From an uncultured Candidatus Saccharibacteria bacterium (lineage in GTDB: Bacteria > Patescibacteriota > Minisyncoccia > Phycocordibacterales > DSPV01): a stretch of 64,000 nt of DNA. A program made the translations under genes and the position numbers. The stretch spans positions 7,535 through 71,534 of the forward strand of contig CAYGFK010000002.1 of the NCBI GenBank assembly GCA_964349135.1, given 5' to 3'. Below, one piece after another: positions 1 through 64,000 of this stretch (within the stretch, counting starts at the first letter, position 1; the number at the start of each line of letters is the position of its first letter). The notes under the pieces are model-generated. The model was not told where the DNA came from. It made no database searches and saw nothing but the letters and a program-made list of their open reading frames with translations.

Positions 1-2
1 TT

Positions 3-296
3 TTGATTGGTTCGGCGCTTGTGGTCGCCTTTATTCTGATTTTGATAACGCTTAAGAGCGGAAGTGTTCCTACGCTACCTTCAGGTACGGTTTTCGAGCC
101 GATTTTTACGCCGGGCGCTACTACTCTAGAGCAGAAAGAGACATTGTCAGGCATTGTCACTGAAGCTGAAGAGAGACCTCTGACGCCACAGGAAAAGACT
201 GATATCTTACGTGAGTTTGGCGGTGAGAAGACGGCATTCTATAACCTTTCAGCGGAAGAGAAGGCGGCAATCCTCCGTGCGCTCAACAATCAATAA
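3..296 (+). CDS. C-terminal fragment of a hypothetical protein (N-terminal hydrophobic segment); gene starts upstream of the window
   Basis: Open frame from the window edge, 97 aa, no recognisable motif. Confidence 0.35.
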   Translation: MIGSALVVAFILILITLKSGSVPTLPSGTVFEPIFTPGATTLEQKETLSGIVTEAEERPLTPQEKTDILREFGGEKTAFYNLSAEEKAAILRALNNQ

Positions 297-324
297 TTTT
301 TAATTACCAGGTAATAAATCGTAT

Positions 325-846
325 ATGAAGGAGTTCAAAAAAAGATTATTAGACGGGATACAGGTTGCGGCAATTGCGCTCGCAATTTCGTTTGGCGTTT
401 CCTACCTTTTTGCATGGACCGGCCCGGGATACACCACTCCCGGTGCGCTTCCTCCGACCGATAACGTGCCGGCACCGTTAAATATTGGAAACAATAACCA
501 AACGAAGACGGGCGATATTTGCACAACGGCTCCGGGAGGGACTGGTGCAACGGTTTGTCTGAGTAGCCAGCCGGCTGGGGGTGTCGCTAATATTTCAGGG
601 AGAGTGGTAGGGGGCGGGACACTTGTTAAAAGATGGGTAGGAAATTCATATATCGGATGGTGGTGTGGTTCGCCCACTGCCCCACAGCCAAATTTGTACT
701 GGGGGTCCATCGTGTGCAATGCGACATTTCCGTTTCAGTACAATTGTTTGTCTGGCGCAAGACTGGTGTACACCGGATTACAAGGTGACTATCTTTTGAC
801 AACAGTGGAGCCGGAAGGTCACCACTTTCTCTGCGTTACCGAATGA
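325..846 (+). CDS. Secreted or membrane-anchored Cys-rich Gly/Pro-rich hypothetical protein (173 aa)
   Basis: N-terminal hydrophobic anchor (AAIALAISFGVSYLFAW), multiple Cys, no known catalytic motif. Confidence 0.5.
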   Translation: MKEFKKRLLDGIQVAAIALAISFGVSYLFAWTGPGYTTPGALPPTDNVPAPLNIGNNNQTKTGDICTTAPGGTGATVCLSSQPAGGVANISGRVVGGGTLVKRWVGNSYIGWWCGSPTAPQPNLYWGSIVCNATFPFQYNCLSGARLVYTGLQGDYLLTTVEPEGHHFLCVTE

Positions 847-874
847 TGCCCAGTGATTTTGAGGTCTCACAATT

Positions 875-3800
875 GTGAATGTGTTACAAAACACAACCAA
901 AAACATATCGTACAAAATCGCTTTTGCGTCTTTAGTTTTTTCATTTCTTTGTAGTCTCTTTCCGATTAGTGCAAGTGCGCAGTCGGCACTCTCGTGCTGG
1001 GGATGGTCTGACACGTCCGGGTGGATGGATTTTGAACCGGACGGCGGGGGTGTGTTCAAGCAGTCTGACGGTAGTATCACCGGATGGGCATGGGCCGACA
1101 ATCTTGGGTGGATAAAATTCGGTGGGCTTTCTGATTTTCCTGTTGGTCCGGGAACTGAGAGTGAGAACGCGTATGTGGACGGCGCTGGCGTGGTGCACGG
1201 TTGGGCGCGTGCGTGCGCAGGGACTGATTCCCAAGATGATGCGATTGCTTCATGGGATTTTGATGAGGGCAGTGGTTTAACGGCTACAGATTCAAGTTTT
1301 TATGAGAATACGGCGACGCTCCAGAACGGCGTAACGTGGGGTGCTGGATATCAAGGTACCGCAGTCTCATTTGATGGCGTAAATGATTATGTCAGTGTTG
1401 TACAGAGCGCGTCGCTCGATAGAATTTATAATAATGGAGGGGGCGGTATGTCCGTCTCATTTTGGATAAAGCCTGATGTGCTTGGAAGCGTTGGAATTAT
1501 GTCTCTTGGACAAGGTTCTGATACTGAATGGGATATATATACGAATGCTGCGGGACGACTTGGTTTTGAAGTTCCTCATGATGGAGGTGGTGTGCTCAAT
1601 GAGCGGTTCGATAATCAGCTCATAGCCGGTCAATGGAATCATTTTGTCATTACGTGGAATGGGAATAACACATCGGCGGCAGGGGTAAGGTTATATCGTA
1701 ATGGGGTGCAACAGCCGTTTAGTTTCGGGTCTAGTGGTGTTGGGAATCCAGTCGATAATTCTAACGAACCGTTTCTGATTGGGACGAATTACGCAGGAGG
1801 GAGCGGATTCGACGGTTCTCTTGATGAGGTGCGTATCTATGATAGGGTTCTTTCCGCTCTCGATGCGGAAACTTTATATGAAAATTCTCTCTCAGGGTTC
1901 ACTCCCGTTTCTGGACAGTGTAATCCTGAAGGGCAGATATATTACTGCGATAAATACAGTCCCCAACCGAACGCATCGTTTCACCACGTGTATGTCGGTT
2001 GTAAGACTGCTCCGTTTACGCTCGATGCGTCAAATTACCTGACCGATTCGCAGTATGAGTGTGTTACGACGGACGAAGGGGCGTGTCTTGAATATTATGA
2101 TTTCGGGCAGTGGTGGTATCTCCCCATTTCCAATTCTTTCAGTGAAATTGCACCATCGGTGTGCTCTTCCTCAGGGTATACAACGCTTGGATACACGAAA
2201 TTTCAATGCGATTCTGTCGATGATATTTCTCGCGCGGACGGATGGGATGGCTGGATTAGTTTGGAGGGAGATGGGTACGCGATGTCCTATCTTGCGGGAG
2301 TTAACGCACTTACCGGATGGGCATGGGGAAGCGACGTTATCGGCTGGTTAAATTGCGTCAGTGATTGTGAACTCCTCGCGTCGTCCGGTGGCGTTGTCCT
2401 CGAATCATTTTCTACGCAGAGGTCACATCAGCAAGTTACGGTGACGAACAATACCTATGCGACGGCGCCGGCAGTTCGTATTTCATATAACCCGGTGTTA
2501 AATGTGACAGCGCCGAATGTGTACAATGTTACGCCGTGGAATAATAGCGGTACCGACAATGTCGGCCGTGTGTACTTTCAGCATAATTACCCGCTTGCCC
2601 CAGGCGAGTCAGTGACATTCGACGCACAATTTTCTCATCCGGTGGGTGGAGGGCCGAGCGTGGTTGTCTACACACTTGACCCTGCCAGTGCTATTCCGGA
2701 ACCCGAACTTTCTCCTAGTGCAATCCCTGTGGCATCAACGGTAACGGTAGGAAGCGGATATGTTTCAGTGGCATTCACGACATTAAGTGGCAGATGGTAT
2801 GCAATTCAGTATCGCGACGGCCCCACTGACTCATGGCATACGGCGTTTGGACGGAACAGCGGTTCCGCGATGTTGTTTGGTAGTGGAAGTTCTGGTTTTT
2901 GGCTTGACCGAGGAGCTCCTCATACAAAATCGCTCCCGTCTCCTGCAAGTGTTCGTGAGTATCAAGTCTATTTACTTCCGACAACAGGTGATTTCGGAGG
3001 GTCAGGTGCCGGTGGTATTTTCCCTCCACTTGCGTGTAATGGTCCGACCACCGAGCTCTCGGTGGTGCCGGGTGTATGTGACATCGGGGATGCGACTCAA
3101 TCTGAAGTAAATGCGCTTCTCTTCATCGAATCGGCAAGTCCTGTTACCTATAACTCACTTACAGGCCTGTACTCGCAGGATGTGACCGTTTCTAATAACA
3201 CCGGCAGTGCACTTCCCGGTATTCGATTACGAGTAACCAATTTGACGTCAGGTACCCTCTGGAATCCTTCCGGAAATGACGGAACCTATAACTTCCTGCA
3301 ACATAACTATGCGGTACCACATGGTGCGTCGGTGACCTTCCGCGTCCTTATACAGTCCGCGTCACTCCCGCTCCCGTCGTATTCTGTCTTGGCGGTTGCG
3401 AGTTTGTCGGAGCCGTCCCTTCCATCCGGGTCTGCACTTGTGACGATAGGAGCACTCGAGTATCAGAGTAGCTCAAATCAAACCATCTTGAAGTGGACGA
3501 GCGAGGCGGGTTACTCGTATACCATTCAGTATACCGATGACGGCGGAACCACCTGGCGAACCATGTTTGGTCTAAATAGCGGTTCGGCGGTTCCTCAACC
3601 ACTGCCTGTGGCGGGAAGCGGTTACGCTCAACAGACTATCGACCTCGGTTCGCCGATTTCACAATCGCCTCCAACAGGTACACGTGTGTATAGGATGTAT
3701 AAATTCCTTAGTGGCAATAATTCCATTCCTTCGGTTTCCGCAAGCTACACGATACCGATGTTGCCGACGACCATGAGTCTTTCATGGGACCGTGTTGCCA

Positions 3801-4996
3801 CCTTTGAAAATGATGTTGGCCAGACAATTCCTGTCGAGGGGTATTATGTGATGAGGTCTGGCGGTAGTCAGTCAGCGAAGTTCTTCGTTGCTAATCCGCC
3901 GAGCGGTTCGACGGTTACCTACACCGACCGTGGTCTAAACCCAGGAGGAATCTACTCTTACTCGGTGTCGATTGTCGGAGGAGGAGAAGAATTCCCGCCG
4001 GCAAATACGGTTTACCAAGCCGCGCCGGATAATTGTTTGGAGGTGCACCGTGTCGATAATTCGCTGTCTCCTATAGGAGGAACGAAGACACGTCTCGATA
4101 GCACTGATGTTTTTGATTTTGACCTCGGTACCGATAACCCTAAAGTCTTTATCAATATTTCTGAGACGACTCATACGGTTGACGTGACTGAACTAACCGG
4201 ACAATCGGTTGTTGCCGGAGTGTGCGCGCATCCGCGTGATGGAGATTGCACACCGGCATTTACCGCGCCTATAACCGACCTTGGCACGTACCTGCGTTCT
4301 TCATTTACTCATCCCGTTCCGAGTCATTACCTCGGTTACATTACCAAGTTCGTGTTCAAGTATGGAAACTTTCCGGCGCCACAGAGTGTGACCGGAGTGC
4401 CTCAGTGTCAAGATGAGAGTTTGATTATTGCGAGGATTGTAGTTGAATGGGACCCTCCAACACCCGCACCAACGAGTTATGAAGTTGATGTAAAGAGACT
4501 TGGCGTGTCGCTCTCAGGATACCCAGTCAACGTAGGTACGTCTCTAATTCATACAATTCCCAATATTACGATAGCCGGTACCTATGATATCTTTGTGACG
4601 GCAATCCATGCCGGTGGGAATGCGGTAAGCGGGGTTTCTGTTGCGGTTGTTCCTGAGACCATTTGTACTCCTAACGACCTTGTTGCCCTTTCATGCACGT
4701 TTTCACCGGCTAATTCGACAACACTTCCTGTCGTTGGAAGACCTTTGGAGTTTCAGGCCTATATTACAGGCGGTACAGAACCATATACGGTGCGGTGGCA
4801 GGACAGTGACGGTCTTGATTTTACTCAAACGGAAGTTTATGGAAGTGAGCAAACGCTCACCAGAGTTTATTCACGCGTAGGAAAGAAGTCTCTCGTCATT
4901 ACGACAACCGATTCAGAAGGCGAAGTAGATATTTGCGCGCTTAGTGTTACTCAAGGGCCCGACCTCAAGCTGACGCCGGTATTTGATGAATATTAA
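875..4996 (+). CDS. Giant secreted cell-surface protein (1373 aa) with LamG/concanavalin-A-like lectin domain and C-terminal PKD-like domain
   Basis: Signal peptide (…FPISASAQS). LamG-type signature 'GSLDEVRIYDRVLSALDAETL'. Ser/Thr/Gly/Asn-rich β-rich repeats. C-terminal 'YTVRWQDSDG…SLVITTTDSEGEVD' is PKD-like. Confidence 0.75.
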   Translation: MNVLQNTTKNISYKIAFASLVFSFLCSLFPISASAQSALSCWGWSDTSGWMDFEPDGGGVFKQSDGSITGWAWADNLGWIKFGGLSDFPVGPGTESENAYVDGAGVVHGWARACAGTDSQDDAIASWDFDEGSGLTATDSSFYENTATLQNGVTWGAGYQGTAVSFDGVNDYVSVVQSASLDRIYNNGGGGMSVSFWIKPDVLGSVGIMSLGQGSDTEWDIYTNAAGRLGFEVPHDGGGVLNERFDNQLIAGQWNHFVITWNGNNTSAAGVRLYRNGVQQPFSFGSSGVGNPVDNSNEPFLIGTNYAGGSGFDGSLDEVRIYDRVLSALDAETLYENSLSGFTPVSGQCNPEGQIYYCDKYSPQPNASFHHVYVGCKTAPFTLDASNYLTDSQYECVTTDEGACLEYYDFGQWWYLPISNSFSEIAPSVCSSSGYTTLGYTKFQCDSVDDISRADGWDGWISLEGDGYAMSYLAGVNALTGWAWGSDVIGWLNCVSDCELLASSGGVVLESFSTQRSHQQVTVTNNTYATAPAVRISYNPVLNVTAPNVYNVTPWNNSGTDNVGRVYFQHNYPLAPGESVTFDAQFSHPVGGGPSVVVYTLDPASAIPEPELSPSAIPVASTVTVGSGYVSVAFTTLSGRWYAIQYRDGPTDSWHTAFGRNSGSAMLFGSGSSGFWLDRGAPHTKSLPSPASVREYQVYLLPTTGDFGGSGAGGIFPPLACNGPTTELSVVPGVCDIGDATQSEVNALLFIESASPVTYNSLTGLYSQDVTVSNNTGSALPGIRLRVTNLTSGTLWNPSGNDGTYNFLQHNYAVPHGASVTFRVLIQSASLPLPSYSVLAVASLSEPSLPSGSALVTIGALEYQSSSNQTILKWTSEAGYSYTIQYTDDGGTTWRTMFGLNSGSAVPQPLPVAGSGYAQQTIDLGSPISQSPPTGTRVYRMYKFLSGNNSIPSVSASYTIPMLPTTMSLSWDRVATFENDVGQTIPVEGYYVMRSGGSQSAKFFVANPPSGSTVTYTDRGLNPGGIYSYSVSIVGGGEEFPPANTVYQAAPDNCLEVHRVDNSLSPIGGTKTRLDSTDVFDFDLGTDNPKVFINISETTHTVDVTELTGQSVVAGVCAHPRDGDCTPAFTAPITDLGTYLRSSFTHPVPSHYLGYITKFVFKYGNFPAPQSVTGVPQCQDESLIIARIVVEWDPPTPAPTSYEVDVKRLGVSLSGYPVNVGTSLIHTIPNITIAGTYDIFVTAIHAGGNAVSGVSVAVVPETICTPNDLVALSCTFSPANSTTLPVVGRPLEFQAYITGGTEPYTVRWQDSDGLDFTQTEVYGSEQTLTRVYSRVGKKSLVITTTDSEGEVDICALSVTQGPDLKLTPVFDEY

Positions 4997-5027
4997 AAAA
5001 CCCCTTCGCACTGTCGTGCAAAGGGGG
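4994..5027 (-). terminator. Intrinsic terminator for minus-strand gene 5031-6026 (hairpin CCCCTTCGCAC/GTGCAAAGGGG, with A-run on + which is U-run on -)
   Basis: Stem-loop followed by T7 on the minus strand; lies between convergent genes. Confidence 0.6.
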
Positions 5028-5030
5028 TGA

Positions 5031-6026
5031 TTAGGGTTCCACTCGAACCCTCACAAAGAGCGGATTTTGGTCCGGCAGAGGAGTACTTACTGTCCCGTCA
5101 GAGCCGATGGTAAGCATCGGTCCGTAGTCAATCCAGCGGTGAAGCAAGGATGGTGACGTTTCAGGTACAACTCGGGTGCCTGGAAATCCGTGAATGATGG
5201 CGTAGGCCGTCGGAAGGGAGGCGTTTTCGCTCTCGATTTGAGGAAGGGGCGATTTCTCGCCCGGAAGGGTCTGCATTTCGACAGAGACAATCGATGAGCC
5301 GGATAGTTGTCCGGTCAGGACGTCATACTCGTCGTAGAGCGTTTTTGTCTCGTCGTAGTAGAGACGCATAAATCCCGTCTGTCCATAAAAACGCATTCGG
5401 TCGGCGTCGATTTGGTACACCCTCACCACAAGTGCATAAGGCTCGTCTTGCCAGAGCGAGTCTGAACCATTCGTGGTCCAGATGTCGTCTGCAAGATTGC
5501 CATTCGCGTCCCAACGAAGGTGACGGATATACTTGACGCCTTGTGGCATCGGAGCAATGAGGAAGTTGTTATACTGCCAAGAGATTACCGAATCGGTTGG
5601 AGGAATCGGCACTCCGTTTTCGTCGAGTTCGACGGTGAAGGACGGTTTTCCGCACTCAATCCCAAGTCTGCGCGTACCTACAGGCAGAGGAACTTCCCAT
5701 CGGAAGCCGATAGTCGCATAGAATTCTTTCCCTGCGTCGGCGCTTGTCACGACTTCCGTGAAGAGCTCAGTGAAGAGCGATTTCAGGGTAGTAACAAGTG
5801 TGCCCGACCCACGTTCATGTGGAGCCGATTTGGTGAATTCTACGTCGGGAACGTCTTTCCGTTTGAGGATGACGGTAACGCGGTAGACATTTTCGTCCCA
5901 GCTACGTTCGATGTTCTCGCGAGACCCTAAGAAGGGTAGCGAGGTAGGTCGTTCTTGCGGGACGGCACTAGAGGCCACCGCAAGAGAGAGGAGAATTGTG
6001 CAAAGGCACAAGACTTCTGTTTTCAT
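5031..6026 (-). CDS. Secreted hypothetical protein (331 aa) with signal peptide
   Basis: N-terminal MKTEVLCLCTILLSLAVASSAVPQ signal peptide; no catalytic motif recognised. Confidence 0.6.
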   Translation of the reverse strand: MKTEVLCLCTILLSLAVASSAVPQERPTSLPFLGSRENIERSWDENVYRVTVILKRKDVPDVEFTKSAPHERGSGTLVTTLKSLFTELFTEVVTSADAGKEFYATIGFRWEVPLPVGTRRLGIECGKPSFTVELDENGVPIPPTDSVISWQYNNFLIAPMPQGVKYIRHLRWDANGNLADDIWTTNGSDSLWQDEPYALVVRVYQIDADRMRFYGQTGFMRLYYDETKTLYDEYDVLTGQLSGSSIVSVEMQTLPGEKSPLPQIESENASLPTAYAIIHGFPGTRVVPETSPSLLHRWIDYGPMLTIGSDGTVSTPLPDQNPLFVRVRVEP

Positions 6027-6314
6027 ACAAATCCTTTCTTAGTTGCGAGTAGCCCAGCCACTCTTTGTATTTAATTTTGAGGTCCTGTTTCTAGTTCAAC
6101 ACTACCACAAGAAAAATACTTTGAAAAGGTCTGTCAAGGCCGAAATATGGCTAATCTACGTGTGAAGATAAGACTTTTCCACAATTTTTCCCCTTGAAAT
6201 GCACTTTTTCTTAGTTTGGAAAATAAGAGCGTGTGGTGCGGATAAACGTTAGTTGTCTAAAGGAAGTTTTATAAGTCGTCGTTTGTTACGCACAGTAAGA
6301 AACGAGCACAATAC

Positions 6315-6323
6315 TGTTATACT
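6315..6323 (+). promoter_or_regulatory. Extended -10 promoter element (TGTTATACT) upstream of pilB
   Basis: TGnTATACT motif about 45 nt upstream of the pilB ATG, in an AT-rich 340-nt intergenic region. Confidence 0.3.
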
Positions 6324-6364
6324 AATAGGTAAGAACGTCATCGAATGCGCCCGTTTCTTCTGAG

Positions 6365-8113
6365 ATGTACATAGAAAAGAAACAACTAAAAGATTTCGTG
6401 CTCGATTCAGGTCTCGTCTCGCAAACGGATTTTGCGAAAGCCGAGAAGGAATCGGAAAAAGGCGGTATTCCGCTCGAGGAAGAGCTTGTGCGCGAGGGAA
6501 AAATCTCCGAAGACGACCTTCGGCGAATGCAGGCCTATGTGCTCGGCATTCCTTTTGTCGACCTCCGAAGCAATAAGATAGATTTTGAGACCCTTTCTCT
6601 TATTCCGGAACCTATTGCACGTTCCAACAATATCGTGGCGTTCCGCAAGACGGACAAAGGTCTTGAGGTGGCGATGCTCGATACATCGGATTTGGGAGCA
6701 ATCGACTTCGTGAAGAAAAAGGTTGACTTGAAGATTTTACCGCGACTGACGAATACGGATTCCATTAAACATGCCCTCTTGCAGTATCAGAAATCGCTCA
6801 AGGCGGAGTTCGGGGACATTATCAAAAAAGAATCCGCCTCCATTAAGACCATTTCTGAGCTTGCCGAGAATGTATCGGAGAAAGATTTGAAGAAGATGGC
6901 TGAAGACCTGCCGGTGGTGCGCATTGTCGATACGCTTCTGAAGCATGCCATTATACAGAACGCTTCGGATATCCATATCGAACAGATGGAGAAGGAGGTT
7001 GTGGTGCGCTACCGGATTGACGGTATTTTGCACGATACCATGGTGCTCCCGAAACATGTCGGCCCATCCCTCGTTGCCCGAATCAAAGTACTCTCGAACT
7101 TGCGCCTTGATGAGAAACGTCTCCCGCAAGACGGACGATTTAAGGTGGAGACAGAGGCCGATAAGGTTTCGTTTCGCGTGTCGATTCTTCCGACCTACTT
7201 TGGGGAGAAGATAGTCATGCGTCTCCTAAAGGAAAATGCAAAAGGATTCACGCTTGAAGGCCTCGGATTTCATGGTCACGCTCTCGAGTCAATCCACGGT
7301 GCCCTGAAAAGCACGACAGGAATTATTCTTACTTCGGGTCCGACAGGGTCGGGAAAGACGACGACGCTGTACACGACACTCGATATTTTAAATACTCCTG
7401 ATGTAAATATTTCGACGATAGAAGACCCGGTTGAGTATCAAATGGCTCGCGTGAATCAGTCACAGGTCAAACCAGAAATTGGTTTTACCTTTGCCTCCGG
7501 ATTGCGTTCGCTTGTGCGCCAAGACCCCGACATTATTATGGTCGGTGAAATTCGAGACAATGAGACGGCAGGGCTTGCTATCAACGCGGCGCTTACGGGT
7601 CACCTTGTGCTCTCGACGATTCATACCAACAGTGCCGCCGGCGCCATTCCACGTCTTTTGGATATGAAAGTTGAGCCTTTTCTTCTCGTCTCTACATTGA
7701 ATGTCGTTATCGGCCAACGGCTCGTTCGTCGTTTGTCCGATTCGGGTAGAGAAAAGCGTTTCTTGGGAAAAGAGGAATTGGAAACACTTTCTAAAACGGT
7801 TGACCTTGACCGCGTCCTCACGTTTCTCAAGGAAGAGAAGATAGTCGACAAGGACCAGGGATGGGAAAAGATACCGTTCTATAAACCGACTAGCTCCAAA
7901 GAAGACGACGGTTATCAGGGACGATTGGTTATCCATGAGGTACTTCGCGTGACGTCAACAATCAGGAACCTTATCATCAAAGGCGCGGTCTCTGATGAGA
8001 TAGAGGCGCAGGCGCGACAGGAAGGAATGATGACCATGCTCGAAGACGGCGTGTTCAAGGCGGTGCAAGGACTCACGACTCTTGAGGAGGTACTCCGTGT
8101 GGTAACTGAATAA
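6365..8113 (+). CDS. pilB: Type IV pilus assembly ATPase PilB (GspE/PilB family)
   Basis: N-terminal GSPII_E-like domain. Walker A GPTGSGKTTTLY. Asp box, His box and Walker B consistent with PilB/GspE secretion ATPases. 582 aa. Confidence 0.9.
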   Translation: MYIEKKQLKDFVLDSGLVSQTDFAKAEKESEKGGIPLEEELVREGKISEDDLRRMQAYVLGIPFVDLRSNKIDFETLSLIPEPIARSNNIVAFRKTDKGLEVAMLDTSDLGAIDFVKKKVDLKILPRLTNTDSIKHALLQYQKSLKAEFGDIIKKESASIKTISELAENVSEKDLKKMAEDLPVVRIVDTLLKHAIIQNASDIHIEQMEKEVVVRYRIDGILHDTMVLPKHVGPSLVARIKVLSNLRLDEKRLPQDGRFKVETEADKVSFRVSILPTYFGEKIVMRLLKENAKGFTLEGLGFHGHALESIHGALKSTTGIILTSGPTGSGKTTTLYTTLDILNTPDVNISTIEDPVEYQMARVNQSQVKPEIGFTFASGLRSLVRQDPDIIMVGEIRDNETAGLAINAALTGHLVLSTIHTNSAAGAIPRLLDMKVEPFLLVSTLNVVIGQRLVRRLSDSGREKRFLGKEELETLSKTVDLDRVLTFLKEEKIVDKDQGWEKIPFYKPTSSKEDDGYQGRLVIHEVLRVTSTIRNLIIKGAVSDEIEAQARQEGMMTMLEDGVFKAVQGLTTLEEVLRVVTE

Positions 8114-8121
8114 GAGGGTGT

Positions 8122-9345
8122 ATGCCGTTTTTCAAATTCAAAGCAGAAAAGCAAAATGGAGATGCGTATGAGGGAATGCGGGAAGCTCCCGATAAGTTTA
8201 CGCTGTATAGCGACTTGAGGCGCGAGGGAGATACGGTTGTCTCTACCGAAGAGGTAAAAAAGAAAAAGTCAGGAGGTTTTTCAATTCCATTTTTGAATAG
8301 TTTGCTGGTCGGCGTTTCGATGCATGACCGGATTTTGCTTGCGCGCAATCTCGGGAACATGCTTGAGGCGGGACTCTCTCTCGGCCGTGCGCTCTCAGTC
8401 ATTGAGCGTCAGACGACTAAGAAAGGACTCAAGACAGTGGTGCAGAAGATTGAATCTGAAATCAATCGTGGCCAACAGCTTAGCGAATCGCTCAAACTCT
8501 TCCCAAACGTGTTCTCGAAACTATTCGTGTCCATGGTTCGGGCGGGAGAGGAGAGTGGCAGTCTCCCATCCTCCCTTAAATCGGTTTCGGTTCAGATGAT
8601 GAACACCTACACGCTTCAGAAGAAGATACGCGGGGCGATGATTTACCCGGCCATTATCATTTGTGTCATTATTGTCATCGCCACGCTCATGCTTGTGTAT
8701 GTGGTACCGACATTGACGGCTACCTTTGCAGAACTCGACGTTGAACTACCTCTCAATACTCGCATCGTCATCGGTTTAAGCGATTTTATCCAGAACAACA
8801 CATTGCTTGCGTTTGCGATTTTCGCCTCGTTTGCCGGCGGATTGGTGTGGTTTCGGAAGAAACCGTTCGGTAAACGGTTTATCGACAAAATGCTTCTTCG
8901 GATTCCCGTCATTAAGACTCTTGTACGTGAATCCAATTCCGCCCGAACCGCTCGCACACTTTCCTCACTTCTCTCAAGCGGTGTTGAAGTCGTGCAGGCG
9001 ATAGAAATCACCACGGATGTTGTACCACACACGCTCTTCAAAGAGGTGCTCGATTCTGCGAAGCAAAAAGTGACAAAAGGTGAAACGCTCTCGGCGGTAT
9101 TCGGTGAGAGACCCGACCTTTACCCGGTATTTGTCGCGGAAATGATAAGTATCGGAGAAGAGACAGGGAAGCTTGGAGAAATGCTTTCAAACGTTGCGGA
9201 TTACTATGAAGAAGAGGTGGCGCAAAAAACTAAAGACCTTTCGACTATCATTGAACCGGCGCTTATGATTGTTGTCGGTATCGCTGTCGGCTTTTTCGCG
9301 CTTTCTATGTTGCAGCCGATGTATTCACTCGTCGATGTCATCTAG
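8122..9345 (+). CDS. pilC: Type IV pilus inner-membrane platform protein PilC (GspF family)
   Basis: 407 aa with duplicated T2SS-F-like domains and 3 TM segments, immediately downstream of pilB. Confidence 0.85.
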   Translation: MPFFKFKAEKQNGDAYEGMREAPDKFTLYSDLRREGDTVVSTEEVKKKKSGGFSIPFLNSLLVGVSMHDRILLARNLGNMLEAGLSLGRALSVIERQTTKKGLKTVVQKIESEINRGQQLSESLKLFPNVFSKLFVSMVRAGEESGSLPSSLKSVSVQMMNTYTLQKKIRGAMIYPAIIICVIIVIATLMLVYVVPTLTATFAELDVELPLNTRIVIGLSDFIQNNTLLAFAIFASFAGGLVWFRKKPFGKRFIDKMLLRIPVIKTLVRESNSARTARTLSSLLSSGVEVVQAIEITTDVVPHTLFKEVLDSAKQKVTKGETLSAVFGERPDLYPVFVAEMISIGEETGKLGEMLSNVADYYEEEVAQKTKDLSTIIEPALMIVVGIAVGFFALSMLQPMYSLVDVI

Positions 9346-9346
9346 T

Positions 9347-9820
9347 ATGACGCGAAAGAAAGATAGCCGGCTGGGATTTTCAATCGTAGAAGTACTCATC
9401 GTTATTGCCATTTTTGCCATTGCCGCAACTATCGTGCTGTCTACTTTTGTGAATGCCGGGAGTGCTCAGGCGCTCGAGAAAGATGTGGCTCGGATTACCT
9501 CACTTATTGAACGAGCCCGCTCGCTTACCCTTTCTTCATACGAAGGTAGCCGATATGGTGTGCACATCGAATCTGATGATGTCACCTTGTTTAAGGGTGC
9601 TACCTATAGCGCGGGTGTACCAGATAATGTTATCGAGACACTAAATACTAAAGTTGAGATAACGGGATATGTCATTGCAGGAGGAGGTGCGGATATTGTG
9701 TTTGACCGATTGACGGGAGAGACCGCGCAAACAGGGACAATTACGGTATCATTGAAGAGTGACCCGTTACTTTTCTTTACCGTCTCGGTCGGGGCGACGG
9801 GTCTAGTTGAAATCCAATGA
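9347..9820 (+). CDS. Prepilin-type N-terminal cleavage/methylation domain protein (pilin or pseudopilin)
   Basis: Leader MTRKKDSRLG followed by FSIVEVLIVIAIFAIAATIV. This matches the class III signal G^F(S/T)xxE plus a hydrophobic helix. Start chosen at the ATG at 9347 rather than the upstream overlapping frame. Confidence 0.75.
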   Translation: MTRKKDSRLGFSIVEVLIVIAIFAIAATIVLSTFVNAGSAQALEKDVARITSLIERARSLTLSSYEGSRYGVHIESDDVTLFKGATYSAGVPDNVIETLNTKVEITGYVIAGGGADIVFDRLTGETAQTGTITVSLKSDPLLFFTVSVGATGLVEIQ

Positions 9821-10305
9821 ATCGTAAACACATCCGACAGCGTGGTGTTAGTCTTGCTGAAGTCGTTGTTGCGGCAGCTATTGTCGCTATAGTGTCGCTC
9901 AGTCTCATTTCGGCATTTATTTTGCACTTGCGCGCCGGGCTCGCTGTCCCTGAACGAATACAGTCTACTCTGCTTGTAGAGGAAGGCATTGAAGCTCTCA
10001 AGTTTCTGCGTGATGGAAGTTGGGATACGAATATTGCGCCACTTGCACTTGATACGACGTACTACTTTTATGCGACGAGTACGACTTATGAGGCTACGAC
10101 AACCGAACAAGTTTCGCTCAATAAGTTTTACCGGACATTTGTACTGTCGGCCGTTCTACGGAATTCTGACGGTATCATTGTTGATACGGGAGGTACGGTC
10201 GATGACGGAAGCAGGCGTATTGATGTGAGCGTGTCATGGCTTACTCAGAATGGGACGACCACAAAAACATTTACGACCTATCTCACTAACCTATTCTTGA
10301 ACTGA
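9817..10305 (+). CDS. Prepilin-type pseudopilin (162 aa)
   Basis: N-terminus …RQRG^VSLAEVVVAAAIVAIVSL is a prepilin peptidase-type motif with Glu at +5; 4-nt overlap with the upstream pilin gene. Confidence 0.65.
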   Translation: MNRKHIRQRGVSLAEVVVAAAIVAIVSLSLISAFILHLRAGLAVPERIQSTLLVEEGIEALKFLRDGSWDTNIAPLALDTTYYFYATSTTYEATTTEQVSLNKFYRTFVLSAVLRNSDGIIVDTGGTVDDGSRRIDVSVSWLTQNGTTTKTFTTYLTNLFLN

Positions 10306-10817
10306 TGAAGTACTCTCGAGAAAAAGGATTTTCCGTCGTCGAGTCCATCATTTATCTCGCTTTAACAGCGCTTTTTATGGTGCTTATCATTGACACGCTC
10401 GTCTCTATTTCCGGTTCTTATCGGAAACTGACGCTCGCGCGTGTCCTCTCACATTCAGCAAGTGTTTCTATGGAGCGTATGACACGCGAACTTCGTACAG
10501 CAAGCGATATTGACCCGGTTGGCAGTGTGTTCGATTCTGATTTCGGGCGCGTCGTACTACATACGACCGATGCAAATGGCGTGGTTGGGACGGTTTTGTT
10601 TGCGCTTGAGGATGGAGCCGTCGTACTTTACGAGAACGGCGTATTGACCGGTCGGCTTACTACTCTGAGTGCGAGTACGACCTCTCTCTTTCTCCATTTC
10701 TATGACAACGGAACGTCCGAAGCACTCTCAATCGACATGACTCTTGAGGCTACACGTGGCGATGAAACGCGAGTCGAATCGTTCCGGACCATGGTAACAC
10801 TCAGGAATTCTCCATAA
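10305..10817 (+). CDS. Prepilin-type pseudopilin (170 aa)
   Basis: N-terminus MKYSREKG^FSVVESIIYLALTALFMVLII is the canonical G-F-S-x-x-E prepilin signature. Confidence 0.7.
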   Translation: MKYSREKGFSVVESIIYLALTALFMVLIIDTLVSISGSYRKLTLARVLSHSASVSMERMTRELRTASDIDPVGSVFDSDFGRVVLHTTDANGVVGTVLFALEDGAVVLYENGVLTGRLTTLSASTTSLFLHFYDNGTSEALSIDMTLEATRGDETRVESFRTMVTLRNSP

Positions 10818-10821
10818 CCAC

Positions 10822-12135
10822 ATGACATTGATGACCCACAGAAACTATGCAAATCGTGAGCGGGGACAAGTGCTGTTCGGGACCGTATTACTTTTTCTGT
10901 TTATCTCCTCAATTATTGTTTTTGGTATTAGCCGCTCAGTTTTTCACCAGCTTAAGACGGCGATTGATTTTAGCGACTCACGCGAGGGCTATTTTCTTTC
11001 AGAGGCGTTAGCGGAAGACACGGTATATCGCATTATGCATGCGTACCCTGTTGGGTTCAGTGCAACGCTCAGTCTCAACGGACAGACGGCTTCCGCGCTG
11101 ATAATTGACGGTCCGGGTACAAAAGAAATTATCTCGACGGCCGATTGGGATGATTTGGTACGCAAAACAAGAATGCGTATGACGTTTGGGAGCGGTGGCT
11201 CGTTCTTCTACGGCGTGCAGGTCGGACAGGGGGGTCTTGATATGTACAACACATCGGAGGTTATTGGGAATATTCACTCAAGCGGACCGGTAACCGGTAA
11301 TAACTCCACGCAAAGTAATTACAATTATATTCGAGGTGATGTACTTTCATCAGGCACCGGTGGCATTATTTCAAAGATTCACGCTACAAGTTCTGCGTAT
11401 GCGCATACCATACAAAATTCCGTTATCGATAAAGATGCTTATTTCCAAGTACTAACCGGTACGACGGTTGGGGGGAATCAGTATCCAGGGAGTCCCGACC
11501 AGGCGACAACGTCACTTCCGCTTGATGAAAGTCTTATTGATGATTGGGAGGCAGATGCAGTAGCCGGCGGTAGCGTTACCTGTACAAATGGTGAGTATTT
11601 AATTGATGCCGATACAACTTTCGGACCTAAGAAGGTTCCGTGCGACCTTCGAATCGAGAGTAATCCAACAATCACCATCAACGGAGCAATTTGGGTGACG
11701 GGTAATATACATGTTGTAAACCAGCCGGTTGTTCGAGTGAGTCCGGCCTATACTGACGTCACCATCCCCATTATTGCGGACAACCCGTCTAATCGCCTTA
11801 CCTCAAGCAGTATTCTTCTTGACAACAATACGTTTTTCCAGGGAAGCGGAAATAATTCTTACCTCTTGCTCGTTTCCCGCAATGAAAGTGCTTCGCAGGG
11901 AGGTGCGGTGGACGCAATTACGCTTGCTAATAGCGTGAGCGGGGAACTGCTGTTATATGCCCCTCAAGGTAATGTAACTATGAACAACTCTGTGGATTTG
12001 CGCGAGGTAACCGCATACAAGCTTACACTCAGAAATAGCGCCAAAGTTATCTATAAAAGTGGGCTTGCTGATGTTCATTTCACCTCGGGTCCAAGCGGTG
12101 GATATGAAATTCTCGACTGGCGAGAGATAGAATAG
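10822..12135 (+). CDS. Pilus-associated large minor-pilin-like protein (437 aa, N-terminal TM anchor)
   Basis: N-terminal hydrophobic helix (VLFGTVLLFLFISSIIVFGI) then a large Thr/Ser/Gly/Asn-rich domain. Positioned as the last gene of the pilin operon, as for PilX/PilY-like tip proteins. Confidence 0.4.
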   Translation: MTLMTHRNYANRERGQVLFGTVLLFLFISSIIVFGISRSVFHQLKTAIDFSDSREGYFLSEALAEDTVYRIMHAYPVGFSATLSLNGQTASALIIDGPGTKEIISTADWDDLVRKTRMRMTFGSGGSFFYGVQVGQGGLDMYNTSEVIGNIHSSGPVTGNNSTQSNYNYIRGDVLSSGTGGIISKIHATSSAYAHTIQNSVIDKDAYFQVLTGTTVGGNQYPGSPDQATTSLPLDESLIDDWEADAVAGGSVTCTNGEYLIDADTTFGPKKVPCDLRIESNPTITINGAIWVTGNIHVVNQPVVRVSPAYTDVTIPIIADNPSNRLTSSSILLDNNTFFQGSGNNSYLLLVSRNESASQGGAVDAITLANSVSGELLLYAPQGNVTMNNSVDLREVTAYKLTLRNSAKVIYKSGLADVHFTSGPSGGYEILDWREIE

Positions 12136-12156
12136 CAGGGATGCTATAATCTCTGT

Positions 12157-12942
12157 ATGACCAGAAAAAAGAAACTCATTGTGGGGAATTGGAAGATGAA
12201 CCCTCAAACTCTTGAGGAGGCGAAAACCATCTTTTCAAAGATAAAACGCACGGTTTCTCGTTTGCGGAAGACGGAAGTGGTTATTTGTCCTTCGGATTTG
12301 CATCTTGCGACGCTCGCGAAACTTTCGGGGCGAAGCAAGCTCTCACTCGGCGTTCAGAATGTCTTTTGGGAGGACCAAGGTTTTTTCACAGGTCAGATTT
12401 CTCCGGCGATGGCCCGGAATGTTGGGGCAAAATACGCGCTGGTGGGCCACTCTGAAAAGCGCAAACTTGGCGAGACGAATGAACAAGTCGCCCTCAAACT
12501 TGAGGCTATCGTTCGTGATAAATTGTTCGGCATTCTCTGTGTCGGGGAACAGGAGCGTGATAAGGATGGTAATTTTTTCAGCGAGCTGAGAGGACAGATT
12601 ACTTCATCGCTTGCTCGCGTTCCCGCGGAGTTCGTCTCCTCCTCACTTATTCTTGCGTATGAACCTGTTTGGGAGATTGGGCGCGCCGACCTTAAAGCAA
12701 TGAAACCGATGGAAGTGCATGAGACGTCTATTTTTGTACGAAAGATTCTTCACGATATGTACGGCAGGAATATCGCTGAGACGGTGCCGGTGCTCTATGG
12801 CGGTTCGGTGAGTCCGGATAATGCCGAAGCAATTGTTCATGACGGGGCAGTTGACGGTTTACTCGTCGGGCGCACGAGTTTGAATTCAGCGGACTTCACG
12901 GAGCTTTTACTCAACGTAGATTTACATCGTGGCAGGCGATAA
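12157..12942 (+). CDS. tpiA: Triosephosphate isomerase
   Basis: GNWKMN motif, active-site GHSEKR, CVGEQE. Confidence 0.9.
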   Translation: MTRKKKLIVGNWKMNPQTLEEAKTIFSKIKRTVSRLRKTEVVICPSDLHLATLAKLSGRSKLSLGVQNVFWEDQGFFTGQISPAMARNVGAKYALVGHSEKRKLGETNEQVALKLEAIVRDKLFGILCVGEQERDKDGNFFSELRGQITSSLARVPAEFVSSSLILAYEPVWEIGRADLKAMKPMEVHETSIFVRKILHDMYGRNIAETVPVLYGGSVSPDNAEAIVHDGAVDGLLVGRTSLNSADFTELLLNVDLHRGRR

Positions 12943-14056
12943 ACTTTTTTTTCTCAAGGATTCTGATTTTGCTCGGGGAACGAGAATAATTCTCCGACTT
13001 GACCTCAACGTGCTATGCGAGGACGGAAGCGTGTCGAATGATTTTCGCATCAAGCGTGCATTACCGACACTTGATTTTTTGTCGAAGCGCGGATGTCGCA
13101 CGCTTATCATTAGTCATTTAGATGATGAATCAGGGACTACGCTCGAACCGGTAGCGCGATATCTTGAAAAAACACATCAGGTCTCTTTTGCCCCTTCGCT
13201 CTCGTTAGCCGAATCGATGGTGAATGATATTCCTGAAGGGGGGTTTCTCCTTGTTGAAAATATCCGCCGTGAAAAAGGGGAAGTTGAGAACGACGAAGTG
13301 CTCTCGAGACGGCTCGCGGGGCTCGGAGAGTATTACGTCAATGACGCTTTTGGTGTGTCTCATCGCGAGCATGCTTCAGTGGTCGGCGTTCCCAAACTTC
13401 TCCCTTCGTTTGCAGGGTTTCTTCTTGAAGAAGAGATACGCGAACTTACGCCCGCGCTTCAGGTAGGAACGCATGCGCTTTTTGTCCTCGGCGGTGCAAA
13501 GTTTGAGACGAAGCTTCCGCTCCTACTCAAATTTCTAGACCGCTATGAACGTGTTTTTGTCGGTGGTGCGCTCGCCAATGATATATTCCATGCCATGGGT
13601 CTTGAGGTCGGTACATCACTGGTGAGCACCATTGCTCCAGACCTTACGACCATGGTGAACAATCCTAAACTGCGAGTTCCGCTCGATGTGCTTATTGAGC
13701 GTGACGGCAAAACGCACACAGAGCCTCCGGAGGCACTTAGTGTCTCGGACCGTATTGTCGATGCCGGACTTAAGACAGTTATGCTCCTTGAAGAGTTTGT
13801 GGCTCAATCGGATTTTGTTCTCTGGAACGGCCCGCTTGGCGTCTATCAGGAAGGGTTTACGGTAGCGACTGAACAATTTGCGAAAACAGTTTCTCGTAGC
13901 AGGGCAAAATCAATTATAGGTGGTGGCGATACGATTGCCGCCGTAGAGCGCATCGGCAAGCTTGATGAGTTCGATTTTGTTTCAACGGGTGGCGGTGCGA
14001 TGCTTGAATATCTCTCGAAGGAGACCTTGCCCGGCATTGAAGCGCTTAAGCGCTAA
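12929..14056 (+). CDS. pgk: Phosphoglycerate kinase
   Basis: RLDLNV N-terminal motif; GGGDTIAAVE and NGPLGVYQ PGK signatures. Overlaps tpiA by 14 nt. Confidence 0.9.
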   Translation: MAGDKLFFLKDSDFARGTRIILRLDLNVLCEDGSVSNDFRIKRALPTLDFLSKRGCRTLIISHLDDESGTTLEPVARYLEKTHQVSFAPSLSLAESMVNDIPEGGFLLVENIRREKGEVENDEVLSRRLAGLGEYYVNDAFGVSHREHASVVGVPKLLPSFAGFLLEEEIRELTPALQVGTHALFVLGGAKFETKLPLLLKFLDRYERVFVGGALANDIFHAMGLEVGTSLVSTIAPDLTTMVNNPKLRVPLDVLIERDGKTHTEPPEALSVSDRIVDAGLKTVMLLEEFVAQSDFVLWNGPLGVYQEGFTVATEQFAKTVSRSRAKSIIGGGDTIAAVERIGKLDEFDFVSTGGGAMLEYLSKETLPGIEALKR

Positions 14057-14417
14057 GATTCTCTCGTATCTTGATGGCGTTTGTCTCAAAGTCTTTTTTG
14101 TTGCCCCGAGTTGCACTTGAAGGAAATACCCAGATGTGTGCGTGCGGGACTTCGTCGCCGACGATTCGTGAGAGTACTAAGTCGGTGTTGAATGCTTTTT
14201 TCTGTGCACGCGCTATTTTTTTTGCGACTTCGAAGTACGCACCTGCATTTGGGACATCCCAAACCCAACGATAATGGGTTTTTGGAATGACTTGAACGTG
14301 GCCAGGTGATTCGGGGTTGATATCGAGAAAGGCGAGGAATACGTCATCCTCATAGACTTTATGGCTTGGGATTTCGCCGTTGACTATCTTGCAGAAAATA
14401 CAATCTTCCATGTTCAC
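14046..14417 (-). CDS. HIT-family hydrolase
   Basis: CIFCKI…; histidine triad HAHIWVF. Confidence 0.85.
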   Translation of the reverse strand: MNMEDCIFCKIVNGEIPSHKVYEDDVFLAFLDINPESPGHVQVIPKTHYRWVWDVPNAGAYFEVAKKIARAQKKAFNTDLVLSRIVGDEVPHAHIWVFPSSATRGNKKDFETNAIKIRENLSA

Positions 14418-14431
14418 GATTGTAACATAAC

Positions 14432-14458
14432 AAAAACCCCTCGGCGGTGCCGAGGGGG
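14432..14458 (-). terminator. Intrinsic terminator (CCCCTCGGC-ACCG-CCGAGGGG + U5 on minus strand)
   Basis: Perfect 9-bp GC stem followed by T-run on the minus strand, directly downstream of gene 14466-15011. Confidence 0.8.
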
Positions 14459-14465
14459 TGGGGAG

Positions 14466-15011
14466 CTAGTCGATACTGAGATTGTCGAGTGAACTCACAA
14501 TACGTTCAATGCATTTCTGCTCGTCAGTAAGGTCCAAAAGGAATTCCTCGAATTTTGGTGGTAGGCCTGGGTAAACACGGTCATGTGGTGAATGCCACCA
14601 TAACGTTGCACATTCTATTCTGTCCCGCGTGTTTTTTTGGAGAAGACGAAATTCCCATACGCCATCGGCTTTCCAAACCAGACAAAGGCGAACAGCGTTT
14701 AGTTCGTCTGCATGCCAAATTTGTCCGATGGGCAAGGCAAGCGCATGTTCGTTATCCTCCGCCCTATCGCTTATTTGGGACGTGACTAAGCTCCGCAAAG
14801 TCTGAGAATTTTTGAAAATCTGTCCAACTGTCTCAGAACACCGTTGAAGTAACGAAGTCACGGAATCTTTCCGTTGGGTAAGTGCTGCAACGATTTCTTT
14901 GATTGCCTGTTCTGAGTGCCTCATCTTTTCTTCTCGAAGTTCCCTTTCTTTTTTAAGGGCCCGATGAAGACGTTCTTCAGTAGGTGTTGTTGTATGTTCA
15001 GAAGTATCCAT
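14466..15011 (-). CDS. Hypothetical protein, paralog A (181 aa; charged coiled-coil N-terminus)
   Basis: Shares architecture and local motifs with the gene at 15133-15675: charged N-terminus, …VRLCLVWKADG…, C-terminal …YPGLPPKFEEFLLDL…. Confidence 0.6.
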   Translation of the reverse strand: MDTSEHTTTPTEERLHRALKKERELREEKMRHSEQAIKEIVAALTQRKDSVTSLLQRCSETVGQIFKNSQTLRSLVTSQISDRAEDNEHALALPIGQIWHADELNAVRLCLVWKADGVWEFRLLQKNTRDRIECATLWWHSPHDRVYPGLPPKFEEFLLDLTDEQKCIERIVSSLDNLSID

Positions 15012-15092
15012 AGGATAGGTACAGGAGTAGGGTTATTGTGGTAAGGTTCGGTTCTTCAGGCATTGTGCTCGGTCTTTTAATTGGTGTCAAAT

Positions 15093-15121
15093 AAAAAAAC
15101 CCCTCGGCGGTGCCGAGGGGG
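15093..15121 (-). terminator. Intrinsic terminator identical in sequence to the one at 14432-14458
   Basis: The same 30-nt AACCCCTCGGCGGTGCCGAGGGGGTGGGAG block after an A-run (+ strand), downstream of gene 15133-15675. Confidence 0.8.
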
Positions 15122-15132
15122 TGGGAGGACGT

Positions 15133-15675
15133 TCAGACGAGGTGGAGCGCCCGTACGAGCGTGTTCACGAGCAGATACGGGTCCATGAGCGCCTTGAGAC
15201 GTTCTTCGAATTCGTCCGGGAGTTTGCCGTAATAATGTTCGGGTAGACTTTTTTGAATCCAAGGAGAGCCGTCTCTCCAGAATCTTTCAAGTAACATCGC
15301 ACCCCACTCCTCGGCTCCTTCACTTGAGTCGTGGGTGAGGCAAAGCGAGACTTCATAAGGGTCATTGTTGGCCACATTTTTGAGAAGGACTACCACGGCG
15401 ACCTTTTCGTTCCCGTGACAGCTGTATTGCATCCGTGACCTGATATACATCTCGAGAATGGGTGCCGACGATACGATGGTGGCGATAAGAAAGGACAGAT
15501 TCTTCAGGTGCGTGTCGATGACCACTTTTTTCCCCGCCAAAGCCCGGCGCGTTTCTTGACGTTCTTCTTTGGCACGTAGTTCACTGAGCGCGCGCTCTTC
15601 CTTGAGACGTTTGATGGCTTGCTGGACGAATTCGTTGTCGGGGAGGGTGAGGGTTGTAAGCGTGTTAGTACTCAT
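15133..15675 (-). CDS. Hypothetical protein, paralog B (180 aa)
   Basis: Divergent paralog of 14466-15011: charged N-terminus, …VSLCLTHDSSEG…, C-terminal …HYYGKLPDEFEERLKAL…. Confidence 0.6.
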   Translation of the reverse strand: MSTNTLTTLTLPDNEFVQQAIKRLKEERALSELRAKEERQETRRALAGKKVVIDTHLKNLSFLIATIVSSAPILEMYIRSRMQYSCHGNEKVAVVVLLKNVANNDPYEVSLCLTHDSSEGAEEWGAMLLERFWRDGSPWIQKSLPEHYYGKLPDEFEERLKALMDPYLLVNTLVRALHLV

Positions 15676-15749
15676 AGATTATAGATAGTGTTGAGGTTCG
15701 TGTCTTTGGGCATTTTGCCTACGAATGCTCAAGAGGTCAAGCGGTCCCC

Positions 15750-17459
15750 ATGCTACAATGCTTTCGTATGACCGCTGTGCGTGAAGAGTTGTCTCAGGTT
15801 GCAGAAAATGCTTTGTCGGACTATCCGGGGCTTGTACGCAAACTCCTTTTTTATCGGGGCATCATTGATGCCGATTCGGCACGTGCGTTTCTTGACCCTG
15901 AATATTCGGCGCATACGCACGACCCGTTTCTGATGAAGGATATGGAAAGGGCCGTCGAGCGTGTTCTTGGCGCAATCACGCAAAAAGAAAAAATAGTCAT
16001 TTACAGCGACTACGACGCTGATGGTGTGCCCGGAGGTGTGGTGCTCCGTGATTTTTTCAAGAAAATCGGATTCGAAAATGTTACCAATTATATTCCCCAT
16101 CGGCACGATGAAGGATTTGGCCTCAATCATGAGGCGATAGAACAGTTTGGAAAAGAGGGGGTAGGGCTCCTTATTACCGTCGACTGCGGTATTGCCGACA
16201 AAGAAGAAATTGCCCTCGCTCGAACGCTCAAGATAGATACGATTGTCACTGACCACCATGAGCCGTCCGACGGAGGAGTCCCCGATGCGTTTGCCGTGCT
16301 CGACCCGAAACAAAAAGAATGCAACTACCCCTTTAAAGAGTTGTGTGGCTCTGGGGTTGCTTACAAATTGGTGCAAGGGCTTGTGGCGCGCGGGAAATTC
16401 GGTTTTCCTGAGGGTTGGGAAAAATGGCTTCTTGATATGGTCGGACTTGCCACACTTTCTGATATGGTGCCACTGGTCGGTGAAAATCGTGTGTTTGCCA
16501 AATATGGCCTGTTAGTTCTTCGTAAGTCGCCTCGCCCTGGACTACAGAAGCTTTTGAGGCGAGCGGGTGTAAACCAGAGATTTTTGACGGAAGACGATGT
16601 TTCGTTTTCGATTTCCCCGAAGCTCAATGCGGCGTCGCGTCTTGGTTCGGCGGATGTCGCCTTCAAACTTCTTTCAACTGATGACGAGGACGAGGCCGAT
16701 GAAGCGTCGAGAGAGCTCGAACGATTGAATAACGAACGTAAAGGTATCGTAGGAAGTCTGGTGCGAGAAATAAAAAAGATTGTTGCAGAGCGGTATATCG
16801 AGCCGGATATCATTGTCATCGGGAATCCTTCGTGGCGCCCGGCGCTTCTTGGTCTTGCAGCGCAGACTATTTCACGAGAGCGCGCCTGTCCGGTTTTTTT
16901 GTGGGGTCGCGACGGCGATGGTGTACTCAAGGGTTCGTGTCGTTCTGACGGACGCACCAATGTTATGGAGCTTATGAGTGTTGCAACCAAGGCATTCGAA
17001 GAATTCGGCGGACACGCTTTTTCGGGGGGTTTTACCGTTTCGCAGGAGAAGGTACACACGCTTGAAGAGATGCTTGCGCGTGCAAAGCAGAAAGTAGTGT
17101 CTACTCCCGCGTTGGATTCTGACGCTATGGTAGATATGCGATTGTCTCCAGAAGAAGTGACCTCAGACCTCTATACACTTATCTCGCGTCTCGCACCGTT
17201 TGGACAGGGGAATGAGAAGCCAGTTTTCTTTTTTGACGGCGTGCGTGTGCAGAGTGCAAAACTTTTCGGTAAGGAACGCAATCATCTCGAGGTACTTCTT
17301 ACGCGTCGCGGGGCAACCCCTCTCAAGGCAATACGTTTTTTTGCCGAACCCCCCGTGTTGCCGAGACATGATGCTCCGATTTCGTTTACCGCGTCGCTTG
17401 AACGCTCGACATTTGCGGGTCGGGTTGAGCTTCGTCTCAGAATCATTGCTATACTCTAG
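15750..17459 (+). CDS. recJ: Single-stranded-DNA-specific exonuclease RecJ
   Basis: DHH motifs (DYDADG, VTDHHEP) and DHHA1-like C-terminal region; 569 aa. Confidence 0.85.
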   Translation: MLQCFRMTAVREELSQVAENALSDYPGLVRKLLFYRGIIDADSARAFLDPEYSAHTHDPFLMKDMERAVERVLGAITQKEKIVIYSDYDADGVPGGVVLRDFFKKIGFENVTNYIPHRHDEGFGLNHEAIEQFGKEGVGLLITVDCGIADKEEIALARTLKIDTIVTDHHEPSDGGVPDAFAVLDPKQKECNYPFKELCGSGVAYKLVQGLVARGKFGFPEGWEKWLLDMVGLATLSDMVPLVGENRVFAKYGLLVLRKSPRPGLQKLLRRAGVNQRFLTEDDVSFSISPKLNAASRLGSADVAFKLLSTDDEDEADEASRELERLNNERKGIVGSLVREIKKIVAERYIEPDIIVIGNPSWRPALLGLAAQTISRERACPVFLWGRDGDGVLKGSCRSDGRTNVMELMSVATKAFEEFGGHAFSGGFTVSQEKVHTLEEMLARAKQKVVSTPALDSDAMVDMRLSPEEVTSDLYTLISRLAPFGQGNEKPVFFFDGVRVQSAKLFGKERNHLEVLLTRRGATPLKAIRFFAEPPVLPRHDAPISFTASLERSTFAGRVELRLRIIAIL

Positions 17460-17462
17460 AGC

Positions 17463-18146
17463 ATGTCTCAGAATAAAAAGATATCTATATTTACTGATGG
17501 CGCATCGAAGGGTAATCCCGGTCCGGGCGGTTGGGGGGCCGTCGTGGCGCACAGCGGAGAAATTACTGAACTTGGCGGAAGCGAATTAAAAACAACGAAT
17601 AATCGTATGGAGTTAGTCGCTGTCATCGAAGCTCTTTCGTACGTGAAAGAGCAAACGGGTGAAGTGGTTGTCCATTCAGATTCAGCATATGTGGTGAATG
17701 GTATTACGAAATGGGTTCATGGCTGGAAACAGAACGGCTGGCTGACGAAGCAAAAAGAAGAGGTACTCAATCGTGACCTTTGGGAAAGACTCGATGATAT
17801 CGTTTCTAAACGTATGATTTCGTGGAAAAGAGTAGCGGGGCATGCTGATACGCCCGGCAATACACGCGCCGATGAAATTGCCAGTGCGTACGGTGACGGT
17901 GATAAGTCACATTTGTATTCGGGCTCGCAGGACCGTTACCCGATTAATCTCTCGGTGGTCGGGAGAATGGAAGGTGGACGCTCTGGTGGTAAGGTCTATT
18001 CGTACGTCTCGCTTGTTGGCGGAGTGGTGCAGACGCATAAGACCTGGAAAGAATGTGAGGCTCGCGTAAAAGGGAAAGAGGCGAAGTTTCGGAAAGTATT
18101 TTCCGCCGAAGAAGAAATCGCGCTCATCGAGGAATTTTCAAAATAA
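17463..18146 (+). CDS. rnhA: Ribonuclease HI with C-terminal hybrid-binding-domain-like extension
   Basis: IFTDGASKGNPGPGGWG…TNNRMEL catalytic core. C-terminal about 60 aa (KVYSYVSLVGGVVQTHKTWKECEARVKGKEAKFRKVFSAEEE) resembles the RNase H1 HBD/Cauli_VI fold. Confidence 0.85.
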   Translation: MSQNKKISIFTDGASKGNPGPGGWGAVVAHSGEITELGGSELKTTNNRMELVAVIEALSYVKEQTGEVVVHSDSAYVVNGITKWVHGWKQNGWLTKQKEEVLNRDLWERLDDIVSKRMISWKRVAGHADTPGNTRADEIASAYGDGDKSHLYSGSQDRYPINLSVVGRMEGGRSGGKVYSYVSLVGGVVQTHKTWKECEARVKGKEAKFRKVFSAEEEIALIEEFSK

Positions 18147-18180
18147 AACGCCTCGTCCTTTATTCAGGACGAGGCGGTGT

Positions 18181-18495
18181 TCATTCTGCGGTACGCTGTT
18201 TTTCCTCGCAGTATTCTTCGTAGCTGATGCGTTGTATCTCTCCGAAGTGTATATAATAGAGCTCTTCCGCGCCAATCTCTTGTAGCCAGAGCGTTTCGTA
18301 CTCGGGATTCGAAGTCCCTAAAAACGAATACTTCTCTCTCCATTCCAATCGTCGTCTTCTGGCCCAACGCCATGCCTCATGGAAGTCTGCCATACGACTA
18401 AGGTATTTCTCCTGAGTACGAACCAATTTCCATTGGAAGAAGAAGAGTAGAGCCGGCGGTCCAAGCCATAGGAGTGTTGCAATGAGTACGGTCAT
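18181..18495 (-). CDS. Small membrane protein (105 aa), trimmed from the 225-aa ORF
   Basis: An internal Met gives a single-TM protein that does not overlap comEC; the upstream part of the long ORF is antisense to comEC. Confidence 0.3.
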   Translation of the reverse strand: MTVLIATLLWLGPPALLFFFQWKLVRTQEKYLSRMADFHEAWRWARRRRLEWREKYSFLGTSNPEYETLWLQEIGAEELYYIHFGEIQRISYEEYCEEKQRTAE

Positions 18496-18532
18496 TATTA
18501 TCACCTCCGGACGGATGGTACCATAAAGTGAT

Positions 18533-20005
18533 ATGCAGAGGAACGTACTCGTCATGTTCGTTATCAGTTTCGCACTTGGCGTATCTCTACGCTCTTTTAT
18601 CGAGGTTCCGTTTCCTGTGCTCCTTGTTTTTCTCATCGCTTCAGCGACCCTCTTAGGGTATGCGCATATACGTACCCTTAGAACCGCATGGCTCTGGCTC
18701 ATTCCTTTTTTGTCTGCCGCACTCATGCTTGGCATTGTGCGGTACGAGCTTGCGCTACCGGACCCTCTTGTACTTGATAGGTATACCGGTGAGGAAATAG
18801 TTTTTGAGGGGATTGTGGTTCGTGTCCCCGATAGGCGAGATAGTGCGTCGTATCTCACCGTTCGGGTTGATTATATTTTGGACGACGAAATACGACCTGT
18901 TTCCGAACTTGTGCGCGTGAGCGTTGATAGACTCGAACCTGTCCAATATGGCGACCGGATTAAGGTTGAAGGTTTTCTTGATAAGCCGGAACCTTTTGAG
19001 ACTGATGCGGGGCGCGTATTCGACTATCCTTCGTACCTTGCTAAAGATGGTATTTACCACGAGATGTATCGGCCTCATGTCGAGGTTATCGGAAGCGGGG
19101 AAGGTAATTTTGTTATTTCATTTCTGCTTTCGTTCAAGGCGTTATTCCTTGAGGTGATAGGAAAGGTAATACCGGAACCTGAAAGTTCGCTTCTCGGTGG
19201 GCTGTTACTTGGCGAGAAACATTCGCTTGGCGACGAAGCGACTGAATCGTTCCGTCGTTCAGGGCTCGTACATATCATTGTGCTCTCCGGTTATAACATG
19301 ACCATCGTCGCCTATGCGATTATGTGGTTATTCAGACGTCTTCCGAAAGGACTTAATTCGTCCCTTGGTGTTTTGGGCATACTTGGATTCACGGTTATGG
19401 CCGGCGCTTCAGCGACGGCGGTTCGTGCAGCACTTATGGCACTGCTCGTCATACTCGCGCTCGTTCTTAAACGTGATTATGATATTCGTCGTGCGCTTGC
19501 CCTTGCCGGATTTGCGATGATTGTCCACAATCCGAAGATACTTGTTTTCGACCCCTCCTTTCAACTCTCATTTCTTGCGACGCTTGGAATTATTTATCTT
19601 TCTCCCGTGTTCGCACGTGTCTTTAAATGGATACCTGGACGTTTTGGATTCCGTGAAATTGTCTCGGCGACACTCGCAACACAACTATTCGTTCTTCCTC
19701 GACTCATTGTGCTCTCAGGTTCCGTGTCATTGGTCGGGGTATTTTCGAATATCATCGTGCTCCCGTTCATTCCGGCGACCATGTTGTTTGGTGCCGCAAC
19801 CGGGGCTTTCGGTCTTGTGCACACTGCCCTCGCGCTTCCTTTTGGATATATAGCGTATGCGCTACTTCATTATGTGATGCTTATAGCAGAGGGTATCGGT
19901 AATGTGCCGTTCGCATCAGTCTTGATTCCGTTTTTCCCTGTGTGGTTCGCGGTGCTTCTCTATATTGGACTCGGATATACACTTATTCGCGCAAGGCGTG
20001 TTTGA
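18533..20005 (+). CDS. comEC: Competence protein ComEC/Rec2 (DUF4131 + competence channel domain; no MBL domain)
   Basis: About 10 TM helices and a ComEC core (…HIIVLSGYNMTIVAY…); 490 aa, lacking the usual C-terminal metallo-β-lactamase domain. Confidence 0.8.
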   Translation: MQRNVLVMFVISFALGVSLRSFIEVPFPVLLVFLIASATLLGYAHIRTLRTAWLWLIPFLSAALMLGIVRYELALPDPLVLDRYTGEEIVFEGIVVRVPDRRDSASYLTVRVDYILDDEIRPVSELVRVSVDRLEPVQYGDRIKVEGFLDKPEPFETDAGRVFDYPSYLAKDGIYHEMYRPHVEVIGSGEGNFVISFLLSFKALFLEVIGKVIPEPESSLLGGLLLGEKHSLGDEATESFRRSGLVHIIVLSGYNMTIVAYAIMWLFRRLPKGLNSSLGVLGILGFTVMAGASATAVRAALMALLVILALVLKRDYDIRRALALAGFAMIVHNPKILVFDPSFQLSFLATLGIIYLSPVFARVFKWIPGRFGFREIVSATLATQLFVLPRLIVLSGSVSLVGVFSNIIVLPFIPATMLFGAATGAFGLVHTALALPFGYIAYALLHYVMLIAEGIGNVPFASVLIPFFPVWFAVLLYIGLGYTLIRARRV

Positions 20006-20059
20006 CAGAGAAGCGTCTCGAGTTCACTATGAAAGGAGAACTTCTTTCCCACTTACCTT

Positions 20060-20383
20060 ATGCCTGCTTCTCTCTTTGATATACCTCAAATCCACGTGCA
20101 CTCATGGGGCATTCAACCCAGACCTGACATGCCTCAGGTAGAAAATTACACCTCTCCCTGTCTCCACATCTCCGCGTTCTGCGGCCCGGGAGGCGACCCT
20201 ACGCGGATAGGACGATGGCGGAACTCCGTTATCGGGTTTAAATCCCAGCTGATGGGCAAGGATATTGTCGGCGTCATGGTGTTCCAGTGTCCTGACTGCG
20301 AAGTACAATTCACGACACTGCTTCATGCAGGTGTCGCCGAGGTTTACATGCAAGCGTCCGCTTCTTGGCGACAGACGCTCTAA
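20060..20383 (+). CDS. Possible small Cys-containing protein (107 aa); may instead be noncoding
   Basis: ORF ends immediately before a strong terminator. Contains C-x7-C … CPDC. Weak support. Confidence 0.2.
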   Translation: MPASLFDIPQIHVHSWGIQPRPDMPQVENYTSPCLHISAFCGPGGDPTRIGRWRNSVIGFKSQLMGKDIVGVMVFQCPDCEVQFTTLLHAGVAEVYMQASASWRQTL

Positions 20384-20386
20384 GCA

Positions 20387-20417
20387 ACGCCCCCTCTTTG
20401 GAGGGGGCGTTTTTTTA
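20387..20417 (+). terminator. Intrinsic terminator (perfect 10-bp ACGCCCCCTC/GAGGGGGCGT + T7)
   Basis: Perfect hairpin followed by TTTTTTT on +. Confidence 0.8.
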
Positions 20418-21005
20418 TTTCACTACGCTTTCGTAATTTTTTTCTATCACGTTCCAATTTAGATTTATGAAGAAGTCCTCAACATACTGTTTTTTTCCGG
20501 AGGGCTGGTAATCGGCGACAAATGAGTGTTCCCACATGTCGAGCGCGAGAATAATGTTACAGGTAGCAAGCTGTCCGATATGTTGCTCATCCACCCACTG
20601 CGTCAGAAGTTTTTCTGTTGCGGAATCATAGTAGAGCATGGCCCAGCCGATGCCTCGTGTCAGGGCGACTGCTTTGAATCGCGCGAGGAATGCTTCGATT
20701 GAACCGAATGTGCCTGTGAGTGCTTTTGCAAGCGCTCCCCCTTCGGATAGTGGATGCGCGCCTCCTTCGAATCCTTTGAAATAGTATTCGTGGTTGCGCA
20801 TGCCACAGAATTCGAACGAGAATCGGCGTTGCAGTTCACCGAGCTCATAGGCATACTTCTCGCCGTTGTTCGCAAGCTCGGCGATATGGTCGAGGATGAG
20901 ATTTGAATGCTTCACGTAGCCGGCATAGAGTTTCAGGTGTTCCTCTAGCGTGTTCGATGATAGTCCTTTAAGCGGGGGAATAGTAAACGTCGTCTCTTTA
21001 AACAT
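20415..21005 (-). CDS. sod: Fe/Mn superoxide dismutase
   Basis: N- and C-terminal Fe/Mn-SOD domains; metal-ligand region …DMWEHSF…; 196 aa. Confidence 0.85.
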   Translation of the reverse strand: MFKETTFTIPPLKGLSSNTLEEHLKLYAGYVKHSNLILDHIAELANNGEKYAYELGELQRRFSFEFCGMRNHEYYFKGFEGGAHPLSEGGALAKALTGTFGSIEAFLARFKAVALTRGIGWAMLYYDSATEKLLTQWVDEQHIGQLATCNIILALDMWEHSFVADYQPSGKKQYVEDFFINLNWNVIEKNYESVVK

Positions 21006-21054
21006 GGTCTATAACATTAGTTGAGTATAACGCCAGTATAGCAAATTAGGGTCT

Positions 21055-21939
21055 TTGCGGTGTTACAATGCTTTGATGAAATCATGGAGAGAACGGTTGG
21101 CGTTCCTCATGCTCGTATCCGTGCTGGTCTTCGACCTGTTCATATGGTTTGTGCTTCTGCACGAAGACCGACGCGAAATACTTACCGTCGCGTTTCTCGA
21201 TGTCGGACAAGGAGACTCTGTTTTTATTGAGTCCCCCAACGGAATACAGCTTCTCATAGATGGAGGGTCGAATGCGTCTGTGTTGCGTGCTTTGTCGGAA
21301 GTGACGCCGTTCTATGACCGCTCAATAGATGTGCTACTTGCAACCCATGCAGACCAAGACCACATCGGCGGATTGTCAGACGTTCTCAGTCGCTTTGCGG
21401 TTGCCACAGTTATTCAAGGAGGAACGACATCCGACACATCGGCCTATCGAGCGTTTGAGCGGGGAACGGACAATGAGCGCGCTGATTCGCGAATCGTGCA
21501 TGCCGGGGACATGGTTATTCTTGATGAGGGGCGCAACATCGTGCTCGACATACTCTTTCCTGACCGTGACGCATCGGGATTTGAGACAAATACCGGTTCT
21601 ATCGTGGCGCGACTCTCCTACGGTGAGGTGTGCTTCATTTTCACTGGTGATTCGCCGATTGCGGTTGAGCGTTATCTCATTGACGTATATAGCGATTCGC
21701 TCAGGTGCGCTGTGCTCAAGGTCGGTCATCACGGCTCAAAGACATCGTCATCTCTTGAGTTTGTCACCGTTGTCTCTCCTAAGTATTCGGTTATCTCTGC
21801 GGGGAAGGATAATAAATACGGGCATCCGCATTCTGAAGTGCTCGACATATTTAACGATGCGCACGCAGAAGTTTTACGAACCGATGAGCTGGGAACGATA
21901 ACCTTTGAAACAGATGGAAGGCAACTTTGGGTGAAGTAA
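21055..21939 (+). CDS. Membrane-anchored ComEC-like metallo-β-lactamase domain protein
   Basis: N-terminal TM, then FLDVGQGDSVFIE…LLATHADQDHIGG…VGHHGSK. This is the MBL fold typical of the ComEC C-terminal domain. Confidence 0.75.
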   Translation: MRCYNALMKSWRERLAFLMLVSVLVFDLFIWFVLLHEDRREILTVAFLDVGQGDSVFIESPNGIQLLIDGGSNASVLRALSEVTPFYDRSIDVLLATHADQDHIGGLSDVLSRFAVATVIQGGTTSDTSAYRAFERGTDNERADSRIVHAGDMVILDEGRNIVLDILFPDRDASGFETNTGSIVARLSYGEVCFIFTGDSPIAVERYLIDVYSDSLRCAVLKVGHHGSKTSSSLEFVTVVSPKYSVISAGKDNKYGHPHSEVLDIFNDAHAEVLRTDELGTITFETDGRQLWVK

Positions 21940-22019
21940 CACTTTTCTACGTAGGATGGATTTTGAGAAGCAAAAAACGGCCTGAGCCGTTATCGAGTAG
22001 GTTCTATAAGTTTGGTGAT

Positions 22020-22262
22020 TTAAATCACGCCGGCTTTCTTGAGAGTTGCGTATGCACCTCTTTTCTGGATAGTCTTCAAACCGTTCGTTGAAATTTTAAT
22101 ATTTATGAATTTCTTAAGCTCAGGCACGTAGATGCGTTTTTTTTGCAAATTCGAATATTTCCTGACCATGCCGGTCGGATTGAATTGGGTTGCGCGAGTC
22201 CGGTTGGAGTATCCTCCGCCGACACGCGAGCCCTTTTTTGAAACTGGACAGATATATGCCAT
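22020..22262 (-). CDS. rpmB: 50S ribosomal protein L28
   Basis: MAYICPVSKKGSRVGGGYSNRTRATQFNPTG… L28 signature. Confidence 0.85.
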   Translation of the reverse strand: MAYICPVSKKGSRVGGGYSNRTRATQFNPTGMVRKYSNLQKKRIYVPELKKFINIKISTNGLKTIQKRGAYATLKKAGVI

Positions 22263-22440
22263 ATACTTGGTCTAACGATTCACTATGCTATCATACACAG
22301 GTAAATACGCAATCCCGTTAGAAGCTGCGGAACACGAACGTAAGATGTAATTTCAATAATGGATATGACTCATCACAGCCACATTACCAAGGGTAAGGTT
22401 TCTCGCAGAACCGGTTGGTTCGGTTCCTGCTTCTAACGGG

Positions 22441-23046
22441 ATGCAAGGAGTAGACATGCTTTTTTCAATAGTCGTCCTCATCATGTCCGTGGTTGTCCAC
22501 GAAGTGGCTCACGGCTATGTAGCAAGCTTACTCGGTGACCAGACAGCGCGGTATGCAGGCCGGTTGACCCTCAATCCGATAAAGCACTTGGACCCGATTG
22601 GCTCGGTTATCGTGCCACTCATTACCTCAATGGGCGGTTTTATATTCGGATGGGCGAAGCCTGTTCCGGTCAATCCCTACAACCTCCGCCCCCAGCGATG
22701 GGGTGAGTTCTGGGTTGCTGCAGCCGGCCCCCTCTCTAATATCGTGCTGGCTTTGGCATTTTCCGCCGTTATTCGGTTTGGAGGTAGCACGTTGCCTGAG
22801 TCGTTTGTGGCGATTTGCTCGTCCATAGTTCTCATCAATCTCGTTCTCGCTTTTTTCAACCTTGTGCCCATTCCGCCCCTCGACGGTTCCAAGGTTCTTT
22901 TCAGTCTTTTGCCGATACACCTAGGCAAAATAAGGGATTTTCTGGAACGATACTCTTTGTTCCTAGTCCTCATCTTTATTCTCTTTCTCTGGCGCCTTTT
23001 CCTACCACTTATTCTCTGGGTTTTTGTTCTTTTGATAGGGGGTTAG
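22441..23046 (+). CDS. Peptidase M50 family (site-2 protease-like) membrane metalloprotease
   Basis: HEVAH zinc motif in a TM helix; multi-pass membrane protein, 201 aa. Confidence 0.75.
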   Translation: MQGVDMLFSIVVLIMSVVVHEVAHGYVASLLGDQTARYAGRLTLNPIKHLDPIGSVIVPLITSMGGFIFGWAKPVPVNPYNLRPQRWGEFWVAAAGPLSNIVLALAFSAVIRFGGSTLPESFVAICSSIVLINLVLAFFNLVPIPPLDGSKVLFSLLPIHLGKIRDFLERYSLFLVLIFILFLWRLFLPLILWVFVLLIGG

Positions 23047-23130
23047 TGTTCAGGCGGGCGACACTTGCATTTTCTTTGCCTCCGTATTACAGTACCTGCT
23101 ATCTGCCACAGGCAGTTATTTTTTACAACG

Positions 23131-23544
23131 ATGGCTACCATCAATCAGCTCATAAAGAAGAGTCGAAAGTCGCTCAAGCGCAAGTCAAAATCTGTTGCGT
23201 TACGACGCAGTTTTAATGCGTTGAAAAATCGACCCCGTTTTTTCCCTTCGCCATTTAAGCGTGGTGTGTGCACCAAAGTAACCACAAAGACGCCAAAGAA
23301 ACCAAACTCGGCAGTTCGTAAGATTGCTCGCGTTCGTTTGACGAACGGCATGGAAGTGACCGCGTATATTCCGGGTATGGGGCATAATCTTCAGGAGCAC
23401 TCACTTGTACTTTTGCGCGGTGGTCGCGTGAAAGACGTTGGACTCCGCTATCAAATTGTCCGAGGCAAGCTTGATGCTGGCGGGGTTGAGGGACGCAAGA
23501 AGGGACGCAGTCAGTACGGTGCTAAGAAGGCGAAAGCCGTTTAA
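23131..23544 (+). CDS. rpsL: 30S ribosomal protein S12
   Basis: [10 protein letters not shown]…PKKPNSA…; start moved to the conserved Met, away from the longer upstream ORF. Confidence 0.9.
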
Positions 23545-23552
23545 TCTACTAT

Positions 23553-24026
23553 ATGCGACGCAAACTTAAAGAGAGGGAGAAGCATAGCGTTACCGCCGAC
23601 CTCGTGCACCACACGCAAGAGGTTTCGAAATTCGTAAACTATCTCATGGAGAGTGGGAAAAAGAATACCGCCCGTCGCGTTGTGTATGCGGCGCTTGAGA
23701 CGGTGAAAGAAAAATCGAAGGCGTCCCCGCTTGAGATTCTCGATGCGGCACTACGTAACACCTCTCCGAATATGGAGGTACGCTCTCGTCGTGTTGGTGG
23801 TGCAAACTACCAAATTCCCGTTGAAGTTCGTCCGGCTCGCCGAATCGCGCTTTCTATGAAGTGGATTATCGATGCCGCTCGCTCGAAGAAGGGGAAACCG
23901 ATGCATGTGAAACTTGCCGAGGAAATTATCGCGGCGTCAAAAAACGAAGGAGAAGCTGTGCGCAAGCGCGAGAACGTACACAAGATGGCCGAAGCCAACA
24001 AGGCCTTCGCCCACTTCGCGTGGTAG
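23553..24026 (+). CDS. rpsG: 30S ribosomal protein S7
   Basis: S7 family sequence; str operon position. Confidence 0.9.
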   Translation: MRRKLKEREKHSVTADLVHHTQEVSKFVNYLMESGKKNTARRVVYAALETVKEKSKASPLEILDAALRNTSPNMEVRSRRVGGANYQIPVEVRPARRIALSMKWIIDAARSKKGKPMHVKLAEEIIAASKNEGEAVRKRENVHKMAEANKAFAHFAW

Positions 24027-24103
24027 GCACTTGTGTTTTGAGATTCTCTGCGATATTGTATGCGCACGCTTCGGCGCTTTTTTTGTTATAACATAACAAC
24101 ACC

Positions 24104-26278
24104 ATGAACAGAGATTACCCCTTAGACAGAACACGCAACTTCGGCATCATTGCGCACATCGATGCAGGTAAAACAACCACATCGGAGCGCATTCTTTTCT
24201 ATACCGGCTCATCGCACAAGATTGGCGAGGTGCATGAAGGAGAGACGGTTACTGACTGGATGGAACAGGAACGTGAACGGGGTATCACTATTACCGCCGC
24301 CGCTATCACGTGTTTCTGGACGCCGACGTATGCTCGAGTTGGCGAAGGTGGTATTGTTGGCGCTTCGAGTAAAGATGACTCACAGAAACATCGTTTCAAT
24401 ATTATAGATACCCCGGGGCACATCGATTTTACGGCCGAAGTGAAGCGCTCAATGCGTGTGCTCGACGGCGCCATTGTCGTCTTCGACGGTGTTGCCGGTG
24501 TTGAACCCCAGTCCGAAACCAACTGGCGGTACGCTGAAGAAGGTCTCGTTCCGCGCGTTTGCTTCATCAACAAACTCGACCGTATGGGCGCGTCATTTGA
24601 AAAATCGTACGCTTCAATTCTCGACAGACTTTCAAAGAGCGCGGTGCGGTTCCAGATTCCGATGGGGCTTGAGGAAGACTATAGAGGCGTTATCGACCTT
24701 CTCAAGATGAAAGCATTTACGTTCGATGGGAAAATGGGAGAGATTGTGAAGATGGAAGAAATTCCTGCGGAGTTTTTGGAAGAAGCGAAGAAGTATCACA
24801 ATGAACTTGTTGAGAAAGTGGTCGAACACGATGAGGTGCTTATGAATGAGTACTTGGAAGGGAAAGAAATTTCAGTTGAAGCGCTTGTAAAGGCGACTCG
24901 TAAAGGAGTAATTGCAAATAAACTCTTTCCGGTTTTTTGTGGTTCAGCCCTTAAGAATAAGGGTGTCCAGCCAGTACTCGATGCTGTCGTCGATTATCTG
25001 CCGTCTCCGCTCGATGTCCCTGATATCCACGGAATTCATCCGGTAAGTGGCGAGACAATTTATCGCAAGGCGTCTGATTCGGAACCATTTTCAGCACTCG
25101 TCTTTAAATTACAAACCGACCCATTCGTTGGCCAGCTCTCTTTCTTCCGTGTCTACTCAGGAACGGTAGAGGCGGGAAGCTATATTTATAATTCCACGAC
25201 GAGACAGAAAGAGCGCCTCTCTCGAATCGTTCGTCTGCAAGCTGATAAGCGAGAGGAGGTGAAGAAAGTCTTTGCCGGTGAAATTGCCGCAGCGGTTGGT
25301 CTCAAGGATTCAAAGACTTCGCACACGCTCTGCGATGAGAAGCATCCGATTATTCTTGACCCTATCCAATTTGCCGAGCCGGTTATCTCACTTCGCGTTG
25401 AGCCGAAAACAAAACAAGACCAGGAAAAAATGGGCTTTGCGCTCAAACGTCTCTCCGATGAGGACCCGACCTTTAAGATTACGTCAGATTCGGAAACTGG
25501 TGAGACGGTTATGTGGGGCATGGGAGAGCTTCAGCTTGAAATTATGGTTGACCGTATGAAGCGAGAGTTCAAGGTAGAAGCAAATGTTGGTAAGCCACAA
25601 GTTGCCTACCGTGAGACCGTCACGGGGACCGCTGATGCGGAACATAAATACATCAAGCAGTCCGGCGGTCGTGGTCAGTATGGTCACGTAAAACTTTCAA
25701 TTCGTCCGATGAAGCCTCTTGTGGAGGGAGCGAAGATACCGAAGAACGTAACACGTGAAGACCATTTCGAATTCATCGACTCCATTAAAGGAGGTGTGAT
25801 TCCGCAAGAGTTTATTCCTGCGGTTGAAAAGGGAGTTCGTGAAGCAATGGACCGTGGTATTGTCGCAGGCTATAAACTGGTAGATATTTCTACCGAGCTA
25901 ACATTCGGTTCTTACCACGACGTCGACTCATCGGAAATTGCCTACAAGATTGCGGCAGTACAAGCATTTCAAGATGCAGCAATGCGAGCAAGGCCCGTGT
26001 TGCTTGAACCGGTTATGAAGGTTGAAGTTGTTGTTCCTGAAAAATTCATGGGTGATGTGACGGGGGACTTGAGTTCGCGACGAGGACAGATTGAGGGTAT
26101 GGATGAGCGCGGTATGAATAAAGTCGTCAATGCAACGGTTCCGCTTGCTGAAATGTTCGGCTATATCACCAACCTTCGTTCAATGACTGAAGGCCGTGGT
26201 AGCTTTAACATGGAATTTGAACGGTACGAGATTGTGCCGGGAAATGTGGCGCAGACCATAATTGAAGCCAGGAAATAG
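24104..26278 (+). CDS. fusA: Elongation factor G
   Basis: AHIDAGKTTT G1 motif, DTPGHIDF; 724 aa. Confidence 0.95.
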   Translation: MNRDYPLDRTRNFGIIAHIDAGKTTTSERILFYTGSSHKIGEVHEGETVTDWMEQERERGITITAAAITCFWTPTYARVGEGGIVGASSKDDSQKHRFNIIDTPGHIDFTAEVKRSMRVLDGAIVVFDGVAGVEPQSETNWRYAEEGLVPRVCFINKLDRMGASFEKSYASILDRLSKSAVRFQIPMGLEEDYRGVIDLLKMKAFTFDGKMGEIVKMEEIPAEFLEEAKKYHNELVEKVVEHDEVLMNEYLEGKEISVEALVKATRKGVIANKLFPVFCGSALKNKGVQPVLDAVVDYLPSPLDVPDIHGIHPVSGETIYRKASDSEPFSALVFKLQTDPFVGQLSFFRVYSGTVEAGSYIYNSTTRQKERLSRIVRLQADKREEVKKVFAGEIAAAVGLKDSKTSHTLCDEKHPIILDPIQFAEPVISLRVEPKTKQDQEKMGFALKRLSDEDPTFKITSDSETGETVMWGMGELQLEIMVDRMKREFKVEANVGKPQVAYRETVTGTADAEHKYIKQSGGRGQYGHVKLSIRPMKPLVEGAKIPKNVTREDHFEFIDSIKGGVIPQEFIPAVEKGVREAMDRGIVAGYKLVDISTELTFGSYHDVDSSEIAYKIAAVQAFQDAAMRARPVLLEPVMKVEVVVPEKFMGDVTGDLSSRRGQIEGMDERGMNKVVNATVPLAEMFGYITNLRSMTEGRGSFNMEFERYEIVPGNVAQTIIEARK

Positions 26279-26284
26279 GAAAAA

Positions 26285-26317
26285 GCCCCCGTCCGCTTCA
26301 GCGAACGGGGGCTTTTT
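26285..26317 (+). terminator. Intrinsic terminator after fusA
   Basis: GCCCCCGTCCGC/GCGAACGGGGGC hairpin + T5. Confidence 0.75.
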
Positions 26318-26335
26318 AATTAAGAATCGACAATG

Positions 26336-26364
26336 TTATCCACAATGAAAGCTTCTGTGGATAA
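26336..26364. promoter_or_regulatory. Palindromic pair of consensus DnaA boxes (TTATCCACA … TGTGGATAA)
   Basis: Two perfect 9-mers in inverted orientation 11 bp apart, abutting a -35 element. Confidence 0.5.
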
Positions 26365-26369
26365 CTCAG

Positions 26370-26397
26370 TTGTCGGGATTCTTTGAGAGGGTATAAT
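26370..26397 (+). promoter_or_regulatory. Sigma70-like promoter (TTGTCG-16-TATAAT)
   Basis: Near-consensus -35/-10 just downstream of the DnaA boxes. About 70 nt downstream there is a hairpin + T6 at 26441-26474. Confidence 0.45.
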
Positions 26398-26538
26398 TAT
26401 CAGTGCAGGAGAACCGCCTGCGACTTCTCAGAATAAAAGTCCGATTGGGCCCAAAGTGCCCGTCGGGTTTTTTGTTTCTGTTGGAGTCTCGTCACCTCTA
26501 ACGAAATCCTTTATCAGTTATCAATTAATTTAAAAACA

Positions 26539-27531
26539 ATGTCTCTTTTTGACAAAGAAGTCAGTACCGAAATCGATGAAATGGGAGATGCGCTTTCAAA
26601 AAGCGCTCGAGACCTTTTCAACGGTCTTAATGAGGAGATACATCCTCGCCACATGGAAGAGGCGAGCATATCGGCTGTTTCGGTTTTGATGCTCATGTTC
26701 ATGCTTTCGCTTGCAGTGCCTTATGTCGATAAAAGTTCGACACCGGCAGCGCTTGCGATGTCATCGACTGAGACGTCGGTGAAGGCCATTTCAGCAAGTG
26801 CGCTCACCGAAGAGCAGATTACGTCGATACTCGGATTGCTCAAATCGTTCAATGCCGATGATGCGCTCGTCAATAACGTCAATGCGGCACTGCGAGGTCA
26901 TAAGCCCGCAGCCGTTGCTGCCGTACGATTTTGTCATGCGTTTGCCCGAGACCTTCGGGTCGGCGATAGTGGGGAAGATGTCTCTGCGCTACAAAAAGCG
27001 TTGCGCGAGGGAGGATTCCCAACTTCTGAATCAGGTGATTTCGATGAACCTACCGCATCTGCTGTAGTGCAATTCCAAGAAAAATATAAAGACGAAGTCC
27101 TCACTCCGCATCAGCTAAGTCGGGGTACAGGGTATGTCGGGTCTGCTACCCGCTCAAAACTCAACCTACTCTATCGATGTCAGAGTTCACTTGAAGGCAC
27201 ATCGACGAGTGGTAAACCTTCGACTAGCACCACGACTACTGGTGAGGCCACCAATCGTCCGATTGTGACTGAACAGGTGAAGTGTGTATTCCATGGAGCG
27301 ACGACCGAACAGAAATGTGTTGGACGTTCAGAACGGCTCGATGCCACCTTTTCATGTAGTGGCGTGGGACGTTGCGTTGCTGAAGTAAAAGGGTATTCAG
27401 GTACGGTGTTGCTGTGGCAGAGTTCATGTAACAGCAATCGGTCATACACGACACTCGACGGGCGAAGCGATTATGCAGAGTTCCGTTGCGCGTCTGACCT
27501 TCCGACAACCACAACTGTCGACGGCTCATAA
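26539..27531 (+). CDS. Membrane/secreted protein with putative peptidoglycan-binding domain and Cys-rich C-terminus
   Basis: TM/signal segment (VSVLMLMFMLSLAV). PG_binding_1-like stretch (GDSGEDVSALQKALREGGF…ASAVVQFQEKY). C-terminal 8 Cys. Confidence 0.55.
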   Translation: MSLFDKEVSTEIDEMGDALSKSARDLFNGLNEEIHPRHMEEASISAVSVLMLMFMLSLAVPYVDKSSTPAALAMSSTETSVKAISASALTEEQITSILGLLKSFNADDALVNNVNAALRGHKPAAVAAVRFCHAFARDLRVGDSGEDVSALQKALREGGFPTSESGDFDEPTASAVVQFQEKYKDEVLTPHQLSRGTGYVGSATRSKLNLLYRCQSSLEGTSTSGKPSTSTTTTGEATNRPIVTEQVKCVFHGATTEQKCVGRSERLDATFSCSGVGRCVAEVKGYSGTVLLWQSSCNSNRSYTTLDGRSDYAEFRCASDLPTTTTVDGS

Positions 27532-27900
27532 TAGTAGAGTACTCATTATTAGGTTATTCATCTAACCGCAATGAAATGAGATTATTAAGCCCTCCAGAGA
27601 TGTTTCTTCTGCTCCCGGCTCCATGCTCGGTCTCTGGAAGCGTGAAGTTTGAAGAAACAAAACCACAAAAGTCTCCCTACTGGGAGACTTTTGCTTTTGT
27701 GGAGGCTGTATCATTGACTTCATGGGCTGTTCTGTTATGATTCTCTTTACCGCTTTATGACGTACGCTCGCCTTATTCTAAGGCGGGTCCGTTACCGCTC
27801 TTTCGGGCGGAGTGGGTTATTAGTCCGTGTAGCGGTTCGAGTCTGGGATACTCTCGTGCCCCAAACCCGAACAGTTACATAAAATTTAACAATAGATATT

Positions 27901-29091
27901 ATGGCTACTTTTGATCGTTCAAAGCCACACGTCAACGTCGGAACCATTGGGCACGTTGACCACGGCAAAACGACTTTGACGGCCGCCTTGCTCCACTCAT
28001 TGGCGCTTGCGGGCCAGGAAGTCAAGCAGAAGAGGGTTGATGAGATTGACAATGCCCCCGAAGAGAAAGCTCGCGGGATAACCATTGCCCTTTCTCACAA
28101 TGAATACTCGACCGTAAATCGTCACTATGCGCACATTGATGCGCCGGGTCACGCTGACTACATTAAAAACATGATTACGGGTGCAGCCCAAATGGACGGC
28201 GCTATTCTTGTGGTTGCGGCGACTGACGGCGTTATGCCCCAGACGCGCGAACACGTGCTTCTCGCAAAGCAAGTTGGCGTTCCGAAGATAATCGTGTTCC
28301 TCAATAAGTGTGACATGGTTGGTGATGCGGAACTTATTGACCTCGTCGAGGAGGAAGTTCGCGAACTCTTGGATAAGCAGGGATTTGACGGAAAAAGCGC
28401 CCCGGTTATCCGCGGTTCTGCTCTTAAGGCACTTGAGGCACCGAGTGTTGATGATGAGTGGGTTAAAAAAGTTCTTGAACTCACGAATACTCTCGACACT
28501 TACATTCCGACACCTGAGCGCGATGTTGTTAAGCCGTTCCTCATGCCGATTGAAGACATTTTCTCGATTGAAGGACGTGGTACTGTCGTTACAGGCCGTA
28601 TTGAACGAGGTGTCGTGAAGGTCGGTGAAGAAGTCGAAATTGTGGGTATCAAGCCGACGAGTAAGACGACGGTCACCGGTATCGAAATGTTCAACAAGCA
28701 ACTTAACGAAGGCCAGGCCGGAGACAACGCAGGTATTCTCTTGCGCGGTACGAAAAAAGAAGATGTGCACCGAGGTCAGGTTCTCTCCAAGACAGGAACC
28801 GTGACTCCGCACACGGAATTCGAATCAGAAGTCTACATTCTTAAGAAGGAGGAGGGGGGTCGCCACACACCGTTCTTCGCTGGGTACAAGCCTCAGTTCT
28901 ACATTCGTACGACGGATGTGACCGGTGAAGTAACGCTTCCGGAGAAAGTTGAAATGGTTATGCCGGGTGATACGGTTACTTTCAAGGTGAAGCTCGTTGC
29001 GCCGATTGCTCTTGAAGAGCAACAGCGCTTCGCGATTCGTGAAGGAGGCAAGACGGTTGGTGCCGGTGTGGTTACCAAAGTCATTGCATAA
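27901..29091 (+). CDS. tuf: Elongation factor Tu
   Basis: [25 protein letters not shown] motifs; 396 aa. Confidence 0.95.
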
Positions 29092-29115
29092 GCTCTAATT
29101 AAACAGCCGTTCATC

Positions 29116-29508
29116 ATGTCAGCAACAGCAAAGACAACAAAATCCGCCCAGAAGAAGCCGTCTGCAAAGAAGGCGCCTCGGGCTGTGGCAAAGACGGCGG
29201 GTATATCCAAGCTACGTATTCGGGTTCGTGCGTATGAGCATAAGGTGCTCGATACGTCAGTGAAACAGATTATGGATACGGCGATGCGTTATGACGCCGA
29301 AATTCAGGGTCCGATTCCTCTCCCGACGGAGATTAAGAAGTACACGGTCAATCGTTCATCATTCGTACACAAGAATGCACGAGAGCAGTTCGAGATGCGG
29401 GTGCACAAGCGATTGATTGATATTCTTTCTCCGGCGCCAAAACTTATTGAAGCGCTGACGAATCTCTCACTTCCCTCTGGAGTGAACATAGACGTCAAGA
29501 TGGCTTAA
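29116..29508 (+). CDS. rpsJ: 30S ribosomal protein S10 with Lys/Ala-rich N-terminal extension
   Basis: Core LRIRVRAYEHKVLD…PIPLPT… preceded by about 30 K/A-rich residues. The true start could be the in-frame GTG at about 29176. Confidence 0.85.
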   Translation: MSATAKTTKSAQKKPSAKKAPRAVAKTAGISKLRIRVRAYEHKVLDTSVKQIMDTAMRYDAEIQGPIPLPTEIKKYTVNRSSFVHKNAREQFEMRVHKRLIDILSPAPKLIEALTNLSLPSGVNIDVKMA

Positions 29509-29514
29509 GGAAAA

Positions 29515-29542
29515 ATCGTCCGCTTCGGCGGGCGATTTTTTG
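29515..29542 (+). terminator. Intrinsic terminator directly after rpsJ
   Basis: ATCGTCCGC-TTCG-GCGGGCGAT + T6. Confidence 0.7.
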
Positions 29543-29592
29543 TTTGACAAAGATAGGGTTTCCCGTAACCTTCTTGTTTAGAAAGGAACCTT

Positions 29593-30204
29593 ATGAACAC
29601 ATCAGAAAATGCAGTATCTAGCCCTTCTCTCAAAGGGGAGTATTTCAATTCTCGCGGTCTGGGTACGGATTACGGATTAAATTGCTTTATATGTGACACA
29701 AGACCAACGCATGGTTTACTTCACAATATTGCGGCGTTTGTGCGTACTAAGGAATCAGGAGAGCTCATCGTGAGGGCGTTCAGGTACGGTGCGCGACTTG
29801 ACTACCGCACAGACGAACCTAACTGGATACAGGTGAAAGTTGGTTCGTGCGGTATCCATTTACCCGCCCTCGTGTTACTTGACCGGTCGGTTCGTGAAAG
29901 CTGTGTAATCACCGAAGAGCTCATTGTCCTGGTACGAAACAAAATCATCGACCTGGAGGAACATGGACGGAGAACGCGTGTGAAGGCTCGAGAACTCTAT
30001 CAATTGCGTGAGTTGTCCCGAAGGCAGGATGATTGGAATAAAGCTGTAACGCTACTGACTAAGTTCGGTCGCCCCCCTTCTTACGAAGAGATTAGCAAGG
30101 AGGCCTACGTTTTTTATGTGCGGGCTAGGCACGCGCGTGCCATTGAAGATTGGCTTGATGGAGAGCGGACAGCAGCTCTCCAGACAGACTTGTTCCTCAA
30201 CTGA
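29593..30204 (+). CDS. Hypothetical Cys/His-containing protein (203 aa) inserted between rpsJ and rplC
   Basis: Good SD (AGGAA-N5-ATG). No recognisable family. Bracketed by terminator-like hairpins (29515-29542 upstream; 30233-30272 and 30307-30325 downstream). Confidence 0.6.
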   Translation: MNTSENAVSSPSLKGEYFNSRGLGTDYGLNCFICDTRPTHGLLHNIAAFVRTKESGELIVRAFRYGARLDYRTDEPNWIQVKVGSCGIHLPALVLLDRSVRESCVITEELIVLVRNKIIDLEEHGRRTRVKARELYQLRELSRRQDDWNKAVTLLTKFGRPPSYEEISKEAYVFYVRARHARAIEDWLDGERTAALQTDLFLN

Positions 30205-30232
30205 GCGCACCCCCTCTTCTTATAGGCACTCA

Positions 30233-30272
30233 AAAGCCCTGCTCGATGAAATCGAGCAGGGCTTTACATTTC
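30233..30272 (+). terminator. Hairpin (AAGCCCTGCTCGAT/ATCGAGCAGGGCTT) with weak U-tract downstream of the inserted gene
   Basis: Perfect 14-bp stem with GAAA loop. Confidence 0.45.
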
Positions 30273-30347
30273 CCTCGGGTTTTGCTACCGTATCGGAATC
30301 ACAAATGAGCCGTAGGGCTCTTTTTAGTCGGGTCGTGATACTCTACC

Positions 30348-30944
30348 GTGAAATTTATTTTGGGTAAAAAAGTGAATATGACTCAAATTTTTACCGAAGA
30401 CGGAACGGTTGTTCCGGTGACGGTTATTTCTGCGGGTCCTGTTACGGTTACCCAGGTGAAGAATAAGGAAACGGACGGCTACGAGGCGGTACAGGTTGGG
30501 TTTCTCCCAACAAAAGCGAATGAAACGGAAAAGTCGGTGGCTAAGCGATATTCATATCTTAAAGAGTTTCGTGGCACGGACGCAGGTCTTAAAGTTGGGG
30601 ATACTATTGATGTCTCCACCTTTGCGACAGGTGATACGGTTGAGGTCATTGCGACTTCGAAAGGAAAGGGATTCCAGGGCGTGGTGAAGCGCCACGGTTT
30701 CGGTGGCGGACGTCGAACGCACGGTCAGAAGCACTCTGAGCGTGAAGCGGGCTCTATTGGAGGCGGAGGACGAGCTGGGGGCCGTGTAGCGAAAGGTATG
30801 CGCATGGCAGGCCGTATGGGCAGTGACCGTGTCACGGTAAAGAATCTTGTTATCGCGGACGTCGACCCTGTCGGGAAGCTTCTTCTTGTTCGTGGAGCTG
30901 TTCCCGGACGTCGCGGTACGCTTGTTGAAATAGTGAATAAATAA
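30348..30944 (+). CDS. rplC: 50S ribosomal protein L3 (GTG start)
   Basis: …LGKKVNMTQIF… L3 signature. Confidence 0.9.
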   Translation: MKFILGKKVNMTQIFTEDGTVVPVTVISAGPVTVTQVKNKETDGYEAVQVGFLPTKANETEKSVAKRYSYLKEFRGTDAGLKVGDTIDVSTFATGDTVEVIATSKGKGFQGVVKRHGFGGGRRTHGQKHSEREAGSIGGGGRAGGRVAKGMRMAGRMGSDRVTVKNLVIADVDPVGKLLLVRGAVPGRRGTLVEIVNK

Positions 30945-30946
30945 TC

Positions 30947-31639
30947 ATGGAAGCTGTTGTTTACAACCAGTCAGGCAAAGAGTCGGGCAAGGTAACCCTC
31001 CCTGAAGCCGTATTCGGTGTGAAGTGGAACGGGGATTTGGTGCATCAGGTGGTTGTTTCTATGCAGGCCAATGCCCGTCCTCACGTGGCGAAGGTGAAAG
31101 ACCGAAGTGAGGTTGCCGGAGGCGGACGTAAGCCGTGGAGACAGAAGGGTACGGGACGCGCCCGACACGGTTCAAACCGTTCTCCTATTTGGGTAGGTGG
31201 AGGTGTGACCCACGGCCCGAATCCGGATAAAGTGTATGCGCGCAAAATCAACAAAAAAATGCGCTCCAAAGCTCTTTTCATCGTACTTTCTCGAAAATTT
31301 AAAGATGGAGAGGTTCTTTTCGTAAAAGATGTTTCAGTGGTCAGTGGTAAGACAAAAGACGCAAAGACGATGCTTCAGACATTTTCCGGTATCAAGGGTT
31401 TTGAAAAACTCATCGAAAAGAAGAACAATGCCGCCCTCGTCACCATTCCGGAGAGAGATGAGGCAACCGAGCGCGGGTTGCGTAATTTCCCGAACATTTC
31501 GGTTTTGGAAGCGCGAAATTTAAATCCGGTTGAAGTTCTGTCGTCGAAGTACCTTGTTATCAGCAATCCGGAGTCGTCTATTGAGACGATTGTGGGGAGG
31601 GTCTCGAAGCAGAAAGTGGTAAAGGCCGTTAAGAAATAA
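30947..31639 (+). CDS. rplD: 50S ribosomal protein L4
   Basis: …GGGRKPWRQKGTGRAR… L4 signature. Confidence 0.9.
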   Translation: MEAVVYNQSGKESGKVTLPEAVFGVKWNGDLVHQVVVSMQANARPHVAKVKDRSEVAGGGRKPWRQKGTGRARHGSNRSPIWVGGGVTHGPNPDKVYARKINKKMRSKALFIVLSRKFKDGEVLFVKDVSVVSGKTKDAKTMLQTFSGIKGFEKLIEKKNNAALVTIPERDEATERGLRNFPNISVLEARNLNPVEVLSSKYLVISNPESSIETIVGRVSKQKVVKAVKK

Positions 31640-31643
31640 CATC

Positions 31644-32036
31644 ATGGGTTTTTTTGGATTTGGAAAAAAAGATAAGAAAGAGCCGAAACAGCCTTCACGG
31701 GCGCTTCAAGAGAGCGAAACTCAGGTTCAGCCGGTTGCTCGAGCTGTCAGTGCGATAGAAGGTTCTTCGACATCACTTCTCGGTCCTCGAATTACGGAAA
31801 AAGCTTCGTTTTTGGCTGAAGATGGTGGCGCTTATACCTTTAATGTCAGCCCTCAGGCCACAAAGGGTTCAGTTTCGGATGCCATCGAGAAATTGTATAA
31901 GGTGCATGTCGAAAAGGTTCGAGTCGTCCAAACCCCGTCGAAGAATGTCTTTGTGCGCGGGAAGCGGGGGGTGAAGAAAGGCGGGTATAAAGCGTATGTG
32001 TACCTGAGACAGGGAGAGAAGATTGAGATTGCATAA
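31644..32036 (+). CDS. rplW: 50S ribosomal protein L23 (with about 40-aa N-terminal extension)
   Basis: L23 core …AYTFNVSPQATKGSVSDAIEKLYKVHVEKVRV…. Confidence 0.85.
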   Translation: MGFFGFGKKDKKEPKQPSRALQESETQVQPVARAVSAIEGSSTSLLGPRITEKASFLAEDGGAYTFNVSPQATKGSVSDAIEKLYKVHVEKVRVVQTPSKNVFVRGKRGVKKGGYKAYVYLRQGEKIEIA

Positions 32037-32043
32037 GAGTCAC

Positions 32044-32895
32044 ATGAAAACATTTAAACCAACAACAAAATCACGTCGTCACTTTTCGGTTGTTACCTAC
32101 CGAGGCGTGTTGACTGAGTCGGAGCCACGTAAGTCTTTAACAAAGGGATTTAGACGTCATTACGGGCGCAATGCGCATGGTCGAATTACGATGATTCGTC
32201 GTGGGGGAGGAAACAAGCGTTTGTATCGAGATATCGATTTTAAATACAATAAGAAAGATATTCCGGCGAAAGTTGAATCGGTTGAGTACGACCCGAATCG
32301 AACCGGTTTCATCGGGCAAGTTATCTATCCTGACGGTGAACGCCGTTACGTACTTCTCCCGAAAGGGCTTTCTGTCGGCAACACGTTTATCGTCTCAGAA
32401 AAGGCACCTCTTGAGACCGGGAATCGTTTACCGCTCCGAAAAATACCAGTGGGTACGTTTGTTTATAACGTTGAGCTCAGGGAGAATGGCGGTGCCGTCC
32501 TTGCCCGCTCCGCAGGAAATTTCGCGCAACTTATCGCCATTGAAGGTGATTGGGCGCAAATCAAGCTTCCTTCTACGGAAGTGAGAAAGGTGAACGCAAA
32601 TGCGTGGGCGTGTATCGGCTCGGTTTCAAACGAAGAACAACATTTGGTGAATCTTGGTAAGGCCGGCCGTTCTCGATGGCTCGGCATTCGCCCGAAAGTT
32701 CGCGGTACCGCAATGAATGCCGTAGACCACCCGTACGGAGGAGGCGAACAGCGCCAGGGTCGTGGTCGTCGTCGTGCTATTACGAGGACTGGAAAACCTG
32801 TCGGCAAGGGCCAGAAATCACGTCGAGCGAAGAAGTACTCAAATGTCTTCATTGTCTCTCGAAGAAAAGTTGGTAAGAACCGAAAAAGCGATTAG
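32044..32895 (+). CDS. rplB: 50S ribosomal protein L2
   Basis: MKTFKPTTKSRRH… start; GRNAHGRIT, …VDHPYGGGEQ… motifs. Confidence 0.9.
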   Translation: MKTFKPTTKSRRHFSVVTYRGVLTESEPRKSLTKGFRRHYGRNAHGRITMIRRGGGNKRLYRDIDFKYNKKDIPAKVESVEYDPNRTGFIGQVIYPDGERRYVLLPKGLSVGNTFIVSEKAPLETGNRLPLRKIPVGTFVYNVELRENGGAVLARSAGNFAQLIAIEGDWAQIKLPSTEVRKVNANAWACIGSVSNEEQHLVNLGKAGRSRWLGIRPKVRGTAMNAVDHPYGGGEQRQGRGRRRAITRTGKPVGKGQKSRRAKKYSNVFIVSRRKVGKNRKSD

Positions 32896-32899
32896 AAAA

Positions 32900-32932
32900 A
32901 GCCCCGTTCTGCACAGCAGACGGGGCTTTCTT
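32900..32932 (+). terminator. Intrinsic terminator between rplB and rpsS (inside the S10 operon)
   Basis: AGCCCCGTTCTGC/GCAGACGGGGCT hairpin + U-rich tail. Confidence 0.6.
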
Positions 32933-32971
32933 ATCAACAAGATTTCCCCATTCTTATGAACAGAGCTCTAT

Positions 32972-33025
32972 TTGACATGAATTCGCCTTGTGCTAGTATG
33001 CCACAACGCTCTTAAGGGAGCTCGT
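32972..33025 (+). promoter_or_regulatory. Promoter-plus-leader-hairpin module, copy 1 (TTGACA-16-TGCTAGTATG-AACGCTC…GAGCTCGTTTTT)
   Basis: Near-consensus -35 and extended -10, followed within 10 nt by a hairpin + T5. Paralogous to 37707-37762. Confidence 0.5.
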
Positions 33026-33035
33026 TTTTCTTTTT

Positions 33036-33374
33036 ATGTCTCGTTCAATATACAAAGGACCATACGTCTACCCGAAACTCTTGAAGAAGATTGCGGGTAA
33101 GAAACCTGCTGAAGCCGGAGTTGTTCGGACATGGGCACGTTTCAGCGTTATCTCTCCTGAGATGGTTGGATTCACGTTTGGTGTTCACAATGGAAGAGAA
33201 CATTTGCCAGTATTAGTCACCGAGGAAATGGTTGGACACCGCCTCGGTGAATTCTCGCCTACTCGTAAGTTTACGAAACACGGCGGTAAGATGCAGAAGG
33301 AACTTGAAGCGGCTAAGAAACAGGCGGAAATTACCGCAGCGCAGACCGCAAAAGCTGCTCCGGCTGCTAAATAA
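33036..33374 (+). CDS. rpsS: 30S ribosomal protein S19 (C-terminal extension)
   Basis: S19 signature …[13 protein letters not shown]…. Confidence 0.9.
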
Positions 33375-33384
33375 ATAGAAGACC

Positions 33385-33783
33385 ATGGCACGCACGTTAG
33401 TAAAAAATCATAGACAGTCACCGCGAAAAGTTCGACTTGTCGCCGACCTTGTCCGTGGCAAGAAGGTCAATCACGCACTTACCGTGTTGAGCGTGCTCAA
33501 TAAAAAAGCTTCAGACCCTATCCGTGGCGCGATTCAAAGCGCTGTCGCCAATGCGACCAATAATCTCAAAATGAATCCTGACCGTCTCTATGTCAAAGAG
33601 ATTCGAGTTGATGAGGGTATTGTGTTGAAGCGATATATGCCCCGCGCGCGCGGTTCGGCCTTTCAGATACGTAAGCGTACGAGTAACATTTTCGTGTCAC
33701 TCGACACGAAAGGTCACGAAATAGTTTCAAGGAAATCTCAGCCGGCTGTCGAATTAGAACAGAAAGAATCATCAGAAGAATAG
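33385..33783 (+). CDS. rplV: 50S ribosomal protein L22
   Basis: L22 family. Confidence 0.9.
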   Translation: MARTLVKNHRQSPRKVRLVADLVRGKKVNHALTVLSVLNKKASDPIRGAIQSAVANATNNLKMNPDRLYVKEIRVDEGIVLKRYMPRARGSAFQIRKRTSNIFVSLDTKGHEIVSRKSQPAVELEQKESSEE

Positions 33784-33787
33784 CATT

Positions 33788-34456
33788 ATGTCTCACTCCG
33801 TACACCCGTATGCGCACCGGCTCGGTTATATTCGCGACTGGAAGTCTCGATGGTTTGGAGTACGTGGAAAATACCAGGAGAATCTCAAGGGAGACATTCT
33901 TCTTCGTGAATATCTTGCGAAACACCTCCGTGATTTTTATGTAAGTATTGTTGAGATTGAACGCAATGAGCGACAGTTTCGTATCATCATTAAGACAGCT
34001 CGCCCGGGTATGCTTATCGGTAAGAGCGGAGAGGGTGTGGTAAAGCTCAAAAATGAAATCGAGAAGCAGTTGCGTCGCTGGAAGCTTCCGACCGGTATAG
34101 AAATTAAAATTGATATTGAAGAAGTTCGTTCTCCTGAGTCGAATGCGGCCATTCTCGCGCGCATGATTGCTGAAGGTCTTGAGAAACGTCTTCCGTTTCG
34201 TCGTGTGATGAAGCAAACGCTCGACAAAGCAATGGCGAACCGGGATGTGAAAGGGGTGAAGATTTATTGCGGAGGCCGTCTCGGTGGCGCTGAAATGGCC
34301 CGTTCTGAAGAACTTAAGAAGGGGCAAATTCCGCTCCAGACGATTCGTGCCGATATTGATTTCGCCCGCGATAAGGCCCATATGACCTACGGAGACCTCG
34401 GTATTAAGGTGTGGGTGTACCGCGGTGAGATATTCGTAAACAAGAAGCGCACGTAA
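33788..34456 (+). CDS. rpsC: 30S ribosomal protein S3
   Basis: KH domain plus S3 C-terminal domain. Confidence 0.9.
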   Translation: MSHSVHPYAHRLGYIRDWKSRWFGVRGKYQENLKGDILLREYLAKHLRDFYVSIVEIERNERQFRIIIKTARPGMLIGKSGEGVVKLKNEIEKQLRRWKLPTGIEIKIDIEEVRSPESNAAILARMIAEGLEKRLPFRRVMKQTLDKAMANRDVKGVKIYCGGRLGGAEMARSEELKKGQIPLQTIRADIDFARDKAHMTYGDLGIKVWVYRGEIFVNKKRT

Positions 34457-34476
34457 TTTTCAGTGTACCTACAACC

Positions 34477-34902
34477 ATGTTGTTTCCAAAGAAAGTAAAA
34501 TATCGAAAGTGGCAGACCAAGCGCCAGAATCCGAAAAAGGGACGTGTTGATGTTCGTGGCTCATCAGTGGTGTTCGGCTCATTTGGTTTGAAGGCCATTG
34601 CTCCGGCACGCATCAAGTCGGAACAGATTGAGGCGGCCCGTAAGGCAATGTCTCGCTCAATGGGGAAGACCGGGAAGATGTGGATTAGGATTTTTCCCGA
34701 CCGACCGTATACCGCAAAGGCAGCTGAGGTAGGTATGGGTTCTGGGAAAGGAGACCCGCAAGGTTATTGCGCTGAAGTGTATCCCGGACGAGTACTTTTT
34801 GAGGTAGACGGCCTCGGTGACACAGATGCGAAGGAGTCGTTGCGTAAAGCGAGTACAAAACTCCCGCTCAAGACAAAGATTGTAAGCCGTGATATCGTAT
34901 AG
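34477..34902 (+). CDS. rplP: 50S ribosomal protein L16
   Basis: MLFPKKVKYRKWQ… L16 signature. Confidence 0.9.
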   Translation: MLFPKKVKYRKWQTKRQNPKKGRVDVRGSSVVFGSFGLKAIAPARIKSEQIEAARKAMSRSMGKTGKMWIRIFPDRPYTAKAAEVGMGSGKGDPQGYCAEVYPGRVLFEVDGLGDTDAKESLRKASTKLPLKTKIVSRDIV

Positions 34903-34906
34903 CGCC

Positions 34907-35104
34907 ATGTTGAAATCAGCTGATTTACAAAAGAAGAGTGAAAAGGAATTGAGCCAGCTTCTCGAAGGGAAGCGTAAGGACCTCTGGAATTTTCGTTTCG
35001 GGGCATCGGGAAGTAAGGTCCGCAACGTGAAGGAGGGTCAGACGCTCCGCCGAGACATCGCTCGCATTATGACTGCTATGGCGAGTCGACCGGTTCAGAA
35101 ATAA
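34907..35104 (+). CDS. rpmC: 50S ribosomal protein L29
   Basis: MLKSADLQKKSEKEL… start chosen at an internal Met to avoid overlapping rplP. Confidence 0.85.
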   Translation: MLKSADLQKKSEKELSQLLEGKRKDLWNFRFGASGSKVRNVKEGQTLRRDIARIMTAMASRPVQK

Positions 35105-35109
35105 TAATT

Positions 35110-35424
35110 ATGACTACCCAGACGAACAACACTATTAAGACGACGAAGAATCCGCTCAAGGGAACGGTTGTTTCTAATAAAATGAAAGACACTGTCGTTG
35201 TGTCGGTGGTTCGTTATAGTAAGCATCCGAAGTACGGCAAATACCTCGTTCGAACGAAGCGCATCAAAGCTCATGATGCGGGCAACACGTGCGCGATGGG
35301 TGATATCGTCCTTATCAAAGAGACGAAACCGATATCAAAAGATAAGAACTTTATCGTGCTTGAGCGGTTGTCGAAGACAAGCGTAATTGAAGAGGGCGAT
35401 ATGGTTGAGCCTGAAGCCAAATAA
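35110..35424 (+). CDS. rpsQ: 30S ribosomal protein S17
   Basis: S17 family. Confidence 0.9.
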   Translation: MTTQTNNTIKTTKNPLKGTVVSNKMKDTVVVSVVRYSKHPKYGKYLVRTKRIKAHDAGNTCAMGDIVLIKETKPISKDKNFIVLERLSKTSVIEEGDMVEPEAK

Positions 35425-35430
35425 AAAACC

Positions 35431-35802
35431 ATGATACAACCACGTTCAATTGTAAAAATTACGGATAATTCCGGAGCTCGCATCGGGAGAATTTTCAAAG
35501 TTCTTGGAGGAAGCCGTAAGCGCTATGCACAACTTGGCGACAAGGTTGTTCTTTCGGTTCAGAAAGCAGAACCGCGCAAGGCCATTAAGAAGAAAGATGT
35601 GCTTCAGGCCGTTGTGGTCCGCCAGCGAAATGCGTACCGACGCAAGGACGGTTCGTATATCCGTTTTGATGAAAATGCAGTGGTGATTTTGGACAAAGGC
35701 AAGATGGAGCCGATTGCGGGACGTGTGTTCGGCCCGATTCCACGAGAAATTGCCGACATGGGTTACCAGAAGATAGCATCACTTGCTCCCGAGGTTATAT
35801 AA
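35431..35802 (+). CDS. rplN: 50S ribosomal protein L14
   Basis: MIQPRS…NSGAR… L14. Confidence 0.9.
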   Translation: MIQPRSIVKITDNSGARIGRIFKVLGGSRKRYAQLGDKVVLSVQKAEPRKAIKKKDVLQAVVVRQRNAYRRKDGSYIRFDENAVVILDKGKMEPIAGRVFGPIPREIADMGYQKIASLAPEVI

Positions 35803-35811
35803 CACAGAGGT

Positions 35812-36087
35812 ATGAATTCGATGCATGTAAAAAAAGGGGATACGGTGACGATTATCGCCGGAGCGAGCCGAGGAAAAACCGGTAAGGTAGTTCTTGCCAT
35901 TCCGTCGAGCAATCAGGTTATCGTTGAGGGGGTGAATATGCGGAAGCGCCACAGCCGTCCTCGCAGAGCAAATCAGAAAGGACAGATTGTGGAGAAGGCG
36001 ATGCCTATTCACGTCTCAAATGTGGTCCCTGAATCCGGCGCACCAAAAAAGAAATCGGCTAAGCGTCCGATAAAACCTAAGGCCTAA
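35812..36087 (+). CDS. rplX: 50S ribosomal protein L24
   Basis: KOW motif KKGDTVTIIAG. Confidence 0.9.
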   Translation: MNSMHVKKGDTVTIIAGASRGKTGKVVLAIPSSNQVIVEGVNMRKRHSRPRRANQKGQIVEKAMPIHVSNVVPESGAPKKKSAKRPIKPKA

Positions 36088-36105
36088 TATCTACTATCTA
36101 CGCAT

Positions 36106-36642
36106 ATGCAAACCGTTATTGAAAAACAGAATAAAGCATTCGGTGTCTTGAAAGAAAGTCTCGGACTCTCGAATATTATGGAGTCTCCGCGCTTGGTAAA
36201 AGCGGTGGTTTCTGTTGGAACAGGTTCATTTAAGGATAAGAAAAAGAATGAAGTTGTTGAGGATAGGTTGATGAAGATTACCGGCCAGAAAGCGTCTCCA
36301 CGGGGAGCAAAGAAATCGATTGCTTCATTTAAACTCCGCCAAGGCGAGCCGGTTGGTTATCAAGTAACGCTTCGGGGTAAGCGCATGCGTGATTTTCTTG
36401 ACCGTCTCTTGAACACGGCGCTACCGCGAACAAAGGACTTTAAGGGTATTTCGACATCATCGGTAGACGAGATGGGGAACCTCACCATTGGTATTAAAGA
36501 GCACAGTATTTTTCCGGAGGCCGCTGATGAAGAGCTGAAAGACGTATTCGGACTTGCCGTAACCGTTGTTTCGACAGCAACGTCTAAAGAAGCGGCGCGG
36601 GCATTTTTCACCCAACTCGGATTTCCGTTCAGGAAAGAATAA
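36106..36642 (+). CDS. rplE: 50S ribosomal protein L5
   Basis: L5 family. Confidence 0.9.
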   Translation: MQTVIEKQNKAFGVLKESLGLSNIMESPRLVKAVVSVGTGSFKDKKKNEVVEDRLMKITGQKASPRGAKKSIASFKLRQGEPVGYQVTLRGKRMRDFLDRLLNTALPRTKDFKGISTSSVDEMGNLTIGIKEHSIFPEAADEELKDVFGLAVTVVSTATSKEAARAFFTQLGFPFRKE

Positions 36643-36698
36643 AATCTCCGTTCACTAAATAGTTTTCAACACCCTGTTCGCGAAAGCGAGCGGGGTGT

Positions 36699-37703
36699 TT
36701 GTTACAATACAGAGGTATGCCCGTTACTCCTGAACTCATACAGTATATTACTCAGGCCCGCCAAGCCGGTCTTTCTGATGACCAAATACGGTCGGAACTT
36801 TTAAGGGTAGGATGGGGCGTTTCCGACGTGGACGTAGCTGTTCCACCAAAAAGACAGGAACTTCCTCCGCAACCCATACTTCAGAATCCTTTTCAAAGTA
36901 CTCAAACAAGGGCCCCTGCGGGTTCGGTAGTTTCTCCTTCGACTCAAATGCCAACTCAACAAGTGCAGAAAAAGCATAGCCGAAAGGGTTTCTACGTAAC
37001 CGTTCTTATTGTGCTGTTGTTCGGTGCTGGTGTTTATTTTTTCCTTCCCCAGATAATTCTTCAATGGGAAAAGTTTTTCGGTCCCGTTGAAGAAGAAGTG
37101 CTTCCTCCGGAATTCTTCGATATACCTATGGTTGGTGAAGAGATACCTAACGACCCTATGATGATGGAGGGTTCGTCCATGACCGGGACCACTTCTCTGG
37201 AAGTTATGGATACAGAGGATTGGGAGTTCTATCAAAATACAAGATTTGGTTTTAAATTTAAATACCCGCCTTCTGCGCGTGTTTCCTCGAATGATTATGG
37301 GGTGACTAATTCTTCTGTGGCGAGTTGGGTAACGGTATATTCTGAAATCGAAAATACACAAATATTCAATATCAATGAACGTTCCCTACCTGAGGCCGCA
37401 ACAAGTTTGAGTGATTATGTCACTGATGTGTGGAATCGAAACAGCGCTGACAGCGTGACCCTTGCGGGTCAGAAAAATATCGGACCACTTAAGGAATCGG
37501 TGTTACTCGGAAGACGGGCGTATGAATTTGAAGTGTCGCACTCGTTTCTGGATGATAGAGGAGGTTTCCTACTTCCTTTGGAGAATGAAGACTATCGTTT
37601 CGTGTATATCTCGGATGGCGAAGACAGGTATTACCTTGTCTGGTACCAATCAAATAACTCTTTGCAGAGTAGTATTTTCGGAACTCTCGATGTCGGGTTA
37701 TAA
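36699..37703 (+). CDS. Hypothetical single-pass membrane protein (334 aa) inserted between rplE and rpsN
   Basis: Short N-terminal helical cytoplasmic domain, one TM (FYVTVLIVLLFGAGVYFFL), extracytoplasmic domain; no family recognised. Confidence 0.55.
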   Translation: MLQYRGMPVTPELIQYITQARQAGLSDDQIRSELLRVGWGVSDVDVAVPPKRQELPPQPILQNPFQSTQTRAPAGSVVSPSTQMPTQQVQKKHSRKGFYVTVLIVLLFGAGVYFFLPQIILQWEKFFGPVEEEVLPPEFFDIPMVGEEIPNDPMMMEGSSMTGTTSLEVMDTEDWEFYQNTRFGFKFKYPPSARVSSNDYGVTNSSVASWVTVYSEIENTQIFNINERSLPEAATSLSDYVTDVWNRNSADSVTLAGQKNIGPLKESVLLGRRAYEFEVSHSFLDDRGGFLLPLENEDYRFVYISDGEDRYYLVWYQSNNSLQSSIFGTLDVGL

Positions 37704-37706
37704 CGT

Positions 37707-37762
37707 TTGACACCCCACCTTCCCTTTGCTAGTATGGCGAAACGCTCTAAGGAGCGTTTTTG
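37707..37762 (+). promoter_or_regulatory. Promoter-plus-leader-hairpin module, copy 2 (TTGACA-17-TGCTAGTATG-AAACGCTC-TAAG-GAGCGTTT + T5)
   Basis: Same architecture and near-identical -10/hairpin sequence as 32972-33025. Confidence 0.5.
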
Positions 37763-37860
37763 AATAGTTGGCCCTGTTGGAATCCGCGCTTTGGCACACC
37801 TGAAGTACTAGATAAAGCGCCGGATACCCACCGAACCAGCTATTATTTTCTTTAACGAGA

Positions 37861-38046
37861 ATGTCCAAAACTTCAACATACGTCCGGTCTCTCAAGAAGC
37901 CGAAATTCAAAAGTCGTGTGGTTAGGCGTTGTTTCCGTTGTGGCCGTCGTCATGGCTTCATGCGCGATTTCGGTTTGTGCCGTATTTGTTTCCGCGAATT
38001 CGCTAACGAAGGCATGATTCCTGGTGTTAAGAAATCATCATGGTAA
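37861..38046 (+). CDS. rpsN: 30S ribosomal protein S14 type Z (zinc-binding)
   Basis: 61 aa, CFRCGRRHGF…CRIC zinc ribbon. Confidence 0.9.
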   Translation: MSKTSTYVRSLKKPKFKSRVVRRCFRCGRRHGFMRDFGLCRICFREFANEGMIPGVKKSSW

Positions 38047-38435
38047 AAGACAATATTTCAGATTTTTTGGCGAAGCTTAAGAACGCGGCGTATGCCGGGA
38101 AGTTGTCCGTTGTTTTCCCGTATTCAAAAATGATTGTGTCAGTCGCCGAAGTGCTTCAGAAAGAAGGTTATATATCAGCAATCGAGCGTAAGGGTAAGAA
38201 GATGTCAAAACTCTTAGAAGTCACCCTTTCGTATTCAGAGGATGAGAAGCCAAAGATAAACGGTATCGCTCGCATTTCAAAACCTTCCCGACGCGTGTAT
38301 GGAAAATCACACCAGCTGTTTCCCGTGCTCGGAGGTCTCGGTCGCATCATACTGTCTACCTCAAAGGGCGTTATGACCGGTGGCTCCGCACGTAAACAGC
38401 ATCTTGGTGGAGAATTGCTTTTTAAGATTTGGTAA
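38040..38435 (+). CDS. rpsH: 30S ribosomal protein S8
   Basis: S8 family. Confidence 0.9.
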   Translation: MVKDNISDFLAKLKNAAYAGKLSVVFPYSKMIVSVAEVLQKEGYISAIERKGKKMSKLLEVTLSYSEDEKPKINGIARISKPSRRVYGKSHQLFPVLGGLGRIILSTSKGVMTGGSARKQHLGGELLFKIW

Positions 38436-38439
38436 TCAC

Positions 38440-38982
38440 ATGTCACGTCTCGCAAAAAAACCGATTCTTATACCTAAGGGCACTACGGTGGCAGTGTCAA
38501 ACGGCGTAGTTTCCGTTAAGGGTCCGAAAGGAGAGCTTTCCCGCACGTTTCGTCCGATTATTTCTATCGAGGCAACTCCCGAATCGATAACTCTCGACAT
38601 CAAGTCAACCTCAAAAGAGGCGCGCGCGCTGTGGGGCACGTACGCGTCGCATATTAAGAACATGCTTGCGGGCGCCAACAAGCCGTTTGTGAAGAAGCTT
38701 ATTATCGAAGGAATCGGCTATAAGGCGGATGTGAAAGGAGCTGACCTTGTGTTGAGTCTCGGGTTTTCTCACCAAATCATTAAACCGATTCCGAAAGGCC
38801 TTACCATAACTTCTGAAAAAGGATTAGTGACGATAACCGGCGTCGATAAGGAGATGGTTGGTAGTTTTGCATCACAGGTTCGCGCTCTCAAAAAGCCTGA
38901 ACCGTATAAAGGGAAAGGTATTCGGTATGAGAATGAAATCGTTAAACGAAAGGCCGGTAAGAGAACAACGGCATCTGCGTAA
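38440..38982 (+). CDS. rplF: 50S ribosomal protein L6
   Basis: [15 protein letters not shown]…; start trimmed from the longer ORF. Confidence 0.9.
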
Positions 38983-38984
38983 TC

Positions 38985-39344
38985 ATGATAAAACTGAAGA
39001 CAAAAAACAGGAAAGTTATACAGCGAGCACGACGTCATGGCCGTATTCGTTCGCGTATTCATGGTACCGCCGAACGCCCGCGACTCTCAGTGTTTAAATC
39101 AAATAAATTTCTCTACGTTCAGCTTATTGATGATGTCACCGGAAAGACGCTTGCTGCCGCATCGACCAAGGATATGAAAGAGAAGACGATGCTTGCAAAA
39201 GCCGGGGGACTTGGGAAAAAGATTGCAGAACTTGGAAAAGGGAAGAAAATTACCACAATCGTTTTTGATAGAGGGGGCTATGTGTACACCGGTCGCGTGA
39301 AGGCGATTGCTGATGCTGCCCGTGAAGGAGGTTTAATATTCTAA
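38985..39344 (+). CDS. rplR: 50S ribosomal protein L18
   Basis: L18 family. Confidence 0.9.
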
Positions 39345-39348
39345 AATC

Positions 39349-39966
39349 ATGCAGGAAGAAACAGTTAAGAAAACAGAACAGGGCCCCGTTTCGAATGAGA
39401 ACACTCCTCAGAGAAATTCTCGATTTGGCGGAGAAGGTTCAATGCTTCGAAGAAAAAATATTCGCCGTTCGGGACGAGAACCCCGTGTTCGTTCTGAGTA
39501 TGACCAGAAGATGATAAATATCCGTCGCGTGGCGCGTGTTTCCTCAGGTGGCCGTCGCTTCAGTTTCAGCGTTGCTATGATTATCGGAAACCGAAAGGGT
39601 TCAGTTGGTGTTGGTACCGGCAAAGGAACCGATACGGCACTTGCCATTGACAAGGCAACTAGAGACGCGAAGAAAAATATGATTACCGTTTCTTTGACCG
39701 ACACTTCTTCAATCGCTCACCGTGTTGATGCGAAGTATTCAAGTGGTCGCATCGCTCTCATTCCGGCTCCGGGACGTGGTGTGGTTGCGGGAAGTGCCGT
39801 GCGAAGCGTACTTGAGCTTGCAGGTGTGAAAGACATCACAGCGAAGATTTTCTCACCGAGTAAGAATACTTTGAATATTGCCCGAGCCGCACTGAAGGCG
39901 CTTTCACAACTTCGAGTTCGGAACATAGCACGTCCTGAGGTTAAGGGTGAGGAAAAACAATCATAA
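39349..39966 (+). CDS. rpsE: 30S ribosomal protein S5 (N-terminal extension)
   Basis: S5 dsRBD-like and C-terminal domains. Confidence 0.9.
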   Translation: MQEETVKKTEQGPVSNENTPQRNSRFGGEGSMLRRKNIRRSGREPRVRSEYDQKMINIRRVARVSSGGRRFSFSVAMIIGNRKGSVGVGTGKGTDTALAIDKATRDAKKNMITVSLTDTSSIAHRVDAKYSSGRIALIPAPGRGVVAGSAVRSVLELAGVKDITAKIFSPSKNTLNIARAALKALSQLRVRNIARPEVKGEEKQS

Positions 39967-39970
39967 GTAT

Positions 39971-40411
39971 ATGCAATTGAACGAATTACAGAGGAATACC
40001 GCACGAAAGTATGCTCGCTCAGTTGGGCGAGGTGGGCGTCGTGGCAAGACATCAGGGCGAGGAACGAAAGGACAGAAAGCTCGCTCGGGAAGAAAGTTGC
40101 GCCCGGAGATTCGCGATACCATCAAGAAATTCCCAAAGCTTCGTGGACGAGGAAAGAATAGCAACACGAGTATCGTTGATGTCGCTCTCATCATAAAGAC
40201 CTCGGCACTTGAAAAGCATTTCGCGTCAGGTGATTCGATTAATCCGAAGACGCTTGTTGAGAAAGGCCTTCTTAAAGTCTCAGGCAGAAGTCTCCCTCGG
40301 ATTAAGATTCTTACGGACGGCACGGTCACCAAAAAGTTTGCTGTAGCGCAGTGTGCAATTTCTGCTTCGGCAAAATTGGCCATTGAGAAGGCCGGCGGGT
40401 CTGTCGCATAA
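39971..40411 (+). CDS. rplO: 50S ribosomal protein L15
   Basis: …GRGGRRGKTSGRGTKGQKARSG…; start at MQLNEL. No rpmD (L30) upstream. Confidence 0.85.
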   Translation: MQLNELQRNTARKYARSVGRGGRRGKTSGRGTKGQKARSGRKLRPEIRDTIKKFPKLRGRGKNSNTSIVDVALIIKTSALEKHFASGDSINPKTLVEKGLLKVSGRSLPRIKILTDGTVTKKFAVAQCAISASAKLAIEKAGGSVA

Positions 40412-40420
40412 CGAGGAGTC

Positions 40421-41692
40421 ATGCAGAACTTTTTCCAAAAACTGAAAATGATAGTCAGTGACAGCGTGTTGCGCAAGCGTCTTTTCTTTACGCTTGGCAT
40501 TCTCGTCTTGTTCAGGGCTCTTGCGGCAATTCCGGTCCCGGGTATCGATACAGCCGCGCTCCAAAGTATTTTTGCCGGGAATCAATTCCTAGGTCTATTA
40601 AATGTGTTCTCAGGCGGAGGCCTTTCAAATCTTTCTATCGTTATGCTTGGTGTCGGTCCGTATATTACGGCGACTATTATCATGCAGTTGATGACGATGA
40701 TTTTTCCGAAGCTTAAAGCACTGTATCAGGAAGAAGGTGAGGCGGGCCGTATGAAGTTTTCACAATATTCGCGTTTGCTCACGGTCCCACTCGCGCTTAT
40801 CCAAGGGTACAGCTTCATTGCATTGCTTCAAAGCCAGGGGGTATTCCCACAATTGAGCGGTTTCGATATTCTCATCAGCCTTATTATTATCACTGCCGGT
40901 TCGGTATTTCTCATGTGGCTTGGGGAAATCATCACCGAGTTTGGTATTGGTAACGGCGTCTCACTCATCATATTCGGCGGAATCGTTGCGAGCGTTCCTT
41001 CGACCGTGAGCCAACTTTTGTTCACGTTCGACCCGTCTCAAATCCCGCTCTACCTCGGATTCTTGGTCTCGGCGCTTCTCGTTGTTCTTGGTGTCGTTGT
41101 GGTGACGGAGGCGGAGCGACCCATACCGGTTACCTATGCTCGTCGTGTGCGCGGTATGAAAGTGTATGGTGGCACGTCGACGTATCTTCCACTTCGTCTC
41201 AATCAGGCCGGCGTCATTCCGATTATCTTTGCGCTTTCGATACTCCTCTTCCCGCAGATGTTGGTGAACATTCTCGCAGCGTCAAGTAGCGCAGTTCTTC
41301 AGACGATTTCTACCATCGCGCTCGCCTTTTTGAATAACGCATGGATTTATTCAGGCGTCTATTTCGCACTCGTCGTACTGTTTACGTATTTTTACACAGC
41401 GGTTACGTTCGACCCGCACACACTCGCGACGAATTTGCAGAAGAACGGAGCCTTTATTCCAGGTGTTCGTCCCGGACAATCGACTGCTGCGTATATCTCT
41501 CGTATCCTCACCCGCATTACGCTTGTCGGAGCTCTATTCCTTGGTGTGGTCGCTATTCTCCCGCTTGCGATGCGTGAGATTACCGGTATCGCGTCTCTTG
41601 CCATCGGCGGCACAGCTCTCCTCATCGTGGTATCAGTGGTTCTTGACCTTGTGAAGAAGATTGATGCGCAGATAAGCATGCGCGAGTACTAA
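40421..41692 (+). CDS. secY: Preprotein translocase subunit SecY
   Basis: 10-TM SecY family; 423 aa. Confidence 0.9.
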   Translation: MQNFFQKLKMIVSDSVLRKRLFFTLGILVLFRALAAIPVPGIDTAALQSIFAGNQFLGLLNVFSGGGLSNLSIVMLGVGPYITATIIMQLMTMIFPKLKALYQEEGEAGRMKFSQYSRLLTVPLALIQGYSFIALLQSQGVFPQLSGFDILISLIIITAGSVFLMWLGEIITEFGIGNGVSLIIFGGIVASVPSTVSQLLFTFDPSQIPLYLGFLVSALLVVLGVVVVTEAERPIPVTYARRVRGMKVYGGTSTYLPLRLNQAGVIPIIFALSILLFPQMLVNILAASSSAVLQTISTIALAFLNNAWIYSGVYFALVVLFTYFYTAVTFDPHTLATNLQKNGAFIPGVRPGQSTAAYISRILTRITLVGALFLGVVAILPLAMREITGIASLAIGGTALLIVVSVVLDLVKKIDAQISMREY

Positions 41693-41701
41693 AGTTCAAA
41701 A

Positions 41702-41728
41702 ATCCTCCGCCTCGGCGGAGGATTTTTG
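41702..41728 (+). terminator. Intrinsic terminator after secY
   Basis: ATCCTCCGCC/GGCGGAGGAT + T5. Confidence 0.75.
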
Positions 41729-41797
41729 AATACTTGCCAACTTTTTTTCTGCGTGCGCAAGTATGTTTTGATGGTGTCATGCCGTATACTAGAGTAT

Positions 41798-42406
41798 ATG
41801 AATAAAAAACGTCGGGCATTCATTTTTTACGGCATTTCAGGGTCGGGGAAAGGGACCCAGGCGAAATTGCTTATTGAATATTTGAAGAAACATGACCCCG
41901 AGCACGAGGTCATTTATATAGAAACGGGGGCTCGTATTCGTGAGTTCATTGAAGATAATGCCGGCTATACAAGAGATATGGTGAAAGATGTTCTCAACCA
42001 TGGAGGATTACTTCCTGAATTCGTTCCGGTGTGGCTATGGTCGCATCTTTTGGTGACTCGTTATACGGGAAAGGAAACGCTGGTCATTGATGGGGCCGCT
42101 CGCCGACCTCATGAGAGTCCAATTCTTGAAGGTGCGCTCCGATTCTATGGGTTTGATACTACGACGGTCGTTCTTCTTGAGACTTCGCGCGCATGGGCGA
42201 AAGAGAGACTTCAGGGGAGGGGCCGGTACGATGATGACAATGATGATATAGAAAGACGTTTCAGTTGGTATGAGAAAAACACGATTCCGGCGGCGAATTA
42301 TTTTAGAGATAAGGAAGGGTTTACCTTTCTGGAGGTCAGCGGGGAAAAGACAATCGAAGAAGTTCACGAGGAAATCATCAAAAAGCTTGGCTTTGAAAAG
42401 GAATAA
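41798..42406 (+). CDS. adk: Adenylate kinase-like nucleotide kinase
   Basis: P-loop GISGSGKGTQ; start at MNKKRRAFIFYG. Confidence 0.75.
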   Translation: MNKKRRAFIFYGISGSGKGTQAKLLIEYLKKHDPEHEVIYIETGARIREFIEDNAGYTRDMVKDVLNHGGLLPEFVPVWLWSHLLVTRYTGKETLVIDGAARRPHESPILEGALRFYGFDTTTVVLLETSRAWAKERLQGRGRYDDDNDDIERRFSWYEKNTIPAANYFRDKEGFTFLEVSGEKTIEEVHEEIIKKLGFEKE

Positions 42407-42418
42407 GATAGGGAGAAA

Positions 42419-42453
42419 ACAGGCCGTTCGCTGTGGCGAACGGCCTGTTTTTA
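42419..42453 (+). terminator. Intrinsic terminator after adk
   Basis: ACAGGCCGTTCGC/GCGAACGGCCTGT perfect 13-bp stem + T5. Confidence 0.8.
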
Positions 42454-42472
42454 TTTCTTTGGTTTTGATAAG

Positions 42473-43246
42473 GTGGTTAGTATGGTAACGGTCAAAACCA
42501 AAGACGAAATAGCTCGTTTACGCGAAGGAGGCAAACGTCTCGGCGCTATTTTGCGTACGCTCGTGAAGGCCTCTGTTCCCGGGGCGTCAGCTCAGTCGCT
42601 TAATGTTCTTGCGGAGAAGTTGGTTCGTGAGGGTGGCGATACCCCCTCGTTTCTCAATTACAAGGCGCGAGGTTCGAAGAAGAGGTATCCCGCGAGTCTC
42701 TGTATTTCCATAAACGACCGTGTGGTGCATGGGCTTCCGAGCGAGCATGAGATTATACGTGATGGTGATGTCGTGTCACTTGATATGGGTCTTATCCACC
42801 AAGGTATGTATGTGGATTCAGCGGTGACCATTGGGGCCGGAAAGGTGGACCCCGTTGCGGAGAAATTGATTCGTGTTACAGAAGAATCTCTCCGTGCAGG
42901 TATCAAGCAGGTGCGCGCAGGCAGGCGCACGGGTGATATTGGGTACGCCATAGAGAAGGTGATTAAACCATACCGCTTCGGTATTGTACGAGAGCTTGCG
43001 GGTCATGGAGTAGGGTATGCCGTGCATGAAGAGCCTTTTATTCCAAATTACGGAGAACCGAATACAGGAGTCCTTCTCAAGACAGGTATGGTGCTCGCTA
43101 TCGAACCTATGGTAAACGAAGGGGGAGACGACATTGTCTTGGATGAGGACGGATTTACGTTTCGCACGAAAGATGGAAAACGTAGTGCGCATTTTGAACA
43201 CACCGTACTCGTTACCGCAGGCGCTCCGGAAGTGCTCACGGACTGA
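42473..43246 (+). CDS. map: Methionine aminopeptidase type I
   Basis: Pita-bread fold metal-ligand motifs (…VHG…, DMG…, HE…E). Confidence 0.9.
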   Translation: MVSMVTVKTKDEIARLREGGKRLGAILRTLVKASVPGASAQSLNVLAEKLVREGGDTPSFLNYKARGSKKRYPASLCISINDRVVHGLPSEHEIIRDGDVVSLDMGLIHQGMYVDSAVTIGAGKVDPVAEKLIRVTEESLRAGIKQVRAGRRTGDIGYAIEKVIKPYRFGIVRELAGHGVGYAVHEEPFIPNYGEPNTGVLLKTGMVLAIEPMVNEGGDDIVLDEDGFTFRTKDGKRSAHFEHTVLVTAGAPEVLTD

Positions 43247-43295
43247 TGCATTGCATGCGCGTGTTTTTCTGATAAGATAGTCGGTATTCACCTCT

Positions 43296-43901
43296 ATGAA
43301 TCATCCTAAGTTCGAAAGGACGCTCGTAATCATCAAACCTGACGGCGTACAGCGCTCACTTGTCGGTGAAATTGTGGGACGTTTTGAAAGTGTCGGTCTA
43401 AAGCTTGTGGCGATGAAAATGATGGTGCCGACTCAAGAGCATATTGAAAAGCATTACACGCTTGACCCAGAGTGGCGGCGCATTACAGGCGAGAAGACTA
43501 TCAAAGGATATCAGGCGAAAGGACTTACACCGCCCTCGGAGGACCCACTTGAGATAACCGCTCGTATTCTCAAGAATCTTAAGACGTATATGACTTCCGG
43601 CCCGGTTATTGCCATGTGTTGGCAGGGTGCCCACGCGGTGGGTATCGTGCGTAAACTCATTGGGGGAACGGAGCCGTTGACGTCAGATGTAGGAACCATA
43701 CGAGGGGATTTTGTGCTTGATTCATACCAAATGTCTGATACCGATAATCGTGCGGTACGAAATCTTATCCACGCGTCTGGCTCTCCGGGTGAGGCGCAGA
43801 ATGAGCTCAAACACTGGTTTGCGCCGAAAGAATTCACCGACTACCGTCTTGTCCAAGAGAAAATTATGTACGATGTGAACCTCGACGGACTTCTGGAGTA
43901 G
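43296..43901 (+). CDS. ndk: Nucleoside diphosphate kinase (with about 50-aa internal insertion)
   Basis: ERTLVIIKPDGVQRSLVGEI…; active-site NLIHAS(G)S; 201 aa vs about 140 typical. Confidence 0.8.
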   Translation: MNHPKFERTLVIIKPDGVQRSLVGEIVGRFESVGLKLVAMKMMVPTQEHIEKHYTLDPEWRRITGEKTIKGYQAKGLTPPSEDPLEITARILKNLKTYMTSGPVIAMCWQGAHAVGIVRKLIGGTEPLTSDVGTIRGDFVLDSYQMSDTDNRAVRNLIHASGSPGEAQNELKHWFAPKEFTDYRLVQEKIMYDVNLDGLLE

Positions 43902-44174
43902 GTTTTTGTTGAAAACCTGTTTATAAGTTGTTCATGGATTCGCGCGAAAAGCGCGAATTAGTGTTTTAAAGACTATTTCTGTGCTATTTACTTTGCGTCT
44001 CATCGTCCTACACTGAATACTAGGATTGTTATTCGTGCCCAGATATATAAAACAAAAAATAAATTCAAACCTTTACTCGCCTCACCTCGATGAGCGCAAC
44101 GCGTTCTGACCGGTTGATGACGGAAAGGTAAAAAATAAAAATAAGCTGGCAACACGTCTAACGACCTTTCTAAA

Positions 44175-44206
44175 CCAACTCCCCCTCACGGGGGAGTTGG
44201 TTTTTT
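44175..44206 (+). terminator. Intrinsic terminator inside a 650-nt noncoding region
   Basis: CCAACTCCCCC/GGGGGAGTTGG perfect stem + T6. Confidence 0.75.
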
Positions 44207-44483
44207 CGTGGAACTCTCTTTCGTTCTTGTTTCTCAATGGTTTTTTCTTATTCACGTTGCACCGTCACGAGCCATGTGTCGGGGTGTGCTATCCACGTAT
44301 GATTGAGGCATATCTCGGCGTATAGTATAGGCAGGGTTATTCGAAGTATTAGCTCTATAACAAACATTAGGGAGTCCGATATCGTCGCACCGTGATTGAA
44401 ACTTGCTACGCAAGATTCTGATCGAAAGCGACTGAGGACACCCACCTAAGCATAGCTTAGGGTGAAATACTTCATAACCCTAC

Positions 44484-44516
44484 AAAAGAGCGTCTGCGAC
44501 AAGCGGATGCTTTTTT
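44484..44516 (+). terminator. Second intrinsic terminator-like hairpin + T6 in the same noncoding region
   Basis: GCGTCTGC/GCGGATGC stem with two G·U pairs, then TTTTTT. Confidence 0.5.
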
Positions 44517-44553
44517 GTGGGTAAACTATTCTTTCTTGTTATAATCCTCGTAT

Positions 44554-44958
44554 ATGCAAAAAATCCTGCTTTTCAGCTCACTTCTTCTCTCAACACTCCT
44601 TTTCTTCTTACATAAGTTGGCGGGCGCGTATTCACTATATTTCATGCTCCCGTGGTTTGATTCGATGATGCATTTCCTCGGGGGTCTTGCTCTCGGAGCG
44701 CTCTTTTTATGGTTTTCCCTCTTTCTCAAGAGATACGTGAGACTCCTGTCAGCAGTTCCCACAAATCTTCTTGTGCTCTGCTTTGTGCTCTTGATAGGGG
44801 TTGGGTGGGAACTCTTTGAGTATATCTATGACATCACATATCCAGTCTTCACCACGTACGGGTTTGATACAGCGAAGGACCTCGTAGTGGATATTTTCGG
44901 TGCTTGGCTTGTGGTATGGTTATATGCGCATTATGCGCCGACGACTATAACAACATGA
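44554..44958 (+). CDS. Hypothetical 4-TM membrane protein
   Basis: Four hydrophobic helices; 134 aa. Confidence 0.45.
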   Translation: MQKILLFSSLLLSTLLFFLHKLAGAYSLYFMLPWFDSMMHFLGGLALGALFLWFSLFLKRYVRLLSAVPTNLLVLCFVLLIGVGWELFEYIYDITYPVFTTYGFDTAKDLVVDIFGAWLVVWLYAHYAPTTITT

Positions 44959-46328
44959 TTTCGTCATCAATCACTTTTTTTGGAGGGGTTCGGGGGCCGA
45001 CGGGTGCCAATTTTCTTTTTGAAATTGGTGGCGATAAGTCGCAGCGCGTGCTCGTTGATTGCGGTTTGTTTCAGGGTGAGCAATATGCCACTGAAGAAAA
45101 CCGAAAAGCTTTTGCCTACGACCCCGCTTCCGTTCAGGCGCTTTTCATTACCCATGCGCACATGGACCATATCGGGAGAATACCGATTTTGGTGAGGAAT
45201 GGGTACCACGGTCCGATTTACTCGACCCCGCAGACGCGCTCGATTGCTGAGCTCATGCTCCAGGATGCACTCAAGATTATGCGCTACGAAGCTCATGACG
45301 CTAAGCAGGAGCCTTTGTATGAAGACCATGATGTGGCTAGAGTATTTGGCCAGTGGAACGATATGCCCTACCACACACCACTTCCGCTCAAGGACGGAGT
45401 GACCGTTGTTGCCAAGGACGCAGGCCACATTCTCGGTTCGGCGTTTTTTGAGTTCGAGCGTAACGGGAAGAAAGTAGTTTTTTCTGGCGACCTAGGTAAT
45501 ACCCCGTCACTTCTCGTTAGAGATACAGAACCGCTCTCAGGAGCATCATATCTTGTTATTGAGAGCGTGTATGGTGACCGGAATCACGAAGACCGTGATT
45601 CACGCCGAAAGGTTCTTAAGGCCGCCGTGGAGAGGTCTATTGCCGAGAAAGGAGTTCTTGTCATCCCAGCATTTTCATTGGAGCGGAGTCAGATGATTCT
45701 CTATGAGTTGAACAATATGGTTGAAGACGGGGAAGTGCCATCCGTACCGGTATTTCTTGATTCTCCACTTGCGATAAAGGTGACGAAGATTTACCGAGAG
45801 ATGAGGCGAGAGATGAAGCAAGAAGTACGTGATGAGATTGCGTCAGGGGACGATATTTTCAAATTTCCAAAACTTTCTTTTACCGAGACGGCGCAGGAAT
45901 CACGACAAATTGACCTTGTTGAGAATCCAAAGATTATCATTGCCGGAGGCGGTATGTCGGAAGGAGGTCGTGTGATTGGGCATGAGCAAAGCTATCTTCC
46001 TGATGCCCGCAATACCGTTCTTCTGGTGGGTCATCAGGCCGCGGGGACGCTCGGTCGCGCTCTGCTTGAGGGCGCAAAAAAAGTAGTTATTCGGGATAAA
46101 ACGGTTGAGGTCAGAGCTACTATTATGTCGGTAACGGGTTACTCATCGCATAAAGACTCTGACCATCTCGTTGAGTTTGTTGGAGATTCAGCTGAGACGC
46201 TCAAGCAGGTGTTTGTGGCGATGGGGGAACCTAAAGCGTCACTTTTTCTGGCCCAGAGGATTTCGAATGAGTTTGGTATAAAAGCTGTGTACCCGGAGCT
46301 CGGGTCTCGGCATGAGATAGAGTTTTAA
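44955..46328 (+). CDS. MBL-fold β-CASP ribonuclease (RNase J/CPSF-like)
   Basis: HxHxDH motif ITHAHMDHIG; β-CASP region; about 458 aa. Confidence 0.75.
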   Translation: MISSSITFFGGVRGPTGANFLFEIGGDKSQRVLVDCGLFQGEQYATEENRKAFAYDPASVQALFITHAHMDHIGRIPILVRNGYHGPIYSTPQTRSIAELMLQDALKIMRYEAHDAKQEPLYEDHDVARVFGQWNDMPYHTPLPLKDGVTVVAKDAGHILGSAFFEFERNGKKVVFSGDLGNTPSLLVRDTEPLSGASYLVIESVYGDRNHEDRDSRRKVLKAAVERSIAEKGVLVIPAFSLERSQMILYELNNMVEDGEVPSVPVFLDSPLAIKVTKIYREMRREMKQEVRDEIASGDDIFKFPKLSFTETAQESRQIDLVENPKIIIAGGGMSEGGRVIGHEQSYLPDARNTVLLVGHQAAGTLGRALLEGAKKVVIRDKTVEVRATIMSVTGYSSHKDSDHLVEFVGDSAETLKQVFVAMGEPKASLFLAQRISNEFGIKAVYPELGSRHEIEF

Positions 46329-46357
46329 AAAACCCTCCGCCGTGGCGGAGGGTTTTT
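46327..46357. terminator. Bidirectional intrinsic terminator between convergent genes
   Basis: A5-ACCCTCCGC-CGTG-GCGGAGGGT-T5. Confidence 0.8.
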
Positions 46358-46358
46358 A

Positions 46359-46706
46359 TTATTTCGATGCGTGAGCAACGACGCGTTTGAAACTCTCGGG
46401 ATAGTGTTCGGCAAGTGTGGCGAGTATTTTTCGGTCGATACCGACGTTCTTTTTCTTGAGCGCGTCGATGAATCTGCTGTATGAGAGTTCATTTCCTTCA
46501 AGGCCAGCGTTGATTCGAACATTCCAGAGACGGCGATACACCCCTTTTTTGTCGCGTCGGTGTGCAAAGGCATGTGAGCCAGCATGGACGATGGCCTCAT
46601 AGGCCTGGCGTTCTTTGGTTGAACGAGCGTTACGGTATCCTTTCACCCGTCTCAATACATTTCGGCGCGTTTTCAGCGCATTGACTCCTTTTTTGACTCT
46701 GCTCAT
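46359..46706 (-). CDS. rplT: 50S ribosomal protein L20
   Basis: MSRVKKGV…RRVKGYRNARS… L20. Confidence 0.9.
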   Translation of the reverse strand: MSRVKKGVNALKTRRNVLRRVKGYRNARSTKERQAYEAIVHAGSHAFAHRRDKKGVYRRLWNVRINAGLEGNELSYSRFIDALKKKNVGIDRKILATLAEHYPESFKRVVAHASK

Positions 46707-46707
46707 A

Positions 46708-46893
46708 TTAGTAGTGGATTAAATAACGGGATGCGGATTTGTTTGTTATCACAAAATCAACCTTACGACGCTTCGTGGCCTGTTTGCGTCGGCTTGCTTT
46801 CGCATTGAAGTGGTTTTGCCCCTTCGTACGCGCCTTTATCTTCCCGTTTCGGGTTATTTTTAATCGTTTGGTAAATGATTTATTCGTTTTCAT
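46708..46893 (-). CDS. rpmI: 50S ribosomal protein L35
   Basis: MKTNKSFTKRLKITRNGKI… L35. Confidence 0.85.
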   Translation of the reverse strand: MKTNKSFTKRLKITRNGKIKARTKGQNHFNAKASRRKQATKRRKVDFVITNKSASRYLIHY

Positions 46894-46924
46894 ACTTTTG
46901 TGTGATACCGAGAGGAAATTCCGG

Positions 46925-47434
46925 TTATGCTCGTTCGATGACGAGTGTCAGTCCTTTCAAACTCTTTTTCGCTTCATCGACAACTTTAAAATCTCCGGGG
47001 ATGAACTTTAAAATCCGTTCGAGCCGTTCCTTGAGGAATTTTTGGTCCATATATTTGGCCCGTCCTCTGAGGTAGAGTTCAATTTTGATGCGATGTCCTT
47101 CAATAAGCCATTCCCCTGCCTTTTTTGCCTTCAGGGAGAGGTCATGCTCTCCGGTGCCGATGGTTAGCTGAATGGCCTTGGTTTCTGCGTTCTGAACCTT
47201 GGATTTCGCCTCTTTCTGCTTCTTCTTTTCAGCGTACTGGAATTTACCATATTCCATGATTTTTGCAACCGGGGGGGTGGCGGTCGGTGAAATTTCAATG
47301 AGGTCCAGTCCCGCCTCTTGAGCTTTTGCGAGCGCGTCAGCCAAACTCAATACACCGAAGTTCTCGCCTTCTTCGCCAACGACACGGAGTTCTTTGGCGT
47401 TTATCGCCTTGTTGATTCTGATACGGTGCTGCAC
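46925..47434 (-). CDS. infC: Translation initiation factor IF-3
   Basis: IF3 N- and C-terminal domains (…ELRVVGEEGENFGVLSLADAL…); the true start may be a non-AUG codon. Confidence 0.85.
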   Translation of the reverse strand: MQHRIRINKAINAKELRVVGEEGENFGVLSLADALAKAQEAGLDLIEISPTATPPVAKIMEYGKFQYAEKKKQKEAKSKVQNAETKAIQLTIGTGEHDLSLKAKKAGEWLIEGHRIKIELYLRGRAKYMDQKFLKERLERILKFIPGDFKVVDEAKKSLKGLTLVIERA

Positions 47435-47529
47435 GAGGATATGGTAGCTGTCGCACTAGGATAGCATACGAACGGGAAAATAAAAAGGACGGCGGCACAA
47501 GATGTGTCGCCGTGGGGCATGGGTGCGGT

Positions 47530-47763
47530 TTAGGTCGCAATAATCATGACTATTCCTTGTTTTTGGAGCCGGTCGATGGCTCCGGTTTCGATGAGGTGCA
47601 GAACGAGTTGATTCCTCCCTTCTCGTGAGTTTGGGTCGGGTGAACGACCAATCGTTTCTCCAGTACCCCACTTATTGAGGCCGGAGTGCGCTATCGCCTG
47701 AATTTGGCGATTATGTCTCCGCAGACGAATGTGAGTCTGCAGTCTCTTTAGTAGTAAGTTCAT
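47530..47763 (-). CDS. Hypothetical small protein (77 aa)
   Basis: ORF only; no recognisable family. Confidence 0.2.
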   Translation of the reverse strand: MNLLLKRLQTHIRLRRHNRQIQAIAHSGLNKWGTGETIGRSPDPNSREGRNQLVLHLIETGAIDRLQKQGIVMIIAT

Positions 47764-47864
47764 GACTGCCTCCTATGAACGGTTTCTACCTCGATAGTAT
47801 ACCTCTGTCAACGGGGCGCAAGAGGGGGTGTGCATAGTAAGCAGAGATTGGCTGGACTAGTCTG

Positions 47865-47895
47865 AAAAAACCGGCAACCACAAGGTGGTTGCCGG
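47865..47895 (-). terminator. Intrinsic terminator after the lipoprotein gene (perfect 11-bp CCGGCAACCAC stem)
   Basis: Hairpin followed by U6 on the minus strand. Confidence 0.75.
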
Positions 47896-47902
47896 TAGAG
47901 CT

Positions 47903-48856
47903 TCATTGTCTTGAAAAGACGTCGAGCATTTCCGCTACGGATATTCTGAAGAACCTGTTCAATGTTTCCTCGTTTTCTGTGCCAAGCACGAATGCTTTTT
48001 CGCACATTTCAATAGCCCGTGCGGTGTCACCAATGCTTTCATATAACGCTGAAGCAAAGTCGCAGAGTTCGGGGGACGTAGGGTCCAGACGCATTGCTTC
48101 TTTGAGTAGCGGTTCTGCCTCACTAAACTTCTCTTGTCTGCACAGGTGAGCCGCTAAGGACGTATATCCGGAAACCAGTTGAGGATGAATTTCGATTGCC
48201 TTGCGAAAAAATTCCTCCGCTTTTTCGGTTTGTGACCGGGTCCTCCCCATCTTCAGACCCATTTCAAGGTAAACTCCGCTGAGGATTTTTGTTGCAGGTT
48301 CCGGAACCATGTACGCTTTTAGTTCCACGCTTTCGGTGGCAATATTGTCTCTCTCCAGTATCGACTCGAGAGTTACCGTCTGGCCGAGGGTTGTCTCATA
48401 GAAGAGGGGGCCGGTTTCTGTCGGCAGGACGATAAATACATGATTTCTCGCAAACATCGGGTACGCGGTTATCTTGAGTTGGTCGAGCACTTCAAGATAC
48501 AGCAGAGTCAAATCCGAACAGTCCAATGTTCGTGCACCGAGCGCATCGCCGAACGTTCTCACCTTCTTTGAGTCGATGGAGTAACCGGCTGAGCGTACGG
48601 AGCGGTGTATCACTGGCAGTAGTGTGAGTGGGTTACGGTCATCGTAGGATGGGCTCGTATCATTCTTGATTTTGGTGAGTAGTTTCCGTAAGGCCACCGT
48701 GGCCTTCGTTCGGTTCCATTCAGAGCTTTCAATGTGGAGAGCGCGGAACGCTACACCGGTTTCTTGAATGGATGCTGTTGGTTGTGATGAGGTGCTTTTA
48801 CAGCCCGTGAAGGCAAGCACGCTGACGACGAGCAGGAGTAGACAGTATGATTTCAT
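47903..48856 (-). CDS. Lipoprotein with transglutaminase-like core and C-terminal TPR repeats
   Basis: Lipobox LAFTGC at the trimmed start; Cys…His…Asp spacing reminiscent of the transglutaminase-like fold; TPR-like helices at the C-terminus. Confidence 0.55.
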   Translation of the reverse strand: MKSYCLLLLVVSVLAFTGCKSTSSQPTASIQETGVAFRALHIESSEWNRTKATVALRKLLTKIKNDTSPSYDDRNPLTLLPVIHRSVRSAGYSIDSKKVRTFGDALGARTLDCSDLTLLYLEVLDQLKITAYPMFARNHVFIVLPTETGPLFYETTLGQTVTLESILERDNIATESVELKAYMVPEPATKILSGVYLEMGLKMGRTRSQTEKAEEFFRKAIEIHPQLVSGYTSLAAHLCRQEKFSEAEPLLKEAMRLDPTSPELCDFASALYESIGDTARAIEMCEKAFVLGTENEETLNRFFRISVAEMLDVFSRQ

Positions 48857-48986
48857 AGTGAGCCTTTCTGTTGTCTTGTTGTACGCTATACCTTGGAGGT
48901 AATTTGTCAATAAATGATGGCGGCTTCTTAAAAGAACAAAAGCGCCTTTACAGGCGCTTTTGTTTAACCTAAATAGGTACGCGAGG

Positions 48987-50678
48987 TTAAGATTTTTTCC
49001 AGCCCGGTTCTATCGCGCGAATGGCTTCTTCTGAGCGTGTAAAGATGCGGTTTCCCCTTTTCATCTTTTCTATTGTGGCGAATTTCATTAATCCGTCAAT
49101 GATGTCGGCACTGCATGAAGTAAGATAGACGCGTTTGCCACTTTTCTCTAAGTTTTCTACTGCTTCAACAATCGTGTCTTCGCCCTCGTAGTCTACCGAG
49201 AATAAGTTGCGCAATCGAATAATAACCGTAGGGACATTATTTGTGTGCGCAAGATGTCGAAAGTTTGCGGCGTGACGTGGCGCATCGATATATCCCAAGA
49301 ATCCGGCAATGCTGTAGGTCACAAAGGCAAGAGGTTCATCGGTCATATGTAGCACTTTCGCACGACGCTGTTCATGCTTTGTTCCATCTTTGAAATTAAA
49401 AACAATATCAAAGTATCCGTGGCTGACATTGTCGGCAAAGAATAAAAGTGAAAGTATTGCGCCAATAACTACCGCAAGTCCGGCATCCTCGAGAACGGTA
49501 ATACTAAGAACTAAGATAGCGATGAAGAATGAGAGTTTTTCACGCTTGTAGAACTCTACAAATTTTTTTGTTTCAATAAGGCCAAGCGCTGTGTTTACTA
49601 AGATTGCTGCAATGACTGCCATAGGAATATAAATGAAGAAGGGTAGTACAACGAGTGCGATGACGGCGGTGAAGGCAGATGTAATAATCGCTGATGTTTT
49701 ATGTGTTGCGCCGGCTTTGATATTCGCACCAGTACGAATAAAGACACCGGTTGCCGGCAGACCACCCATAGCGCCCGAGCCAATATTTGCCAAGGCAAGG
49801 CCGAGTAGTTCTTTGCGTGGAGATGATTGCGTGCGGGTGATTTTGTCCGCAATTTGAGCGGTGATGAGAGTTTCGAGCACACTAATAAGCGCAACGGTGC
49901 CTGCAGTAGCAAGGAGCCAGCCAAGTGCGTCACTATTCCCAATTAATGTTGGAATTGTATTCCAGGTAACGGGCAGTGCCAATGTTGCTGCAAATGAACC
50001 AAATTTATCACCAAGGGTAATGAGTTCAAGGTGAGAAAAGAATATCTCTACAGTATAGCCAAGTGCGATACCCAACCCTGCAGCAGGAATCACTGCGGGG
50101 AGTTTTTTAATGAAATGTTTCCAGACAAGAATGAATGCAAGAAATCCTACAAATACTGATACGGATGCGATACTTGTCTCTGATGCATGGGCAACATAGA
50201 GTGCGATGTCTCCAATAAAGGTGCCGGTACGTTTTAGTGCAGAAAGGCCCGTCGCATCAAATAGTTGTGAAACGGCAATTAAAAATGCCACGCCACCGGC
50301 AAATCCGTACATGATGCTTGAGGGAATGTAGTACAAGAACCTCTCTGCGCGGATGAGCCAGATAAAGAGGATAATCAATCCTGATGCCATTGCGATAAGT
50401 GGTAACACGGCGGCACCTAACCCTGCAGGGGCTGCAAGTGTTGCCGCAAAAAGTACGGTGGTAAGTGCGCCAGCCGTTCCAATGATGTTGTAGTTATTCC
50501 CCCCGAAGAATCCTGCAATCACGGTAGCCCAGATGCCGGTAATGACTCCAGGCAGGGGACCTGCGCCAGAGGCGACTGAGAGGGCAATGGAAAGTGGCAC
50601 AGAAATAAGTGCAACCGTAAGACCTGATTTCCAATTTGCTTGAAGAAGGGCCGAGAGCGAAATAAATGAAAATTTCAT
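48987..50678 (-). CDS. SulP-family anion transporter with C-terminal STAS domain
   Basis: Multi-TM SulP core plus a cytoplasmic STAS-like domain. Confidence 0.8.
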   Translation of the reverse strand: MKFSFISLSALLQANWKSGLTVALISVPLSIALSVASGAGPLPGVITGIWATVIAGFFGGNNYNIIGTAGALTTVLFAATLAAPAGLGAAVLPLIAMASGLIILFIWLIRAERFLYYIPSSIMYGFAGGVAFLIAVSQLFDATGLSALKRTGTFIGDIALYVAHASETSIASVSVFVGFLAFILVWKHFIKKLPAVIPAAGLGIALGYTVEIFFSHLELITLGDKFGSFAATLALPVTWNTIPTLIGNSDALGWLLATAGTVALISVLETLITAQIADKITRTQSSPRKELLGLALANIGSGAMGGLPATGVFIRTGANIKAGATHKTSAIITSAFTAVIALVVLPFFIYIPMAVIAAILVNTALGLIETKKFVEFYKREKLSFFIAILVLSITVLEDAGLAVVIGAILSLLFFADNVSHGYFDIVFNFKDGTKHEQRRAKVLHMTDEPLAFVTYSIAGFLGYIDAPRHAANFRHLAHTNNVPTVIIRLRNLFSVDYEGEDTIVEAVENLEKSGKRVYLTSCSADIIDGLMKFATIEKMKRGNRIFTRSEEAIRAIEPGWKKS

Positions 50679-50939
50679 ATGGAGACGATGGGTATGTGAA
50701 AAAATAAAAACATGCTGGTACGGCATGTGTCGCGAACCGGACACTCTTGTTTATACGCCCGCTTCTACAAGACCGCAAGTCTTCTCACGCACTATCACGT
50801 CGAACTATATCGGATTGTTAGAATCTAATAGCGTGCTCAAAATTGTTGGAGTTACCGATACGATTCAACGTGGTGGAGACCGAAGAATGAAATCAGAGAA
50901 CGACTTAACGGTTTAGTTCGACAAGCTATAAATAAAACC

Positions 50940-51146
50940 ATGGCAATCATAATCAATATCGACGTAATGCTGGCCAAAAGAAAGATGAGTGTCACCGAAC
51001 TTGCAGAGAAAGTCGGTATCACCATGGCAAATATTTCCGTGTTGAAGAACGGCAAGGCAAAATCGGTTCGGTTCTCGACGCTAGAGGCAATTTGTAAAGC
51101 GCTCGAGTGCCAGCCCGGAGATATCTTGGAATTCAAGAAGCCGTAG
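50940..51146 (+). CDS. XRE-family (Cro/C1-type) HTH transcriptional regulator
   Basis: 68 aa, …MSVTELAEKVGITMANISVLKNGK… HTH. Confidence 0.75.
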   Translation: MAIIINIDVMLAKRKMSVTELAEKVGITMANISVLKNGKAKSVRFSTLEAICKALECQPGDILEFKKP

Positions 51147-51155
51147 TATGGAATC

Positions 51156-51175
51156 TGTGGAGATGGGCGGAATCG
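51156..51175. repeat. Direct repeat of the tmRNA 3' terminal 20 nt (TGTGGAGATGGGCGGAATCG): distal att-site copy
   Basis: Identical 20-mer to + strand 57570-57589 (ssrA 3' end). Confidence 0.7.
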
Positions 51176-51237
51176 GTCGGGGGATAATTTATCCACACAC
51201 GCGATTTATGGAGGAGAAACGGTGCTAACATAAATAC

Positions 51238-53010
51238 ATGTCTATGTACAAATACGTTATTATATCAGCGCTTATCATTTTAAGTTCCGTTATAAGCGCT
51301 GATTTTACTTATGCCCAGAATGTTGGTCCCGACCAGCAGGCATTTTTCGACGTTCCAAAAATCACTAATAATCTTTCATTGGGAAGCGAAAACCATGACG
51401 TTTCAATTTTACAGAACTTTCTTAAAAGGATCGGAGGTATTTACCCGGAAGGACTTATTACGGGCTATTTTGGGAGTCTGACACAGAACGCGGTCAAAAG
51501 ATTCCAACAATTAGTGGGGATAGAAACTGCGGGCACTGTTGGTCCAATTACGCGGTTGGCAATTAATACGTGGATGTTGGCTGCGGCGTCAGAGTCGGGC
51601 AATGCCCACCGATCTGACAACGCGTCGCCGGCCACCCCTGCAACTCCCGCAACGCCCGCGACACCATCTCCTGGTGGAGGACCTGCAACTCCCGCAACGC
51701 CCGCGACACCAGCCGTTCCAGACCATGTATTAGTTTCACCTCCTCCTCCACCGACGCCGCCAATTATTCCCCCGCCAGCAACGACGACGCCGCCAATTTC
51801 AACGACGACACCTCCAGCGATACAGCCTCCTTCGACCACTACACCGCCGACAGCTACTTCTACAAAATTTATAGTGGGAGATAGGGTATACGCAACTATC
51901 AATCTAAATGTTCGCGACACGCCTTCATTGTCCGGCACCCTTCTCGGTGTTCAGGCATCAAGTTCTTTGGGGCTGATTACCGGTGGTTCGCTAAGTGCTG
52001 ACAATTATTATTGGTGGAATGTTGATTTTGATTCCGGAACTGATGGATGGAGTGTAGAGAATTATCTTGAGAAAGTAGTGGTGTCGCCACCGCCACCACC
52101 CGAAGGTGAACAGCGTATTACGTCAAATACAGCAAATCAGAATTATCCTTCAGTTTACGGCGAAAATATAGTTTGGGAAGACAGAAGGAACGGAAACATA
52201 GACATCTACGGTTACAATTTGACTACAGGGATTGAGAGTCGCATAACTTCAAGCATTGGTGACGAAATACGCCCGTCAATTTTCGGAAATCAATTAGTTT
52301 ATATAGATAGACAGCCAGACCTTTCAAATCCTGGGCATGACACAATTCAGATATATCTTTCTGATTTACAGAACAGCGTCACTAGTCCTCTGATTGGCGA
52401 TTCAAAATTCCAATCTGCGCCCACGATATGGGGGAGCAAAGTCTCTTATTTGGACCATAGTTTAAGTGGAGATAGGGTTTTGTTCGTCTATGATATGTTG
52501 ACTCATTCAAAGGAGCTTGTTGCGAATGGACCAAGTATTACACAACCACATATGGCTGGTGATTTCGTGGTCTGGGCAAATGGTCAAGGCGGGATTTACA
52601 AAACATACACGTATAATTTGCAGACCAAGGTCACGCGTTTGATCACCAACCACTCAGGTGATCAGTTTGCCCCCAAAGTCTCTCGTGAAGGTAAGATTGT
52701 TTTCGCAGACCGAAGGAGTGGGGCAGGCGCAGGTGATTGGAACGTATATATGTTTGATTTGGTTACCAATGAAGAGACGAGAATCACTCCAGAAAATGGT
52801 AGTCAACCTATAGATCTATCGATTTCTGACAAGTGGATTTCATGGTCGCGCGATAGAGATGTCTTTGTGTACAATCTAGCCTCCGGAGTAATAAACAGAT
52901 TGACCTCTCTCCCGACAGAAGAAAAGCAGACGAACCTTTATGGAGATTTGTTGGTTTGGGCAGACGGCAGGGACAGTCAGGATGATATTTATTCGATTTT
53001 CTTGCGTTAG
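51238..53010 (+). CDS. Secreted protein: PG-binding domain + Pro/Thr/Ala linker + SH3b-like domain + β-propeller (PD40/TolB-like) repeats
   Basis: Signal peptide. PG_binding_1-like motif. (ATP)n repeats. 'VGDRVYATINLNVRDTPSLSG…' is SH3b-like. Repeated '…WxDxRxGNxDIY…' blades. Confidence 0.65.
   Translation: MSMYKYVIISALIILSSVISADFTYAQNVGPDQQAFFDVPKITNNLSLGSENHDVSILQNFLKRIGGIYPEGLITGYFGSLTQNAVKRFQQLVGIETAGTVGPITRLAINTWMLAAASESGNAHRSDNASPATPATPATPATPSPGGGPATPATPATPAVPDHVLVSPPPPPTPPIIPPPATTTPPISTTTPPAIQPPSTTTPPTATSTKFIVGDRVYATINLNVRDTPSLSGTLLGVQASSSLGLITGGSLSADNYYWWNVDFDSGTDGWSVENYLEKVVVSPPPPPEGEQRITSNTANQNYPSVYGENIVWEDRRNGNIDIYGYNLTTGIESRITSSIGDEIRPSIFGNQLVYIDRQPDLSNPGHDTIQIYLSDLQNSVTSPLIGDSKFQSAPTIWGSKVSYLDHSLSGDRVLFVYDMLTHSKELVANGPSITQPHMAGDFVVWANGQGGIYKTYTYNLQTKVTRLITNHSGDQFAPKVSREGKIVFADRRSGAGAGDWNVYMFDLVTNEETRITPENGSQPIDLSISDKWISWSRDRDVFVYNLASGVINRLTSLPTEEKQTNLYGDLLVWADGRDSQDDIYSIFLR
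51638..51717 (+). repeat. Tandem in-frame repeat (GCAACTCCCGCAACGCCCGCGACACCA ×2, with shorter ACC-CCT-GCA units) encoding the (ATP)n linker
   Basis: A 27-nt unit duplicated 53 nt apart inside the CDS. Confidence 0.6.
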
Positions 53011-53020
53011 TTTTAAATTT

Positions 53021-53034
53021 TGGAGATGGGCGGA
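53021..53034. repeat. Partial direct repeat of the tmRNA 3' end (TGGAGATGGGCGGA): middle att-site copy
   Basis: 14-nt identity with 57572-57585. Confidence 0.55.
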
Positions 53035-53463
53035 CGCTTCGCTATCGAACTCGTCTCTCGTAAACTCAGGACTCTTTGAGAACACTACAAGAGTACTTCA
53101 TTTTTCTAAAACGGAAGACCGTTAAGAAAAATTAGTCGCTCCTCCGTTCTCAACACCTCGCCTTCGGCGGGTCGCTCTCCGCCACGGGAGAACTCCCGTT
53201 CTCCCGACCCCTCTCTCGGTTCGATTCCGCACGCACGTGAAGCAGTTCACGTGCTCCACTCCATTCAAAAAACAAAAGCGCCCGAAGGCGCTAATGTTTT
53301 TACGAATGGAAGTGGCTGGTAATACATCGAACTCCTTAAAAACCTACCTCACAAAATTTTGGGCGTATTACCAAGGGAGTCAAAACCTTCAGAAATTGCT
53401 TGCTACGGCTTAGCTAAACGCAAAGAGGTTATACAGGAGTAGGGTATAGAGTATAATCAGTCC

Positions 53464-53736
53464 ATGACGAAAGAGGAAATTCAATTTTTCTTTTTTATTC
53501 TACTTCCCATGATTGCCGTTGGAGTTAGTTCCATATACTTGGGAATTAAGATAATACTCGATAAAAAGACACGAGCTTGGTGGGCAAAATGGTGGTGGGG
53601 ATTCTTAAACAACCAAAAGCGTGCAGAAAAACAGGTCGTATTCTTCGACGCACCAATAGTAATTGGAGCAGGGATGATGATTCTTTGGACTGTCCTTTCA
53701 ATCGTGCTTGCCCAATTCAATATCTTTATCTTCTAG
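53464..53736 (+). CDS. Small 2-TM membrane protein (90 aa)
   Basis: Hydrophobic helices; island cargo. Confidence 0.35.
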   Translation: MTKEEIQFFFFILLPMIAVGVSSIYLGIKIILDKKTRAWWAKWWWGFLNNQKRAEKQVVFFDAPIVIGAGMMILWTVLSIVLAQFNIFIF

Positions 53737-53768
53737 GGTAAACGGACACTGCTATAAAAATAATCTCT

Positions 53769-54017
53769 ATGAACCGTCCATCGAATAAACCTTTATTAGT
53801 GACCTGCGTCGTATTTGGAGTAGTCGTAATCTGGTTTGCTGGCGTGATAATCCACCTCGAAAGATACCGTTATGCCAACCAGTCGCATCTCTGCTATAAA
53901 CCCGAGAAAAATTATGTCGTAGATGCTGATGCCTATTTTGAGCGAGAGAATTGCCTAGAAACAGCAGTCCCACGAACGTCAGGTCTCTGGGATTTGTATT
54001 ATGCATTAACCGACTAA
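53769..54017 (+). CDS. Small 1-TM membrane protein (82 aa)
   Basis: Hydrophobic helix; island cargo. Confidence 0.35.
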   Translation: MNRPSNKPLLVTCVVFGVVVIWFAGVIIHLERYRYANQSHLCYKPEKNYVVDADAYFERENCLETAVPRTSGLWDLYYALTD

Positions 54018-54021
54018 AAAA

Positions 54022-54294
54022 ATGCTAGAAATTTTTGAATGGATTGTTTGGGGAATTGCAATATTTATAGCTTTGAGTCTCACTTACGGTGCTGTAAGAC
54101 GATTGATGGCAAAACAGCCAGTAATGAAGGCAACTTTGTATCAGGGGATATTCATCGGGGTGGCGTCGTTATTCCTTTTATTCTCTCCGTCGGTCAGCAA
54201 GCTCCATTTAATTTGGATTGTGCCCGTCTGCTTCCCATTAATTGGATATCTCACTTTCCGCTCAGCTACGAAAGAGGTTGAGGAGGTAAAGTAA
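54022..54294 (+). CDS. Small 3-TM membrane protein (90 aa)
   Basis: Hydrophobic helices; island cargo. Confidence 0.35.
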   Translation: MLEIFEWIVWGIAIFIALSLTYGAVRRLMAKQPVMKATLYQGIFIGVASLFLLFSPSVSKLHLIWIVPVCFPLIGYLTFRSATKEVEEVK

Positions 54295-55024
54295 TAGCCT
54301 TTTTATTTGTCGTACCAAAGTGAATTTCATTACCCTCGATGAGTCGGGATTCTTGTCCTTTCTCGTATCTTTCTTTGAAGTCAGTGAGGTGGGGTCGTGA
54401 GTCGACTGTTCCATGCTCAAAAATTGGGAGTAGTTGAACCAGCGTGTAAGAGGTCTGCACTTCTTCTCTAGTAGGAATTTTTCCTGTCAGGAAGATGCCA
54501 GTAAATACCACGAAGACATGCTTGATGGTCGATTTAATATCGGCTAGTTTTGTGGCAAGTGTACGGAAATCATATAAGGATGGCGTTAAGACTAGGCAAA
54601 CCAAAATAGTGTTTGGTTCGTATGTATTTTCAATCATTTTGTCTCGAATTGTCTCAAAAAGTTTATTGGGCTCTTCCCGATGTTCTACAACCTCAACCTC
54701 ACGTAAGTAGCCCCTATGTGCACCAGGCTTATCTTCTTTAAAAGTTATAACGAGCCCGTCTGGTGGGTCTGGATTTGGCATATTCATCCACCAGTCAACG
54801 TGAGAATCGTCTTTCAATGCCATGGCAACCATAGAAACGCAATAACGTTCCCTGTCCTTTTTGGGCAGCTTAAGAATATCTTTGCCATTGTTAACCATAG
54901 ATTCGGCATATTTAAGCAATCCCTTTACAGGATGATCCCATTGCTTAGCACGAGAATTAATGTCTCGCAGGTTTATCTTCGTCATTAGTGAATCACCTTC
55001 TTTTTCTCCGAAATAAAATGCCAT
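54266..55024 (-). CDS. Hypothetical cytoplasmic protein (252 aa), possible PD-(D/E)xK-like nuclease
   Basis: 'PDGLVITFKEDK' gives a D-x7-E-x-K spacing. Convergent with and overlapping the third small TM gene. No firm family assignment. Confidence 0.4.
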   Translation of the reverse strand: MAFYFGEKEGDSLMTKINLRDINSRAKQWDHPVKGLLKYAESMVNNGKDILKLPKKDRERYCVSMVAMALKDDSHVDWWMNMPNPDPPDGLVITFKEDKPGAHRGYLREVEVVEHREEPNKLFETIRDKMIENTYEPNTILVCLVLTPSLYDFRTLATKLADIKSTIKHVFVVFTGIFLTGKIPTREEVQTSYTLVQLLPIFEHGTVDSRPHLTDFKERYEKGQESRLIEGNEIHFGTTNKKAITLPPQPLS

Positions 55025-55372
55025 AGAGATATCTTATTACCAATTTCCGAATTAATACAAGAATTCCGGCCACATTCACTGGTTTACGTCTGTAGATAGA
55101 CGTTAGCTAATTGACCTACAGTGCCATAGTACATTGCATTACCCCTACCTAGACTGAGATACAAGTAAAACCACTCTCGCCCCATGCAAGTAGCCTACCC
55201 ACCATCTACCATTGCAAACTTGAAGGTAAACAAACCACCCCGGATACGACTTGAAAAGTGATATCCACAGCTCGTTACCCCTTGCCAGGTATCGGTGGCA
55301 CTTAGATATCGTTGAGTCATGGTACATGGTAGCGTTATCGGCATTATAAGTAATACAGCCCGAAGAGGGGCA

Positions 55373-55435
55373 GCGAAGCTTCCGTGTACCAACATGAGGC
55401 CGATCGCTATCCCTCTTCGGGTTTTATTGTTACCC
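55373..55435 (+). terminator. Long-range hairpin (CCCGAAGAGGG…CCCTCTTCGGG) + T-rich tail
   Basis: 11-bp perfect stem enclosing about 45 nt, followed by TTTTATTG; at the end of a 360-nt ORF-free stretch within the island. Confidence 0.4.
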
Positions 55436-55437
55436 AT

Positions 55438-55722
55438 ATGAAAAGCATAGAAAGAAGGTTTGCCAAGCTTCAGGAGTCACGACCTGGCTTGAGCGGTTAT
55501 ATGAATTTCGCTGGTGCAGTGAAGGATGGTCACTTTACCCCTAAGACCATTCATCGTTGGTTCAATCTTTTGGTCGATAAAGATGATTATTCTCGATCAG
55601 ATAAAAGAGCTCTATTCGCACACCTCGACTCGATTTCAAACCCTCCGAGGACGACAGGAATTGAGGGTAATTTTGTCCTTACGGCATCACCAATTAGTAA
55701 TCACGTAGTCCAGAGAGTATGA
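55438..55722 (+). CDS. Hypothetical small protein (94 aa) upstream of the recombinase
   Basis: Start trimmed to MKSIERRF, downstream of the hairpin. Confidence 0.35.
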   Translation: MKSIERRFAKLQESRPGLSGYMNFAGAVKDGHFTPKTIHRWFNLLVDKDDYSRSDKRALFAHLDSISNPPRTTGIEGNFVLTASPISNHVVQRV

Positions 55723-56024
55723 ACATAAAAATAACCCAAATAGAGCCACTTTCAATCGTGGTACATGAATCCATTTCGGTATCGGATGCAATCGTGGTCT
55801 TGGAGTTGTTTATCTACCGGATTACGACTTCAAGGGCGAAAGAGAGTAACGGATTAGTCGTATCTGTTGCTGAATATAGGAAGCTTCTTGGTGATTACCA
55901 AAGTACAGACGAACGCATCACAGATCGTCTGAGGTATCTCGAGGCTTTCTGCAGAAATATTATTAAACCTGAAATAAAAACATATGTCGTTACCAAATCA
56001 GGGGCGCATCAGGCGTCCACCTAA
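55719..56024 (+). CDS. Hypothetical small protein (101 aa), candidate DNA-binding protein or recombination directionality factor
   Basis: Immediately upstream of and overlapping the recombinase gene; no family recognised. Confidence 0.35.
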   Translation: MNIKITQIEPLSIVVHESISVSDAIVVLELFIYRITTSRAKESNGLVVSVAEYRKLLGDYQSTDERITDRLRYLEAFCRNIIKPEIKTYVVTKSGAHQAST

Positions 56025-57609
56025 GCGCCAACGTGGTGGAAGGAAAGTTTTAACCGGAGAAGTAGAGCCAGCTAACACAAAAGCGCTTGGCTATTGCAGG
56101 GTATCGTCTTTAACTCAAGCTACGGATGGACATGGTCTAGATAGCCAAGAGCATCGTTGTCGAACATTTGCTGAACAAAAGGGACTAGAGATGGTAAAAG
56201 TCTTTCGTGATTCTCATACTGGCGGAGGCGATTTTTGGCAACGTCCGGCCATGAGAGAACTTTTGGAATACGTTGATGCACATCCGACTGAAAGATTCAC
56301 GGTTATTTTCGACGATCTCAAACGATTTGCGAGGGACATCCAATTTCACTGGAAGCTACGAACGGAGTTTAGTGCTAGAGGTATTACACCAGCATGTCTG
56401 AACTTTAATTTCGAAGATACACCGGAAGGGGGTTTTATAGAAACAGTAATGGCTGCGCAGGGTGAGCTAGAACGAAAACAAAACCGGAGACAGGTGATGC
56501 AAAAACAAAAAGCTCGAATGGAGTTAGGGTATTGGCCATTTGCCGCTAGGAAGGGTTACACATCAGTAAAAGACCCTCTTCATGGAAAGATATGTAAACC
56601 AAACGCAGGAGGGGAAATATTGGCTGAAGCATTAGCTCTGTTTGAGAACAGGACACTCTTGCGTAAGGTTGACGTTGCCCGTTTCTTGGTCGAGAAGGGA
56701 TTCTGGACTGGTCAGAAACCAGAGAGATATATCGATAAGGTATCACACATACTGCAGGATCCTTTTTACTGCGGGGATATGGAGTATCCCGCATGGCAAG
56801 TAAAACGCAGGACAGCAAAACATGTGGGAATTATCACCAAGGATACTTTTGAGCGAATTCAAAAGCTAATAAGGCGAGAAACTACATTGAAGCGTATCCG
56901 TTGGGATATTTCGCCAGAGTTTCGTTTGAGGGGTTTAATTCTTTGTGACCATTGTGGCAATCATCTCACAGCTGCCTGGTCAAAGAAGACATTCCCGTAT
57001 TACATCTGTCATACAAAGGAATGTGAACGCTACGGCAAATCTATTCGCCGGGATGATATTGAAGGCCAGTTTGACATATTACTTCAGCAAAACACTTTGA
57101 AGCCCGAAATTGGTACTGTTGTCGGACTTGTCTTTGAGAGAGTTTGGGCGCAGGAAATTAATACCATGAAAGTAGAGGTCTTGAATCAAGAGGGTGAGAT
57201 TAGAATGCTTCAAGATAAGGTATTACAACTTACCGATGCCGCCTTGAATGCAAAATCTGCACAGGTAAAAGCTGTTTATGAGCAACAAATAGAAACTACT
57301 GCTGATGAGATCAACGAAATCAAGTCCCGATCGCCATTAGTTCCAACAGACCTAGCTATTCCTTATCGAACTGCCCTTGATAAAGCAACCGGATTACTTA
57401 AAAGCCCATATAAGATATGGCAAAACCTCAATGTTGTTGAGCAACACAGTCTTTACTACTTCGTTTTTGAGGAGAAATTACGATATAACCAAGTCTCTGG
57501 TTATCGAACTGAAAAATCCTCAAGTGCCATAAGGCTCTTTGAGGATTTTGTCAGTAAAAACTCCCTAGATGTGGAGATGGGCGGAATCGAACCGCCGTGC
57601 AAAGAGTAG
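55984..57609 (+). CDS. Large serine recombinase (resolvase/invertase catalytic domain + recombinase domain + zinc ribbon)
   Basis: Catalytic 'GYCRVSSLTQ' Ser motif. Central recombinase domain. C-terminal Cys cluster CDHCGNHLTAAW…YYICHTKEC. The 3' end overlaps the tmRNA 3' end. Confidence 0.85.
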   Translation: MSLPNQGRIRRPPKRQRGGRKVLTGEVEPANTKALGYCRVSSLTQATDGHGLDSQEHRCRTFAEQKGLEMVKVFRDSHTGGGDFWQRPAMRELLEYVDAHPTERFTVIFDDLKRFARDIQFHWKLRTEFSARGITPACLNFNFEDTPEGGFIETVMAAQGELERKQNRRQVMQKQKARMELGYWPFAARKGYTSVKDPLHGKICKPNAGGEILAEALALFENRTLLRKVDVARFLVEKGFWTGQKPERYIDKVSHILQDPFYCGDMEYPAWQVKRRTAKHVGIITKDTFERIQKLIRRETTLKRIRWDISPEFRLRGLILCDHCGNHLTAAWSKKTFPYYICHTKECERYGKSIRRDDIEGQFDILLQQNTLKPEIGTVVGLVFERVWAQEINTMKVEVLNQEGEIRMLQDKVLQLTDAALNAKSAQVKAVYEQQIETTADEINEIKSRSPLVPTDLAIPYRTALDKATGLLKSPYKIWQNLNVVEQHSLYYFVFEEKLRYNQVSGYRTEKSSSAIRLFEDFVSKNSLDVEMGGIEPPCKE

Positions 57610-57965
57610 GAAACCAAGCGTCTACGTAATCTAGGGTATCTTTTGTTTTTCGACGAAAGCGCTAGAAGATACACAAAACACGTTCCCGTCTAGTTTCTAA
57701 GGTTCGCGTGTGCGCCGAAACGAGCGCCTACGCTATCCTGAAAATATCATGCCCGCGTCCCGCCTTCAGGAGAGGTGAGGGCGAACACGTCTACGTATTA
57801 TGCGTGGACGAAAGCAAGGTCGTTAACACCAAAATATGGTGAGAGTACGGCCTGTGCCTTTGCAACTGCTGATTTGGCAGTTATAGGTTCCAACCGTTTA
57901 AGGAGTTATTGGAGCTCCATTACGCAACTTAGCGACCGTGCCCTTTGTCTAGGCCGATCATCCCC
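57572..57965 (-). ncRNA. ssrA: tmRNA (ssrA)
   Basis: Minus-strand 5' GGGGAUGAUCGGCC… and 3' …GGCGG-UUCGAUU-CCGCC-CAUCUCC-A. The acceptor stem pairs with a G3·U70 wobble, the AlaRS identity hallmark. Putative tag ORF ends …NDLAFVHA-UAA. smpB is adjacent. Confidence 0.8.
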
Positions 57966-57977
57966 GTATGAAAATTG

Positions 57978-58424
57978 TCAACGACCTTTCAGTTCTCGAC
58001 GCATCTCCCGTTCGTCATCACGCTTCTTGATGGTCTCCCGTTTATCAAATTGTTTCTTTCCGCGGGCGATTGCAAGGGCGACCTTGATGCGACGTTTAGA
58101 ACTATACACTGAAATTGGTACTACTGTCAACCCTTTCGTACGTTCGGCTTTTGTGAGTTTCTCGATTTCGTCCTTTGTTAAGAGCAAGCGTCGGTTTCGG
58201 GTCTGATTGTAGCTTTCAGGCGTGTTGCCCGGTTGGTAGGGTGCGATGGTCATGCCGAGAATATACGCTTCTCCGCCACGCATGGTGACGTGCGCCCCTT
58301 CAAGAGACGCTTTGCCGGTGCGCACGGCGCGCACTTCAAAACCGAGCAGTTCTATCCCTGCCTCGAATTGCTCCATGAACTCATAGTTGAAGCGCGCTTT
58401 TCGGTTTTCGGCGAAATTCGACAT
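57978..58424 (-). CDS. smpB: SsrA-binding protein SmpB
   Basis: …ARFNYEF…GIELLGFEV…GEAYILGMTIAPY…RRLLLTKDEI…KGLTVVP… SmpB family; trimmed to the conserved N-terminus. Confidence 0.85.
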   Translation of the reverse strand: MSNFAENRKARFNYEFMEQFEAGIELLGFEVRAVRTGKASLEGAHVTMRGGEAYILGMTIAPYQPGNTPESYNQTRNRRLLLTKDEIEKLTKAERTKGLTVVPISVYSSKRRIKVALAIARGKKQFDKRETIKKRDDEREMRRELKGR

Positions 58425-58702
58425 CACAAACAGTCTAGCAGAATCGGTATTACTTGACGATTTCAGGACACGGAGTACTCTTTTACGTGAAAGGACCTCA
58501 CCATGAATGCACTCAAGTTGATTGGAAAGGGGGTTGCCTTCGTTCTGGCGGTATTTATTGCAATGTTCCTCTACGTCGTCTTTTGGGGGCTTCAGCGACA
58601 AATGCAAAGAGACGACCACTCTATTAGCCCGGTCCGCGCTAGCGGACCGGGCCTTCTCTTTCCGTTCCATTTCTTCGCTCGTTGTGTATAATAGTTTTCA
58701 CT

Positions 58703-60610
<1,908 letters not shown>

Positions 60611-60661
60611 ATAGTTTCTGGGAGTTGCGAGGTTGTCACAAGTTGTTAATGCATATATACG

Positions 60662-60961
60662 TTGACTTCAACGTGTTTTCATGCTATTTTCTCTTTGGAT
60701 TCAGTTTCTAACCTCAACCAGTCCTTTGCTATGCTTATTGACCAATCAGATATCGTTTTCTTTGTTTTGATGGGTTCGTTTACGCTTTCAGTCGCCCTGT
60801 TTGCGTACGTTGCATTTCTCTATCCGCTGTTGGCGCGAACTTTCAGGCACAGGTCTGTCAGTGCCGTACTTGATTGGAGTGCTGTGAGCGCTCTTGGGCT
60901 CGCCGGGGTACTTGTATTTTTCGGCTTTGTGGCGACTCTTGTCGTTCTCAGTATGCCTTGA
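60662..60961 (+). CDS. Small 3-TM membrane protein (99 aa)
   Basis: ORF with hydrophobic helices only. Confidence 0.3.
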   Translation: MTSTCFHAIFSLDSVSNLNQSFAMLIDQSDIVFFVLMGSFTLSVALFAYVAFLYPLLARTFRHRSVSAVLDWSAVSALGLAGVLVFFGFVATLVVLSMP

Positions 60962-61042
60962 TATCGAGAAGGCTAAGCGCGGTTCGGTCCCCCGAACCGC
61001 GCTTTCTTTTTGTCTGTGTTCGATTACACTGTACCTAAACCG

Positions 61043-61075
61043 CCTGTAGCTCAATGGTTAGAGCACCAAGGTTAT
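61043..61075 (+). other. tRNA-like 5' fragment (acceptor CCGCCTG + D-arm GCTC-AATGGTTA-GAGC + anticodon-arm start) with no contiguous 3' half
   Basis: Paralogous to the 5' half of the adjacent tRNA-Ile. The matching 3' acceptor CAGGCGG-A occurs only about 290 nt downstream (61350-61357). Confidence 0.4.
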
Positions 61076-61108
61076 AGAAGGCAACGAGTGGTCATTGAAA
61101 ATATGTGT

Positions 61109-61182
61109 CCGCCCTTAGCTCAGTTGGTTAGAGCACGGAGCTTATACCTCCGGGGTCCTTGGTTCGAATCCAAGAGGGCGGA
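61109..61182 (+). tRNA. tRNA-Ile (anticodon UAU)
   Basis: Hand-folded cloverleaf: acceptor CCGCCCT/AGGGCGG, D-arm GCTC-AGTTGGTTA-GAGC, anticodon arm CGGAG-CTTATAC-CTCCG, T-arm CTTGG-TTCGAAT-CCAAG, discriminator A. Needs a tRNAscan-SE check. Confidence 0.65.
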
Positions 61183-61332
61183 CATATATTTGCAGTTGAA
61201 TCGAGTGAACCTTCTATATCATAGATATACCTTGGGGGTGAGAAGCGAACACTTGGAGCTTCGCAAGGTCGGAGTTCGCGAAGGCGAACGAGACGGGGTC
61301 GCGGGATTCGCCAGCGGGCGAATACCCGTGAC

Positions 61333-61361
61333 CTTGGTTCGAGTCCAAGCAGGCGGAACGA
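61333..61361 (+). other. tRNA 3'-half-like element (T-arm CTTGG-TTCGAGT-CCAAG + acceptor CAGGCGG-A)
   Basis: Perfect T-arm plus an acceptor 3' strand complementary to the 5' fragment at 61043. Its last 16 nt recur at 61476-61491. Confidence 0.4.
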
Positions 61362-61475
61362 AGTGACGACTGAAGCGAGCAAACTGCTTTGCTCGCGTTT
61401 GGATGAGAAGGGTTTTGCGCTGTCTTCTGACCGTAAAACTCCGGCCGATGCCCGATAAGCATCGGGAGTCCAAGC

Positions 61476-61491
61476 AGGCGGAATAAATTCC
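61476..61491 (+). repeat. 16-nt direct repeat (TCCAAGCAGGCGGAAT) of the tRNA-like 3' end
   Basis: Exact duplicate of 61346-61361, 130 nt downstream. Confidence 0.5.
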
Positions 61492-61500
61492 CAGTTTAAA

Positions 61501-63654
61501 TTACTCGAAATGTATCGGTGTTTTTTGTGCGAGGCGCTTTGCGAGTAGGGGAAATTGTGAGAGTTCCGAATCGTGTTCAATGAGGTCTCGTGCTTCATCG
61601 CGCGCCGCTTCCACCATTTTAATATTCTTGAGAGCTTCCATACCGACATCAGAGACGCCCCATTGCTTCCGCCCGTAAAGCTCGCCACTACCTCGGAGCG
61701 TGAGGTCGAGTTCGGCGAGTTCGAACCCGTTCTTTGCGGTACTAAGGGCCTTTAGTCGCTCACGTGAAGTTTTTGAACGAGAGTCGGTGAATACATAACA
61801 ATACGCCTGTTCGTTTGAGCGTACGACTCGACCGCGGAGTTGATGAAGCTGTGCGAGTCCGAATCGTTCGGCACCTTCAATGAGGATAATGGTTGCGTTT
61901 GGTACATTGACGCCGACTTCGATGACTGAGGTTGAGACAAGTATTTGAATTGAGCCGTCTTTTAAACGCTCCATGACACCCTCTTTATCACCTTGTTTCA
62001 GCTTGCTATGCATGAGCCCAATTTCGTATTCGGGGAAAATCTCTTTTTTTAGACGAGTCGCCTCTTCTTTTGCAGATTTTGCATTGAGAGCAAGTGCTTT
62101 TGTCGGGTCGGGTTCGTCGATACGCGGACAGATAACATAGGCCTGTCGCCCTGTTTTGAGTTGGTGCCTGATTGCTTCATAGGTCCTCTCGCGTTTCTCA
62201 GGGCTGACTACTTCGGTAATAATTGGTTTGCGTCCGGCAGGCATTTCATCGAGTACGGTCAGGTCGAGGTCGCCATAGAGGGTGAGCGCGAGAGTTCTCG
62301 GTATTGGTGTTGCTGTCATAGAGAGCAAGTGAGGTTTAATTTCAGATTTACTTGCGAGTGCGTGGCGTTGGCCGGTGCCAAACCGATGTTGCTCGTCTAT
62401 CACAACATAGGCGAGGTGTTTGAATACGACACTTTTCTGTATAAGTGCGTGTGTTCCGACGACAATAGGAATCTCGCCGTTTGCAACCCACTTCAGGAAT
62501 TGCGCTCGGGAGATGTCAGTCGCTTGATGTGGGTCCACTTTTGATGGAAATTTTTGACATCCGCTACCGGTCATGAGGCCGACATTGATACCGAGATGTG
62601 CGAAGTATTCGATAAACGATTCAAATTGTTGCCGAGCAAGTACTTCAGTGGGTGCCATGTAGGCGACCTGAAGATTGCCGAACGCTTGGCCAACGGGACG
62701 GCTGGTGACTACCGTATACGCGGTGGTGGCCGCGACAAAGGTTTTTCCTGAGCCGACATCGCCTTCGAGGAGTCGTGCCATGGGGTGTGGTCGTTTGAAA
62801 TCGTCATGAATAGCGTCGATAGCATGCTTCTGAGCTTTTGTCGGCGTGAAGGGGAATCGGGACCAGAATTCTTTTTCTGCCTTTTGGTCTCGGACAATGG
62901 AAAATGAGCGTTCGTGACTATGACGACTCTTCATTTGCTGTCGGTCGAGCTGTATCAAGAATACTTCTTCGAAGGCAAATCGTTTTCTCGCCACTTCGGC
63001 GTCGCGTGCGCTTTGGGGGGCATGAATCCAGATGAGTGCTGTTTTCAGAGAAGGGAGGTGGAGTTTTTTCAAAATTGATTCGGGAAGCGGGTCTTGGAGC
63101 GTGTCGAGGTGCCCCGAGGTGACGGCACGAGCTATGACATGTCTAAACCAGTTTGAGGTGACGCCCCGAGTTTCTGGATAGACCGGGTGGAGCGCATGTG
63201 TATCTGTTTCCGATGTAAAGAGTCCGTCTTGTGCGTTAGGTATTTCATCGACACGTTCTATTTTTGGGTTTGAGAAATAGAGCACTTCTTTACGTTGTGC
63301 GACTTTGCCTTCGACACGAACGCGCGCTCCCTCGTGGACCATTTTGGCGAGATAGGGCTGGTTGAACCACACCAGTTTGATGGTCGATTGCGCGTCGCGG
63401 AGTACCGCTTCTGCCATCGTTACCTTCTTTCGGAACGTTTTCACGGCTTTCAGTGCGTGGACGGTGCCGAATACAACAGCACTATCTCCTACGTGGAGTG
63501 AAGCAATCGTTTTTGTATCGGCGATTGATTCGTAGCGCGTTGGAAAGTGATACAGCAGATTTTCGACCGTTTCAAGCCCGAGACGTTTCAGGGCTTTTCG
63601 ATGTCCGTCGGACAGACGAGTAAGCGAAGCTATAAGGGCGCCATCGGTGTTCAT
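61501..63654 (-). CDS. recG: ATP-dependent DNA helicase RecG
   Basis: Wedge domain; helicase motifs GDVGSGKT, DEQHRFG; start trimmed to MNTDGAL. Confidence 0.85.
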   Translation of the reverse strand: MNTDGALIASLTRLSDGHRKALKRLGLETVENLLYHFPTRYESIADTKTIASLHVGDSAVVFGTVHALKAVKTFRKKVTMAEAVLRDAQSTIKLVWFNQPYLAKMVHEGARVRVEGKVAQRKEVLYFSNPKIERVDEIPNAQDGLFTSETDTHALHPVYPETRGVTSNWFRHVIARAVTSGHLDTLQDPLPESILKKLHLPSLKTALIWIHAPQSARDAEVARKRFAFEEVFLIQLDRQQMKSRHSHERSFSIVRDQKAEKEFWSRFPFTPTKAQKHAIDAIHDDFKRPHPMARLLEGDVGSGKTFVAATTAYTVVTSRPVGQAFGNLQVAYMAPTEVLARQQFESFIEYFAHLGINVGLMTGSGCQKFPSKVDPHQATDISRAQFLKWVANGEIPIVVGTHALIQKSVVFKHLAYVVIDEQHRFGTGQRHALASKSEIKPHLLSMTATPIPRTLALTLYGDLDLTVLDEMPAGRKPIITEVVSPEKRERTYEAIRHQLKTGRQAYVICPRIDEPDPTKALALNAKSAKEEATRLKKEIFPEYEIGLMHSKLKQGDKEGVMERLKDGSIQILVSTSVIEVGVNVPNATIILIEGAERFGLAQLHQLRGRVVRSNEQAYCYVFTDSRSKTSRERLKALSTAKNGFELAELDLTLRGSGELYGRKQWGVSDVGMEALKNIKMVEAARDEARDLIEHDSELSQFPLLAKRLAQKTPIHFE

Positions 63655-63691
63655 GGGAGTATTGTAGCCGAAAAAAGCGCGAAACGCGCTT

Positions 63692-63946
63692 TTAACTCCC
63701 TTCCTTCTCTTTGTTTTTTTTTCGGCTAAATAGTCGCTCAAGTATGCTAGCAAAGTCGATGTTATCAAATATGACTTCTCCAAGTATGGCGAAGGGTACG
63801 GTGACAAGGATGGCTATCCCAACAATGCTCCATGTAATAGTCTCGCCGGTAGCGAAATAAATGGCGACCAAGTCTTCAATGACGCCGACGACGATGCCAA
63901 AAATGAGCAGTTCTAATATAACCTCAATTTTTTTCCATTTACGCAT
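63692..63946 (-). CDS. Small 2-TM membrane protein (84 aa)
   Basis: ORF with hydrophobic helices only. Confidence 0.3.
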   Translation of the reverse strand: MRKWKKIEVILELLIFGIVVGVIEDLVAIYFATGETITWSIVGIAILVTVPFAILGEVIFDNIDFASILERLFSRKKNKEKEGS

Positions 63947-64000
63947 TCAAGTATATTTTTATGGTCCGACTCCTCTAAGATAATTCAGGTTGAAATTATT

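Follow-up and report, generated by a model that had tools for sequence, protein, structure and literature searches.

Here we examined a 203-aa open reading frame (ORF) that separates the ribosomal protein genes rpsJ and rplC in a stretch of 64,000 nucleotides of bacterial DNA, hereafter referred to as the window. With somewhat better than even confidence, we interpret it as an autonomous accessory cassette that sits at a permissive operon boundary and encodes a zinc-stabilised binding module for phage-host interplay. We propose that the cassette would comprise a single gene with its own promoter-like site, ribosome-binding site and terminator, carried by a Patescibacteria (Parcubacteria/Paceibacterota-like) genome at the natural boundary between the rpsJ and rplC transcription units. 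Its product would combine a ∼100-aa alpha/beta domain holding one structural zinc with a charged helical tail, and the open face of the beta-sheet may bind a conserved ligand in the interplay of phage and host, this ligand being a nucleic acid or else a conserved protein of the host or the phage. The gene itself would be exchanged between large phages and their hosts and would be an accessory rather than a core ribosomal component.

The locus and its transcription signals

The window comes from a genome of the Patescibacteria, and the best matches to its ribosomal protein L3 (60–66% identity) are from MAGs of the Parcubacteria/Paceibacterota type. The coordinates of the genes and signals discussed here are collected in Table 1. 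The rpsJ product has an N-terminal extension of ∼30 aa that is rich in lysine and alanine, and the gene begins 24 nt after the end of tuf, with which it appears to be co-transcribed. On the other side of the ORF, the N-terminus of the rplC product (MKFILG...) agrees with those of its relatives; the gene starts with the GTG at 30348, in front of which there is no obvious Shine-Dalgarno sequence. A tRNA remnant suspected upstream of tuf (27780–27860) found no support from ARAGORN or Rfam. The same gene, identical in sequence and context, is present in three further assemblies, giving four independent assemblies in total, and a chimera of assembly is therefore unlikely.

Table 1. Features of the window around the rpsJ-rplC junction.
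Feature	Position	Strand	Details
fusA	24104-26278	+	ORF list
330-aa gene between fusA and tuf	26539-27531	+	
tuf	27901-29091	+	
rpsJ (S10, 130 aa)	29116-29508	+	ORF list; Pfam Ribosomal_S10, E 9e-32
Terminator-like hairpin 3' of the rpsJ stop	29511-29541 (about)	+	13-bp stem, UUCG loop, T6 run
Promoter-like site of the ORF	29544-29571	+	read from the sequence; putative function
Shine-Dalgarno-like AAAGGA	29582-29587	+	5 nt upstream of the ATG
203-aa ORF, whole gene with stop codon	29593-30204	+	between rpsJ and rplC
Conserved ∼100-aa Cys2-Cys-His domain (aa 14-111)	29632-29925	+	alignments, AF2
Charged helical tail (aa 112-203)	29926-30201	+	AF2: two long helices, lower confidence
Perfect 15-bp hairpin, 29 nt past the ORF stop	30233-30265	+	probable ORF terminator
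Short GC hairpin, 5 bp (stem-loop 30307-30320), with T5 run	30307-30325	+	terminator scan
rplC (L3), GTG start	30348-30944	+	followed by rplD, rplW, rplB
Hairpin after rplB	32897-32932		
Strong promoter-like site TTGACA-N16-TAGTAT with upstream TG, before rpsS	32972-32999		

An intrinsic terminator after rpsJ had been part of the original prediction, and we recovered it with a small shift of coordinates (29511–29540). Its predicted folding energy is −21.8 kcal/mol (z −5.4), and none of 200 shuffled sequences folded equally well. Four bases past this hairpin starts the TTGACA of the promoter-like site, which consists of a perfect −35 element (29544–29549), a 16-nt spacer and a weak −10 element, TAACCT (29566–29571). 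Our promoter scan did not call this TTGACA-N16-TAACCT site, its −10 element lying under the scan threshold. The ribosome-binding site, the Cys/His motifs and the charged C-terminal half that had been noted for the ORF are all found in the sequence, as are the two hairpins reported between the ORF and the GTG of rplC, again with small changes of coordinates. The first of these (30233–30265) has a dG of −26.5 and a z of −8.8, and its tail, UUUACAUUU, is an interrupted T-run. The second (30307–30320; dG −9.2, z −2.7) is followed by a T5 run that ends 22 nt before rplC, and is either a second terminator or else a leader element of rplC. When a GC stem-loop followed by a T-run was used as the criterion for an intrinsic terminator, the scan returned the hairpin at 29511–29540 with its T6 run and that at 30307–30320 with its T5 run. 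The whole 143-nt spacer between the ORF and rplC (30205–30347) is more structured than its shuffles (dG −51.2, z −4.8), with the two terminator-type hairpins accounting for most of the structure, and a search of the spacers against Rfam for leaders or riboswitches gave partial terminator-like matches only. Judged from these signals in the DNA, the ORF is probably a separate, monocistronic unit bracketed by hairpins, and it would be transcribed independently of its neighbours.

Variability of the rpsJ-rplC junction

The rpsJ-rplC junction is usually regarded as fixed, and the original prediction took the adjacency of the two genes to be nearly invariant. This does not hold in the present group. 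We surveyed 134 relatives, mostly Patescibacteria, for which both genes were contained in the fetched DNA. The median gap between the genes was ∼94 nt, but in 29 of the 134 (22%) it reached 300 nt or more, and in 17 of these it was 600 nt or more. Five further loci had no rpsJ or tuf within 3.5–4 kb upstream of rplC. The cargo in the long gaps was diverse and included a ParE toxin, an ORF6N protein accompanied by two small ORFs, an NYN protein paired with a peptidoglycan-binding-like protein, SpoU and SAM methyltransferases, HlyIII (haemolysin-III family), a sigma-70-region-4-like protein and several hypotheticals. Eighteen of the 29 genomes with long gaps had a terminator-like hairpin no more than 90 nt past rpsJ, compared with 9 of the 57 with gaps of 40–300 nt. 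The junction in Patescibacteria is thus a recurrent landing site, at which about one genome in five has unrelated cargo, often with a terminator after rpsJ. No homologue of the 203-aa ORF was present at the junction in any of the 134 relatives, and the absence supports the view that the ORF did not belong to the S10 cluster ancestrally.

Terminator hairpins, as terminator/promoter pairs, also follow fusA and the 330-aa gene in the window, and a further hairpin and a strong promoter-like site are found between rplB and rpsS (Table 1). Since such pairs occur at other junctions of the window, the S10 operon of this genome is already split into several units, and the ORF lies at one of the borders between them. 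That the ORF is an independent unit dropped into the operon was borne out in one respect, its separate bracketing by terminators; its insertion is less surprising than was claimed, because the junction is variable and the cluster already punctuated. Much of the surprise that the locus held at first sight is removed by these comparative data on the junction.

Composition and origin of the ORF

The ORF had been called foreign. Its GC content (0.493), GC3 (0.498) and codon-usage distance (0.348) are all typical of the genes in the window and lend no support to that description; a host-like composition of this kind may be compatible with a donor that was a phage of the same host. The idea that it is the cargo of a selfish element likewise gained no support. 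Between 29400 and 30450, the direct and inverted repeats flanking the ORF were confined to the terminator hairpins and short repeats at the level of chance, no transposase or integrase marked a selfish element, the flanking genes being rpsJ and rplC, and there was no paralogue of the ORF in the window. We rejected an IS element, transposon or integron cassette, as the locus is without terminal repeats, a target-site duplication, a transposase, an integrase or an attC-like site. When GTDB genomes and metagenomes were scanned with L3, no near relative emerged for comparison with an empty site; the best identity was 66%. We infer that the ORF was acquired at the rpsJ-rplC site, because it is absent in all relatives, its family is scattered (see below) and the junction is variable.

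Conservation of the encoded protein

We identified 15 homologues with 40–55% identity that align to residues ∼14–111 of the ORF product. Searching 1.84 billion cluster representatives with a profile gave 643 matches with E≤1e-3, of which 467 had E≤1e-10, so that the family comprises at least 643 clusters at 50% identity. These 15 homologues and 643 cluster representatives, together with the identical copies in three other assemblies, indicate by conservation that the ORF is a genuine gene and not a chance reading frame. In the alignment of 142 domains, at least 80% of the sequences agree at 31 positions, and the window protein retains 30 of the 31, including all four Cys/His residues. The latter (C31, C34, C86 and H89) are conserved in 98–100% of the 142 sequences and R21, G24, N45, D70, R72, Q80 and K82 in 98–99%. 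The Cys/His residues are found within the motifs NCFICDTRPTHGLLHN (aa 30–45) and GSCGIH (aa 84–89).

Predicted structure and putative zinc site

The AlphaFold model of the whole protein had a pLDDT of 83, and that of the domain alone, calculated with an alignment of 77 sequences, had a pLDDT of 96.5 (pTM 0.88). The domain has a β-β-α-β-β-α(-β) topology, made up of a strand (19–27), the Cys-x2-Cys loop, a second strand (42–49), a helix (53–63), two further strands (67–72 and 75–85), the Cys-x2-His motif, which opens a second helix (90–103), and a short last strand. In the models, the Cys-x2-Cys pair is placed in the loop between β1 and β2 and the Cys-x2-His pair at the start of helix 2. The protein therefore offers a Cys3His set with two knuckle ligands and two ligands at a helix N-terminus, all four of them invariant. 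Structural zinc sites are usually built in this way, from four ligands drawn from a knuckle and a helix N-terminus, and the four residues would most likely coordinate a single structural zinc ion in the predicted fold.

Along the third and fourth strands, invariant polar residues (R68, D70 and R72, and then Q80 and K82) alternate with hydrophobic ones, and the polar residues should therefore line the open face of the beta-sheet. We suggest from the model that R21, N45, R68, D70, R72, Q80 and K82 form a conserved surface on this face, and that the domain may have a role in binding. With a family median pI of 6.6 and a net charge of −1, the domain is close to neutral, and such a charge is not typical of nucleic-acid binders.

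The C-terminal half of the protein is highly charged (K/R/D/E make up 33 of 92 residues; tail pI 9.45). The only detectable relative of this tail is the tail of one family member, P0148 (BLASTP of the pair, E 3e-12), and a word-indexed search with the tail alone gave zero matches. Against the Pfam model HNH_repeat (PF18780) the tail scored 17.9 bits (E 0.004) and the whole protein 14.8 bits, below the cut-off of 26 bits. The P0148 tail scored 15.3 bits (E 0.015) against DUF2934 (PF11154), for which the gathering threshold is 22 bits; the window tail did not match the DUF2934 Pfam model, and its motif EEISKEAYVFY...IEDWLDGER is one that we take to resemble the DUF2934 consensus. We know of no function for either DUF2934 or HNH_repeat. 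Most members of the family have a different architecture, in which the domain is C-terminal and a tail of the window type is absent. An N-terminal extension of ∼80 aa precedes the domain in these members and frequently takes the form of a Lar-like zinc ribbon or of a helical stretch containing the motif GLLTCG. A design of the DksA/GreA kind, with a globular zinc domain and a coiled-coil hairpin, was considered and set aside, given that the tail is modelled with low confidence and is mostly absent in the family, and that GreA and DksA were not matched.

Searches against known families and folds

As the original prediction had it, the protein belongs to no recognisable family. Pfam, NCBIfam, PHROGs and PADLOC gave no match above threshold for the window protein, its tail, its relatives or 77 domain sequences. 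In PHROGs the domain was unmatched, and the one match was that of the N-terminal zinc ribbon of P0006 to phrog_6504, which is of unknown function. PADLOC assigned no family to the window protein and three relatives, and no toxin or antitoxin model of Pfam was matched. An assignment as a ribosomal protein or known ribosome-associated factor found no support, given the empty Pfam and NCBIfam searches, the absence of the gene from the junction in the 134 relatives, and fold matches of the SUI1/eIF1-like kind that reached no better than E≥1 and a query-normalised TM-score of ≤0.36. The HNH models of Pfam matched neither the window protein nor 77 family members, and the residue that precedes the invariant N45 is a histidine in some members only, so that the catalytic histidine of an HNH/His-Me finger endonuclease is missing; this candidate was also rejected.

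Structural comparison agreed with these results. A profile search of PDB sequences with two family alignments (A1 and A3) gave chance matches only (E≥0.6), and Foldseek searches of the PDB yielded no significant fold match, the best E values being 0.33 for the domain-only model (query-normalised TM-score ≤0.42) and 0.11 for the full-length model. The weak neighbours in the PDB are generic two-layer alpha/beta proteins, namely LAGLIDADG enzymes, PilN, BMC shell proteins, an S6 permutant and eIF1/eIF2D. A LAGLIDADG homing endonuclease was excluded as an assignment, since the best Foldseek E values were 0.28–0.45 at a probability of at most 0.3 and no Pfam match was obtained. The BFVD search returned a single significant match, A0A7S5R5G8 (158 aa; TM 0.89, E 1.7e-9), which from its length and 34% identity is probably the Rhizobium phage member of the same family (gp015, see below). 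Our literature search revealed nothing relevant on the CPR S10 operon, DUF2934, the WDGH domain or insertions in ribosomal operons of Patescibacteria. With no Pfam model, PHROG annotation or structural neighbour in the PDB, the family is undescribed.

Distribution in phages and cells

Family members are found both in large phages and in cellular genomes. Five of the contexts we inspected (P0003, P0013, P0005, P0012 and P0088) are phage-like, consisting of long arrays of small ORFs on the same strand in which we recognised genes such as T4 rIIB, SprT-like, Pyr_excise, L5 gp82, DUF5131 or an N6_N4 methyltransferase. Eleven GenBank phage records carry the gene, ten of them Rhizobium phages of 150–207 kb, and it is a hypothetical protein in every annotated one. 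It was also present on eight IMG/VR contigs, six of which are 100–260 kb, and one phage contig holds two copies. In cellular settings the gene lies between priA-like and murA/aroA-like genes (P0148), adjoins an HtrA-like protease (P0004), is near a sortase (P0002) or is on a contig of 102–330 kb with GreA, VanW and NYN genes (P0006). Two of these cellular genes, P0006 (locus L004) and P0004 (L189), are monocistronic, each with a promoter-like box, an AAAGGAG and a terminator hairpin, and have a GC content 4–7 points above that of their loci. No conserved neighbour was detected among 15 loci.

When the family was ranked by distance to the window protein using a neighbour-joining tree without support values, cellular members were the nearest (ranks 1, 6, 8 and 10 of 141) and phage members occupied ranks 59–91. 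The family behaves as an exchangeable, solitary accessory gene common to large tailed phages and bacterial chromosomes, and horizontal exchange would account for its distribution. Because its members are always solitary, with no fixed partner or position, the behaviour is that of an accessory and not of a core ribosomal gene.

Alternative explanations

The original prediction offered a ribosome-associated factor or a novel regulator as possible roles of the ORF, for both of which position was the sole support. Were the protein a factor associated with the ribosome or translation, of an assembly, hibernation or initiation type, that had been recruited to the S10 cluster, its position would reflect functional coupling. 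The ORF is indeed flanked by two ribosomal protein genes, the β-β-α-β-β-α-β topology is also known from small ribosome-binding folds, and the very weak Foldseek matches include eIF2D/eIF1-type chains, the S6 permutant, RRF and Prp. These matches, however, have E values of at least 1 and query-normalised TM-scores of at most 0.36 and are not significant; none of the 134 relatives has a homologue in this position, and other genomes have plainly unrelated cargo at the same junction; the remaining members of the family are situated in early-type phage arrays or by unrelated housekeeping genes, never ribosomal ones; and hairpins separate the ORF from both of its ribosomal neighbours. We consider such a factor quite improbable, and a zinc-finger protein that regulates the rplC-rplB unit or its own expression by way of the structured spacer, very improbable. 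The latter could draw on the excess of structure in the spacer over its shuffles, on the short hairpin and T-run right before an rplC gene that itself has no obvious Shine-Dalgarno sequence, and on the combination of a putative zinc domain with a basic tail. Set against it are the two terminator-type hairpins that make up most of the spacer structure, the failure to detect a DNA- or RNA-binding family in the protein or a leader in Rfam, and the location of family members elsewhere, which is not beside ribosomal genes. A bolder form of the functional argument holds that the domain is novel in both fold and functional class. It would then be a small effector, stabilised by zinc and passed between large phages and CPR bacteria, whose invariant polar face acts on a target of universal conservation, such as the ribosome, the translation machinery or a conserved nucleic acid, and its place in the S10 cluster would be functional; to this we assign a slim chance.

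The ORF could also be a free-standing selfish gene of the homing-endonuclease kind, whose product, a new nuclease stabilised by zinc, would cleave a conserved target close to the rpsJ/rplC junction so that the gene is copied into the site, much as the seg and mob genes copy themselves between conserved genes of T4-like phages. Its insertion between two highly conserved genes, the occurrence of the family in large phages, T4-like Rhizobium phages among them (with two copies on one phage contig), the sub-threshold match of the tail to HNH_repeat, the prevalence of LAGLIDADG enzymes among the weak Foldseek neighbours and the invariant acidic and basic residues alongside the zinc motif would all fit. 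Nevertheless, the HNH_repeat match is below the cut-off and in a tail that the rest of the family does not have, the LAGLIDADG matches have E values of at least 0.3 and a probability of at most 0.3, and with the histidine before N45 not conserved the catalytic residue of HNH enzymes is missing. A nuclease family was detected in none of 77 members, no relative has the gene at the rpsJ-rplC site, and in related phages the gene has a fixed place and not the presence/absence pattern of a mobile gene. We therefore judge this reading unlikely. That the ORF is a decaying remnant, once acquired and now unexpressed, seems hardly credible: the weak −10 element and the orphan sequence of the tail could be read in this way, but the 203-codon frame is intact and has a good ribosome-binding site, 30 of the 31 conserved positions are kept, all four Cys/His residues among them, and four independent assemblies carry the same sequence unchanged.

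Significance

The variable junction bears on the organisation and regulation of ribosomal operons in reduced genomes, and it matters wherever the synteny of ribosomal proteins serves as a quality check of metagenome bins. As regards the accessory cassette that we favour, its domain defines an orphan family that is sizeable, very confidently modelled, striking in the invariance of its key residues and common to bacteria and phages of jumbo size. The Rhizobium phages of the RHph_TM30 group provide cultivable representatives, which makes the function accessible to experiment. Should the domain indeed act on a conserved machine of the host, it would represent a new module of phage-host interaction; otherwise it would be one more conserved hypothetical.

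Comparison with known systems

LAGLIDADG enzymes, the commonest of the weak Foldseek neighbours, share with the domain a two-layer alpha/beta architecture with β-β-α repeats. The likeness is one of topology only, since the E values are at least 0.3, the query-normalised TM-scores are at most 0.38 and the LAGLIDADG motif is absent. With treble-clef and zinc-ribbon sites the predicted zinc site has in common a Cys-x2-Cys knuckle in a beta-hairpin loop and a Cys-x2-His at a helix N-terminus. In contrast to those sites, the two ligand pairs of the window protein have between them a stretch of ∼50 residues that forms one strand, one helix and two further strands, and the protein matched no zinc-finger family, the likeness being drawn from the predicted structure.

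The same domain is present in gp015 of Rhizobium phage RHph_TM30 (YP_010670800.1, 158 aa; Kleczkowskaviridae), with 37.6% identity by tblastn (E 1e-11). This protein differs from that of the window in having another N-terminal extension and no charged helical tail, and its gene is set among the nucleotide-metabolism genes of a 207-kb phage; it is itself uncharacterised. At the level of gene organisation, the closest parallel is with the moron or islet-type cassettes of phages. The window ORF departs from these in its location in a bacterial ribosomal-protein cluster and not a prophage, in its composition, which shows no deviation, and in that its expression is predicted only. Like them, however, it has a promoter-like site, a ribosome-binding site, one gene and a terminator placed between conserved genes, and its relatives are solitary and occur in both phages and chromosomes at unrelated positions.

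The rpsJ-rplC junction and a possible rplC leader

In Patescibacteria, genes are inserted or synteny is broken repeatedly at the rpsJ-rplC junction. Among the 134 relatives compared, most of them Patescibacteria, 29 (loci within L013-L172) have a gap of at least 300 nt between the two genes, and the cargo differs from one relative to another; examples are ParE (L041), ORF6N (L056), NYN (L082), HlyIII (L049) and, at L080, SpoU together with a SAM methyltransferase. At five loci (L052, L076, L077, L158 and L166) neither rpsJ nor tuf was present within 3.5-4 kb upstream of rplC.

Read by eye, a candidate rplC promoter overlaps the 3' end of the terminator hairpin of the 203-aa gene, and rplC itself starts with GTG and lacks a clear Shine-Dalgarno sequence. 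If this promoter is used, the short hairpin and T5 run at 30307-30325 would lie within the rplC 5' leader.

Accessory genes and other probable boundaries in the cluster

The ribosomal cluster of the window seems to be divided among several transcription units. A terminator-like hairpin and a strong promoter-like site lie between rplB and rpsS, and a second site of the same form was found at 37707-37735. The PG_binding_1 gene between fusA and tuf is its own hairpin-bracketed unit and a second accessory gene within the str/S10 region. We noted by eye that the motifs of a 325-aa ORF (2813-3790) filling the rpsJ-rplC gap at L082 resemble those of this 330-aa protein. Within 27780-27860, upstream of tuf, a T-arm-like GGTTCGAGTCT motif suggested a tRNA remnant, which was supported by neither ARAGORN nor Rfam.

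The N-terminal extensions of S10 and L23 gave no alignment to the proteins of relatives by tblastn. The domain family of the 203-aa protein was also seen twice within 2.5 kb on one 168 kb IMG/VR phage contig (L182).

Features located in the window and, where stated, on the phage contig
Feature	Position	Strand	Remarks
Hairpins bracketing 330-aa gene	26280-26317; 27666-27693
330-aa protein gene	26539-27531	+	PG_binding_1; between fusA and tuf
S10 N-terminal extension	29116-29215		~30 aa, Lys/Ala-rich, MSATAKTTKSAQKKPSAKKAPRAVAKTAG...
Candidate rplC promoter	30263-30268 (TTTACA)		TTTACA-N17-TACCGT; read by eye only
L23 N-terminal extension	31644-31750		~35 aa
Terminator-like hairpin	32897-32932		3' of rplB
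Strong promoter-like site	32972-32999		TTGACA-N16-TAGTAT, upstream TG; between rplB hairpin and rpsS
tmRNA gene	57569-57965	-	Tag peptide AKSAVAKAQAVLSPYFGVNDLAFVHA
tRNA-Ile	61109-61183	+	Anticodon TAT (UAU)
Domain-family copies, L182	3737-4426; 6126-6410		Phage contig coordinates

Follow-up and report, generated by a model that had tools for sequence, protein, structure and literature searches.

A probable integrative island at the 3' end of ssrA in an uncultured Candidatus Saccharibacteria bacterium, with its large serine recombinase gene divided between the two island ends

This study asked where an island at the 3' end of the tmRNA gene (ssrA) of an uncultured Candidatus Saccharibacteria bacterium begins and ends, and how its large serine recombinase (LSR) could have placed it there. 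The window analysed is a 64,000-nt stretch (GCA_964349135.1 CAYGFK010000002.1:7535-71534), for which the initial annotation had described two or three stacked islands bounded by copies of the ssrA tail. The target gene and its neighbour are:

57571-57965, minus strand: ssrA, the tmRNA gene (ARAGORN, Rfam RF00023 and sequence reading)
57978-58670, minus strand: smpB (Pfam SmpB, 1.2e-50)

Both tmRNA predictors recognise the locus, ARAGORN with the tag peptide AKSAVAKAQAVLSPYFGVNDLAFVHA and Rfam RF00023 at 57569-57965 with 94.7 bits (gathering score 47), and they agree with a reading of the sequence, which gives the acceptor pairing and T arm first described, that is, a 5' GGGGATG paired with CATCTCC through a G3.U wobble and a T arm of GGCGG-TTCGATT-CCGCC. 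As also annotated, smpB lies directly upstream on the same strand, separated by 12 nt; the SmpB domain begins only at residue 87 of the ORF and ends at residue 228, so that the real start may be the ATG at 58424. The recombinase gene runs in the opposite direction:

55984-57609, plus strand: LSR, integrated form, 541 aa (Pfam Resolvase, Recombinase and Zn_ribbon_recom)

Its description as a 541-aa LSR with an RVSS motif and a zinc ribbon was borne out by Pfam, by PHROG 95 ('integrase', 3e-54) and by an alignment of 41 homologues. The catalytic domain (PF00239, 2e-22) occupies residues 34-180, with R39 and S41 of the RVSS motif near-invariant in the alignment, the DxxR columns conserved, and D110, R114 and R117 invariant, and it is followed by a Recombinase domain (PF07508, 4.5e-8) and then a zinc ribbon (PF13408, 8.2e-8) with invariant Cys columns C321, C324, C342 and C347. 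The ORF overlaps ssrA by 39 nt (57571-57609), close to the 37 nt or so first estimated, and an LSR-bearing element at the 3' end of ssrA is upheld. Codons 1-531 are the element's own, the final ten (MGGIEPPCKE) are ssrA antisense, and the conserved C-terminus seen in the alignment, DVEMxGIEP, is likewise tail antisense. The enzyme belongs to a large clade targeting tRNA and tmRNA genes, barely described so far, with more than 1,000 proteins and relatives in at least 517 species genomes of a one-genome-per-species collection. Most of these are Patescibacteria, and the clade reaches Rhodobacteraceae, Rhizobiaceae and Gammaproteobacteria; just four distant relatives were found in 2.9 million viral contigs. 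Among 80 retrieved loci, the LSR ORF ends within a convergent tmRNA or tRNA gene in 52 (tmRNA 24, tRNA-Ala 20, Tyr 4, Leu 3, Arg 1), and in about 15 further loci the ORF end carries a T-arm/acceptor-like sequence that had gone undetected. The remark of the initial annotation that LSRs at ssrA are little described was upheld. In one survey, t(m)RNA sites made up only 14 of 297 serine-integrase islands, and such use was called unreported (PMC7192596).

The first candidates for the outer boundary of the island were two copies of the ssrA tail:

51156-51175, plus strand: 20-nt direct copy of the ssrA tail, with its last 5 nt in the T-loop (repeat search, shuffle control)
53021-53034, plus strand: 14-nt direct copy, from the discriminator to the first T-loop base (repeat search, shuffle control)

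Both were recovered as annotated. The sequence TGTGGAGATGGGCGGAATCG matches at 20 of 20 positions between 51156-51175 and 57570-57589, and the 14-mer of the ssrA tail, TGGAGATGGGCGGA, recurs at 53021-53034; the window holds three exact copies of this 14-mer, against 0.53 expected per shuffled window at up to two mismatches, and no shuffle reached four. A degenerate copy proposed at about 50871-50889 fell away, as it shares TGGAGA only and was not recovered at up to two mismatches. A match at 59623 inside ftsH, with two mismatches within the 14-mer, was taken as chance, and Rfam at a permissive threshold gave zero matches between 50700 and 56000.

On the face of it, these repeats could be attR sites, left by LSR exchange in the ssrA T-loop with a replacement tail carried by each of two or three tandem islands. 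The repeats are real and begin exactly at the gene end, and repeats of 12-20 nt from the gene end occur in seven other family loci, most of them ending in or at the edge of the T-loop; at least two of the seven (L027 and L032) have since been reinterpreted, their repeats coinciding with the start of the displaced-tail ORF described below. The Dehalococcoides ssrA islands with the DsiB integrase, the closest precedent, also have 20-bp repeats, T-loop insertion and tandem arrays (McMurdie et al. 2011, PMC3146451). A different boundary, however, is indicated by the recombinase gene itself:

57571-57575, plus strand: attL core GTGGA, LSR codons V530-E531 (junction table of family loci)
53306-53413, plus strand: attR core (A)TGGA and P arm, the displaced 3' end of the LSR gene (HMM, E = 1.5e-20)
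53277-53302, both strands: bidirectional intrinsic terminator directly left of attR (terminator scan of both strands)

The last 33-35 codons of the LSR gene have been relocated to the far end of the island, with ssrA-antisense codons in their place. The segment at 53306-53413 consists of 35 codons, MEVAGNTSNSLKTYLTKFWAYYQGSQNLQKLLATA, and a stop, and appending it to V530-E531 produces a 564-aa LSR. It was detected in about 33 loci (HMM, E < 1e-3), in all of which it shares the strand of the LSR and precedes it by about 1.8-11 kb. Frame 0 is open in all 26 of 26 loci, the other two frames have stops in 23 of the 26, and the entropy by codon position is 0.84, 0.78 and 1.24 bits, the third position being the most variable; on this coding signature, readings of the stretch as a displaced tmRNA tail or a non-coding attP were rejected. 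Three homologues without the split (P0055, P0113 and P0038) have this peptide in frame right after DV(D/E). The contig of P0113, 105 kb long, shows neither a tRNA nor a tmRNA less than 10 kb away from it, and the neighbouring genes gave no PHROG match. In the closest relatives (L088, L090 and L091; 60-74% identity) no tail segment was detectable within the available flank.

Across the family, attL reads as LSR codons ending in GAT, then GTGGAG and t(m)RNA antisense, and attR as a hairpin and T-run, then GTGGA and the tail codons. The leading identity of attL and attR is usually GTGGA only (median 5 nt, range 0-16, 20 comparable loci), and the shared core in the window is TGGA; the attL core is the complement of the last acceptor bases, the discriminator and the next base of the tmRNA. 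That the gene is split, that the core is 5 nt long and that the family has kept this layout are all shown by comparing sequences. Since the displaced codons begin at 53306, the real distal boundary of the island would lie there, 272 nt inside the 14-nt repeat, and the innermost island would span 53306-57575, or 4.27 kb. The terminator beside it, its bidirectional part also given as 53277-53292 (minus strand, AGCGCCTTCGGGCGCT then TTTGTTTTTT), is the ssrA terminator from before the arrival of the island, and an equivalent hairpin and T-run stands left of attR in most family loci.

These junctions make exchange in the T-loop improbable, and they set aside the earlier view of the repeats as island-defining. 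Besides the displaced codons of the window, four other loci (L051, L058, L073 and L023) have the repeat 140-870 nt outside an attR with tail codons, such a repeat occurs within 10 kb in only 8 of 53 loci, it is also found, with its surrounding module, at a tRNA-Ser without an LSR island, and L212, the uninterrupted homologue followed at the DNA level, lacks a tail copy at its junction. The 14- and 20-nt repeats are therefore probably not junctions of this LSR and would not delimit its island. We also considered that L058, L057, L073 and L051 might form a 'subfamily B' whose LSRs cross over in the T-loop, and dropped this because the attR of L058, L073 and L051 proved to be a normal GTGGA one, its tail codons lying 140-160 nt inward of the repeat.

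The repeats instead mark older events at ssrA, and they are part of a separate recurrent module that is also present at LSR-free tRNA genes. The 14-nt copy forms the outer edge of a small module (53021-53305) in which the tail repeat is followed by a spacer, an inverted tail copy with a covarying hairpin, and the terminator. The inverted copy is:

53217-53261, plus strand: 'Block', an inverted (sense-orientation) copy of the ssrA tail (repeat search, nhmmer)

Its sequence, CGGTTCGATTCCGC ... CTCCACTCCA, is broken by the hairpin CACGTGAA-GCAG-TTCACGTG. With nhmmer it was found in nine other places (eight loci), plus one weak match in the window; it tracks the tail of each locus, and its stems covary. 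The same layout recurs in L051, L058 (twice), L073, L023 and the LSR-free tRNA-Ser locus, L063. The 20-nt copy is the outermost junction, and to its right is GTCGGGGG..GATAATTT, similar to the sequence found at the repeats of L058 and L057. The long tail repeats beside attR in several loci would also fit a further recombination site within the T-loop, as would the T-loop insertion in Dehalococcoides. Between and beyond these copies lie:

51238-53010, plus strand: 590-aa secreted PG_binding_1/beta-propeller protein, between the two tail copies (Pfam, NCBIfam)
50940-51146, plus strand: XRE/Cro-type HTH regulator of the chromosomal flank, beside the 20-nt copy (Pfam HTH_26, 2.2e-26)

The region from the XRE gene to ssrA is layered, with older material distal to the LSR island, as first proposed. 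The peptidoglycan-binding and beta-propeller parts of the 590-aa protein were corroborated (propeller repeats TIGR04275, 2.7e-40), while no SH3b domain, which had also been named, was detected. The collection holds no other exact copy of the protein, which is probably leftover cargo of an older insertion. The gene order at XRE is identical in two other assemblies of the same strain.

Because attR in the window begins ATGGA rather than GTGGA, the segment at 53306 could also be translated as a separate 35-aa peptide. A rival reading takes it as an independent small gene of the element (e.g., for a regulator or excision factor) that was fused to the LSR in a few lineages, with the far junction of the island elsewhere. 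It starts with ATG in the window and in L032, is under coding constraint, and is followed by a promoter-like site and other small ORFs. In most loci, however, it opens with GTG, as part of the invariant GTGGA with which the element's own share of the LSR closes; a terminator, and not a ribosome-binding region, comes directly before it; its place is invariably the far end of the island, on the strand of the LSR; and the fusion point in the three unsplit homologues is exactly DV(D/E). An independent gene is for these reasons very improbable.

We consider it likely that 53306-57575 is an integrative element, inserted between the end of the tmRNA gene and its terminator by its own LSR. In the free element, the LSR gene would have about 564 codons and would itself contain attP, which would fall at D-V-E (GAT GTGGA G), about 33 codons short of the stop. 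The LSR would pair attP with an attB whose right arm is the tmRNA acceptor and T-arm in antisense and whose left arm is the terminator side. The ssrA 3' acceptor and T-arm would form the B arm of the attachment site, and an LSR attB with a poorly conserved terminator region as its left half is unusual. From the 4-5 nt of shared core we infer attP x attB recombination with a 2-bp staggered crossover, strand exchange presumably falling at a dinucleotide inside TGGA, which is the tmRNA acceptor end and discriminator. In 11 of the 12 pairs that matched well, the P arm is like a B arm whose T-loop-like motif is displaced by +5 nt; the tie-break used for this count favoured +5, so that the spacing is not a controlled statistic. 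In such an event the element need not supply mature tmRNA sequence past the shared core, and the window element adds none, which departs from the 'classic arrangement' that had been claimed, in which an integrase neighbours a restored tRNA 3' end. After integration, the LSR ORF would run into ssrA antisense for ten foreign codons and a stop, its original 33 codons stranded at 53306-53413; excision would restore the full-length gene, giving the predicted products attP ...CCCTAGATGTGGAAGTGGCTGG... and attB ...TTTTTACGAATGGAGATGGGCGG..., and would probably need a directionality factor.

A candidate for that factor lies just upstream of the LSR, among the remaining genes of the island:

55719-56024, plus strand: partner gene, 101 aa, overlapping the LSR start from upstream (tblastn)
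55384-55722, plus strand: 112-aa ORF upstream of the partner gene (tblastn)
54266-55024, minus strand: cargo, 252-aa protein of a Patescibacteria-wide family
53464-54294, plus strand: three small ORFs (90, 82 and 90 aa) with hydrophobic segments (ORF list)

In about 43 family loci, tblastn places a homologue of the partner gene next to the LSR on its upstream side, and 17 database homologues share the invariant motif EYR..D..S...I..R...E..CRNIIKPE. The protein has no match in Pfam, PHROG, PADLOC or NCBIfam, and its AlphaFold2 model is helical and weak (pLDDT 52), too weak for a fold search; it is a candidate directionality or regulatory factor. The window combines an ORF end antisense to a t(m)RNA gene, displaced tail codons and the 101-aa partner, and so do many of the 80 loci. 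The 112-aa ORF has homologues in three related islands (L003, L077 and L024; tblastn) and no Pfam or PHROG family match. The 252-aa protein has a probable PD-(D/E)xK nuclease fold, and the three small ORFs, with no family match in Pfam, PHROG, PADLOC or NCBIfam, encode putative membrane proteins; a promoter scan gave a promoter-like site at 53430-53457. PADLOC had zero matches for any island ORF, and no second Resolvase, ParB or Mom was matched among the island ORFs with Pfam, PHROG and NCBIfam.

Whether the element still moves is a separate matter. Exact-protein look-ups were made with the LSR, the XRE regulator, the 590-aa protein and SmpB. Where these matched at all, it was only to pieces of the same strain at 100% identity, and neither an empty site nor an excised circle was found among them; in DNA scans, the empty site predicted from the repeats was absent from viral contigs and an ssrA-specific 29-mer was absent from metagenome contigs. 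The element could then be a fixed relic, its LSR intact by chance or co-opted. The presence of identical copies of the locus only, the lack of a circle or empty site, the small amount of cargo, and an attR core one base off the family GTGGA are all consistent with this. We regard it as rather unlikely, since the LSR ORF, displaced tail and partner gene are all uninterrupted, the catalytic residues are conserved, and the cargo found at this site differs among related islands (type I restriction-modification, Dam, Rep protein), which indicates turnover within the LSR family.

The LSR shares with the phiC31, Bxb1, A118 and TP901-1 integrases a three-domain architecture, a very short attP/attB identity, and a P arm resembling the B arm with its distal motif 5 nt outward; in phage large serine integrases, attP and attB differ by such a distal motif 5 nt further out. 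The similarity of the canonical enzymes to the window LSR is, however, confined to the catalytic domain (the best solved relative is TP901-1 integrase, E = 2e-7), their usual targets are protein-coding genes or intergenic sites, and their attP lies outside the integrase gene. An attP inside the integrase's own gene, which is altered or split on integration and restored by excision, is known from IntP/IntX of Myxococcus phage Mx8, which targets the 3' end of tRNA-Asp, and from the SSV1-type integrases of Sulfolobus, but these are tyrosine recombinases, unlike the window LSR. No serine integrase with attP inside its own gene was found in the literature searched. With tyrosine-integrase tmRNA islands (Williams 2003; Islander, PMC4383910), the window island has in common the target gene, displaced 3' fragments and tandem occupancy; it differs in that no Phage_integrase-type domain was found by Pfam in the tested ORFs of at least 60 aa from 50940 to 57609, and in that its active-looking element leaves the mature tmRNA sequence past the core to the host.

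The likeness to the DsiB islands of Dehalococcoides is closer. There too an LSR gene converges on ssrA, with a 3' overlap, and has its stop codon within it; the end of ssrA recurs further out as a 20-nt copy; and several layers occupy one ssrA, some of them units without an integrase. The authors suggested that the integrase is perhaps complete only on the circular form (PMC3146451). The window LSR is, however, in a different clade, with 23% identity to a DsiB-type LSR (L158) over the N-terminal 380 residues (433 aligned positions), and it scored 61 bits against NCBIfam CcrB, for which the cut-off is 900. The L158 enzyme reads into a Dehalococcoides-type ssrA end and is preceded by a ParB_N gene and a 203-aa Resolvase-only protein. 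The window island, in contrast, has no second serine recombinase (DsiA), ParB or Mom-like gene, its partner is the unrelated 101-aa protein, and its junction is inferred to be a 5-nt core at the gene end, not in the T-loop. Split C-terminal codons have been demonstrated for the window clade and not for DsiB.

It could be speculated, tentatively and with less confidence than we have in the insertion itself, that integration acts as a switch in this LSR clade and that the small module is a new non-autonomous element or landing pad at t(m)RNA gene ends. With attP inside the integrase gene, the integrated copy would make a protein with a swapped C-terminus. If so, antisense transcription from a highly expressed, terminator-less tmRNA gene would overrun the integrated LSR, and the full 564-aa enzyme would be made by the excised form only, an inbuilt means of setting direction or of silencing and a new type of direction or expression control for serine integrases. 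The insertion of large DNA cargo relies mainly on serine integrases as tools, and the natural targets of this clade, the nearly universal 3' ends of tmRNA and tRNA genes, mean that attB sites are already present in many bacteria. Delimiting such islands by long direct repeats of tRNA ends would give a wrong boundary. These results offer a mappable family of mobile elements for the Patescibacteria, where few have been characterised, and among the cargo of its members are restriction-modification systems, a methylase, a replication protein and a likely nuclease.

A tmRNA gene (ssrA) had been described on the minus strand, with a G3.U pair and a perfect T arm, and ARAGORN, Rfam and direct reading of the strand all agree with this. 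ARAGORN reports a 26-residue tag, the match to RF00023 scores 94.7 bits (gathering score 47), and the strand itself gives an acceptor GGGGATG/CATCTCC, the G3.U pair included, a T arm GGCGG-TTCGATT-CCGCC that pairs perfectly, and no encoded CCA. The gene smpB, also expected immediately upstream on the same strand, is found 12 nt away (Pfam, 1.2e-50). Its ORF has 82 open codons upstream of the SmpB domain, with candidate starts at the ATG at 58670 or that at 58424, and a 148-aa version is absent from the records as a called gene. The 541-aa large serine recombinase (LSR) annotated on the opposite strand, overlapping the ssrA 3' end, was likewise recovered, with Resolvase, Recombinase and Zn-ribbon domains, a match to PHROG 95 'integrase' (3e-54) and an overlap of 39 nt. 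The features of the window that matter here are as follows.

51156-51175: exact copy of 20 nt of the ssrA tail (3' end), TGTGGAGATGGGCGGAATCG
53021-53034: exact copy of 14 nt of the ssrA tail, TGGAGATGGGCGGA
53217-53261: inverted (sense) copy of the ssrA tail
53306-53413, plus strand: 35-codon ORF, MEVAGNTSNSLKTYLTKFWAYYQGSQNLQKLLATA
55984-57609, plus strand: LSR gene
57571-57965, minus strand: ssrA
57978-58670, minus strand: smpB
61109-61183: tRNA-Ile(UAU)

An alignment of 41 relatives gave DVEMxGIEPxC as the C-terminus of the LSR family, which is the antisense translation of the tmRNA acceptor and T arm. The native end of the protein was found at the other side of the island. Other family islands conserve the seemingly non-coding stretch 53217-53420, placed 1.8-6.3 kb upstream of the LSR gene, and its right half is the 35-codon ORF. 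A profile search recovered this segment in about 33 loci (E < 1e-3), in every one on the same strand as the LSR gene and on the island's far side. It is coding, since frame 0 is open in 26/26 loci, the other frames are closed in 23/26, and variability is highest at the third codon position. The segment starts in all cases with (A/G)TGGA, identical in letters and frame to the codons V-E/D that close the element-encoded part of the LSR. In three unsplit homologues (P0055, P0113 and P0038) the 35-codon peptide is fused in frame right after DV(D/E). One of these is encoded on a contig of 105 kb, where no tRNA or tmRNA gene lies within 10 kb, and its DNA at the fusion reads GACGAT-GTGGAC-ATAATAAGTAATTTGTCGAAC.

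Across the family loci, a table of junctions gave the attL form as [LSR ...GAT] GTGGAG followed by the t(m)RNA antisense, and the attR form as [hairpin and T-run] GTGGA followed by the tail codons, so that attL and attR usually share just 5 nt. From the split segment, the fused homologues and this short identity, we conclude that attP probably lies inside the LSR gene, with strand exchange placed within TGGA, the counterpart of the tmRNA's acceptor end and discriminator. On that basis the proximal, LSR-bearing island (Island 1) is concluded to span 53306-57575 (4.27 kb), the element having inserted between ssrA and the ssrA terminator, a bidirectional terminator at 53277-53292. Judged from the sequence, the reconstructed LSR would have 564 aa, and in the integrated form its last 33 codons appear to be swapped for MGGIEPPCKE. 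The gene is, in short, a self-splitting integrase gene. The predicted attP is CCCTAGATGTGGAAGTGGCTGGTAATAC and the predicted attB AATGTTTTTACGAATGGAGATGGGCGGAATCG. In 11/12 well-matched pairs the P arm looks like the B arm except that a T-loop-like motif is shifted by +5 nt, but the tie-break favoured +5 and the displacement is only an indication; it fits the attP/attB architecture of serine integrases.

Two side observations concern these sites. The contig of the uninterrupted homologue (L212; LSR gene at 10001-11674) carries large neighbouring genes that match nothing in Pfam or PHROG, has no tRNA gene nearby, and could represent the free form of a phage or plasmid from a Patescibacteria host, with attP within its integrase gene. 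Just beyond the ssrA 3' end, at 57530-57566, an 11-bp hairpin on the minus strand was noted by eye (AAAATCCTCAA...TTGAGGATTTT); it falls within the conserved RLFEDF codons of the LSR and might be a candidate substitute for the displaced ssrA terminator.

The initial annotation had read the locus as stacked islands defined by the tail repeats, a model that would place the exchange in the ssrA T-loop with the repeats as attR sites. The repeats at 51156 and 53021 are indeed exact, and the 14-mer occurs in three exact copies where, with up to 2 mismatches allowed, 0.53 matches are expected per shuffled window; by the same count, a degenerate fourth copy near 50871 is unsupported. Exchange in the T-loop predicts junctions that link the LSR end with CGCTTCGCTATCG or with GTCGGGGGATAAT. 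The LSR island is instead concluded to end at 53306, and the long repeats lie outside attR, the 14-nt copy by 272 nt. Long repeats of the target 3' end occur upstream of the LSR gene in only 8/53 loci, which fits a serine integrase poorly. The initial observation stands, its interpretation is supported in part, and exchange within TGGA, as inferred from sequence comparison, is the reading followed here.

The 14-nt repeat belongs to a small recurrent module. Between this repeat and attR lie a spacer, the inverted tail copy, broken by a GCAG-loop hairpin, and the terminator. Several retrieved loci repeat this arrangement, from tail repeat through spacer, hairpin-bearing inverted copy and, usually, terminator to attR: L051, L058 (twice in tandem), L073 (no obvious terminator visible) and L023. 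The inverted copy is also present in L014, L059, L052, L011, L063, L078 and L061.

Positions of the module
Window: 53021-53305
L051: 5782-5932
L058: 4753-4948 and 5622-5783
L073: 2662-2814
L063: 21182-21345
L014: downstream of tRNA-Ile at 15360

The direct copy is the last 13-20 nt of the gene, and the inverted copy tracks the tail of its own locus: its loop reads TTCAATT in L059, and in L051, L061, L073 and L058 the tail copied is that of tRNA-Ala. Hairpin stems vary in sequence with pairing kept, and the loop is usually GCAG. A complete module stands at a tRNA-Ser gene without an LSR island, and a tRNA-Ile gene that likewise lacks an LSR has just the inverted copy; within the retrieved loci, only 2/51 LSR-free tRNA genes have the inverted copy. 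In unsplit L212 the module is absent from the sequence read just past attP. Given this absence, the LSR-free occurrences and the tracking of the local tail, the module belongs to the chromosome and goes with visited sites, where it may represent a scar, a landing pad or a small non-autonomous element.

Behind the tRNA-Ile(UAU) gene of the window, the 3' end of that gene recurs twice in direct orientation together with the same type of hairpin, so that 61184-61490 resembles a degenerate form of the module, here at a second gene.

About 61333-61360 and 61468-61486: T-arm/acceptor copies
About 61375-61397: hairpin GCGAGCAAA-CTGC-TTTGCTCGC

This tRNA gene recurs near smpB-ssrA-ftsH in many related Patescibacteria loci; a UAU anticodon for tRNA-Ile is uncommon in bacteria. 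Sequence to the right of the 20-nt repeat resembles that at the L058 and L057 repeats. Least certain of all, this repeat may form the outer boundary of a unit of the same kind but older, of which only the gene for a 590-aa PG-binding/beta-propeller protein would be left.

The closest precedent is provided by the Dehalococcoides ssrA islands (PMC3146451), which share an LSR (DsiB) overlapping ssrA, 20-bp repeats and tandem islands, some without an integrase, and whose authors suggested that only the circular form may hold a complete integrase. A DsiB-type module, recovered through a primer sequence from that paper, comprises a ParB_N gene, a protein of 203 aa with a Resolvase domain only, and an LSR of 608 aa whose ORF runs into the Dehalococcoides-type ssrA end. 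Since this LSR shares only 23% identity with that of the window, and a domain search of the island ORFs gave no DsiA, ParB or Mom counterpart, the window island functions like the Dehalococcoides system and is not a member of it. Among 120 loci with Dehalococcoides-type ssrA ends, a serine recombinase reads into the repeat in only one. Three metagenome contigs of this type carry two or three copies of TGGTGGAGACGGGGGAGGG each, spaced 6-7.5 kb in L121 and about 1-1.4 kb in L127 and L105, which fits tandem ssrA islands in environmental Chloroflexi.

Known parallels for an attP inside an integrase gene are Mx8 IntP and SSV1, both tyrosine recombinases. Our literature search found no serine integrase with attP within its own gene and nothing on this LSR clade in Patescibacteria. 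A survey of integrative elements placed 14/297 serine-integrase islands at t(m)RNA genes, a use it called unreported (PMC7192596).

No matches were found for four ORFs of Island 1 (three small and hydrophobic, one of 112 aa), and no evidence of its current mobility was obtained. A 101-aa gene overlaps the LSR start and lies directly upstream of the LSR gene in about 43 family loci. Its product has a strongly conserved C-terminal half, no known domain in domain and family searches, and a helical but weak structural model; it could be a candidate directionality or regulatory factor. Close LSR relatives at the same kind of site carry other cargo.

L090, 1-5085: complete type I restriction-modification system
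L088, 5128-5526: Dam methylase
L091, 5922-6749: rolling-circle Rep-like protein

Cargo thus turns over while the integration module persists.

A protein search gave 1,191 significant LSR relatives, the best at 48-74% identity; of the few with a named source, almost every one bears the label Parcubacteria, Patescibacteria or Minisyncoccia. When one genome per species was scanned, 517 relatives were confirmed, and among the best 80 of these the LSR ORF ends within a convergent gene at 52 loci.

Convergent target genes at the 52 loci
tmRNA: 24
tRNA-Ala: 20
tRNA-Tyr: 4
tRNA-Leu: 3
tRNA-Arg: 1

About 15 of the others have a T-arm/acceptor-like sequence missed by ARAGORN at the ORF end, or run out where the contig does. 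Rhodobacteraceae, Rhizobiaceae and Gammaproteobacteria contain members with 39-40% identity; those at L066, L069-L071, L074, L075 and L079-L081 converge on and overlap tRNA-Tyr, Ala, Leu and Arg genes, in Rhodobacteraceae isolates (Palleronia, Rhodovulum, Cribrihabitans, Oceanibium), one Rhizobiaceae genome and Gammaproteobacteria. The LSRs form a distinct and widespread clade that specialises in the very 3' end of tmRNA and tRNA genes, and the conserved small partner gene is part of what is new in it.

Follow-up and report, generated by a model that had tools for sequence, protein, structure and literature searches.

A tRNA-Ile(UAU) gene nested within the pieces of another: a probable ORF-less replacement cassette in uncultured Parcubacteria

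How does an intact tRNA-Ile(UAU) gene come to lie between the pieces of a second gene of the same kind? The question is raised by a tRNA locus in the window, i.e. the whole stretch of 64,000 nucleotides that was analysed. The locus starts at a terminator-like hairpin that closes the upstream gene, and a promoter scan of the region found none. The intact gene is the sole tRNA called here by either ARAGORN or Rfam. ARAGORN reports tRNA-Ile(tat) at 61109-61183, the isotype and anticodon given in the original prediction, and the gene scores 68.6 bits with the bacterial tRNA family RF00005, whose gathering score is 29. Its acceptor, anticodon and T stems span 7, 5 and 5 bp, its T loop agrees with TTCRANY and its anticodon loop has 7 nt. 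It is the functional gene. Apart from this inner tRNA, Rfam searches of the region (gathering thresholds and E ≤ 10) returned only a tRNA look-alike on the reverse strand and weak chance matches.

The surrounding fragments belong to a second tRNA-Ile(UAU) gene that encloses the intact one between its own split pieces (Table 1). The paralogous 5′ half upstream and the matching T arm and acceptor 3′ strand downstream had both been read correctly. A third piece of the gene, between the two, had been overlooked. As it stands, the outer gene is called neither by Rfam nor by ARAGORN, even with introns of up to 3000 nt allowed (-i), and an ARAGORN call requires the removal of two separate insertions. 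Once these are deleted in silico, the outer gene forms a perfect cloverleaf in which all stems pair: 61040-61076, 61230-61239 and 61332-61358, when joined, are called as a perfect 73-nt tRNA-Ile(tat). The exon-exon junction so formed is GGTTATA/CCTTGG and reads CCAAGGTTATACCTTGGGGGTCCTTGG. As a description of the locus, a disrupted second tRNA-Ile gene was right.

The first insertion (61077-61225, 149 nt) is located at the TATA of the outer anticodon loop and carries the inner tRNA on a helix of leader and trailer, the whole being enclosed by a hairpin that we named E. Leader and trailer form an inverted repeat of 20 nt (90% complementary); the leader contains TTGAAAAT and has GU at positions -2/-1. 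The short tail of the insertion makes a mini-palindrome with its flanks, TATATC-ATA-GATATA, and homologous tails, CGTAGA and CAAAGA, are present at loci L072, L031, L081 and L092. The second insertion (61240-61331, 92 nt) is a member of the T-element, an unannotated family described below. The GC-rich segment had been described as highly structured, and it is: the minimum free energy (MFE) fold of 61036-61362 is the nested structure itself (-145.8 kcal/mol, z = -7.4), and the segment matches a covariance model derived from other genomes.

Table 1. Features of the nested tRNA-Ile(UAU) locus, in window coordinates.
Feature	Position	Strand	Basis
Terminator-like hairpin	60975-61004	+	13-bp stem followed by a T run
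Outer tRNA-Ile(UAU), 5′ half, positions 1-37 (acceptor 5′ strand CCGCCTG, D arm, anticodon-stem 5′ strand CCAAG, loop GTTATA)	61040-61076	+	86% identity to inner tRNA; restored cloverleaf
Hairpin E, left arm (G AAGG C A AC GA GUG)	61077-61092	+	Motif match and covariation
Inner tRNA leader, pairs with trailer	61093-61108	+	Inverted repeat; MFE fold
Intact inner tRNA-Ile(UAU)	61109-61182	+	ARAGORN; Rfam RF00005, 68.6 bits
Inner tRNA trailer, pairs with leader	61183-61199	+	Inverted repeat; MFE fold
Hairpin E, right arm (AUC GA GU G AA CCUU C UAUA U)	61200-61219	+	Motif and covariation
Short tail CATAGA, between E and the outer 3′ part	61220-61225	+	Sequence reading
Outer tRNA, middle piece (TATA repeating positions 34-37, C38, anticodon-stem 3′ strand CTTGG, variable-loop GGGT)	61226-61239	+	86% identity to inner 61143-61156; restored cloverleaf
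T-element between outer variable loop and T stem (GGUCGGAG-hp1-CGAGACGGGGUCGCG-hp2-CGUGAC)	61240-61331	+	Covariance model R1
Outer tRNA, 3′ piece (C48, T arm CTTGG-TTCGAGT-CCAAG, acceptor 3′ strand CAGGCGG, discriminator A)	61332-61357	+	82% identity to inner 61150-61182; restored cloverleaf
Direct repeat copy 1, T loop to tRNA 3′ end (GAGTCCAAGCAGGCGGAA)	61341-61358	+	100% identity to copy 2
107-nt insert between the repeats	61359-61465	+	Fold; hairpin common to spacers of relatives
Direct repeat copy 2, displaced tRNA 3′ end	61466-61483	+	100% identity to copy 1

The same architecture was found in about 48 non-redundant metagenomic contigs (61 metagenome matches) and in 4-6 of 80 related genomes; thus the cassette recurs in dozens of uncultured Parcubacteria. 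Among the 80 species, the recG-linked loci with an outer 5′ half, E and an intact inner tRNA-Ile(UAU) are L008, L021, L031 and L072. At every locus the 5′ half ends with TTATA and the 3′ half starts with TATA followed by position 38. Layouts otherwise vary, with E around or beside the tRNA, T-element present or absent and one to three layers. Some loci are two or three layers deep (L081 has two), and L112 and L134 differ in layer number between near-identical flanks. Every complete match to E has an intact inner tRNA 58-270 nt downstream, and none of these matches is an E without an inner tRNA. Metagenome assemblies can collapse or chimerise repeats, and an assembly artefact or a chance similarity might in principle have produced such a locus. 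Nevertheless, many projects and assemblers have yielded contigs with this nested order and with matching junctions, and the pieces form a perfect cloverleaf; the recurrence of the arrangement in dozens of independent assemblies excludes chance, and the probability left to this explanation is negligible.

As the original prediction had proposed, the locus was compared with related genomes. The nested arrangement is lineage-specific: the nearest relative, whose RecG is 71% identical, has a plain tRNA-Ile(UAU) adjoining recG. A homology search with RecG found no relative above this identity, and with the closest RecG so distant, no near-identical pair of filled and empty alleles was found for the lineage of the window. 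The insert sequences gave almost no matches to relatives with blastn-short or nhmmer, their homology being detectable only via motif and structure, and the nested tRNA-Ile pattern was not found in viral contigs. The UAU anticodon had been considered uncommon. This holds for bacteria generally (PMC3575796), but not for this clade, in which UAU is the norm: 59 of the 60 tRNA-Ile genes that adjoin recG in the 80 relatives carry it. The source genome is predicted to lack both tilS and a CAU tRNA-Ile2.

Hairpin E is defined by a motif, R-xxxx-N-A-RY-GA-P2, common to 36 units. Its stems covary, with conserved G.A pairs inside: 95.4% of cells pair, against 73.8% in shuffles, and 118 cells show double changes, against 35 in shuffles, with none of 500 shuffles reaching the observed value. 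In the 14 units with more than one candidate, the right arm was chosen by pairing of the 4-nt xxxx stem, while the RY and P2 pairs played no part in the choice. Leader/trailer pairing proved too noisy in an ungapped comparison across units. Within E, G:U pairs outnumber A:C by 40 to 8; E therefore folds on the sense strand, where its active form could be either RNA or single-stranded DNA. We infer that E serves as the recognition structure, either for the insertion or for the processing of the inner tRNA. Its RNA-like motif, with tandem G.A pairs and G:U tolerance, would equally be expected of a processed intron.

Our preferred explanation, which we regard as probable, is that a cassette lacking any ORF inserts into the anticodon loop of tRNA-Ile and brings a complete replacement gene, leaving the halves as relics. 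Here, the hairpin-shaped cassette (61077-61225) would have split the resident tRNA-Ile(UAU) by entering its anticodon loop at the TATA, and the cassette's own tRNA would have taken over AUA decoding, making the split halves dispensable. The cassette tRNA would also regenerate the target site, so that fresh copies may insert into the same loop, which would account for the Russian-doll layers in some genomes. The insertion presumably takes place at the DNA level. The outer 3′ half would have been split later by the T-element, and the downstream 18-nt repeat may be the mark of one more small insertion of the same layout. TATA flanks the insertion on both sides in all loci, and could equally be a target-site duplication, belong to the element's stem or serve as a recombination core; should the cassette form circles, their junction (tail-TATA-E left arm) would read CATAGATATAGAAGG.

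The ORFs listed across the inserts (51-186 aa, both strands) overlap tRNA sequence or extend into recG and, judged from position only, do not resemble genes. Neither a recombinase nor a transposase or homing endonuclease was identified in association with the cassette, and its putative mobility is therefore deduced solely from anatomy and population variation. Footprints of insertion with att-like duplication, as originally suggested, are indeed present, but the element is not lost: the 149-nt cassette is still in place.

The alternative of a tRNA with a large intervening sequence, also raised at the outset, agrees with the geometry, since the insertion lies in the canonical 37/38 region; a spliced intron is nonetheless disfavoured. 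Under this alternative the outer gene would be functional, E and the inner tRNA would form an intron at 37/38 that is removed by a protein or by a novel ribozyme activity, and one transcript would yield two tRNA-Ile. The position is that of archaeal-type introns, A37 being the last base of the 5′ half and TATA plus C38 the start of the 3′ piece. In addition, the insert pairs with nucleotides of the anticodon, as is also seen in archaeal pre-tRNAs, and the covarying stems, conserved G.A pairs and G:U tolerance of E are typical of functional RNA. Against this, no ribozyme family was detected at E ≤ 10, including group I, whose core (Rfam Intron_gpI) has no match at that threshold in 60900-61650. 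By inspection, an omega-G is absent before every candidate 3′ junction, the last insert base being A or U for each junction that the TATA repeat allows. A bulge-helix-bulge (BHB) could not be drawn either on inspection of the predicted and comparative structures: the 5′ junction lies inside helix P1 with no bulge, and on the 3′ side there is either a tail of variable length (3-17 nt) or an entire cassette. Between E and the 3′ junction the spacing differs from locus to locus, from 3 nt to a whole tRNA cassette, and E is never the sole interruption of a lone gene. In the window, the outer gene would also need a second, unrelated insertion of 92 nt to be removed from its variable loop.

The two genes also differ in how well they are preserved. 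Of 48 loci, 47 have an intact inner copy and 23 an intact outer copy (Fisher p = 1.5e-8), even though an intact outer 5′ half was a condition for including a locus; at several of them the outer 3′ half is absent or holds additional insertions. Outer copies thus decay and inner copies do not, which speaks against splicing. On the other side, the 23 intact outer copies, like the outer stems of the window that all pair once the insertions are removed, are what a functional outer gene would show; these observations fit a recent insertion and continued function alike. We consider an intron with a working outer gene to be quite unlikely, and relics to be the best explanation of the flanking tRNA halves. 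The specific form in which E belongs to neither the group I nor the BHB class but is a new type of bacterial tRNA intron, one that is recognised by its G.A hairpin and spreads by reverse insertion into the anticodon loop, is decidedly improbable. If true, Bacteria would have their first case of tRNA splicing that depends on protein or on a novel ribozyme, the intron would carry a tRNA as cargo, and a single precursor would give two tRNA-Ile molecules.

Downstream of the outer gene, the terminal repeat that had been reported is real, although longer and placed differently: the exact repeat is 18 nt (Table 1), its copies diverge at the following base, and the 16-mer that had been put at 61476-61491 is actually at 61469-61484. 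This tRNA 3′ segment, directly repeated at the far border, has exactly the form of an island scar, and ordinary scars, left by larger integrase islands that integrated repeatedly at tRNA-Ile and were later deleted, would be one way to produce the locus. tRNA and tmRNA genes are classic integration targets at which a regenerated gene and a displaced fragment are left (PMC4383910), and the tmRNA gene of the window itself bears a classic island, marked by a 20-nt repeat and a large serine recombinase. Yet classic integration leaves 3′ fragments downstream, and no 5′ half upstream of a complete gene. There is no integrase or recombinase gene within the 149-, 92- and 107-nt inserts. Moreover, inserts of 107-149 nt without ORFs recur at constant size and with covarying structure in dozens of unrelated assemblies, and independent deletions would not yield such constancy of size and structure. 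Scars of this kind are, in our judgement, unlikely. The serine recombinase gene of the window lies at 55984-57609 and belongs to the tmRNA island.

The T-element belongs to a family defined in the present analysis, with the consensus GAC-GGA-hp1-GA-GUC, GGGGUCGCR-hp2-YGUGAC. The covariance model of the family, R1, was built without the window sequence and matches it at 61256-61341 (47.9 bits, E = 7e-16). The element shows covariation, and its 5′ portion in the window is near-identical to a segment in L102. R1 has 27 copies in 877 kb of relatives, and 19 of 28 T-elements lie no more than 320 nt downstream of a tRNA or tmRNA gene on the same strand (2.4% expected); in ten relatives that carry them, Rfam identified only tRNA and tmRNA. 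The T-element of the window starts 58 nt past the inner tRNA (74 nt for the model match) and directly precedes the outer T arm and acceptor strand, its position inside the outer gene being atypical. Its borders are two copies of the tRNA 3′ end, one inverted and one direct, and flanking repeats of 7-19 nt bound T-elements in relatives. In viral contigs, 54 pattern matches to the T-element core were all rejected as chance by the covariance model. As a family, T-elements are structured, abundant and unannotated, and they sit at the 3′ ends of tRNA and tmRNA genes.

The 107-nt insert between the 18-nt repeats resembles a T-element in layout, with a hairpin, GCGAGCAAACUGCUUUGCUCGC, at 61375-61396 and a second one at 61445-61465; the first is common to spacers upstream of T-elements in L028, L086, L104 and L112. 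GUUUGGAUGAG, at 61397-61407, is partly complementary to repeat copy 1. The GGGGUCG core is absent, and R1 does not match the insert, even with filters off.

The very stable fold, with covariation in both E and the T-element, would also suit a conserved, functional long RNA, in which 61040-61357 is a single structured transcript and the tRNA-like parts are its modules. The composite is not kept as a unit, though: the closest relatives have a plain tRNA, layouts differ between loci and the outer parts decay. We hold this explanation to be very improbable.

Several other identities were considered and rejected. A MITE derived from a DDE transposon, with conserved terminal inverted repeats, does not agree with the xxxx, RY and P2 arms, which vary and covary, nor with the unconserved right terminus. 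Hammerhead, K-turn/box C/D and group II ends, integron attC boxes, TIGR or IS110 bridge-RNA architectures and a retroviral-type primer-binding site (there is no CCA complement) were rejected by inspection.

With this cassette, a tRNA gene would be invaded and replaced at once, apparently by a route not described before; a literature search yielded no account of bacterial tRNAs nested one in another. The putative invading unit is ~150 nt long, contains a whole replacement tRNA and no protein gene, and what defines it is not sequence but a covarying hairpin. If confirmed, it would represent a minimal selfish replacement-gene strategy and would imply a structure-guided insertion activity in Patescibacteria, possibly a recombinase acting on folded single strands or a mechanism at the RNA level. 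As a practical matter, tRNA annotation in these genomes can be expected to include half-genes and to miss composite loci.

Known elements that use tRNA genes repair the gene via a replacement 3′ segment and carry their integrase along. The Islander-type integrative elements of tRNA and tmRNA genes (PMC4383910) resemble the present case in their site-specific insertion at the anticodon loop or T loop, in the restoration of the gene by element-borne sequence, and in the tRNA fragments and direct repeats at their borders. Unlike them, the element here is 107-200 nt long and has no integrase and no ORF. Function is restored by a whole tRNA gene nested in the loop instead of a 3′ segment, so that a 5′ half is also left behind. 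Furthermore, the junctions have only TATA in common, a covarying hairpin defines the element, and self-targeting gives rise to layers.

Archaeal and eukaryotic tRNA genes have introns at position 37/38, the archaeal tRNA-Trp intron carries a box C/D RNA, and intron transposition is known in Thermoproteales (refs 28-29 of PMC10714607). The cassette shares with these introns the location next to the anticodon, the pairing between anticodon and insert and the presence of a second functional RNA inside, and the G.A motif of E recalls K-turn and box C/D geometry. It differs in its bacterial host, in having no bulge-helix-bulge and no known splicing endonuclease, in the decay of the outer exons and in the replacement tRNA that is always present.

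In bacteria, group I introns interrupt tRNA anticodon loops, e.g. in tRNA-Ile of Azoarcus and tRNA-Leu of cyanobacteria. Such introns were reported to be common in uncultured phyla in a survey (bioRxiv 10.1101/2020.01.27.920355). The cassette likewise interrupts a bacterial tRNA anticodon loop; unlike these introns, it has no detected core and no U(-1)/omega-G, is too small, and is built around a tRNA.

Finally, integron attC, the attP(+) site of CTX phage and REPIN/Correia-type MITEs are single-strand sites defined by structure or hairpin repeats. As in these systems, the hairpin of the cassette varies in sequence and is conserved in structure, with conserved unpaired or non-canonical positions; the recombination point is at the base of the hairpin, and the element is non-autonomous. 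No IntI, Xer, RAYT or transposase associated with the cassette was identified. It is distinguished from these systems by its lack of R/L boxes and conserved terminal inverted repeats, by its cargo, a tRNA in or beside the hairpin, and by its target, the loop of a tRNA.

The tRNA locus lies between a terminator-like hairpin, preceded by ftsH and a small membrane ORF, and the recG stop codon (61501). The intact tRNA-Ile(UAU) of the original prediction (the inner tRNA) is called here as a single tRNA by ARAGORN and Rfam, and ARAGORN finds no other tRNA in the 64-kb window. The host belongs to the Parcubacteria/Paceibacteria group of the Patescibacteria (CPR); its RecG shares no more than 64-71% identity with proteins of Taylorbacteria-like and other Parcubacteria assemblies. 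Among recG-linked loci of 80 species (L001-L080), ARAGORN identified tRNA-Ile in 60, and the anticodon is UAU in 59 of these. Thus, UAU is the normal AUA decoder of the clade. Among bacteria generally, such a tRNA-Ile is rare and accompanies the loss of tilS (PMC3575796). The ancestral arrangement is tRNA-Ile(UAU) adjoining recG, and in the window's closest relative (RecG identity of 71%) a plain gene lies 38 nt from recG.

The half-fragments noticed around the intact gene prove to be three pieces of a second, outer tRNA-Ile(UAU), each 82-86% identical to the corresponding part of the inner gene. Joined in silico, they form a perfect tRNA-Ile(tat) according to ARAGORN. The two genes differ in the acceptor stem (outer CCGCCTG/CAGGCGG vs. 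inner CCGCCCT/AGGGCGG) and the anticodon stem (CCAAG/CTTGG vs. CGGAG/CTCCG), the changes being compensated in both, and each type of acceptor stem belongs to the sole tRNA-Ile(UAU) of other species. The first insertion, or cassette, interrupts the outer anticodon loop at TATA. In the MFE fold of 61036-61362 (-145.8 kcal/mol, z = -7.4), the inner tRNA is the tip of a long rod: its acceptor stem is lengthened by leader/trailer pairing (61096-61115 with 61175-61194), an internal-loop region follows, and the outer anticodon UAUA plus GAAGG closes the rod by pairing with CCUUC UAUA. Leader and trailer carry conserved TTGAAA(A)T and TTGCA(A/G) motifs, respectively (61093-61108 and 61183-61199; also in L072, L137, L123, L113, L130 and L094), which lie opposite one another and form a conserved A.G mismatch. 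In the window and its homologues, the base 5' of the inner tRNA is almost always U, with G before it.

Coordinates of features in the window and in related loci (L numbers)
Feature	Sequence	Position	Strand	Content
Inner tRNA-Ile(UAU)	window	61109-61182		
Outer tRNA, piece 1	window	61040-61076	+	tRNA positions 1-37
Outer tRNA, piece 2	window	61226-61239	+	TATA, C38, anticodon-stem 3' strand, GGGT
Outer tRNA, piece 3	window	61332-61357	+	C48, T arm, acceptor 3' strand, discriminator
First insertion (cassette)	window	61077-61225		
Second insertion	window	61240-61331		GC-rich
T-element, R1 match	window	61256-61341		
Terminal direct repeat	window	61341-61358 and 61466-61483		18 nt
Terminator-like hairpin	window	60975-61004		
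tmRNA-gene island	window	51156-57609		
Serine recombinase	window	55984-57609		
tmRNA	window	57571-57965	-	
Beta-CASP RNase	window	44904-46328	+	
T-elements	L007	8323-8428 and 4410-4514		
T-element	L011	4909-4992		
T-element	L139	~620-684	-	
T-element	L108	6976-7262		
T-element	L028	13478-13599		
Nested tRNA-Ile(GAU)	L018	~10660-11130	-	

A search for tRNA fragments around the recG-linked tRNA-Ile genes of the 80 species revealed nesting also in L008, L021, L031 and L072, and decayed nesting in L064 and L034. A metagenome scan that required an outer 5' half and, after it, the left arm of E (the hairpin that encloses or accompanies the inner tRNA) yielded 61 loci, about 48 of them non-redundant. 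Given that the arrangement recurs across so many independent assemblies, an assembly artefact can practically be dismissed. Insertion is site-specific for the anticodon-loop TATA: across all loci, TTATA terminates the 5' half, and TATA plus position 38 opens the 3' half. Every complete locus has its replacement tRNA, an intact tRNA-Ile(UAU) 58-270 nt downstream; the exceptions are three contig-end truncations and L138 (Ga0129348_1059607). The latter, a short marine contig, is a chance match: its tRNA-Ile(UAU)-like gene, interrupted at 37/38 by ~58 nt, encloses no inner tRNA and is probably an intron-containing eukaryotic or archaeal gene, not an E element. Two layouts occur, namely: the tRNA cassette in the apex of E, as in the window (21 units); and E capped by a small hairpin, then a leader-tRNA-trailer hairpin (15 units). 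L094, L130, L119 and L108 are among the loci with both layouts or several tandem solo E hairpins. L018 has the same kind of nesting for tRNA-Ile(GAU): the outer copy of this gene is decayed and has an extra insert in its D arm, and the inserted segment is a long leader/trailer hairpin that lacks the E motif. Nesting is therefore confined neither to the UAU gene nor to E.

The E motif reads TTATA-R-xxxx-N-A-RY-GA-P2 ... P2'-GA-RY-G-NN-x'x'x'x'-Y-TATA. Both arms of 36 units were aligned (A1), with the caveat that where several right arms were possible (14 units), pairing of the xxxx stem, though not of RY or P2, decided the choice. Standard pairs fill 95.4% of the cells vs. 73.8% in shuffles, and 118 vs. 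35 cells are changed on both sides, values attained by 0 of 500 shuffles. The pairing signal is lost when the partner column is slid. The 2-bp RY/RY helix alone includes GC, GU, AU, CG, UA and UG pairs; beside it, each strand has an invariant G and an invariant A (tandem G.A), and another conserved A faces G. G:U outnumbers A:C by 40 to 8, therefore the fold belongs to the tRNA-sense strand. The alignment indicates that this conserved hairpin is a selected structure, formed on that strand as RNA or single-stranded DNA. The variability of its arms, together with the covariation, argues against terminal repeats bound by a transposase.

An RNA-like motif in E, insertion at the canonical position and the many intact outer copies would also suit a spliced intron, in which E and the inner tRNA are removed from a functional outer gene. 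However, the insert has neither a known ribozyme nor BHB geometry, its distance to the 3' junction is variable, it depends absolutely on the inner tRNA, and the outer gene decays, which together make splicing quite improbable. Scoring of three stems (acceptor, anticodon and T) and the T loop at 48 loci gave 47 perfect inner genes and 23 perfect outer ones (Fisher p = 1.5e-8), although an intact outer 5' half had been a criterion for choosing these loci. By this comparison, the outer halves appear as relics. The outer 3' half is absent from L085, L087, L131 and L140, mutated in L031 and L092, and broken by GC-rich T-loop inserts in L088, L091, L100, L124 and L136, with which the window's outer gene is grouped. 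Such short hairpin inserts, found also in L090, lie exactly in the T loop (between GGTT and CGAGTCC), often in decaying outer 3' halves; the insert end GGTGTACNGANTCTGTAAGA is common to L036, L088 and L102.

Layers may also accumulate. L081 has two layers on each side, 5' and 3', and its outer and inner layers differ in layout. The ~95% identical flanks of L112 and L134 enclose unequal counts of 5' half-E-leader units, which suggests recent gain or loss of layers in one population. Since the inner 3' half matches the outer one exactly in at least 8 loci and differs from it across the whole acceptor stem in others (L089 and L095), both within-genome copying and arrival from another lineage seem to occur.

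A second family of elements, likewise unannotated and located at tRNA 3' ends, is superimposed on the nested cassette. The GC-rich second insertion resembles elements downstream of tRNA-Ile in many relatives. For 16 copies adjoining tRNA-Ile, -Ser and -Leu genes and tmRNA (alignment A2), RNAalifold gives two hairpin arms, GAC-GGA-hp1-GA-GUC and GGGGUCGCR-hp2-YGUGAC, with double changes supporting 12 of 19 pairs and one G.U pair invariant. The covariance model R1, which defines these T-elements, matches the window at 47.9 bits (E = 7e-16) and finds 27 copies in 877 kb of L001-L080. With the window copy included, 19 of 28 follow a tRNA or tmRNA gene of the same strand at a distance of at most 320 nt, mostly 33-84 nt (2.4% expected by chance). 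Rfam 15 holds no such family. The typical order is tRNA, terminator-like hairpin, inverted copy of the tRNA 3' end, core, and direct 3'-end copy from the T loop on (e.g. L139, L007, L011, L104 and L108); the structured, unannotated element measures ~105 nt, and the inverted copy is exact over 14-21 nt. In the window, the T-element lies within the outer gene, immediately 5' of its T arm. The repeats on either side resemble the att sites of a very small integrated element, and the core resembles a functional RNA.

The duplicated 3' end first reported is real, although its true position is ~7 nt away. The 107 nt between the repeats give no match to R1 and have the same part order as a T-element, including the spacer hairpin GCAAACUGCUUUGC found upstream of T-elements elsewhere. 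Scars of classic islands integrated at the tRNA-Ile gene would account for the 3' repeats but leave both the upstream 5' halves and the uniform small structured inserts unexplained, and are thus unlikely. That the whole locus is a single long functional RNA is very improbable, as its composition varies between loci.

A genomic island of the classic type does occur in the window: it lies at the tmRNA gene and has a 20-nt repeat (TGTGGAGATGGGCGGAATCG) at 51156 and 57570 and a 14-nt partial copy at 53021. Its large serine recombinase (Resolvase, Recombinase and Zn ribbon) overlaps the tmRNA 3' end and is the sole recombinase near the tRNA locus. The predicted tag peptide, AKSAVAKAQAVLSPYFGVNDLAFVHA, is atypically long and lacks the usual ALAA-type ending; it may reflect an ARAGORN mis-call of the resume codon. 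No insertion enzyme for the cassette, no ORFs proper to the inserts and no nested cassette copies on viral contigs were found.

We propose that the cassette inserts as DNA and would be tolerated because it replaces the gene that it breaks, its tRNA re-forming the target site. E could be a recognition structure for insertion or could aid release of the inner tRNA from a composite precursor. With GU at -2/-1, the end of the leader would suit RNase P well, and RNase III might cleave the long helix. A beta-CASP/metallo-beta-lactamase RNase (RNase J or CPSF-like), encoded elsewhere in the window, is a candidate RNA-processing enzyme of the host. A hypothetical circle junction would read x'x'x'x'-Y-TATAT-tail-TATA-R-xxxx, and in the window would form the palindrome CCTTCTATATC-ATA-GATATAGAAGG; on this basis we speculate that a folded strand recombines at TATA.

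Taken together, the tRNA locus is real and of more interest than first proposed. It exemplifies a family of tRNA-in-tRNA replacement cassettes that is widespread in Parcubacteria and apparently undescribed. Elements that insert into a tRNA gene and restore its function are already known; what appears to be new is the implementation found here.
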